A stretch of 64,000 nucleotides of DNA from Eledone cirrhosa (lineage: Eukaryota): the NCBI GenBank assembly GCA_964016885.1, contig OZ024743.1, positions 340,752,001 through 340,816,000 of the forward strand. Direction: 5' to 3'. The notes below the pieces were generated by a model. The model made no database searches. It had not been told where the DNA came from and worked only from the letters and a program-made list of their open reading frames with translations. Below are positions 1 through 64,000 of the stretch, one piece after another (within the stretch, counting starts at the first letter, position 1; each line of letters starts with the position of its first letter). The translations under genes and the position numbers were made by a program.

Positions 1-14228: not shown

Positions 14229-14530
14229 TTATTAGTATTTTCCAAGCACTGGTGTATTTAAAAACTGTCTTTAAATATTTTTCTTAAATTTTAATATTTA
14301 GTTTTTACTTTTAACTTTAATATTTAATTATAGTCCATTTTAATTTTATTCATATGATTATATTTCAACTGTATCTTTATAATTTTTAAATAATCAATAG
14401 TGTTTGTCATATGACGTCATCAATATCGTCTTTTGTTTATATTTTTTATTAAGAATGAAGTCTACCAAAGGTACATCGTTTTTTAGTGGAGGATGCTACT
14501 TTCCAGGTCAATGTGAAAGCTATTATTTTG

Positions 14531-14718
14531 GGTGGTGAATTGGCAGTATCGGTAGAGGGTTGGACGCCATGCTTTCTAGCATAGATACGTCCCTTTACAG
14601 TCTGAGTTCAAATCCCGCCGAGGTTAACTTTGCCTTTCATCCTTACGGAGTCAATAAATTAAAGTACCAGTAATGTACTGTGTAATTGCTGGCCTTGTGC
14701 CTAAAGTAGAAACAATTA
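14531..14718 (+). mobile_element. SINE family A, full length
   Basis: Same head and tail as other family A copies. Confidence 0.88.
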
Positions 14719-15020
14719 TTTGTTCTTATGATAGAGCACACCAAATAATATTATGTTATCTTCTAATAAATTGAGCATAACATAAACAATTCAATATAAT
14801 CAATTGTATTGAAACATGTAAAAACCGTAAATGTTTTGAAAGAATGATTTTCTGTTTTCTTATAATGTTATACATGCTCACTGGTTTCATATATCCCTCC
14901 TCTTTTATTCTTTAAACAATCTAACCTCTGTATATTTCTCTTTCTATCTAAAATTACATTAACACATGAATCTTGAAAGTAGTTTTAACAGATTCACTCT
15001 ATGTAACTATATATATAGAA

Positions 15021-15210
15021 TAATTGTTTCTACTTTTGGCACAAGGCCAGCAATTATCCCGGTGTATTACTGGTACTTTATTTTATCGACCTCGTAGGGA
15101 TGAAAGGCAAAGTTAACCTCGGCGGGATTTGAACTCAGATCATAAAGGGCCGTAACTCTTTGCTGTAAAGCATGGCGTCTGACCCTCTACTGATACTGCC
15201 AATCCACCGC
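15021..15210 (-). mobile_element. SINE family A, full length
   Basis: Reverse complement of family A. Confidence 0.88.
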
Positions 15211-15212
15211 AA

Positions 15213-15595
15213 TATATAGAATAATGAAATACAAAGTAGTCCAGATGTTAAAATTCTTTTGTTGAGAGGCCGTTATATATATTTCGATGACATCAGGGGC
15301 CACGTAGTTCCGTATTAAATGCCATGATCTCACCAGACAGTTTCTTACATAATAAGGCTACTTTTATAGGCAATCAAAGTTCGAAGTGACAAGGGAACGG
15401 ACGAACATGATGATTTTGAAGCTATCGCCCGTTCCTCTATAAGCTTCAATCAGCCCCCAAGAAGCTTACTGATGATATCATGGCATTGGATTTAACACGG
15501 AATTATGTGGCCTCTGTTGTCATCCATATATATATAACAACCTTTCAATAGAGGAACGTTAACATCTGGACTACTTTGTATTTCATTATTCTATA
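15213..15595. mobile_element. Fold-back element with degenerate HHR in each arm (15270-15340 -, 15465-15540 +)
   Basis: Left arm CTGGTGA...GAAA tatata TA; right arm CTGATGA...CATA tatata TA; the consensus restores a full core. Confidence 0.75.
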
Positions 15596-15662
15596 AATAC
15601 TCCGTTATTCCTATGCGGAAACAGTACGTTGAGTTCTTGAATGGAATGCATCAGTATTTTAT

Positions 15663-15728
<66 letters not shown>

Positions 15729-15876
15729 AGTATATGCTGGTTGTTTACCGACACCTCAGTATGCAGATTGGACCACTCGACGAAGTACTCAGGTTGGTTT
15801 GTTTACTCCGGAGTAATGTAAAATAATTAAGTCAAACATGTAAAATTTGGCTTCGTTTATTCTAAATTATAGATAT

Positions 15877-15931
15877 ACTGCTATATATATTTCGGTGACA
15901 GCCATCATTGGTTGTGACCTCTTCAGGCAGT
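15877..15931 (-). ncRNA. Type I hammerhead ribozyme
   Basis: Reverse complement: actgc CTGAAGA ggtcacaacca-atga-tggctgtcacc GAAA tatata TA gcagt. Confidence 0.85.
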
Positions 15932-16505
15932 CCGATTTTGTGTGGGAAAGACAGGTACACATGTTGTTGAAGTGTGTTTTACTCCGTCAATATATCGATA
16001 CGTCCAGCTCCTGGTTGTGTTCTTATTCCTCTGAGGAACTGGAATAATATGGATTAGAACAAACGAATTTCGGCGTCATAGGACACGCTCGCATCCCATT
16101 GGTCAGTCAAAAGTCTATAGAAATTTTTCTGAGCCAAGACAATCTGTTGTAGGTGTTTTTGTCCGGATGTTGAAGTACAGCTGGCCTCCTTCATTGTGTT
16201 GGTAGTGGTTGTGGTGTTAAGGGGTCAGCTGGCAGGTCATCTTTAGTGTGCTCCTGCTATGTTCTGAAGAATTTGTGTATGTATGTTGGCATCTATCCTG
16301 ATACCATTTCACGTGGTGGGGGGTGCCAAACAAATAAAAAATGCGTGTGTGTTACAACCAATATAACAATTTGAAAGATTTGAAAAATATTAACTGAAGT
16401 AGAAAACCTGTGTAACAACACAACCAGGAACTGGACATATCGATGTATTGGCAGAGTAAAACACACTTCAACAACATGTGTACCTGTCTTTCCCACACCA
16501 ATTCG

Positions 16506-16562
16506 TACTGCCTGAAGAGGTCACAGCCAATGATGGCAGTCACCGAAATACATATAGCAGTA
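16506..16562 (+). ncRNA. Type I hammerhead ribozyme
   Basis: tactgc CTGAAGA ggtcacagcca-atga-tggcagtcacc GAAA tacata TA gcagta. Confidence 0.85.
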
Positions 16563-16612
16563 TATCTATAATTTATAATAAACGAAGCCAAATTTTACAT
16601 ATTTGACTTAAT

Positions 16613-16679
<67 letters not shown>

Positions 16680-16824
16680 TATATAAATATATATATACGA
16701 TTTGAACACATATATGTATATATCTGTGTTTATCGTTCTCTATTATAGTATACAGCTCGGAAACATCTCTTTCCTTGAGGTATTTAATTGTAAGAGACTA
16801 TTTTGAGTTTCTAACTCAATATAT

Positions 16825-16910
<86 letters not shown>

Positions 16911-16939
16911 CATATATATTATATACATATATATATATA

Positions 16940-17550
16940 TAAAGAATGATGTGCTCATGCGCAGAGTTGCTATAATGTAGCCTAAAATTAGGGTGAAGAC
17001 TTAAAAGACGGAAAAAGAAGTTGTCATCAGCTGCTATGAGGAATTAAACCCAATATCTCCCAGATGCCGGCTAGGTGCTTGAACTCATTTAGCTAAGGGA
17101 CTGTGACAACTCTTTACCGCCTTTTTAAATAGATAGCTGCATAACAGCTTTTAGATGTCAACAGACAGGCTGATAGACTGACAGAGAGACAGACTGGCAT
17201 AGACACACACAGACAGACAAACATCGTTATGTAAACAAAGAATGTACGTAGCCGGTCTCTCGGACTTTTAAGTGCTGAGAATATAGAGTTAATATAAAAG
17301 ACAGTAAGGCGTTGTCACGGTCGCTTAGATTATATGTTTAAAGCAACGAACTTGTATTTCGGGGATATGGTGTTCCAATCCCCACAACGGAAGGATGGCA
17401 ACTTCTTTTTTTTTGTCCTTTTTAGAGTCTTGACTCTATTTCATAAGCTAATGTTTAGCATCTCTGCGTATTAGCATATCATCCTTTATATTAACGCTAT
17501 ATTCTCAGCGCTTCAAATTCCGAGAGATCGGCTACGTATATTGTTTGTAC
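16940..17550. mobile_element. Two diverged inverted copies of a tRNA-headed element, plus a second inverted pair (~17227-17300 / 17485-17550)
   Basis: 16940-17130 approximates the reverse complement of 17295-17490; head resembles tRNA (tagctaaatg..ttcaagca...gggtttaattcc). Confidence 0.55.
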
Positions 17551-17859
17551 ATGTCACACTTCCAGCAACTCTCAGACACACACAAACAGAAGAAACATTC
17601 TTGAGAATATAACATTTTGTTTTTCGGCAATCATCGCACATCATTTGAAAAAGAAATTTTTATTTTGAAATATCATAATGTAAAACATTATTTGTTTTTA
17701 TTTTGGCATCCTTGTACTCCAGGCTGACATTTATATTTCTATGCGCATTGTACTCGCCTTCCCAACACTTTCTTTGTTATATCAATATATATATAATGGC
17801 TCTATGAATACAGCCGTGATTTTCTCGAAAGATATTTTTTCCGTTATTCCCAATTCTCA

Positions 17860-18000
17860 CTCTTTATCTTTCTGCTTTATCTTCTATTTCTAATTTTGCC
17901 TTCTGTTGAAGGACTATTGCCCGAAACGTTGAGACTATTTTCCTGTTATTTCAAGCGTCAAACCAATATATTTCTTCAATGTACTACGTCGCTTGTTTGT
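17860..18000 (+). mobile_element. Degenerate Neptune-type pLTR with HHR remnant; related minus copy at ~19000-19140
   Basis: CTGTTGA aggac-tatt-gccc GAAA cg TT; the 19082-19117 copy reads tctt CTGAATGA aggac-tagc-gtcc GAAA cg TT aaga. Confidence 0.6.
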
Positions 18001-19304
18001 TATTTCCGTTTACCCTTTACATACACACACTCATACACACATATATATATATATATATATACACACACATATACGCACCCACACACACAGACACACACAG
18101 ACACCTATAATTATATATATATATATATCCACTGAAACTATCTCTTGCTTAACGTGATTAATTGTGAATAAAATATAAGAGCAATTTTTTATTTGTGATT
18201 CTATGATATAGATGGTGTATGTACCATATTTCGGTGCCGTGTCTAATGAATGTATTGCTTTGTATTTCTACTTGTACTGTATTTTCTCCTTTATTAGTGC
18301 ACTTCACTCTAAATATAAGTTATTTACTTCTATATTAAAGTCTATGTCTAGAAATGGAGTTATCGTGTCAATGCTTTCATTTAGAATGTTCCGGATATTG
18401 AACTTCACGGCAGATTTGTTTTATAGATTACCATTTTGTATCCACAAATTACTTCGCAAAAGAAAAAATTTACAGAATAAACAAACTCTAATTTAGGTAA
18501 TGCAAAGTCTGTAATGGATTCCTTCGATCAGCTGTATATATATCAAGCTATCTGATTATCTGTCTATATCGCTGTCTGCCAGTTTGTTCAAACAATCTTT
18601 AATACGAACGATGTCAAATATTTCACAGAGGGAAAACATTCTAATTATAATAAGATTATTGAATAATAAAATACGCCTTAATAGTTAAATATTGCTACAA
18701 GTAACGTTTGAACTAAGATCTTTTATCCTAATACTAGTTTCGGTTGCCGGAGTGTAGCCATGTCAGATCACCATCCTGAAGGATTTAGGCAATTTCCTTG
18801 ACTTTATTGTTTGGTTTGATAATACTATTATTGATCTGGTAGGAAACGCAATGGGGAGTAATTCGGTCGTAACTGAAGACTGCAAGGTATTTTTATTTTG
18901 CTAACCATCCACTCCTACAAACACATATAAACACACACACATGCACCCCCCCACACACCCACACACATATATATATATATATTAAATATATATGTAAAAG
19001 GTTAACAGAAATAACAACACAATCAGTACAGTATATGGAAGGAATATATTAGGTTAACGCTTGAAATAGCAGGAAGAGGGTCTTAACGTTTCGGACGCTA
19101 GTCCTTCATTCAGAAGAAAGAATGAGAAATAAGATAGATTGAAGGGACGGTCGAGGTGGAGTAGGAAAAATGTCTTTAGACAAAAATAACAGGTCAATTC
19201 ATGTTGACATCTGTTGGAAAAAAAATGTAGGTATATATATATGTGTATACTTCGTTTTTGAATTTGTTTTGTAAGATTTATTTTCTGAAAACGTGTGTTA
19301 AAAC

Positions 19305-19629
19305 ATATTGTTATACTTTGGGAGGGTCATGCTGTCAATAAAAACAAACACAGCTGTTGGCTTTTACTTCAATTTCTTCTAAATTTCCTGTTGGTTGGTT
19401 CGATAACCGGATGGTTCTTTATATATTCTCAAAGCTCTTTCGTCACACATCCTGTGACCTCCTATGTGACTGGGTTTTATCTTGTGTCTCTCCTTTTTTC
19501 TTTGACAATATATAAACAACCATCCGGTTATCGAACCAACCAACCAAACAACCGGAAAATTATAATAAATTAAAGCCAAATCCAACAGGTGCCCGTGTTT
19601 TTATTGGCAGCATGACCCTCTCAAATTAT

Positions 19630-19635
<6 letters not shown>
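19305..19635. repeat. Fold-back element; spacer holds an HHR remnant on the minus strand
   Basis: 19305-19435 is an inverted copy of 19500-19635; reverse complement gtcaca-ggatg-tgtgac GAAA. Confidence 0.8.
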
Positions 19636-19667
<32 letters not shown>

Positions 19668-20052
19668 GGAAAAAATGAAACGAAATTTCATTTCTCACTC
19701 TTAGTACGGCTGTTACTTAAATATAAGTATGTATACGTACATACATATATGTGTACAGACGTACAGTAGTATGTATATATATACATACATGCACACATAT
19801 ATATATTCACCAGGCTAAAAATTCTAATTAGTCCAGAAATAGCCGTCGAAATGGCTTGAGCTCTGCCGTCGGGGTCATACCTTTTCCTATATATATATAT
19901 ATATAGTGGTAGAACAATGGCAGGTAATATCCGTAGTGGTAGAGCACTCAGTCCATGGGACGAGTTAGGTAGAAGTGGTTACATAACTGTTAGTTCACCA
20001 TACCGAGAACAACTGTTTCACCTTAGCGGATCCAACTAACTGTTGCGTAACC

Positions 20053-20117
<65 letters not shown>

Positions 20118-20989
20118 AATATAAAAAGGGGGGGGGGGTACAGTCCTATACAAAACAAAGCTTATAGTTAAAAAAGTGAAGGTGAATATGCACAGAAGTA
20201 TATTTACATAGTCCGTGAGAATGAACACGTTTATAATTGTTACATTATATATAACTGGTCTACATTGGTATAACAATTTTATCAAATATTATATGTTAAA
20301 TATTGACTATTTCACATTGAATATTTAGAAAAAATGTTTTTCCATGTGTTCTGTGAGCAGTTCTAATATATTCAATATTTAACATTGGAAGTAGTGTCAA
20401 GACTGGCAGGTGAATGTGAAGACGACATGGTATTATTTAATTCCTAAGTTGATCTCCGTCATGCACTTGATAGGTTCGATGCCAAGTACTGCAGAGTTGG
20501 ACTGAAAATAAGTTCTGCGAAAATTGAGACATCGTCCTCCCAAGGAAGCCTGCGCAGTGCACTACACACAGTCACAGACACACCTGCGCGCGCCTACAGT
20601 GGCATCATTCAAATTTGAAAATTTATTATGTCTACATATGATTCTTTAAGTCGGTGGATTCCATTTAATTTTATTGAAATAGTGAAATATTAGCGATGAA
20701 ACACGTGTCAGTGTTATGCAATAAACACCTCTGGAATGTTATGTTTTTAAATAATGATTTAAAAAAATTTATATGTATACTTCACAAATTGTTACACTTG
20801 GATCATTTAGTGGATCTACCACAGGTTTTACCAAATGAAATTATTCACCCGTTGAGTAAAACACTACTGTAAGTGGCTTCTGATTCTTGTTATATAATCA
20901 AATTAATTGATTACACTAACGGAAACTGAATAATGCTATGATTCTCTCTGTCTGTCTATATATACTTATATATCGAAAAAACCCCTTCG

Positions 20990-21465
<476 letters not shown>

Positions 21466-21469
21466 TATG

Positions 21470-21900
21470 CATGTGTATATGTGTGTGTGTGTGTACGCGA
21501 GCCTATATGTATACATACAAATATATATAAGTATATATAATCAATACAAAAAAAAACTAATCTTGTTATTCAAATTCTATCTTTAGTGCCTACAATCGTT
21601 TCTATGAGAATAAATGTACCATCATTACAAAGAATTAACTAATCGGTCAATCAAATATTAGTGGATTCTTCCACTTTAACTAACTGTATATATATACAAT
21701 TCTTTGTAATGATGGTACATTTATTCTCATAGAAACGATTGTAGAAATTAAAGATAGAATTTGAATAACAAGATTAGTTTTCTTTTTGTATTGATTATAT
21801 ATACTTATATATATTTGTATGTATACATATAGGCTCGCGTACACACATAGACACACGCACATACACACACACACATACATGCATACATACATATATATAC
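21470..21900. repeat. Fold-back element with 3' half of an HHR (GAAA cgattg TA) in both arms
   Basis: 21470-21635 is an inverted copy of 21698-21890. Confidence 0.85.
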
Positions 21901-22674
21901 ATATACATATATATATACATATTCATGGATTCAGTAGAGTATGCCATTTTGTATAAGCGATTATAAAATATAAGAAAAATCGATACACATTCGTCCAAGC
22001 AATGGAAATCGAATGTTCAAATTAAAAATATAACACTGTAGTTATAAAGCGTTAAAAGAAAATATGGTTACTTTTTATCAGTTGTAGCAGTTGTAGCAGC
22101 AGTTACATGTTATATCAAAACTGCAGGCAACATGTAGGTCTTCCGTTCTCTTTTGTCCGGTATTGTACTATTGTCATCTTCATTGTGCATAGCATTTTTA
22201 GATATAATGATACTGCCGACGTTTCTGTTGTTGAACAAGGTACGTGTTAATGAAATGCTAATGGCAATGCTGGCGTTGACGTGGAAGTAAAAATGCTCAA
22301 GTGGAAGTATTAAAAATTATAGAAAAATAACTTGAAAAGGTCGAAATATTGCGTGAAGATTTAACATCTAGAAGACGAAATACAAAATACGTTATTACAA
22401 ATTGTTTTATTCTATAATAAATACAAAATGGGAATATATACTTTCTACTAGCCTATGGCAAGTTAGTTTGAATGGGACAAGTACGCGTGTTAAAATAATC
22501 TTTTAGACTGTAAAAGTGCTTGAATTAAAGCATAAGAAAGTCCGCCCCCCCCCCCCCCCCCCCCAAAAAAAAAAAGAAATTTACCGTCAAGAAAAAAAAT
22601 GTAGTGAAATTATATTTGACAGATGAATGGTCGGACTTTCACTACAAGAAGCGAGTTTTTATTCTTATCTTATA

Positions 22675-23468
22675 CTAGCAGAATGGCCCGGCGTTGCTCG
22701 GGATTTGCTATAGGGTTCTTATATATTTGATATATATATTTATCCTTATCGAACCTCGTGAAATAAATACGTTTGTTTATATTTTGTTATTGTGTATGCA
22801 AAAATATCTGTCCATAAATATATAATTATATATATATATATATATTAAAATAACAGACTAAAGTTTAAGCAAAGAATCACTGCTTTCACCCTTAACGGGA
22901 TATTCTACCTAAAAGCAGTATGAAGTACATACACTAAGACTAATTGATGTAATCTTTGGCCTTGTTTGTTTATATTTTGTTTTTGTGTATGCAAAAATAT
23001 CTGTACACGAATATCTATATTAAAATAACATATTAATGTTTAAGCAAAGAATCGCTGCTTTCAAACTTAACGGGATCTTCTTAAACTAAAAAAATCAATC
23101 TGGAAAACAGGAAGACGATACTTTGGTTCGTGAAGACGTTCCCTGGCATAAGAATATATATACACACACACACTGATCGCGTCATAATGACGTAATGCAG
23201 ACATCAGGCATACAGACAGATATTATGAAGGCGCGACGTCATATCTATGTATCTATCTAAAAAGAGAAAGACTAAGAGAAAGAGAAAGAGATCGCTAAAT
23301 CGCCTAATGCGGTCCCTAGGGCATTGAAAATTTGAAATTTTTTTGCTCATGCTCAAAATACTTCCGGGGTCATAGGAGTTACATGTATAAAGTTTGAAAA
23401 AAACCGGTTGGGTACTTCTCGAGTTTTAGGGAAACACACACAGACATCCTCTGTTTTATATATATAGA
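22675..23468 (-). mobile_element. Non-autonomous Helitron containing fragments of the CAGAAGA-HHR family
   Basis: Minus strand begins TCTATATATATAAAA (23468), ends with GC hairpin cccgagcaacgccggg and CTAG (22675), inserted between A and T. Confidence 0.75.
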
Positions 23469-23498
23469 TGAATATCTATATGTATTCTTATATTATGT

Positions 23499-23572
<74 letters not shown>

Positions 23573-23702
23573 GTGAGGTTTTTTTTACAAAATGAAAAAT
23601 AACCGAGGTGTCCTACACGAGTGGAAGTATAAAGAAAAAGGGATGAAATCGAAAATGCAACTGAAGTCTTATTTTTTTAAAAATATATATATTTATTTGG
23701 TT

Positions 23703-23740
23703 CCTTTACCGGTTTCGCAGTTCTTCTGCTTTTCAAAAGG
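23703..23740 (-). ncRNA. Hammerhead with U3-A8 covariant core
   Basis: Reverse complement: cctt TTGAAAA gcag-aagaa-ctgc GAAA ccgg TA aagg. Confidence 0.8.
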
Positions 23741-24452
23741 TGAGTTGAGATGGAGGGTCTGTGGTTTTTCTCACATCTGGTTGGTCTCTAAATGTTACTT
23801 GTTTTATATGGAAAAACTGGCTCGAAAACCAGGTTTTTCGAGAAGTAATTTGATTGGTTTGTCAATAATTATAATAAATTTCGCGCCAGTTCGCGTTACA
23901 ATAGTTCTTCAAATAAGAGAGGGGGGGGTTTGTCACAGGTTGTTTTTTCATATATGAGTGTTTGAATTTCTTTTTACTTGAAAAAAATGAGGCTCACGAA
24001 GGCTTTTTTTTGGTTGGTTATAAATGAAATTTGGCTGTCACGTGAACAAGTTTTCATTACATTTTCGCGCCCTTATTTGGAGTGTGTAGGAAAGTGGTTC
24101 TATTAGTAGAAATGGGGAGGGTGTTGTAGGTGTGGGGGTTTTTATGTGTGTGTATGGGTGTTATGTGTGTGGGAGTATGGTTAGCATGTTAAGATGAAGA
24201 GAATATATATATATATATATATATATTGTGTGTGTGTATGTGTGTGTGTAGGAAAATGATTCCTTTAGTAGGAATATTTTTGAATGAACATATTTTCCTG
24301 ACTTTTTCGTGTTTGCTGTTGTATTGCCAGTGCAAACGTATGTTTAAGGTTTATTTAGTTCTGGTTTTCGAGCCAGTTTTTCCATATAAAACAAGTAACA
24401 TTTAGAGACCAACCAGATGTGAGAAAAACCACAGACCCTCCATCTCAACTCA

Positions 24453-24490
24453 CCTTTTGAAAAGCAGAAGAACTGCGAAACCGGTAAAGG
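24453..24490 (+). ncRNA. Hammerhead with U3-A8 covariant core
   Basis: cctt TTGAAAA gcag-aagaa-ctgc GAAA ccgg TA aagg. Confidence 0.8.
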
Positions 24491-24557
24491 AACCAAATAA
24501 ATATATATATTTTAAAAAAATAAGACTTCAGTTGCATTTTCGATTTCATCCCTTTTT

Positions 24558-24837
<280 letters not shown>

Positions 24838-24855
24838 TTCTTATATAGTCTTATG

Positions 24856-25145
24856 TGAAGGCGCATGGTTTAGTAGTTAGAGCGTTGGACTTGCAATTGA
24901 GAGGTTGTGAGTTCGATTCTCGGACCGGGTGATACGTTGTGTCTTTGAGCAAGACACTTTATTTCACGCTGCTGCAGTTTACTCAGCTGTAGAAATGAGT
25001 TGCGACGTGACTGGTGCCCAGCTGCATCGGTTATTGCCTTTCCCTTGGACAATATCGGTGGTGGGGAGAGGGTAGACTGGTACGCCCAGTCTTGAGGCTC
25101 GGAGGAAAAGTTTCTAGGTGCAAAACCATGGTCATTCGTTACCGA
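24856..25145 (+). mobile_element. SINE family B
   Basis: tggtttagtagttagagcg A-box, gagttcgattctc B-box, CORE-like segment. Confidence 0.85.
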
Positions 25146-25699
25146 GTGGGGCCTTCAATGTTACATAGTTTGACCTGTATACTTACATTTGAGATTGCAA
25201 GTGTATACTTGACTGTGTATACACAACTGACTGCAATTCAAGAGAATCTGCAACGACAGTATATGTATAGAGTACTTATGTATTGTATGATGTGACGATT
25301 TTTGTAAATAATTGTTTTTAGTGAATTTAAGCTGGACAGTGTAGAATAGTTAGTTTTCGCCTATTGATACACGTGCGTGTATAATACTTTGTTCTGTGGA
25401 CGACATTGTGAATAGATAAAAACATGTACTGTCTCCAGTAATGTGAGGTTGCAGGATGAAATTTTTATTGTTCTCATTGATGATGTTATTTATCTCCAAG
25501 TCAAGCATCCATATGATCAAAGGCAATATAACTGTGACCATTCGATTTTCTGAGACGGTGAGACGGATGACTTGAAGGAAACTGAGTTGCTGTTTATAGA
25601 ACACACATGCACACACACACGCGCGCACACGCGCACACACACGCACAAACACACACACACACACACACACACACGCGCGCACACGCGCACACACACGCA

Positions 25700-25840
<141 letters not shown>

Positions 25841-25999
25841 GAATATGTATATATATATATATATATATATCCAAAATAGTGATCAGTCATTAAAATGACT
25901 ATTCAAATTCATTCTGAAAATTTGGAAAATCCAAATTGTACCTGCAAATATTAAGAACACCGTGTTCGCTAAAGTTTTTAAGAAGGGAGATTGCAACAT

Positions 26000-26995
26000 T
26001 TGCGAAAGCTAACGCGGCATATCCCTTCTTTTCATCTTAAGGAATATCTTAGCTAGAATATTGCTGAACATAAAAGTGTTGCGCAATCTCAGTATGGGTT
26101 TCGAACCTACATAAGAAAAATTGACATGATTTTCTGTGTCAGCTGCAGGGAAAATGCGGAGTACAACAGAAACCACCCTTGCTTGTTTTCTCGAAAAGGC
26201 TTGTGACACTGTACCACACACAGTTATGTAGATGGCACTGAAAAGATTCAGTTGTCATGATCGTTTTGTGGCTCTCATCCGGGCATTCCACGAAGCCACG
26301 GTAGGACAGGTGACATCAGAAGATTTCCCGATCATAGATGGCTTCAAACAAGTATGTGTACTTGCTCATAGCTTGTTTTCCATCTATCTGGCAGCCATGC
26401 GTCACGAAATGCTACCTACTAATTTTAGTGTAGGGATCAAGTACTGCTTCAATGGTGGACGCTACAAGCTATCCAGACGCCGATCACAAAGACTGAACAA
26501 CATGGCTGATATCTCTGAACTGCAAAACGCCGACAACGATGCCTCACCAGCTCATTCACTCGAAGAAATGCAAGAATCAGTTATCAACTTTAAAAATGCG
26601 CCTGATCGCTTCGGTCTGACAATCAACATCACAACGAACAAAATATTTGCATAACCTGATCCAGACACACCTCTTCCAGATTTTAGCATCGCCATCTCCA
26701 ATACACCGCTAGAACAACCAGATCAGTTCCAATACATCGGAAACACCCTCTCCACACAATGTAACTCTGAGATAAACATCGAGAATAGAATCCGAGCTCT
26801 CTTCGGAAACAAAAGTCTGTAACTACAAGCCAAGCTCATGGTGTATCAAGTATTGATTGTTTCCAACTTACTCTATGTCGGGATATCCGAAAACTAGAAC
26901 TATTTCATCAACAGAAACGTCGAACAGTTATAAGCTTAAAATAAGTGGACTATGTCAACAGGCTTGCATTGTTTGAACGGACCAATACCAACAGC
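26000..26995 (+). pseudogene. Decayed RTE-clade LINE reverse transcriptase
   Basis: GFKQVCVLAHSLFSIYL, ISELQNADNDA (YADD-like), FGLTINITTNK, FQYIG; stops and frameshifts. Confidence 0.85.
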
Positions 26996-27057
26996 ATTGA
27001 ATCCATCTATCGATCTATCTACCTACCTACGTACCTATCTATCTATTTATTGGCATC

Positions 27058-28100
27058 TCGAGTGCCTACAGGCGCTCCCAGCCCTCTACCAAGCGGAAAC
27101 GGCAATCAACGGAGACTCCACTTCGACATTCTATACGGGATTAGTTGAGGATAAGTGCGACGACGTTCTCGGGGAAACTATAGGCATAAAGGAGGACGAA
27201 CTGACCAGCCTGTTCTGGACAAATTTCCGTCCAGGACCTATGGATAACTTCCAGAGGTCTCTGGCCTGGCAGTGCTACCGAGGAGCTCTACCAGTTCAAG
27301 ACAAAATCTACAGGCACGGACGCCCTGGCAGAGATCCTGCCAAAGGACCTGTCCAAGATGCGAGCAGGACATCGAAACCGTTCTGCACGCAATTGTTCAG
27401 TGCCCAGGGGTGACCGACCTGTGGAATTATGTCGAACAGCTGCTGTCACATGTGAGACGCATCCTGTTGTCAGCCGAGTCCATCGTGAGGATCACCCCGC
27501 CGCCTTCATTTAAGAATGAAGGAAAAGCGGTTTTCCTCTGTCTGGTGGCTATGGCGAAAGAGGTAATATGGTGGACGAGGTTAAAAGGACTGAGGGCAAA
27601 CACCTTTCTCTCCGGACAACAACTTATCCCATTCTTTAAGTATCACTTCAGAAGGAAGGTGAGAGTGGAGCGAGAGGTGCTACACCCCAGTAAATTCGCT
27701 GAAAGGTGCGTGAATGTTCCTGGTGTTGAGGGTGTAAAACAACCCTGCAAAAATCCCCTATTGGGGATTTCAATTGTTATTTTATTACATATAGTTTATT
27801 GTTATTTATTAATGTTCATGGCGGTGGATTGGCAGTATCGGTAGAGGGTCGGACGCCATGCTTTCCAGCATAGTTCAAATCCCGCTGAGTTCAAATCCCG
27901 CTGAGGTTGACTTTGCCTTTCATCCTTACGGGGTTGATAAAATAAAGTACCAGTAATGCACTGGGTAATTGCTGGCCTTGTGCCTAAAGTAGAAACAGTT
28001 ATTTATTAATGTTAAAGTTATTTTTATGTAAAACCCCCGCCGTCACGTCTTGTAATATCCCATTTTTGTACGCCCCTGTGGCAAATAAAGAAAGATACCT
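27058..28100 (+). mobile_element. L1/Tx1-type LINE 3' end (zinc-knuckle region), interrupted by SINE A at 27820-28000
   Basis: SLAWQCYRGALPV, CPRCEQDIETVLHAIVQC...LW; tail ...cctgtggcaaataaagaaa also at ~49170-49232. Confidence 0.8.
27820..28000 (+). mobile_element. SINE family A with internal B-box duplication
   Basis: agttcaaatcccgctg duplicated in tandem. Confidence 0.88.
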
Positions 28101-28156
28101 ATCTATCTATCTGTCCGTATGTCTGCCAGCCCATCTGTCTGTCTGTCTGTCTCTCT

Positions 28157-28235
<79 letters not shown>

Positions 28236-28393
28236 CAATATCGGAGAAAGCTTTTTAGCGATACTCCGGCCAAATTCCGACTCACTCAACAAACATTAGG
28301 AAATAAGTGATTATATTCTCAATTATGCGTTCGCGGTGCTAGCTAAAAGTATTGCGTGGAAAATTGGCTGTATTATTTCATATAAGACATATC

Positions 28394-28433
<40 letters not shown>

Positions 28434-28534
28434 GCCTATCTACATATGTTTCATATGAGACATATCGAATATATATATATATATATGCCTCTGTCTGTCT
28501 CTGTCTGTCTCTCGCTCTGCATCTTTCTCTCTGC

Positions 28535-28645
<111 letters not shown>

Positions 28646-29394
28646 GAAAGATTTGAATGGATACAGTTTAGTTGAAAGGAATTTATTGACACGTGTTTCT
28701 ATAACAGCTGCTATCTACAAACTTTTAGTTATGCAGACATTCAATATTTCAATGTTATTATTTACTGTCATTTCATCAGAATAATATTACTGAGGACCTA
28801 TTTAGTTTTTATAGAGAATATTAGGAGGGAGGGGTGAAGTTGTTAGAAGAATAGTTGAAGGAGTGGTTTTTCTCACCATGGAGTGCAATGCGGAATTAGT
28901 GTAGGTTTACCCGGGTGAGCACTCGATGTTTAGGTTAACGTCGGTATCGAGGTGTAGAGCTAGATATAGCATAATAAAACATATATTTATACATGTTTCA
29001 TTTTATGTTTGCAATTTTAAAAACAAAGCTGAACAGAGTGTAGAAAGTTGTAAATATTGTGAGAATGACACAATAGTTGATGTAAATCCTGCCACGACTA
29101 GAGTCAAGGCCGATAACTACTTGATCATGACACAATTAGTGGTCAAACGGATCGTGATGTTGGCAGTAGTAATGTATGTATATGATCATGATGGTGGCAG
29201 TAATCCTTATAGCTATGGTCACAAGGGTGGTGGTGAAAGGAAAGATGAAGGTGCTATGAGGTTAAATGAACAAAAACTAAATAAACCAACAATATAATGA
29301 ACAAAAACATACGGAAAAGACAATGAGAATAATGTAACAATCACAAGGGGGAGGGAAAGAAGTAAAATGATGAGGAGGAGGAGGAAGAGGAGGA

Positions 29395-29446
29395 GGAGAA
29401 GAAGAAGAAGAAGAAGAAGAAGAAGAAGAAGAAGAAGAAGAAGAAG

Positions 29447-29476
<30 letters not shown>
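29395..29476. repeat. (GAA)n microsatellite
   Basis: Seen directly. Confidence 0.95.
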
Positions 29477-29477
<1 letters not shown>

Positions 29478-29724
29478 GAAAGGATGTGAGAGAATTATTT
29501 GAAATATGATTGCTATAAACGAAGCAGAAGACAACAACAACTATAGTAGAGATGAAAGGTAAAATGTTAGTGATGAAAAGAAAGATGATGCTGCTGATGT
29601 GTGATGCAAATGTAGAAATAGGTAAACGAGGTGCAGCAGTGGGAAATGAAACTAACGAACAAATGAGATTGAATCAAGAAAAGCGACAACAGTAATCACA
29701 AATACAGAGCGATGAACGAGGAGT

Positions 29725-29912
29725 AAAGTGAGGTTTTTTTACAAAATGAAAAATAACCGAGGTGTAAAGAAAAAAGATGAAATCGAAAATGCAACTGGAG
29801 TCTTATTTTTTAAAAAATATATATATTTATTTGGTTCCTTTACAGGTTTCGCAGTTCTTCTGCTTTTCAAAAGTAGAGTTGAGATGGAGGGTCTGTAGTT
29901 TTTCTCACATCT
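29725..29912 (-). mobile_element. Solo pLTR of the U3-A8 HHR family (HHR at 29837-29874, slightly mutated)
   Basis: Homologous to 23570-23778; TTGAAAA core retained. Confidence 0.8.
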
Positions 29913-30017
29913 ATATATATAATTCGAAATACATTCAAATATATTTATATATATATATCATATATATATATAGCTCCTGATTATTACTGGAATTCTATGA
30001 GAATCCAGGTTCTATAA

Positions 30018-30106
30018 TTTTTGGCGGAAGCAGGGGTGCGTGACTCTGATGATCGCCAACCAGCGTGAAACAGATTGTTAGCTTCTCTCCCTTCTTTCGC
30101 CGAAAA
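30018..30106 (+). ncRNA. Type I hammerhead ribozyme with extended stem I
   Basis: ct CTGATGA t-cgc-caacca-gcg-t GAAA ca-gat-tg TT ag; distal helix ttttggcggaag/ctttcgccgaaa. Confidence 0.7.
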
Positions 30107-30339
30107 GAAGTAAGTGACATAGTCACTACTTTAAAACTGATAACGTATGATCTTCTAAATGTTTTTAATTAAACATACGGTATATTGGCAAATATACTAT
30201 ACATACATTCATGGGATCTGTTATTTTAATAAATATTTGCTCTAGGGTTCTTATATATTTGATATATATTTATCCTTATCGAACCCTCTTTGGATTTTAG
30301 TCTTCACATATATTATTATTACTATATATATATATACAT

Positions 30340-31391
30340 TTATTAAAATAACAGATTAAAGTTTAAGCAAAGAATCGCTGCTTTCACCCTTAACGGGATC
30401 TTCTGAAACTAACAAAGTCAATCTGTAAACGCAGAAGTGGATATTTCAAAAAACGTTGCAACCGAAGGAAGACAGGAAGACGATACTTTGGTTCGTGGAA
30501 ACGTTCCCTGGCAAAGAACGGGAAAAAACGAATATAATACGTCATTAATACAATTACGCGCAAAGACAGAACCACGTTTATGGTATAAAAGAGGTCGTAG
30601 ACTAATGTTCTCTTAGGTGGTTCATAGAGACGTTTTCTGGCAATGAACGAAAAAAACGAAGATAATACGTCATATGTGGAGCGTGGAGAACAATTGCACG
30701 CAAAGACAAAACCACGTAAATGGTATAGCAGAAGTCGTAAACTAAAATTCTAACTAGGAGACCGAATGAATCTCCGCTTCAGAGTTAAGAATAAAGTAAA
30801 TAAATACAATACAGAGGTAATAGAAATTAAATAAATACATACACGCATACAAATACGTACATACACAAGCATACGCGTAAACAATTACCATAGGTATACA
30901 AAACCACGCACATATAAATATGTGTGTGTGTGTGCGCGTGTATACAAATAATTAAATAAACGTATATAAATAAATAAATACGTATATAACAAACGCACAC
31001 ACATACCTACATGTAAATACACAAATGTTCGGAGAAGTAAGTTAACCAAAACATGAAGTACACATATACACACACCCTACATACGTACGAACCTGCATAC
31101 TCAGACAGACGCAAAACTCCCGTATACACATAACCAAACCATATGTACCAGAATATATAAAATTATACGCCATAACATATACAATCAAATATACGTACGA
31201 GAAAGTATACGTACCTTCACAAAACATACAGGTAATATATACTTACCTATGCAAGGGTGAAAGCAGCGATTCTTTGCTTAAACTTTAATCTGTTATTTTA
31301 ATAAATATTTGCACTAAGGTTTTTATATATTTGATATATATTTATCCTTATCGAGCCCTCTTTGGCTTTTAGTCTTCAAATTTATTATTAT

Positions 31392-31396
<5 letters not shown>
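30340..31396 (-). mobile_element. Non-autonomous element of the CAGAAGA-HHR family (~900 bp) with inverted tail at 31253-31396; TA-rich flanks
   Basis: Homology to 41430-42730; no ORF. Confidence 0.85.
30360..30410 (-). ncRNA. Hammerhead fold with U4A core (CAGAAGA)
   Basis: Reverse complement: agttt CAGAAGA t-ccc-gttaa-ggg-t GAAA gca-gcgattctt-tgc TT aaact. Confidence 0.7.
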
Positions 31397-31450
<54 letters not shown>

Positions 31451-31573
31451 TAGGCACATGTATACATATATATATAGAGAGAGATATACATATATATATG
31501 CATACCTATATGTTTGTTTAGGGAAAAAACTTACATAAATGACAAACACCTACAAGCATCTATTCTCATTTAC

Positions 31574-31661
<88 letters not shown>

Positions 31662-31813
31662 AGCGGGAGAGCGAGAGATAGAGATAGAGAGAGAAAGAGG
31701 GAGAGAGAGCGAGAGAGATTATTTTTGGTAACATTTTATGATGAAATGATTGACTGATTTTCTAGAACTTCGTAGCCTTAAATACTGCCTATTATATCTT
31801 AAGCACTGATTTA

Positions 31814-31858
<45 letters not shown>

Positions 31859-33810
31859 AATTTCTCATGAATATTTTCTTCACAAATTCATGTGACCTCT
31901 TCAGAGGAACTACGTTGCTGCTACTGAGTTATTGACGTTTGTTGTCATTTTGTGTCGGTCTACGCATATATTCATACATGTGTAGTTCAGAGCATGTAAT
32001 GGTGGGCGTTTGTGTATATGTGTGTGAGCGTTTCTATTCCTGTGTGTGTGTACGTTCTTGAAAATAAATGGTGATAACGATAGTGTTCTTTGGGTTATAA
32101 TGTGTAATTCTAGTTATCTAGTTTGTTTCTTTCATCTTGTTCTTTCCAGTTTCTTGCTCTTCATATCGCTTGTTTGCATTCAGTTCAATTCTCGTTATAC
32201 TGTATATGTATATTTTTCACCTCCACCCCACTAGGGCTTTCTTCTAGGAATTCGCGTCGTAAATAATTTCGAGGTTCTAATAACTATAATAGAAAATATA
32301 CATTTAAGTATATCACCGTGTGTGGTATAATTGGTAGTACTTAAGATTACAATAACTACAGATCCAGTGTATCGATTCGATATACAGATTCATCAAAATA
32401 CTTTTGTTAGATGTTAAACATCATATACAGGTAAAATTGAAAGAAAATACCAATAAAGTATCTACAAGTAGAAGAAATGGGAAACAAGAAATTAGATAGA
32501 GTGTAACTAGATAATATGTAGAAAAAGAAATTGAAAAGAAGTAGATGAGAGAGACAGCCTAGAAATATAGAAATGTATGGATTATGAACCTAATAATACC
32601 GTGTTTCTTATATTGATTTGCTAGAAACACACACACTTAAACACATATATTTGAATACCCATTATACGTACACACAACTAGACATACACACAAATGCACA
32701 CATAACAACACTCCTTAGCAATATAGAACAAATCAAAATCAAAACCCCAGTTGCTATAATATGGTGTGTCTGAAGAACTGGCAGGAATTTGCGACAAAAA
32801 CATTTAAGAGAAAATTATATAAAAAAAATTAATAAATCATCGCGTATTGGGATAGACGTATTTCAGACAACCAAGGAGCCATTGCAACGTATTATCATAC
32901 AGTACAGGCAATACAATTAGTTAGAATTATATATAGAATTTCACAACTGAAAAGAGTATCTATGTAGTCTTTATTATCAGCAAAATATTAAGTAAAAATA
33001 AACACACAGAGACAGCACAAGTGAAATGAACTTCGAAACCTACCAGGAATTTATCATTGAATAATTTCTTTAATTCGAAGTAGAAGATTGATCTCTATTC
33101 CCATGGTTTATTTTCGACCTATTTAAAAGTGAAATATTTCTGATACTGAGGACAAAAAGTTCTTAAAATGTTAATGGACCTGGATTTAGGAAAGTTATTT
33201 TTCCAAACTAACAGAAAAAAGCATATAAATGGCTAAATTCGAACAGTTCTCATGTCATTAATACATGTTTGAATAAACATTTATGCACACATTTTATACA
33301 CACCCACATAATTTGTTCTGCAGCTCACAATTCCCTCTGGTTCTATTAAAGGGAGACTATAAATTGTCTCTTAGCTTGCTATAAATATCAATCGAATCTC
33401 CATCAGATCAAACCATGCCATTTTCAAATATGAAAGATACAATTTCTTCTTTTTGCAACTGTCCTCTTATATTCTTAGTTGTTTGTTGCGGGAAGATGTT
33501 ACCAAAGAAAATAGATTGATGTAACAGTACAAAAGTAGAAAGAAGAGATGATGACCTTTAACTTCTCGACCAGAAAGTTCTGAAGATTCGAGAACTCACG
33601 TAGGATATATGATCAGCTGAGGTTGTTGCAGACAATTACTCCAATGTCTTTGATATTATTAGCCTGTCCTGAGGGATTTTCCCTAAAGAAGACAATATGG
33701 TGGTTTATCTCGTTAGTTAAAGCATATAAGAATTTACTTACGCCAGATATACTATGTTGGGAGAAAGGTTCTGGCTTGTGTAAAATTTCATATATATATT
33801 TATATATATA

Positions 33811-33848
<38 letters not shown>

Positions 33849-33879
33849 AATATACACACATATATATATATATATCTAT

Positions 33880-34503
33880 CTAAGGCGGGTAAAATTCCCG
33901 AGATCCATGAACGAGTTCTCTCCAGCGGTCTCTGTCCCTCATTATCGCTGCCATGTCCTGCATCTCCACCAGACCAGTGTCTGTCCTTAGGGCATCAACA
34001 TACGTTAACCTTGGTCTTCCTCTTCTAGTGTGTCCATGTAGGGGCTCCCACAGGAGCACTGAGTGCAATGTCAACTCTGGATGTCGGTGAGCATGTCCAG
34101 CTAACCTCAGTCTCCTCTGTGTCACTTTTGAGCTGACTTTTGGGATGCTCCCATACAGCTCTGAGTTTTTCATCCTCAGTGTATACTGATTAATCTTCAG
34201 AGCCATCCTCAGCATTCTCGTGTAGCACCCATCCACCATCTGAGTGAATTTCCTGGTCAGTGTCCAAGTCTCAGAACGGCTTCAGAGAGGGAAGATCAAC
34301 CACCAGTCACATCCTGATGCTGAGGAGGATATTAGAGGGAGCTAGAGCAAAGTGCCTTCCTGCTGTCATGGTTTTCATTGACTTTAGGAAGGCCTTTGAT
34401 TCTGTGGACCGTTACTGCCTGATGAAGATCTTACAGGCTTATGGAATCCCCAAGAAGATAGTGCACCTGATATCACTGCTCTACACCAACACCAAAGCCC
34501 AAG

Positions 34504-34506
<3 letters not shown>
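33880..34506 (-). mobile_element. RTE-clade LINE 3' end with 5' inversion (34266-34506 on + strand)
   Basis: Minus strand: RT C-terminus RRLRLAGHAHR...GRPRLTY; plus strand: QNGFREGRST...FIDFRKAFDSV; (TA)n both sides. Confidence 0.9.
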
Positions 34507-34538
<32 letters not shown>

Positions 34539-34774
34539 AGGTCACCAGTTGGTGCTACTGGTAACATGTATCCCAGTACAACCTGTCTTGGGAAACTATG
34601 AGTGGCTATGAAGGTGTACGCCAGTTTGCTATCTATTACTATATAGTACATACATGCATGCATACATACACATACCTGCACACACACACATAGATACACA
34701 TACATACATTCATACATACATAGAGAGAGAGGGTGAAAGACGGAGAGTGAGAGAGAGAGAGAGAAAGAGAGAGT

Positions 34775-34878
<104 letters not shown>

Positions 34879-35783
34879 CACATTTTTCACGATTATGATC
34901 GGGCAAATCGAAAAGTTTTTCTGTCAAACATGTTATGCACAATCCGTACGTTTTGTATATTACAAGAAATAAATTCACCATGGTTATAGAAGAGAAGAAT
35001 ACTGCGACGTGCATCGATCCTAACCCCAAACCTATAGTTAGAATGTCCCATAAAAACACCAAATTCAAAAACCTCCTCATGAACACAAAACCAAGACTGG
35101 TATAACACACATGGTACTGCAAATGGTTAATGTGATTTATTAATTTCAATGTTAACATGACTGATGTGTGCTTCATTTTCAAAAATGTTCCATCGGCCAC
35201 ACAAGCACAATAATTTCTCGTCGGTTAACCATGCACTTACAACAAAGAAACATAGCAATATATAATATAGTACATGTAACAAAATTAGATTGGACTGCAT
35301 TAATTGATAACGTATTGATAAATTAATTGATAAAGTACCAGTAATGTACTGGGTAATTACTGGCCTTGTGCCAAAAGTAGAAACAATTAATTGATAACGT
35401 ATTCTATAACAGAATTCCAGACAAAACCAGGAGATATACTATCGAGTGTTTGGTAATACCAAAATATAAAACAAATATTACCAATCAGATATAGCACACT
35501 TAAAACCAATTAAAATTGCCATACTTCAACCGCTGAACAAATTTAAACCAGGCATTCATGATTTCGTAACTGGTCCATAATCCTTTACAACAATTGCTAA
35601 GCACGCGAACATCAAGCCATTAGTAGTTCTGAAGATGAGGCTTTGAAGACCTCCAAACGTTAATACACACAAGCATTTAGGAAAGATAGTGTTCCGAACG
35701 AGGCATATGAGGATATATGAAACAATCCTAATAAAAATGATCACTCTAGAGCACAGTCGTGTTGAATATAACACACACACGCG

Positions 35784-35894
<111 letters not shown>

Positions 35895-36409
35895 GCACAC
35901 ACGCACACACACAGAGTTGTAGTTTTTATGACACAACAAAAATAGTATTCTTTGCAATATCATATAATACATTTCATGACAAAAGAAACTTATGTTTGTG
36001 TTTATTTCATTTTCAAATATTAGCAACCTCAGTATCTTTTCTTTGTTTTTTTTTTGTTTTTATATAGCGTTGAATACTAGAATAGTTGTTGGCAACGATA
36101 TTGTTTAAACAGACTGAATAATAAATAAATGCACGAAATATTCGTATCTTGTTGTCGGTTGCCAGATATATGCTTTTAATAAAATGAAATATTACTACAT
36201 ACAAGGTGGCTGCCAACTCGTTTTCGAGTACGGCCACTACTTTATATCCATGTAGGAGAACCACTACCGATGCGCTGAACGAGTGTGACTTTTTAGCCCA
36301 GCCAGCGACTTGAAAACTCTGGTACAAACACTACACTTGTGACAATTATTGACACATAGTGCTGGGCCCATGGTACCATGTGACGACAAGTGCAGAGAGA
36401 TCTCCAGAT

Positions 36410-36772
36410 ATAAAGCAATGCCTGTGCCGTGAAGCTTTTATAGTGAGCAAAGGCACTGCACAAAGCCAGTCCCACTCTCTTAACCAAGATGATATTTACC
36501 AAAAAGAAGAACAAGTCAACATCATTGGATACCATCAGAGTTGCAGGTGTTATATCAGAGTTTTCCTTCTCCTAGAATTCTGCCTTGACAAAGGCTAAGC
36601 GGTCATCTCTCCCGGTGATTTTGGATGGCCATTGACTCTTAAGAGCTCCTTTGCCCTTTGACAGGTTTTGTTTTTAGTCCTGCAGGATGTCCAAAGTCAC
36701 CCTCCTCACCAAGAAACCTTGGTGGGGTTGCTATTTTAGTCGCCAACGACCCGAACATGAGACAGGTTGTAC
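36410..36772 (-). mobile_element. Non-autonomous RTE-related/SINE-like element family C
   Basis: Homologous to 51225-51820; contains ttccttctcctaga...gccttgacaaaggct motif. Confidence 0.6.
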
Positions 36773-36809
36773 TACATACATACATACATTCATACAAACA
36801 TACACATAA

Positions 36810-36852
<43 letters not shown>

Positions 36853-36859
36853 TATAATT

Positions 36860-37050
36860 ATTTATAGCAATAATAATAAATATGAAGACTAAAATCCAAA
36901 GAGGGCTCGATAAGTATAAATATATATCAAATATATAAGAACAGTAGAGCAAATATTTATTAAAATAACATATAGAGTTTCAAAAGATCCCGGTAAGGGT
37001 GAGAGCAGCCATTATTTGCTTAAACTTTAATCTGTTATTTTAATAAATAT
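36860..37050. mobile_element. Short fold-back of the CAGAAGA family (inverted tail plus degenerate HHR at ~36976-37026)
   Basis: Homology to 42567-42730. Confidence 0.75.
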
Positions 37051-37265
37051 AATTATTTATTCCCCCCCCCCCCCCCCCCCCACATATATATATACATATA
37101 TGTACGTATATGTATGTATATACATATATGTACGTATATATGTATATGTCTATGCATATATATGTGTACATATATACCTGTGTACGTACACGCACGCAGA
37201 CACATTTATGTATATGTACATAAATATGTATAAATATATTTGTATGTATATGTAAGTATATGTAT

Positions 37266-38222
37266 ACTAGACATGAAAAATGCGCAAGCTCAAAAGTGCC
37301 ACAGAATGTTATAATAAACCTTCAAAAGTGTGGGACTAGAGTTGTTGCTAAAAAATATTGTAATCATTATATATCGTACATTCTGTGGCATCCTTTATAA
37401 AAATAGCTTAAACCAACGAAGCCTTTATTTTTACGCTATTTCACTTAGTTAATTCTTAGAGTGTAACATATAAAAATATGATTTACAACTATAAAATAAA
37501 TTAATTAATATAATAACAGAGCTGCGGAGCTGAAATTTAGGAAATAATGGAGTATCGGATCCTGAGTTGGAGCCAGTCAATTTTTGGCCGACTCCGCAGC
37601 CCTGTATAATACATTTCATATTAAAGTTATTAATAAACCTATTTTACACTTCATGCAAATTACCACGAGATATTGATATTAGATATAAGATACAGCGCAA
37701 TATCTACAGCTGTAAAAGTACGAAAGCGAAGTAATAATAAGTGGCTTAAGGTAATTCCAATATGAAAGTTTGTAGTGATAAAAATTTGATAATGCAATAC
37801 GATTGTTAATATTATAGTTCTATGAAAATGTAACAATAGATAACTAAATTATTTTACTATTAGTATATTTAAGAAATTATCATTATAGATTTGATCGTTC
37901 ATATAAGCATCATATTAAGTTTCAACACAATTATTTTGTTACTATGAGTATATGATAATAATATTACGTAATTATTTATAGGTGTTATTACATTAAACAT
38001 AGATGTATTTATTTTTATATGTTACACTCTAAGAATTAACTAAGTGAAATAGCGTAAAAATAAAGGCTTCGTTGGTTTAAGCTATTTTTATAAAGGATGC
38101 CACAGAATGTACGATATATAATGATTACAATATTTTTTAGCAACAACTCTAGTCCCACACTTTTGAAGGTTTATTATAACATTCTGTGGCACTTTTGAGC
38201 TTGCGCATTTTTCATGTCTAGT
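37266..38222. repeat. 213-bp apparently perfect inverted repeat with 531-bp spacer
   Basis: 37266-37478 equals the reverse complement of 38010-38222 by eye. Confidence 0.9.
37517..37604. mobile_element. 88-bp hAT-like MITE
   Basis: TIR CAGAGCTGCGGAG / CTCCGCAGCCCTG; 8-bp TSD tataataa/tataatac (7/8 match). Confidence 0.75.
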
Positions 38223-38779
38223 TTAATATTTTTTTAAGGCAACGCTTGTAATAACTCTAGTTAAACAGGATATATATTAATAATAAATTATCGTTGTAAT
38301 GTAATTAGATTATGTAATTGTTATTATAAATTATCTTATAAATATTAGTGTAAGATGTATAAAAATATTTTCAGACTTTTAATATAAACAACTACAAAAA
38401 ACAATCAATATTAAATCAATATATTATACATAATAGAAAACATAAAATATACAATACAAAAACAAAATATTTACATACAATTGCAATTATCAGTGTATAT
38501 ACATCTTCTTTATATTCCCTGAGCAAATTAATAAGATTTGTTTTTATTGTACATAATTTGATGACTTGTTGGAGTGTATTAAAAGATAGCAACAATTTGT
38601 GATTAAATTGTTATCTTAAGCAACTCACTTTTTAATAGTTGTTGGCTGAGCGAAATTGTAAAAGCCTATGAGCAAATATAAAAAAAAATACACAAACAAC
38701 ATTTCCTTGTGTTATTACAACATTAGATAAAATAATTGAGCAATGTCGTTATATTTTGCTCTTATTGCACATTAATAGT

Positions 38780-38945
38780 GTTTCTATTTTTCGGCACAAA
38801 TCCATTACGGCAGTCCATTACTGGTACTTTATTTTATCGAATTAGTAAGTATGAAAGTCGAAGTTAACCTCGGCAGGATTTGAACTTAGAATGCAAAGGA
38901 CCATAACAATACTGCAAAGCATGGTGTCTGACGCTCTACCAATAC
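38780..38945 (-). mobile_element. SINE family A, diverged
   Basis: Reverse complement of family A. Confidence 0.8.
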
Positions 38946-39336
38946 TTGTGTTGAGCTGGTCATTAATTTATGGTGGTCGTGCGTGGAGTAGAGCAATCGC
39001 TAGTTGAAATATTATGAACAAAACATTTTTATTTGCCGAAGAACATATTTTCAATACTGTTTGTGAATGTGACGAAGGAAATACATTCTGATATGGAACA
39101 GTGTACAAAGTGTGTCTGTGAATAACATAATGTTACCTCATGTTGTTGTCAAGACATAATGGATTTCGTATATCCAGTTAGAAGATGAAACCTAGCCATC
39201 TCGGATTAGTTATATTTCATGCCATGTGTAAACGTGTTTGAGGATAGCAAAATATGCGCGTTAATTATAATAATTAGTTAGTAATATTACAAAATATACC
39301 TAATTAAACTCTTTGCTTGAAATTTTATCATTCTTC

Positions 39337-39380
<44 letters not shown>

Positions 39381-40876
39381 GGAGAGAGATTTATCTAGTC
39401 CTTCGCTCAAGATTAATCTATAAGTTTAGATGTTTGCCTTCGTTTAAGTAAATATTACAGTAAGATTTTTAATATAAACAATTACAAAAAACAATTAATA
39501 TTAAAACGAAAAAATTATCAATGATAAAAGAAGCGGATGCAACTTTTTTTTTTATAAAGTTATATTCCTGTTTCTTTAAAGAACATTTCATTTTTGTTAT
39601 ATTGTAGGCGAAATAATGCAATGGTTTAATAGGGAAGATATAACTTACGAATTATGTCTCTAACCGTGTAACGCTTTTTAAGTAGATAACTACAATTGAA
39701 AATACTAAAGAAATGGAACCAACAATTCAATTTGAAAGTCGTCTAGTGACAGTGTATTACTGGTACTTTATTTTATCGACCCCGTAACGATGAAAGGCAA
39801 AAATGCAAATGCTTAAAATTTAAATTGCCTTAATTCTATCGTCTGCTGTTTCATTAAAGGGAGATTATCGTCTGTATTTAATTCTATCGTCTACTGTTCC
39901 ACTAAACAGATATACCTCCACTATCGTCTCTATTTATACATTTTAACTTATAACTTATACACATTTGATTTGAAATATTTTATCTAGTCCCCCCTCTCAA
40001 TATTATGATGATTTCTTTCGAATGAAACAGTTCTAGTCCTGTAGAAGCCATTTATATATATAATTGAACTGAGTTAAAAATTCACAATATTTATAATTAA
40101 ATAAGCTCATATATATATGTGTGTATTTATCTGTTTATTGTATTATATATAATGTGTGTATATACAGGATGTCCCCCAAAAATATATACACACTTCAACA
40201 GCATTCTAATAACTATTGCCTGTACAGGTAATCAAAGTGTCAATCGAATGTTAGTTTCGTGTTTTAACAGTACAAATTTACAATACACACATAAAACCAG
40301 TGTATATACATACATGAGTGTGTATACACATACATGAATGTGTATATACAATATATATGTATATATATATAGACACATATATTCACGGTGCAACGGTACA
40401 TTAAAATATAGATGCGGGAGAGGGGGGTGTATATATAGGGGCGCTGGGGATAAAGGAGTGTAAAGCGTGTGTAATTGATATATTGAAGGAGAGGAGCGTG
40501 CAGCGATAGAGTAACAAATATATAGAGAGGGGGAGAGATGGTATTGAAGGGGAGGAGTGCAAAGCGAAAGAGTAAGAGATATATATAGAGACGGAACAGA
40601 TAGAGAGAAACAGGCGTAAGTAACAGTGGAAGAGATATAGAGAGAGGTACTCTGATTGGTTGAAAATTAGCCAATGACATACGATCACCACCACCACGGC
40701 TATCCCCGAAAAATTTTTATAGAAGCTAGGCATATATGTTAGAACACGAAAAGTGAACATTCTGTTGTTTCACACTTTTCGTGTTCTAACAGATACGTAT
40801 CGAGTTATCTATCTGTCTATCAACGTATCTATATTTATATTTTATATTATATATATTATATATGAGTATTATTTGT

Positions 40877-40927
<51 letters not shown>

Positions 40928-40966
40928 ATATTAAATAAATGGAAACTATATTTATAAAACCATATT

Positions 40967-41031
40967 TATTTTATTATATATATTTCAAGGGTAACCAAGA
41001 CAACATTGGTATGCATTCATCAGATAAAATA
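40967..41031 (-). ncRNA. Type I hammerhead ribozyme
   Basis: Inverted copy of 41098-41162 with two stem II changes. Confidence 0.85.
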
Positions 41032-41097
41032 CAAAGTTTGTTTTATCGATAAGATATGATTTTCATGGGTATGTCTATATTTAAAAAACAAACTTTG

Positions 41098-41162
41098 TAT
41101 TTTATCTGATGAAAGCGTACCAATGTTGTCTTGGTTACCCTTGAAATATATATAATAAAATA
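41098..41162 (+). ncRNA. Type I hammerhead ribozyme
   Basis: tattttat CTGATGA aagcgtaccaa-tgttgtc-ttggttaccctt GAAA tatata TA ataaaata (8-bp stem I). Confidence 0.9.
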
Positions 41163-41323
41163 AATATGGTTGTATAAATATAGTTTCCATTTATTTAATA
41201 TCATTGAATATTTACTCCAGTAACCTGGTCAGTGCTCTAAATCAGTTATAAACATTTATGATTGTCAGACTTCCAACAAATTACATACCACTTCTACTTA
41301 TATATATATATATATGTTTGTGA

Positions 41324-41425
<102 letters not shown>

Positions 41426-41429
41426 TAAT

Positions 41430-42723
41430 ATATTAAAATAACAGATTAAAGTTTAAGCAAAGAATCGCTGCTTTCACCCTTAACGGGATCTTCTGAAACT
41501 AACAAAGTCAATCTGTAAACGCAGAACTGGATATTTCAAAAAACGTTGCAACCGGAGGAAGACAGGAAGACGATACTTTGGTTCGTGGTAACGTTCGCTG
41601 GCAAAGAACGGGAAAAAACGAATAATACGTCATTAATAGGAGCGGTGAAAAACAATTACGCGCAAAGACAAAACCACGTTTATGGTATAAAAGAGGTCGT
41701 AGACTAATGTTCTCTTAGGTGGTGCATGGAGACGTTCTCTGGCAATGAACGAAAAAACGAAGATAAAAAGTCATATGTGGAGCGTGGAGAACAAAAGCAC
41801 GCAAAGACAAAACCACGTAAATGGTATAGCAGAAGTCGTGGGAGTTTTGCGTCCGAGTGAGTATGCAGGTTCGTACGTATGGTGGGTGTGTGTATATGTG
41901 TACTTCTTGTTTTAGTTGACTTACGTCTCCGAACATTCGTGTATTTATATGTAGGTATGTGTGTGCGCTTGTTATATACGTATTTATTTACTTATATACG
42001 TTTATATAATTATTTATTTATTTGTACACAAGCATACACACACACACATACTTATATGTGCGTGGTTTTGTATACCTATGGTAAGGTTTTGCGTATGCTT
42101 GTGTATGTACGTATCTGTTTGCGTGTATGTATTTATTTGTTTCTACTACTTCTGTTTTGTATTTATTTACTTTGTTCTTAACTCTGTAGCGGAGATTCAT
42201 TTGGTCTCCTCGTTAGAATTTTAGTCTACGACTTCTGCTATACCATTTACGTGGTTTTGTCTTTGCGTGCTTTTGTTCTCCACGCTCCACATATGACTTA
42301 TTATCTTCGTTTTTTCGTTCATTGCCAGAGAACGTCTCCATGCACCACCTAAGAGAACATTAGTCTACGACATCTTTTATACCATAAACGTGGTTTTGTC
42401 TTTGCGCGTAATTGTTTTTCACCGCTCCTATTAATGACGTATTATTCGTTTTTTCCCGTTCTTTGCCAGCGAACGTTACCACGAACCAAAGTATCGTCTT
42501 CCTGTCTTCCTCCGGTTGCAACGTGTTTTGAAATATCCAGTTCTGCGTTTACAGATTGACTTTGTTAGTTTCAGAAGATCCCGTTAAGGGTGAAAGCAAC
42601 GATTCTTTGCTTAAACTTTAATCTGTTATTTTAATAAATATTTGCTCTACGGTTCTTATATATTTGATATATATTTTCCTTATCGAGCCCTCTTTGGATT
42701 TTAGTCTTCAATTTTATTATTAT

Positions 42724-42730
<7 letters not shown>
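41430..42730. mobile_element. Fold-back of the CAGAAGA family with ~410-bp arms; HHR folds at 41450-41500 (-) and 42567-42617 (+)
   Basis: 41430-41840 is an inverted copy of 42228-42637; (TA)n both sides. Confidence 0.9.
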
Positions 42731-42822
<92 letters not shown>

Positions 42823-42824
42823 TA

Positions 42825-42855
<31 letters not shown>

Positions 42856-42869
42856 ATATATATATGTAT

Positions 42870-42942
42870 AGTTTCAGAAGATCCCGTTAAGAGTGAAAGC
42901 AGCGATTCTTTGCTTAAACTTTAATCTGTTATTTTAATAAAT
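42870..42942 (+). ncRNA. Minimal CAGAAGA-HHR copy starting exactly at stem I, embedded in (TA)n
   Basis: agtttCAGAAGAtcccgttaagagtGAAA...TTaaact. Confidence 0.65.
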
Positions 42943-43017
42943 ATATATGTATGTATATATATATGTATGTAAATATATATATATATATATGTATATATAT
43001 ATGTATATATATATGTC

Positions 43018-43073
<56 letters not shown>

Positions 43074-43077
43074 AGTC

Positions 43078-43132
<55 letters not shown>

Positions 43133-43147
43133 ATATATATATATATA

Positions 43148-43283
43148 GGAACGAGTACGACCCCGACGGCTGAGCTCAAGCCGTTTCGACGGCTAATTCT
43201 GAACTAAAAAAAACTCGTTCCTATTACCCACTCTACTACTCTAAGTATTGAGTACTTTGGTGCGTTATGGTCCACCTGGTTTC
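43148..43283. mobile_element. Short fold-back of the half-HHR family (also 6891-6948, 19838-19890, 47458-47560, 51871-52100)
   Basis: Shared ccgtc GAAA cggct-tgagctc-agccg TC gggg motif and ~110-bp tail. Confidence 0.75.
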
Positions 43284-43330
43284 TTACCACATTTCCTTCG
43301 TTATATATATACATATATATATATACACAC

Positions 43331-43363
<33 letters not shown>

Positions 43364-43411
43364 CATATACATATACATATATATATATATATACACATAT
43401 ATATATACACA

Positions 43412-46062
43412 CACTTACATGAACTTGTACTTGTGTCAACATTCACCCTGTATTGGTTTAGCCGGCTTCTTCCCTTGTCCTGAGGGCATCCCAAACCATG
43501 GCCGCCCACGCACGACGGTCCCGAGCTAGGTCACCGGAGATAGCGAGCCTGTCACGGTTCCATCGGTGAAGGCCGACCACCTACGGACCTGAGAGTTCGG
43601 AGAGGTCATCCTTGATCGTCGTTGCCCAGGTCTACAGCTGCCCGCCAACGCGCTTGCGCCAGTTAGGGAGTGGAGGTGGGAGCAGAACATCGCGGATCAG
43701 CTCACCCTCAGGGCGCCGGGCTGCGTGACCAAACCATCTCAAGCGCTGTTTTAGAAGCACTGAAGGAAGGGGTCGAAGATTCAGCTGAAGATGAAGACTT
43801 GTGGTAGGTACCCGATCAACGCGTTGGCAGCGAAAAATGCGGCGGAGACAGTCATTGTCGAAGACATCCAGCCCTCGTTGATCAACTACCCTCATAGGCC
43901 ATGTTTCACAGCCATAGAGAAGGATAGTGCGAATGACGGCCTGGTAGATTCGCCCTATGGTCGCCGAGGTGATCTCTCTTCTGTCCCACAGACACCGTTG
44001 GAGGCGCCCTAAAGCGGATCTGGCAGCACCTATGCGACGCTTGACCTCGGCTGCGCCCTGTCCTGTTGGAACCACTGTTGAGCCCAGGTAAAACGAAGGA
44101 CTCCACATCTTCCAGGCCCATGCCCTCGAGAGATATTGGCTGCCAGACATCAGGCGAGACCAGGGACGTCATGACTTTCGACTTGGCGGCAGTGATTCGT
44201 AGACCAAAATCGGTGGGTGCAGTGTGTACCCTTTCGAGAGCACCCTGTACATCTGTCCTGTTAGCGCCCATCAGCACGATGTCATCCGCGTAGGCCAGGT
44301 CCGTCACCACTACCCCTCTCCCGACCTCTACGCCCGGGTAATCCCGGAGCGCTGTGTTGGGAGTGTAGTCAATGGCGTAGTTAAAGAGAGTTGGCGATAG
44401 CGCACACCCCTACTGAACACCGGTCCCAACATCGAACGACTCCGCCTCCCCACAATAGACCCTCACTCGAACCCGAGTCGACCGGTAGTAGCCTTGTATG
44501 AGACGAAGCAGCTTCACTGGGATGCCGTCCGCCTGCATTATAAGAATAGGGCTTCCCGATCTACCGAGTCGAAGGCAGCTGAAAAGTCGAGGAAGCAGAG
44601 GACGGTAGGCTGTTGATGTGCCCACCGTGGTTCCAAGACACGCCGGTGAATAAAGATTTGATCAACGCACCCCCTCCCCGAACGGAATCCGCCCTGAGAA
44701 AGACGGGTACGGACATCACGGATGGCCTGGAACCTCTTCAGCAGAAGTTTGCGAAGGTTTTGCAGCAACGTCAATTAAACTGATACCTGTAGTTGGAACA
44801 CAGTTTCCTGTCGCCTTTTTTGAAGAAGAGTAGGAGAGCTGCCTCGCTCCAGTCACCATGTAACCGCTCCGTCGCCCACACGGAGGAGAAGACTCGATGG
44901 AGCCAAGCTGCGAAGACATCAGGCTCGGCCTTGTAGACCTCAGCTGGAACGCCATCTTCGCCCGGCGCCTTGTTGTTCCGGAGATGTGTCAGGACACTAC
45001 GAACCTCCTCGACCGTTGGAGGAACATTACTGCACCCGTATTCTTCTGCGGAAGGCTGCACGTAGGTTGGCGTGGGTGGTGGCGGGAGGTTGAGCAGCTC
45101 CGAGAAATGGTCCCGCCATCGGTCTAGCCGGTCATTAAGATTGGTAATGACCGCCCCGTTCCGATCACAGACCGTCTCGCTGATACCCGTACTGCTTCGG
45201 CTGGCCAGCTTCACCAGTTGGTAGAGCTTGCACGAGTCACCACCGGCTGCTGCCCTCTCCGTCTGCTCCGCAAATTCGCGCCAGTGTGCATTCCGATCGG
45301 CCCGAATAACCTGAGATGTGCGACGTCGGGGATCTCGAAGATTGGGTGCACCCTCGAGTCGGGCCACTCACGCCCTCTCCGCGAGTTCAAGAGTGCCGCC
45401 GGAGATCCTGTCCCGATGGCGTCTTTGGGTCGACCCGAGATGCTCTCTGGCCACCTCAACCGTTACTCAGCATTTCGAATCGGTTTCGCATCTATAGCAG
45501 GAAAGCATTTCCAGCATCGAGCTTGAGTCGAGAGATGTCGATCCTTTTCTGGCGGTTGGGAGGAGGTTTCGCCTGCAGCCGCAGACGAAGGGTTGCTCGA
45601 ACAAGAGTATGGTCTGACCCATGCTCACTGCCCGTATCAGCCCCTCCATACGAACGCGAGTCCATCACTGAGCTGGCCCACCGAGATATGACCAGGATGT
45701 AGTCAATCTGATTGGCCGTTCTTCCGTCGTGACGAGGTGACGCCGAGGATGTAGGAACCGGGTGTTGGTGACGATAATACGATTGGCATCCGCGAAGGAC
45801 ACGAGCCGTTCAACATTGTCACAGCGTACGCCTAGGGCGAAGCGTCCTAGAATATGCCGTGTTGTATCATCAGCCGGCCCCGTCCGCGCATTCCAGTCCC
45901 CAGCGACAATGAGAACATCACTGGAGGAGACGCCATCCACAGTGTTTGGAGATCGACATAGAACTGCGTCTTGTCTGCTTCGTCCGCATTGAGTGTGGGA
46001 GCGTAGACGGCAATTACACTGACGTTGGAGATTTTACTCTTCAATCGAACCAGCGCAAGTCT
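43412..46062 (-). mobile_element. RTE-clade LINE (SR2-like), 5'-truncated within the APE domain, frameshifted
   Basis: [13 protein letters not shown] (APE); KAPGEDG, QGGFRSGR, FLDFSAAFDSV, LAYADD, LLYGCETW, RLRWFGH (RT); short repeat tail. Confidence 0.93.
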
Positions 46063-46086
46063 ACACACACACACATATATATATAT

Positions 46087-46209
<123 letters not shown>

Positions 46210-46252
46210 CATACATAACACACACACATATATATATATACTTACATATATA

Positions 46253-46298
<46 letters not shown>

Positions 46299-46569
46299 GT
46301 GTATCTTGTGTGTACGAGCGTGTTTGTATATGTGGTATATAAATATATGCGTAGATCTTGCAGTGGACCGCACTTGCCGTACTATTGGATAAGACTTACG
46401 CCATTTTGTTCGCTAGGACCATGAAATATTTATATGATATGCTGTGATTTCCTTTGTTTTGATATACACAAAATCAAAATAGAATATTATTTATTGATAT
46501 ATGTCTAGCCTCTGTTGGTTTCGTTGATGAGAGTTCGAGTTGTTCGAACAACCTGATCGTGAAACTAAC

Positions 46570-46830
46570 ACGGAAGTAGCATAGCATTCCACAGGCATGC
46601 GACATGTGTCATAATGTGATAAGGGTGGTCCTTTCAATTGCAGGTTCAACTCATTTTCGCCAGCTCAAAGGGTGGCTCATTTTCGCCAGCTCAAAGGGTG
46701 GCTCATTTTCGCCAGCTCAAAGGATAGAAACAACATGATATAAACTGTCTTACAACGCTCAACCGGGAATCGAACACACCGCCTTACGATCATTAGTTGA
46801 ATAATGTATCCACTAATCTACGTTCTCTTC
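46570..46830 (-). mobile_element. Degenerate SINE (family B-like) with 26-bp internal triplication
   Basis: ctcattttcgccagctcaaagg x3; gggaatcgaac B-box complement. Confidence 0.6.
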
Positions 46831-47001
46831 GTTATTGATATATTTATGAGAGATAAATATATTTGATATTGATGATGGATGAATACAGTGTTTCTTTTAA
46901 AATTTCACGTTATTGATGTAGTCTGAACAACTAGCTGAATAATGTAGTGAATACAATCGACAAGCCAATTTATGATTGAATACATCGTGCAGCATATGTA
47001 T

Positions 47002-47033
<32 letters not shown>

Positions 47034-47062
47034 TATGTATATATGTCTATGTATATATATAT

Positions 47063-47176
<114 letters not shown>

Positions 47177-47384
47177 GTATATATAATAGGGAAATCTTAA
47201 CAATAGGGTGTCCACTCTGCTTGAAGCACCCAATTGTTAGAATATTAACAATAGAGTGCTTTAAGCAAAACGGGATGTTATTATGAACTCAGTTTCTGGA
47301 ATTTTCAGAAAAAAAACAAAACACTTCTTTCTCTTCGACACACAAGCATCAGCTAAACCTTCAAAATCGGATAATCATATATTG

Positions 47385-47455
<71 letters not shown>

Positions 47456-47589
47456 GTTGTCGGGGTCCCAAATTTTTCATATTACACACTCTACTACGCC
47501 AAGTATCGAGTACTTTGATGAGTAATGATCTAACTGGTTTTTACTACATCTATTCTGATTTATATATATATATATATATAGAGAGAGAA

Positions 47590-47869
47590 GAAGTTTATGA
47601 AATGGAAAAGCGGGTATAAAGAATTTATTAGGTAACAATTGTTTCTATAGTGTATGGGTTACCTATACCTCGCTATTTGAATAATATAAAAATATTATCA
47701 TAAACCGAAGGTACACTGTAAGCAAACACACCATGTCGTCAGACCTTTGTATTGGAATGATATGAAAATATTTTATACAAATAGCGAGGTATAGGTAACC
47801 CATACACTATAGAAACAATTGTTACCTAATAAATTCTTTATACCCGCATTTCCATTTCATAAACTTCTC
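47590..47869. mobile_element. Fold-back element; complete HHR in left arm plus spacer
   Basis: 47590-47679 is an inverted copy of 47778-47867. Confidence 0.88.
47630..47746 (-). ncRNA. Hammerhead with ~90-nt stem II domain
   Basis: Reverse complement: aggt CTGACGA catggtgtgt...atacactata GAAA caattg TT acct. Confidence 0.7.
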
Positions 47870-47983
47870 CATATTTTCTACGGATTTTAAAACACACTTT
47901 ATTATACGTTGAGCAATCTCTGACGTCGGTTGACTCCATCCAATGCAACTACTTAGTAACATTGGAATACAAATTTACTAATT

Positions 47984-48028
<45 letters not shown>

Positions 48029-48029
48029 A

Positions 48030-48228
48030 TTGTTAGAAAACTGTAAGGTAATATCCGTAGTGGTAGAGCACTCAGTCCATGGGACGAGTTAGGTAGAGGT
48101 GGTTACACAACAGTTAGTTCACCACACCGAGAACAATTGTTTCACCTTAGCGGATCCTCACTTAGTCTGAGGATCCGCTAAGGTAAAACAATTGTTCTCG
48201 GTGTGGTGAACTAACTGTTGTGTAACCA

Positions 48229-48231
<3 letters not shown>
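48030..48231. mobile_element. Fold-back hinged at the HHR core (7-nt spacer 48161-48167); shorter relative at ~19905-20056
   Basis: Consensus CTGAGGA t-cc-gctaa-gg-t GAAA caattg TT ctc. Confidence 0.8.
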
Positions 48232-48289
<58 letters not shown>

Positions 48290-48292
<3 letters not shown>

Positions 48293-49006
48293 AGTATGCA
48301 TGTATACGTACATACATATATGTATACAGACGTACAGTAGCATGCACATATATATATATATATATACATATATACATACATATGCATACAGGTACACATA
48401 CATATATGCACGTATCAGTTTAGCGGCGCTAACGTCGCTTTGTTCGTTTGTAAACAAACTGAACAGCCTGAATTTATGCCATACGGTGCTAAGGCAACCA
48501 CGTCACCTTTTTGTTCAACACTGACACAGGAACGATGTACTAGTTTCAAGCTTGTTAGCTATCATCAGCACCGTTTACCCATCTGCCAGATAGTTGAACG
48601 TTCGAAAGTATATACTTTCCTTATGAAAATTAACGGCTGAGCAGCCTAATTTGCATATTGAGTGAGTTAAATCGGTCAGGCATACCGAAAACGATAAATT
48701 GAAACAAAATGAAAACGAAATTTCATTTCTCACTCTTAGTATGGCACTTACTTAAATGTAAGTATGCATGTATACGTACATACATATATGTATACAGACG
48801 TACAGTAGCATGCACATATATATATATATATACATATATACATACATATGCATACAGGTACACATACATATATGCACGTATCAGTTTAGCGGCGCTAACG
48901 TCGCTTTGTTCGTTTGTAAACAAACTGAACAGCCTGAATTTATGCCATACGGTGTTAAGGCAACCACGTCACCTTTTTGTTCAACACTGACACAGGAACG
49001 ATGTAC
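48290..49006 (-). mobile_element. 1.5-unit partial tandem (466-bp monomer) HHR element
   Basis: 48290-48540 repeated at 48758-49006. Confidence 0.88.
48533..48573 (-). ncRNA. Type I hammerhead ribozyme
   Basis: Reverse complement: cggtg CTGATGA t-agct-aaca-agct-t GAAA ctag TA catcg. Confidence 0.9.
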
Positions 49007-49230
49007 CAAGGCGCCTCCTCTCTATTGAGGATTTTGTTATAAATTTTATTTTTTGTTATATTTTATAACAAAATCCTCTATTGAGTATTTTGTTATAATT
49101 CTATTTTTTGTTATATTTTATTTTATTTTTATATATTGTTATTGCCTCCTCCCTATTGAGGACGCCTTGTTTTGTAAACTCCCCCCATTGTACTTGTCCC
49201 ACTTTTGATGCCCTTGTGGCAAATAAAAGA

Positions 49231-49275
<45 letters not shown>

Positions 49276-50267
49276 TGCCGCCTTTTTATAAAGAGGGATG
49301 ATGGCGGCATATAAATATTCATCCACACAACTATTCTATTTTATTTTTCGATTTTAGTTATTTGATTAATTATGAGATATAAATATAATTAATCTGTTGT
49401 ATGTGGGTGTATTGACGGATGTCGTTGATATCAGCACTATGCAGCATCGATGCCAAAATGATACAAACGCAGACTTTGTGGGAGATCGTTCTCTAGTTTG
49501 CAGAACCCCAGGCACAAGCCATAACGTGGTCACAGTATATACTATTTAATTTATTAATTCTTTTCAGATAAGTATACTAGAGATTCATGTCTACGAGGGG
49601 GTCCCTTCGTAATTGCTCAAATTCCTATATATATATATTACATCTAAATCTCTTTGAAAACAGAATTCTATTAGAAAAAATATAACGGTCATATTAAATA
49701 ACGTAGTCTAATCTACACTGAGCGGTTGGTCAGAGCTGGAATACCTTTGAATACAGCATTCTTTGATCAGATCTAATCTGGTACTAAACAATAACAGATT
49801 TACAACAGAGCTAAATATATGGTGTTCCACTTCACATGTCGCTATTTTATTCATTCATGCACCTGATTCAGTTTATGTTTTAACCCAGCTGTTTCTCTTC
49901 TTCAGTTTCCAGCATTGCCACTGAACTAATAATCTGATATCTAGGATTTATCATAGAAGCAATATTATCATACTATGGTGAGTCATTTCTTATATAATGC
50001 ATTTTAAGTGTTGTGGCTGACATACAGCTTAATATTCTTTGTTTGAAATGTAGTAACTTAGTCTGCTTGTATTTTTGTGTTATTGGTGTTATTTTTCTTA
50101 TTGTTGTTCGGTCTCCAATCACTCTGGTTCCACAAAAAAACTATGATCAAAGTAATTCAAGTCAGAAACTATCAGTGGTGCATTCTAGGCTGGCACGACT
50201 CAGATACACACACACTTACATGTATATATTATATATATATTCATATCACACTCTCTCTCTCTCGCTT

Positions 50268-50377
<110 letters not shown>

Positions 50378-50382
50378 TATAT

Positions 50383-50439
<57 letters not shown>

Positions 50440-50440
<1 letters not shown>

Positions 50441-50620
50441 GTTTATCCTGGGTTCAATCGGAGGTAACCACAGTAAGTAAGGTACTCAATACAAAGCAGA
50501 GTATAGATATTTAATATAGAAAAGGTTTCTACAGGACTAGAACTGTTTCATTCGTGAGAAATCCTCAGGCTGATGAAACAGTTCTAGTCTTGTAGAAGCC
50601 TTTTTTTAGATTAAATATAT
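50440..50620. mobile_element. Fold-back of the 6636/53610 HHR family hinged at the core
   Basis: Minus strand CTGAGGA...GAAA cag..ctg TA at 50524-50568; plus arm restarts at tgaaacag. Confidence 0.8.
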
Positions 50621-50649
50621 ATATATTGTATATATATATATATATATAT

Positions 50650-51160
50650 AAGTATGTATACGTACATACATATATGTATACAGACGTACAGTAGTATGTA
50701 TATATATATAAATACATGCACATATATATATATGTACGTATCGGTTTACCGAACATTTATTATAATGTTCGGTTTGTTTGTAAACAAACAGCCCGAATTA
50801 AGCCGTACAGTGTTCGGCAACCATCGTTGCCCTTTTGTTTAACATTGACAAAGGAACGATGAACTAGTTTCAAGCTTATTAGCTATCGTCAGCATCGTAT
50901 ACCTTCCTGTCAGATGATTGAACGTTTGAAAGTATATACTTTCCTTATGCATATTAACGGCTGAGCAGCCTAATTTGCATACCGAACATTATAATAAATG
51001 TTCAGTAAACCCATACGCACATATATATATGTGTGCATGTATGTATATATATACATACTACTGTACGTCTGTATACATATATGTATGTACGTATACATAC
51101 TTATATGTAAGAATCAGCCCTACTAAGATTGAGAAATGAAATATTATTTCATTCTTTTCT
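50650..51160. mobile_element. Fold-back of the 466-bp family; HHR at 50856-50898 (-)
   Basis: Reverse complement: acgatg CTGACGA tagct-aata-agctt GAAA ctag TT catcgt; inverted tail at 50981-51160. Confidence 0.85.
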
Positions 51161-51173
51161 ATATATATATATG

Positions 51174-51222
<49 letters not shown>

Positions 51223-51224
51223 GA

Positions 51225-51815
51225 TGGCTGCCCCTCGTTATCGAGTATGGCCATTGCACGATATACCATTATTAATAATTATTAATTAATTTGATCGTAT
51301 AATGCCTGTGCATGAAGATATTTTTTAAAGTGAGGAAAGACTGTGCACTGAGCCAATCCCACTCTCTGAGCGACAGTAGCTATAACCAGAAAAGAAGAAA
51401 AGATCAACACCATCGGTAACTACTGAGCCGCAGGTTTTATATCGGAGTTATCCCAGTTTCCTGAGTTGCCTTCTCCTAGAAGAATGCCCTGACAAAAGCT
51501 AGGGGTCCTTCACCCCAAATGGTGTCACCGCGCGATCGGGTGTCCAGCCCGACTATTTCTATGTTCCCGCGCATATACATACACATGCACCCATGTATAT
51601 ACCCACATATACATATACATATGTACATGTGTAGATACATATTTACACACTTTAGGATGGCCGTTGTCAGGTTTTGTTTTTTGTCCTACAGGGTGTCCAA
51701 AATCACTCTCCTCACCAAGTAAACTTGATGGGGTTGCCGGTTTAGTCGCCGAGGACCTCATCATGCGACAAGTTGTACTGGGTTACATGTTACCAGTAGC
51801 ACTCAAGAGTGACCC

Positions 51816-51820
<5 letters not shown>
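51225..51820 (-). mobile_element. Non-autonomous RTE-related element family C
   Basis: Shares its leader with 34538-34590, 36730-36772 and 56089-56160. Confidence 0.65.
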
Positions 51821-51870
<50 letters not shown>

Positions 51871-51871
<1 letters not shown>

Positions 51872-52096
51872 ACGAAGGAAATGTGGTAAGGAACCAGGTG
51901 GACCATAACGCACCAAAGTACTCAATACTTAGGGTAGTAGAGTGGGTAATAGGAACGAGTAGGACCCCGACGGCTGAGCTCAAGCCGTTTCGACGGCTAA
52001 TTCTGGACGCATTAGTCGCATTAGTCGCATTAGACGCATTAGTCCAGAATTAGCCGTCGAAACGGCTTGAGCTCAGCCGTCGGGGTCCTACTCGTT

Positions 52097-52100
<4 letters not shown>
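51871..52100. mobile_element. Fold-back of the half-HHR family with (CGCATTAGT)4 at the hinge
   Basis: 51949-52008 is an inverted copy of 52042-52100. Confidence 0.85.
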
Positions 52101-52164
<64 letters not shown>

Positions 52165-52620
52165 GAGATATCCATGGTAAGTTGTGGGGTCTAGTCTGCA
52201 TGAAGAACTCAATGTAATACATATGTTGAAAATGTTGTAGGTTAAAATAAATCCCGGAAAACAATAAAACATTAAAAGGAAAACACAGTCATGCTATAAG
52301 TTAAAACAATGAAATAAAAAATCAAGTCATTAGAAATATACTTAACTGCTTTACGATCGTTTCTAGGTAATGATAATAGATCGTAACTATACTTCGATAT
52401 CGATCTATGTAAGGTTAGTTACAAAATATCAGATACAGAGATATTTACTTACATGCATATCACCAGCTGTCAAAAGCAATAATAATTTTATTCAAAACTA
52501 GTAGTAAATTAGTATAATATTTAGTTCTATGACATTGTTTGGAGGTAGTTGAAAAACTGACCAATCAGATTGTTACATTCCATATGATGTTAAGATGAAA
52601 ATAATTCACTTAATGACCCT

Positions 52621-52650
<30 letters not shown>

Positions 52651-52655
<5 letters not shown>

Positions 52656-52900
52656 CTTGATCACCTTGACCGACGAGTCTGTCGGGCGCCATTCGGCGCC
52701 GCTGGTGACAGCACGTGGTGTTTTAGCCATACGATGACCCCACCCCACTGGCTGGGCGGATAGGCCGTAAGTCTAAAGTCTGTCTTAAGCCAGACGGCTC
52801 ATTTGGCCGGTGCTTATCCCGCTTTCATGGCATGAAGCGACTGAAAGTACACGACCCCTCCCTGGACAGGGCTATTGCTGGTACTAATTTTCAGCTGAGT
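52651..52900 (-). mobile_element. 3' half of a SINE with a conserved central domain
   Basis: Reverse complement: actcagctgaaaa...agtcgcttcatgcc...gggataagcaccggcc; tail (tcaaggtga)2. Confidence 0.65.
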
Positions 52901-52904
52901 ATAT

Positions 52905-52993
<89 letters not shown>

Positions 52994-53009
52994 TTTTATA
53001 TATATATAT

Positions 53010-53244
53010 ATAAAGAAAAAGAGATGAAATCGAAAATGCAATTGGAGTCTTATTTTTTTAAAAAATATATATATTTATTTGGTTCCTTTACCGGTTTCGC
53101 AGTTCTTCTGCTTTTCAAAAGGTGAGTTGAGATTTAAAAAAAAAATAAGACTCCAGTTGCATTTTCGATTTCATCTCTTTTTCTTTATACTTTCACTCGT
53201 GTAGGACGCCTCGGTTATTTTTCATTTTGTAAAGAAAACCTCAC

Positions 53245-53252
<8 letters not shown>
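53010..53252. mobile_element. Fold-back of the U3-A8 family; HHR at 53085-53122 (-)
   Basis: Same 38-nt HHR as 23703-23740; inverted tail at 53135-53252. Confidence 0.85.
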
Positions 53253-53290
<38 letters not shown>

Positions 53291-53609
53291 GTATTATGTA
53301 TATATATAAAGAATTTCCCTTTTCTTTAAATCCATCAACCCTGACTGACCACCAACGATCTTATAGACACCTGAAATATAGGCATTGCTAGCTTAAGAGA
53401 AACTTAAAAATAAGGAGTGGCACCCCATTCTGAATTTGTTTATAGAATTCTTTCTGCCTTTGTTATTCTAAATATAAATTATAGCTTTAAAGAATTAGCT
53501 TTTAAGGAATTCCCTTTTCTATCAACCAATGACATCTAACCATCCCACTCCCTACCCTCTCCTACCACCTGAAGAGACCTATAAATACCATATTTATTTT
53601 TTGATACCC

Positions 53610-53660
53610 AGATTCCTGATGATTTCTAAAGAATGAAACAGTTCTAGTCCTGTAGAATCT
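53610..53660 (+). ncRNA. Type I hammerhead ribozyme in pLTR fragment 53480-53743
   Basis: agattc CTGATGA t-ttct-aa-agaa-t GAAA cag-ttctagtc-ctg TA gaatct. Confidence 0.88.
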
Positions 53661-53742
53661 CATCTATATTAAAACTGTTATACTCTGCTATGTATTGAGT
53701 ACCTTACTTACTGTGGTTACCTCCGATTCAACCCGGAATAAC

Positions 53743-53827
<85 letters not shown>

Positions 53828-54783
53828 TATATATATGTGTGTTTGTGTATGTATTGTTAATGAATACATAAACTATGGCCTTAAGATATAATATTACATT
53901 ATAAATTAGGTTTAAAATAGTTAACGTCTTACATTGACATTCAATACTAAATAATATTACCCCTATAGAAAACCAAATGAGACTTATCAATTATGTGTCA
54001 TGCCACACTCAATCTAGAGGCATTACTAAGGATATGGTTAAGAATATTTCTTTGCCCACAATATCAATGATACTGATACACTTACGAAGACAACATATCC
54101 AATACGTATATCAGTTCTGAATTCTCACTTTTTATATATGATCTTTGTGTATGTTATAGATATGTCAGAAAGTGGATCGTTTATCTTATCGTTTATCTCT
54201 ATCCGATTGGCGCGTTTTATTTGATCTATTTGGTTAACATATCCTCTTTGTTGACACTACCAAATTAATCTCCATTAACACTCGCTTTTTATAATGTTTT
54301 TAGATGAAGAACCTGAAATGTATTATGGATCACATATTATGAATTACATTAAGGCATTGAAATTACGTGAAAGTTATGAATATAATATTTTCTCACAAAT
54401 TACTTTTCGCCCCATTTAAAATATACCGTATCAATTATACAATATTTTTATTGGATTATATACCATATTGATTCCCACATTGTAAATACAATTCCGCATA
54501 CAACCAAAATTTACTATTCTAACTTATATAGACATATGTTTGATGGTCTATTGTCTTCATAGATCTGATATCGTATATGTTATATATATATGTTTGATAT
54601 CATATTTTATTAGTTCAGCTCAATATGATCTCGTATATGATATATATTGTTTACTATACTTTTGTTTATTTTATTTTGGACTACATTGTAATTCAAAGAA
54701 TATCTATAATTGTGTTTGCACAAATACACACACACACAAATACACACACACACAAATACACACACACACACAAGCATAACAAC

Positions 54784-54822
<39 letters not shown>

Positions 54823-55200
54823 TATATATATTCAAAAGTGCGTATATATATATATTGGGTTGTCAATATATAAAATATATATAAAAAAACAAATTTCTAC
54901 AAATTTCATACTTGACAACTCAATATATATATGTGTGTGTTCGTAGTATTCAGTTAGTTTATCTATAAACACGTTAGTAGAAATATAATAAACTGGTCCT
55001 ACAATTCTCCATAAACACCCAATCATTCTATACACCTTCAAATTTCAAATACGCTGCTATCATCAACATTTTCAACTTATTATCCATTTCCGACAAAAGA
55101 GAATATTCTTTCGCCTGAAACTGGTTGTTACGGGTAGCCATTGTTATTCCAACCCATAAAGTTGTCAAGAGAGATGAAAGTACATCCCCAAGCCCCCGCC

Positions 55201-55237
<37 letters not shown>

Positions 55238-55346
55238 CTTACGTGATCATTCTTCTTTTATTCCGTTTTCTTTTCTCTCCGGCGTTCTCTAACAGGGATA
55301 AAATACAAATTAATATACGTATATTTATATACACATACACATATAC

Positions 55347-55389
<43 letters not shown>

Positions 55390-55432
55390 CATACATGTAA
55401 ATATATATATATATATATGCATAATATATATA

Positions 55433-55505
<73 letters not shown>

Positions 55506-55535
55506 ATATATATCTACACACGCGCGCATACACAC

Positions 55536-55566
<31 letters not shown>

Positions 55567-57015
55567 CTATATATATATATACACACACCCACATACATAT
55601 TAACCTTTCTCGTACATAAAATGGTTATTTTCTATCAAGAGCAATAGAAGAATATAAGAAATATTCAATTTAGAAATATTGTCGCTTTATATACAGTGAA
55701 TGGAAATGGAACGGGGTACGTGATGGCGGGTGCGTCTCACTATCTTTTCAGTTTTCCGCTAGGAAGTGGGTTTTATAACGTCTAGTTTTCTTCTGAGTTT
55801 CAAGATCACTAATATTAGCATATCTCTATTTTCTAAGACTTATTCCTATCACTATTTATATTTCAAAACACATATTATATAAAACTTCTGAAGCGGCAAA
55901 GAATGGGTGTTCGTTTTGAATTTCTGAATAAATCGCGTGAAATGAGACACAATACTTTCCCTCACAAACACACACACGCACACAAATACTCACACACACG
56001 CACTCGCGTGCGCACACATATATATATTTATATATTACACATATTTGGCGTGTAATTTAGTATGTATGTATGTTAGATCAGGTCTCTATCTGCTACTCGT
56101 ACCATGTAGTCCAGTACAACCTGTTTGATGGTTGGACGGCGTCTAAACTTGCTTCCCCACCAGAGACTGGCCTTGCGAGGAGGGTGAATGGATGGAGACC
56201 AGCAGCACAAAAATAAGAGTTATCAAGGGCGGATTGACTCCACAGAGTCAACAGCCAACCCGCCACTAAATATGGGTTAAATGGCCTCACCAACCGGCAA
56301 TTGACCAAGCGTGGTGAGTACGGCTACACATGCGGTTCTCGCAACTGACTTTTTTTATCTTGCATTGGCTTGTCACTGGACCCGTAGCTGCGAGAATGGA
56401 GCTGGTGCTCTGTGTGTAGCACAGACATGTAGTATTCCCATCTTTATGAGCAGATAGAGGAGTAGCAACGGGCACAGACGCGACCAGTTAGAAGCACTTA
56501 GTCACAAATCTACACGTGGGAGGCTCGAGTCTTATCCTAACGTCGTTGCACTGTTGACCTCAACAGCGACATGCTTCGGCAGAGTTTTGAGCTTCTGAAC
56601 AGCCCTTTTTTTGAGACGCACTGCTTACTGATACCACATTGGAAGCGATTAGAAATGGTGGTTCAAACAAGGTCTGTCCAGTCATCAAACTGGCCAGCAT
56701 TCTGAAGTTGGCGTTGGTTCATAATAGCAGAGAATTCCTTGAAGAGTTGGCCGTCTTCTGTACAGTAGTGGTAGTTATCGTGTATGTATGTTCTTCTTGT
56801 TTTATAATTTCCCAATTCTTTTTTTTCCCAATAGAGAGAGAGTCGGTTTCTGACATAGACACAAGACTCTATCATTGTAATTTACACAATATCAACTAGG
56901 TAGATTATGTGTGCATGCATGTGTAGATATGGATGTTATTGTATGTGTGGATGTGTATGTTCTGACTTGTATGTGTGCATGTGTATGCTTTGTATCTGTA
57001 CATGTGTATATGCAG

Positions 57016-58720
57016 TTATTAGATGCCAAATTTTTGGAATGTTTTACATATTTTTACTGTTCCATTAATGGATTTCCTAACTATTTGTGTTCTTTCTGTT
57101 CCTGTGAAGCCTAGTTTCTCAAGATTTGTATTGAGGCAGTTACTAACATACCCCATTGCCCCAATAATCACAGGCATAAAACTGAGGGTGTAATCAGAGT
57201 GGAGTATCTGCATAAATATTCTCCTTTTCGTTAATCTTTGATATTATATTGGCATCTGCTGGGCTGCTAACTTCCTCTACTGTGCATGGTTTCTTCTCCC
57301 TGTCCCATATCATAATACCTTGTCTGTTATGTCTGCATTTTATTGGGTTTTTTACTGGAACATTCCACCAGTACTCTTTCATATTATGTATATATGGATG
57401 TCTTCCACATTGTTGTAGTTTTTAATGTGTTTATTATCGGGGCTATGTTTTCTACGGATTGCATTGTACGGTGTTTTGGCCACTACATCATGCCTCATAG
57501 GTAGATAGTACCGCGATGACATCTTTGGACAGCTGCTGATGAAATGGGTGACATCTTCGATGTTAATTCTGCAGATTCTGCACTTGTTATCACATCTAGG
57601 TGTTTTGGCTGCATCCCTATATCTTTTATGAATCAGGTATTTCGTGTTAATTTCCTGTTCTTGGATTGCAAAGGCGTATCATTAAAAGTGGGAGCCAATA
57701 TAGCGGTTGTTAGACCAAGATAGACTACTTTCTTTATCTATATTACTCTCACTCTGGAGCTTCCTGGCAACATATCCTTGCATGATTTTTTGCTGATAAA
57801 CATGCAGTTTTTCATCCATGGATTCACTACGATATTGCTGTGCGTCTTCCCTGGGTGTAAGCTTTTGATTATCACACAGGGAATATCTCTCGAGGAGTTC
57901 GTTCCCAACTCTCATGATCTTATCTGTTTCATGCAGATAGACTTTCTCGAGAGACGGGCTCCTACGTTTCGAGGTTCGTATATGTTGTCTGAGGGATATG
58001 ATGCGACATTCAAATGCTGTCTGTACTGACATTAGGCCTCTGCCTCCCTGCTTACGTTTCAAGTAAAGGCGGTCTATGTCACTGTTGATGAGGAAGTTTC
58101 CGGTGTTGTTTAGTATTTTTCGAGTTCTAACATCAACTGCTCGGATTTCCTCTATCGTCTAATTGAGTATTCCAAACGTTGGTGTTAGGACAGACACAGC
58201 AAACACATTGTGAGCCACTGTTTTGTTGTGCGCAGAGAGTTCCGATGACCATATTTTTTTTAATCGGGTGTAGTATTCCCTGGTTACGCGTTCCTTATTG
58301 CAGATACCATTATAGGATATGTTCCCATCTCCTCCCAGGTATCTGTAGCAGTCTTTATCAGATATCGATGAAACAGTTAGACCATTGATGACAATGTTGC
58401 TAGATTGGGTTATTGTTTTTACCCGCTTTACAGTCATGTATGAGCATTTATCTTGGCCAAACTCCATTCCTATATCCTTTGAGAACGTTGTAACCAGGTC
58501 AAGATTTTTCTTCATCCCATCCATGTTCTTGGTATAGAGTTTCAGATCATCCACAAAGAAGTTATGGGTTAGGTTCGTATTTCTGTCCTCCTGTGAGCGA
58601 ATGATGTATCCTTCACATTTCTTGAGCAGAAAAGACAAGGGGTTTAATGACAGGATGAATAATATCACAGAGAGACTGTCTCCCTGAAATATACCCCTGC
58701 GATATTTTATTTTATCAGTG
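57016..58720 (-). mobile_element. R4/Dong-type non-LTR retrotransposon (RT, CCHC, restriction-like endonuclease), 5'-truncated and decayed
   Basis: GIFQGDSLS, FFVDDLKLY, DIGMEFGQDKC, GGRGL, CRIC...HFISSC...RHD, KINEKENIY, VIIGAMG. Confidence 0.9.
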
Positions 58721-59134
58721 TATGTATAAACGTATGTATGTACGTATTTATGTTTTTATGTGCGTATCTATGTATGTATGCATGCATGTGTGCCTGTCTG
58801 TCAGTCTGTCAGTCTGTCTATATGTATATATGCAGGATAGCATTGGTGTATTTATATGTAGTTATGTATGTGAGTTAAAAATAAGATAGGTGAATGGCTG
58901 TATAATGTTGGTAAATGTAAAATTCAAATGGAAAGTAATACAAAACCTAAACAAAGTTCTCATAACGATTGTTTTCGTTTGTAACAGCAGATGGCATTCA
59001 CTTCGGACTATACTGTAGTGACAGGTTAAAAATAGGCCAGTTGTTGCACGGATATTGTGAAATGAAGCAATGAATAGGCGAACAAATAGACAAAAGAAAA
59101 AGAACGAATATACTTGAGGGTAAAACACAGACTT

Positions 59135-59165
<31 letters not shown>

Positions 59166-59168
<3 letters not shown>

Positions 59169-59725
59169 AGGCGGGTAAAATTCCCGAGATCCATGGACGA
59201 GTTCTCTCCAGCGGTCTCTGTCCCTCATTATCGCTGCCATATCCTGCATCTCCAACAGACCAGTGTCTGTCCTTAGGGCATCAAGATATGTTAACCTTGG
59301 TCTTCCTCTTCTAGTGTGTCCATGTAGGGGCTCCCAAAGGAGCACTGAGTGCAATGTCAACTCTGGATGTCGGTGAGCATGTCCACCCAACCTCAGTCTT
59401 CTCTGTGTCACTTTTGAGCTGACTTTTGGGATGCTCCCATACAGCTCTGAGTTTTTCATCCTCAGTGTATACTGATTAATGTTCAGAGCCATCCTCAGCA
59501 TTCTAGTGTAGCACCCATCCACCATCTGAGTGAGTCTCTTGGTCAGTGTCCAAGTCTCAGACCCATACAGCAGCACAGACTCCACTACAGCAATGAAGAG
59601 GCGGATTTTCAGGTCTCTACGAAGGTCCGACTTCCACACCGACCTCAAGCTGTGACACGCCGCCCAGGCCTTGCTCTTCCTCTCAACCACATCATCCTCC
59701 GTATTCCCAATCTTTGCTCCCAAAT

Positions 59726-59728
<3 letters not shown>
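59166..59728 (-). mobile_element. RTE-clade LINE 3' end, same family as 33880-34275
   Basis: YLGAKI...LLYGSETW...GRPRLTY; near identical to the 33880 copy; both end at the stop codon next to (TA)n. Confidence 0.92.
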
Positions 59729-59760
<32 letters not shown>

Positions 59761-59762
<2 letters not shown>

Positions 59763-60312
59763 AAATTAACACGAAATACCTGATTCACAAAAGCGATAGG
59801 GATGCAGGCAAAACACCAAGATGTGGTAACAAGTGCAGACTCTGCAGAATTATATATATATATCGGAATTTTCAACATCCATTCCTATAATCTGCGGGAA
59901 AACATTCAGGAACAGACACAAACACTTACACTATTTTTGCACGCTACCATACATCCACACCACACAAAAACACATACACCCACATGCGTATCCTCACCTA
60001 CACACACTCGGCCTCCAGACTCCGCACGCCCTCTATTCCCCACCGCCTCTGACCCCTCTCCATCCACACGCACACACACACGTACACCTATACGCATACA
60101 CACTCACCACCTTCCGCCCTCCCCACTCGGACCCATGTCTACCCCCCCCCCCACCACACGCCACACACCCTTTCACCACTTGTTTCATTTTAATTTTTTT
60201 ACCCTTTTTAATCCCCTCCCTTTAATGTCTTTCCACCACTCCCTTCACACCGTCGGAACTCTTTTCCTGTCGACTTTCCCCTGATGAAGGGCTTATGCCC
60301 GAAACGTTAACT
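59761..60312 (+). mobile_element. Decayed Neptune-type PLE 3' part (Cys linker, EN C-terminus, CA-rich UTR, HHR at 60281-60308)
   Basis: NTKYLIHKS...GKTPRCGNKCRLCRI; CTGATGA a-gggc-ttat-gccc GAAA cg TT. Confidence 0.7.
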
Positions 60313-61005
60313 ATTTTGATTAGAATGCTGTTGAAGTGTGTATACATTTTTGGATGTATCTATGTATATATACTGGATATATATATATGTGTGTATGTGG
60401 ATGTGTTGGTGTTTGTGAGAGTTTGTGTGTACTTCTGTATACTTCGGTATTTATAGTTAAATTTAGATTTGCTTCTCGCCGTCTATATATTGTACTATTT
60501 ATATTTTAATATAATTACTGAAAAGTAATTGTGTGTGCCTAAAAAATTATTTTTGTATTGATTTTAATGTATTTGCATATATGTTTTTTATTTTTAATTA
60601 TATTCGTGTTTCATAGAAGTAATTATTATAATTATTAGGTTATTTGTCCTGATATATACGTAATAAACACCGATATTTTCTCATTTGTATGAAATAATTG
60701 GTATAATTGTCCATGATACCAATTTTTTTTCTTCAATTTTTCTAAAACTTCAGGTGACAGATTTGTACTTCATAAAGTACAATTTTCTTTAATGAAATTA
60801 ATTTCCTTGAAGTGTGTAGTTGATATGTTTATCTAACACAAATTTACACACACAGACACGCGCGCACACACACACAGACACACACACACGTGCACACACG
60901 CACTCACACTTACACCCCCCCCCCCCATATATATATATATTAGCATATTGGCATGAACATTTATAGCGTGATTCATATGAAACCATATACAATATAAATA
61001 TGTAT

Positions 61006-61172
61006 AATTGTTTCTACTTTTGGCACAAAGCCAGCAAATTACCCAGTGGATTACTGGTACTTTATTTTATGAAACCCATAAGGATGAAAGGCAAAGTTAA
61101 CCTTGGAGGGATTTGAACTCAGACCATAAAGGGCAAAGCATGGCGTCTGACCCTCTACCGATACTGCCAATG
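61006..61172 (-). mobile_element. SINE family A (partial second copy at 61317-61412)
   Basis: Reverse complement of family A. Confidence 0.85.
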
Positions 61173-61537
61173 TCACGCTATAGGTGGTTTAAACCATGAT
61201 CATGTCACACCGACTTCAGTAGCAGTCTGAGAACGCCTGACACTAGAGTTCCAGGATATTTATCCATCTTTGGTACCGAAACAAGTATAAGCTATAGCTG
61301 ATATATATATATATTAATTGTTTCTACTTTAGGCACAAGACCAGCAATCACCTCGTGCATTACTGGTACTTTATTTTATCGACCCCGTAAGGATGAAAGG
61401 CAAAGTCAACCTATATATATATATATATATATATATTAATGATATATATTAATGATACTCCGGAAAAGACCATTGAGTGCTTCTAACCTGTTGTAAATTA
61501 ACTCTGTTGAATAATCAACAAATTAAATAACTCATTG

Positions 61538-61577
<40 letters not shown>

Positions 61578-61665
61578 GAAAAATTTGAACAGGGACAGAA
61601 CAGAGAGGCAGTACAATAAATGTTTATTAAATTCACGCTCAGGAGAGTGGGGGTTATAGTGGGGG

Positions 61666-61697
61666 ACGACGTTTCGGGCATAAGCCCTTCCTCAGGT
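61666..61697 (-). ncRNA. Minimal hammerhead of the Neptune pLTR (short stem I)
   Basis: Reverse complement: ac CTGAGGA a-gggc-ttat-gccc GAAA cg TC gt. Confidence 0.7.
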
Positions 61698-63089
61698 GAG
61701 AAGTGTGTGGGAACAGAGTTCAAAAGGTGTGTATGGGAGTGGTGGAGAGACATAGAGCGAAAGGAAACGGTGCGAATGAAAAATTAACAAATAAAAACAA
61801 AAAATATAAAAAATAAAAATATAGCATGATCAAAATACAAGGAATGAGAAAATTTAAAAATAAAGGCATGATCAAAATAAACTGAAATTAAAAGGGGGGG
61901 TAAACAGGTGGTGGAAGGGTGTGGGGTGAGTAGGGGTGGTGGCGGGTGGAGTGGGGAGAGGGAGACGGGGTGTCTGAGCGGGGAGGGCTGAAGGTGGTGT
62001 GTGCGTGTAGGTGTGCGTGTGTGTGTGTGTGTATGTGAAAGTGAGGGTTGGGGGAAGAACGGGGTTGCATGTTCAGGAAGAGGTGTGTGTGGGAGGGTGT
62101 TTATGTGGGTCGGAGTGTCTGTGCGTGTGTGGATAGGGGGGTGGGGGGAGAGGAATCAGGAGGCCGAGGGTGTAAATACGTGGTGGGAAGCACGTGTGTG
62201 TGGGGTTTAAGCGTGTTGTGGGTGTGGGTGGCGTGTGGAGAAAACAAATTTTTTTGGGGTGTGTGTGTGGGTGAGTTATATAGGTGATGATGTAAGAGGA
62301 TGGTTGAAAAGTTGGTAAGTTCCAAGGATGTTTGGAGATTTGGTTATAAGTCAATTTCTGCGTGTGGGTAATCCATGAAGCGGTGGTCGGAAGAGGAGAG
62401 ATGTGGGCTGCGCGCGCAACAGGAAGTGGTCAGCAGTGGGAGTGCTGTGGTCAGTTGGTGCTGGGAGGTGGTCGGAAGGGCATAGCAGCAGTCGGTGGAA
62501 TGGTAGGGAGGCGAGGATGGGTAGGTGTGAGAGTTGGAGTGAGGAGGGAGTGGGTGTGTGTATTAGTAGGGGTGTTAGTGGGATGAGTGAGTGTGGAGCG
62601 GGGGTGTGGGTGGAGCGGGGAGAGAAGGGTGTGTGTGGTTCTATGGAGGGAGTGTGGTGTACTGGTATGTGTGTAGTTGGGTGAAGAGGTGTTAGTGGGT
62701 GTTAGTATACGGGAGGTGGGGAGGGGTAGAATGCAGGTGTGAGTGGGGGTTAGTAGTGGTAGGGTGTGTAGAGTTGGTGGTGTACGAGGGTGTGTGGGTA
62801 CGTGTGCGTGGGGTTGGGGGGTGTTAGTAATGTTAGTTGCGTGTGGGGTGGGTGGTGTAAGTGGGTGCGTGTGTGCGTGTGATAAGGAGGGGGAGGAGGA
62901 GAAGAGGGGAGGGATGGGATGTTAGTATGTTAGTTGGGGAAGGGTGGTCAGATGAGGGGTGGAGTGGAGGTGTTAGTATTGTTAGTGTGGGGTGGGCGGT
63001 GAAAGGGGGGGGGGGTGTTAGTGGTGTTAGTGTGGGATAAGTGTGTGTGGGGGGGGGGGGGGGGTCGAACGCTAAAGGAATAAGTGTGG

Positions 63090-63790
63090 GGAGTTCAGGC
63101 CGGGGGGATTGTGGGTCTGTAAGATGAAGATAGTTCGTTGTTCGACCGTAAGGCGATGGGCGGGTGTTCCGTGGCACTGGAGTAGGCCACAGACTGTGAG
63201 ATGGCGTGCGGTGTGTCCAGGGCCACCAAAGTGGTGGGCGATGGGGGAACTGCCCCCGAGACGAATATCCCGGAGGTGCTCCGTGACTCGGTCCGCCAGG
63301 CGACGTCCCGTCTGTCCGACGTAAGTCGCGCTGTACTCCGTGCAGCGAAGTCCGTAGATTTGGTTGGAGGAGGTGCAGCGGAAGGCATGTCGGACCGAGA
63401 GAGAGTGGCCGTTGGGACCCTGGAAGGTGGTGGTGTTGGTGATGTGGGGACAGGTGTTGCAGCGGGGCCTAGAACAGGGGAAGGAACCGGGGGGGGGAAC
63501 AGAGCGTGGGTTGGGGGGTAGGGAGCTGTGGACGAGGAGGGTGCGGAGATTGCGTGCGCGTTTGAAGGAGGGGAGTGGTGGGGTTGGGAAGATGTGGGAG
63601 GTGGAGGGGTCGGACTGGAGGCGTCGGAAGAGGCGGCGGATGGTGCGGTGGAGGGGTAAGATGGAGGGGTGGTAGGTGATGGGGAAGGGGAGACGGTGGG
63701 TGGGTGTGCGGTGGCGTGGGGTGAGGGTGGTGGAGCGGGGGATAGCACGGGCGTGGTTGAGAGCGGTGTAGACGAGAGGGGGGGGGGGGG
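63090..63790 (-). CDS. PLE RT C-terminus, Cys-rich linker and GIY-YIG endonuclease (open frame without start codon; not the frame in the ORF track)
   Basis: Manual translation: RLPFPITYHP...FKRARNLRTLLVHS...PCSRPRCNTCPHI...FRCTSSNQIYGLRCTEYSATYVGQTGRRLADRVTEHLRDI...PIAHHF...RLTVEQRTIFILQTHNPPGLN. Confidence 0.9.
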
Positions 63791-63829
63791 TAAACTCTGC
63801 GGATGAAATGGCTGACTAGGGAAAGGGCC

Positions 63830-63889
<60 letters not shown>

Positions 63890-64000
63890 TATAACGCCCG
63901 CATCTATTATGAATTCCTCTATATTAGGTGCTCATGCTAACTAATACCAGCCAATCAAGCAAGCACTATATGCAAACCTGTACCTGAAGCAGATGATTTA

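What the first reader, a model, noticed from the sequence alone, without database searches (positions are those of the whole stretch)
23703..24490. Hammerhead family with natural U3-A8 covariation (core UUGAAAA)
Seen: cctt-TTGAAAA-gcag(aagaa)ctgc-GAAA-ccgg-TA-aagg with perfect stems I and II and palindromic stem III. The core is the same in all four copies (23703, 24453, 29837, 53085). Established: C3 and G8 form a tertiary Watson-Crick pair, and compensatory swaps can rescue activity. Inference: a functional variant fixed in a whole PLE family that CUGANGA-based searches would miss.
Basis: partly seen in the sequence, partly recalled or inferred. Interest (0 to 1): 0.75.

Follow-up and report, generated by a model that had tools for sequence, protein, structure and literature searches.

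The report
Known U-A hammerhead in Penelope elements
The motif is a real copy of the small hammerhead RNA motif carried by a very abundant family of Penelope-like jumping genes, with a U-A pair in place of the usual C-G in its core; it likely cuts itself only weakly and in pairs, and this same core swap was published for such elements in 2014, so it is a new example rather than a new kind.

Summary
Observation confirmed, except that the copy at 29837 has broken stems I and III. The motif is the minimal type I hammerhead in the pseudo-LTR of a Neptune/Nematis-type Penelope-like element (PLE); a full-length RT + GIY-YIG parent with two direct copies was found (L083). U3-A8 is fixed: 12,652 genomic matches, none C3-G8. 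It is shared by at least four related families whose stems differ but still pair, while other hammerhead families here keep C3-G8. So the covariation lies between families and may be one old event. It is not new: Cervera & De la Peña 2014 reported U3-A8 in Schistosoma PLEs, including the same UUGAAAA core; this scan also noted it in other genomes. Cleavage is untested. U3 is predicted to mispair with A17, no RNA run was listed, and a genomic junction test was inconclusive. The window copies are truncated, inverted and probably inert. The oddest by-product is a sister family of 11,949 copies that also changes core A13 to C.

The parts
24453..24490 (+). Minimal type I hammerhead motif, copy 2: stem I 24453-56/24487-90, U3 at 24457, A8 at 24462, stem II 24464-76, GAAA 24477-80, palindromic ACCGGU 24480-85, predicted cut after A17 at 24486
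23703..23740 (-). Identical motif, copy 1, in the long arm of the same insertion
23560..24368 (-). Long arm: 5'-truncated 3' fragment of the PLE pseudo-LTR (L083 3182-4337, about 99% identical) with an internal deletion of about 350 nt at 24081/24082
23560..23627 (-). 68-nt 'tail' (L083 4270-4337), present on this arm only; one of two recurrent 3' ends of the family
24361..24564 (+). Inverted short arm (L083 4065-4269) ending at the other recurrent 3' end and followed by (TA)n
29725..29912 (-). Older fragment of the same family (86.6% to L083) holding motif copy 3 (29837-29874) with broken stems I and III
53009..53257 (.). Third insertion: 53009-53133 (-) with motif copy 4 (53085-53122), plus an inverted arm 53139-53257 (+) that lacks the motif

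Best explanation
This is the minimal type I hammerhead motif of the pseudo-LTR of a Penelope-like retrotransposon family, with the core C3-G8 pair replaced by U3-A8 throughout the family; it likely still self-cleaves, weakly and only when two copies pair through the ACCGGU palindrome or a protein assists folding. Shown: full-length elements carry two direct copies 4,679 nt apart, the first with its predicted cut about 170 nt upstream of ORF1; related families keep U3-A8 while their stems change. Inferred: in a read-through transcript the two copies would pair and cut after GUA, releasing a unit-length RNA that may circularise, as proposed for other PLEs. Inferred: most templates are uncut or re-ligated, because the copies run through the intact motif. 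Inferred: the window's truncated, inverted copies are inert by-products.
For: Parent element L083: motif at 4161 and 8840, ORF1 400 aa, ORF2 775 aa with RVT_1 and GIY-YIG hits and a CX4CxxC linker. Fixation: 12,652 matches; 91 with non-U at 3 (45 C, 24 G, 22 A, all still A8); 53 with non-A at 8 (25 G, 16 C, 12 T, all still U3); 0 C3-G8 with this stem II. Clade-wide: 35,760 U3-A8 matches with the CCGG palindrome against 115 C3-G8 matches, the latter below their reversed control of 158. U3-A8 in 31 of 32 B, 28 of 29 C/C', 10 of 11 D and 18 of 18 E copies read. In the first 100 of 1,613 C/C' matches N7 differs from the majority in 18 and position 8 in 1. Stem II pairs in all six representatives with different sequences, and stem I shows double changes (cctt/aagg in A, gcaa/ttgt in C'). 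Two other families keep C3-G8 in 43 of 44 and 32 of 34 copies. The palindrome self-pairs at -8.9 kcal/mol. Published PLE min-HHRs cleave weakly as dimers (PMC4209133) or with protein help (PMC11167929).
Against: No cleavage or expression was measured. U3 is predicted to pair with A17 and extend stem I: -6.4 against -4.7 kcal/mol in the monomer, P=0.56, and -20.3 against -18.9 in the dimer. Stem I is only 2 bp in families C, D and E and 3 bp in B. Sister family B changed core A13 to C (97 of the first 100 of 11,949 matches) and still spread. In one pairwise-mutagenesis study only the G-C swap rescued this pair (PMC9901934). HHR mutants did not affect insertion in vitro, and no reads ended at the cut site, for the anole PLE (PMC11167929). 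0 of 30 ORF1-bearing copies start at the predicted cut.
Confidence: 0.6

Rival explanations
1. The hammerhead-shaped fold is kept in this PLE clade for a non-catalytic job, such as RNA dimerisation through the palindrome or a protein-binding site, and cleavage is lost or negligible.
For: The A13C family reached 11,949 copies and nests among GAAA families. Stem I has shrunk to 2 bp in three families, and C/C' have a U-U mismatch at the base of stem II. U3-A17 mispairing is predicted. The CCGG palindrome is present in all families found, though most patterns required it. Cleavage was dispensable for insertion in vitro.
Against: U4, G5, A6, A9, G12, A14, A15.1, U16.1 and H17 are present in all six representatives (partly required by the patterns), N7 varies as in active hammerheads, and family E has the GUC triplet, which removes the U3-A17 mispair.
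Confidence: 0.3
2. The copies in the window are themselves active ribozymes that cut local transcripts as monomers or as the local pair.
For: 3 of 4 copies are sequence-perfect.
Against: There is no stable stem III in a monomer. The two nearby copies lie on opposite strands, so one transcript holds one sense and one antisense copy that would form a 204-bp duplex.
Confidence: 0.05
3. U3 and A8 are two unrelated neutral mutations of a dead motif that hitch-hiked in one successful master copy.
For: Inside family A the two positions vary only as single mutations, and the expected number of double revertants (0.09) is too low to test selection. T/A-rich changes fit the AT-rich genome.
Against: The pair persists across families whose ORF2 proteins are only about 40-58% identical while N7, loops and stems turned over with compensation. 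No family fixed for a mismatch at 3-8 was seen.
Confidence: 0.05

Closest known systems
U3-A8 minimal hammerheads of Cercyon PLEs in Schistosoma mansoni (Cervera & De la Peña 2014, PMC4209133)
   Same: Type I minimal motif in the pLTR of a PLE, U3-A8 core (about 1,300 hits reported); supplement row S. mansoni(4) has the same UUGAAAA core; palindromic region III; G10.1-C11.1; most copies single or in opposite-strand pairs.
   Different: Here there is no extra base between positions 9 and 10.1, stem II is 4 bp rather than 7-8, region III has a CCGG insert, N17 is A (U in that row), and copy number is about ten times higher in one family, with about 35,760 across the clade.
Natural U3-A8 hammerheads (Perreault et al. 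2011, PMC3088659)
   Same: Same natural C3-G8 to U3-A8 covariation.
   Different: Described as several examples, not as a clade-wide state in retroelements (passages only).
Neptune/Nematis EN+ PLEs (as described in Craig et al. 2021, PMC8557442)
   Same: RT followed by a C-terminal GIY-YIG with a CX2-5CxxC linker, pLTRs, inverted 5'-truncated copies, tail, (TA)n targets.
   Different: Neptune versus Nematis not resolved; separate ORF1 joined by a likely -1 frameshift, an option the paper's Fig. 1 legend allows for some PLE types; tail 68 nt rather than 30-40.
PAc Poseidon element hammerhead (Frangieh et al. 2024, PMC11167929)
   Same: Two recurrent 3' ends that define a tail; copies run through an intact motif.
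   Different: PAc has C3-G8 and overlaps the ORF start; here the motif lies about 170-200 nt upstream of ORF1.

Membership tests
Minimal type I hammerhead of PLEs | Core U4 G5 A6 N7, A9, G12 A13 A14 A15.1, U16.1 H17 in type I order | tested here: met
   (family A)
Minimal type I hammerhead of PLEs | Watson-Crick pair between positions 3 and 8 (C-G, or the published U-A variant) | tested here: met
   U3-A8; variant published
Minimal type I hammerhead of PLEs | Short stems I and II supported by compensatory changes | tested here: met
   stem II pairs in six representatives; stem I 4 bp in A and C', 2-3 bp in B, C, D, E
Minimal type I hammerhead of PLEs | Palindromic region III allowing a dimer | tested here: met
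   ACCGGU self-duplex -8.9 kcal/mol, (prediction)
Minimal type I hammerhead of PLEs | Location in the pLTR of an RT + GIY-YIG element | tested here: met
   L083
Minimal type I hammerhead of PLEs | [quoted passage not shown] | tested here: not met
   absent in family A; the paper's own alignment also has rows without it, e.g. CUGAUGA AGCC, so it is typical rather than required
Hammerhead ribozyme (function) | Site-specific self-cleavage after H17 | not testable with these tools
   no assay possible; no RNA run listed
Hammerhead ribozyme (function) | Genomic footprint of cleaved RNA 5' ends | tested here: inconclusive
Canonical CUGANGA hammerhead (Rfam models) | C3-G8 core and Rfam gathering score | tested here: not met
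Neptune/Nematis PLE | CX2-5CxxC linker before a C-terminal GIY-YIG | tested here: met
   CGRSNCGTC in L083 ORF2
Neptune/Nematis PLE | RT phylogeny with named reference elements | not tested
   no named PLE references among the relatives; tree holds unnamed proteins only
Non-LTR retrozyme | Short non-coding tandem units, each with a hammerhead | tested here: not met
   copies are dispersed 3' fragments of a coding element

The most novel reading that the evidence does not exclude
A whole clade of PLEs in this genome (about 36,000 motif copies, five or more families) runs on a re-tuned hammerhead core that cleaves in vivo. The excess of insertions starting at or one base after the predicted cut is a genomic footprint of that cleavage, and the 11,949-copy sister family shows that the U3-A8 background tolerates a further core change, A13C. 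That would be direct evidence of in vivo cleavage by a PLE hammerhead, which an RNA-seq search in the anole element did not detect, and a natural active A13C core for which my one paper search found no report.
Probability: 0.2. Interest if true: 0.55.

Novelty: new member of a known kind. Interest (0 to 1): 0.22.

Why it matters
As filed it matters little: the variant and a search descriptor for it have been in print since 2014. It adds a host lineage and a scale, since strict CUGANGA searches would miss tens of thousands of motifs here. Its best use is as a natural panel (families A and E intact, B with A13C, C with a U-U mismatch; N17 = A or C) for the open question of whether PLE hammerheads must cleave for retrotransposition.

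Tried and rejected
1) A C3-G8 ancestor of this family: 0 matches with the same stem II. A looser pattern gave 2; both are decayed copies 76-77% identical to the family, one with its C created by a deletion. Rejected as chance decay. Two family-D rows with G8 were not read at position 3. 2) Cleavage footprint in 5' junctions (hand counts): 82 places start at the predicted cut against 34 at a control 10 nt upstream. In matched TAT|A context: 45 at the cut, 6 at -9, 15 at -19. In the first 100 of 121 rows: 51 at the cut, 22 at +4. In the first 100 of 105 rows: 23 at -1/-2, 35 at 0, 19 at +1, 3 at +2 (35 v 23 not significant, P=0.15). A second hotspot at -13/-14 appears. The A13C family, meant as negative control, also peaks just 3' of the site (22 places: 2, 6, 11, 3 others). 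0 of 30 ORF1-bearing copies start at the cut. Inconclusive; microhomology with (TA)n can shape these counts. One search had a wrong IUPAC letter, so only its -9 count is valid. 3) Expression: no RNA holder listed; three contig sets of unknown kind show the two 3' ends but say nothing on RNA. 5) The two canonical C3-G8 families of the window could not be tied to a PLE ORF (1 hit in 60 loci, probably a separate insertion). 6) The MAFFT alignment of 12 motifs was not structural and was not used. 7) Lünse et al. 2017 and Przybilski & Hammann 2007 are not held; they may already cover U3-A8 or A13 variants.

Full report
Observation. The motif is in the window as described. The core and stem II match four times, with none in 100 shuffles. 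Three copies are identical and have 4-bp stems I and II and the ACCGGU palindrome; the copy at 29837 keeps the core but has lost one stem I pair and the palindrome. The copies at 23703 and 24453 are the two arms of one inverted insertion. Rfam reports no hammerhead in the window at gathering score, although my scan finds canonical C3-G8 motifs at 7067, 15926, 16512 and 41106.

What it belongs to. A search of the window's own genome (3.0 Gb) gave 846 candidates; the 40 scored were 99-100% identical. Extending five copies gave one full-length element, L083. It has the motif at 4161 and 8840 (4,679 nt apart), a 400-aa ORF1 from 4359, and a 775-aa ORF2 with RVT_1 (E 4.9e-06, below the curated cut-off) and GIY-YIG (E 3.7e-06) matches. 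The CX4CxxC linker before the nuclease fits Neptune/Nematis PLEs as described in PMC8557442 (passages). The window copies are 3' fragments of its pseudo-LTR. They end at one of two recurrent points 68 nt apart, also seen in three contig sets; this is the PLE 'tail' described in PMC11167929 (parts 1-2 of 4). The host is probably a mollusc, possibly an octopus; this is my inference from genome size, repeat make-up and bivalve-symbiont record names among the relatives, not a test.

Is U3-A8 fixed? Yes. There are 12,652 exact matches with positions 7 and 8 free, and 99 of the first 100 read TGAAAA. Among matches with T at position 2.1, 91 have another base at position 3 and all keep A8; 53 have another base at position 8 and all keep U3. 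None is C3-G8. About 0.09 double mutants would be expected by chance, so this shows fixation, not selection or covariation within the family.

Between families. A sister PLE found beside one copy (38-51% protein identity in four segments) has the homologous motif with U3-A8. A wider pattern gave 35,760 U3-A8 matches with the CCGG palindrome (reversed control 55) against 115 for C3-G8 (reversed control 158). By hand count the first 100 rows are 59 family A, 31 B, 4 C, 4 D, 2 E. U3-A8 holds in 31 of 32 B, 28 of 29 C/C', 10 of 11 D and 18 of 18 E copies. N7 is free: in the first 100 of 1,613 C/C' matches 18 differ at N7 and 1 at position 8. Stems change but keep pairing, although stem I is only 2-3 bp in B, C, D and E. 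Families B, C, C' and E are tied to related ORFs; D is not. A, B, C, C' and E fall in one 13-row clade with SH-aLRT 92 in a quick tree of 68 rows that used 60 of the 120 listed relatives. Two other hammerhead families keep C3-G8 in 43 of 44 and 32 of 34 copies.

How it likely works. Shown: architecture, fixation, conservation. Predicted: a monomer has no stable stem III, while two palindromes pair at -8.9 kcal/mol. Inferred from published PLE motifs: weak cleavage as a dimer (PMC4209133, parts 1-2 of 4; PMC6765202 passages) or with protein help, cutting after GUA about 170 nt upstream of ORF1 and again one unit later. Against it: U3 is predicted to pair with A17 in monomer and dimer; only the G-C swap rescued this pair in a pairwise-mutagenesis study of a type III hammerhead (PMC9901934 passages), whereas PMC3088659 (passages) cites U3-A8 as active in vitro; and family B changed A13 to C in 97 of the first 100 of 11,949 matches yet spread. 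That A13 changes lower activity is recalled, not read here. I looked for a footprint of cleavage in 5' junctions. There is a 2- to 7-fold excess at the predicted cut over three matched controls, but neighbouring positions are nearly as frequent, another hotspot exists, the A13C family shows a similar peak and 0 of 30 ORF1-bearing copies start there. The test is inconclusive. No RNA run was listed.

Comparison with what is known. Cervera & De la Peña 2014 report 'U3-A8 instead of C3-G8' in Schistosoma Cercyon PLEs, about 1,300 hits with a dedicated descriptor; their supplementary alignment lists a PLE-linked row with UUGAAAA (passages from file 2; file 1 could not be searched). Perreault 2011 reported natural U3-A8 earlier. 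A search for hammerhead + Penelope + Octopus returned no paper on this family among 4 listed, and hammerhead ribozyme + A13C returned 0; the library lacks most subscription papers and did not hold Lünse 2017 or Przybilski & Hammann 2007. The bioRxiv preprint 10.64898/2026.07.22.740005 (part 1 of 5) concerns tandem retrozymes, which this is not. Earlier notes of this scan record the same variant in other genomes; none concerns this genome or sequence.

Verdict. Real, well conserved, correctly assigned to a PLE family, and of a published kind. Activity is likely but untested. Interest 0.22; new member of a known kind. The A13C sister family and the scale of the clade are the parts a specialist might follow up.

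Noticed in passing
L085:8641, L146-L185, L351-L364 (sister family B): Homologous motif with U3-A8 and compensated stems but core GAAA changed to GCAA (A13C) in 97 of the first 100 of 11,949 matches; nests among GAAA families in the tree. One paper search for A13C gave 0.
   Followed up: partly
L083:5492-5498; also L229, L085, L175, L272, L357, L326: A T TTT TTA heptamer in the ORF1 frame sits at the ORF1/ORF2 overlap in several families; a -1 shift would enter the RT-EN frame, which has no early ATG. Likely a programmed frameshift; PMC8557442 Fig. 1 legend allows a frameshifted ORF1 in some PLE types; searches gave 0 papers.
   Followed up: partly
window 7067 (-), 15926 (-), 16512 (+), 41106 (+): Four canonical C3-G8 type I hammerhead motifs of two other repeat families, missed by Rfam at gathering score; no ORF linked.
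   Followed up: partly
window 63072-63815 (-): Fragment of a distant PLE with a GIY-YIG-like end, 24% identical to L083 ORF2.
   Followed up: partly
window 1-6508: Array of 311-bp units, 100% identical, in two inverted blocks meeting near 2788.
   Followed up: no
window 10915-10985 (+): Single tRNA-like match, 52.2 bits.
   Followed up: no
G000:C1:152839365-152839421: A copy whose 5' end repeats the first nine bases after the predicted cut site several times, like re-priming at a template end; single case.
   Followed up: no
L261-L290 (families C, C'): U-U (or U-A) at the base of stem II in a U3-A8 family of 1,613 matches; a U10.1-U11.1 mismatch is noted as tolerated in PMC3088659.
   Followed up: partly
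window 33880-34601, 43632-46033, 57682-59765 (-): Decayed reverse-transcriptase fragments of LINE-type elements, judged by eye from the ORF list.
   Followed up: no
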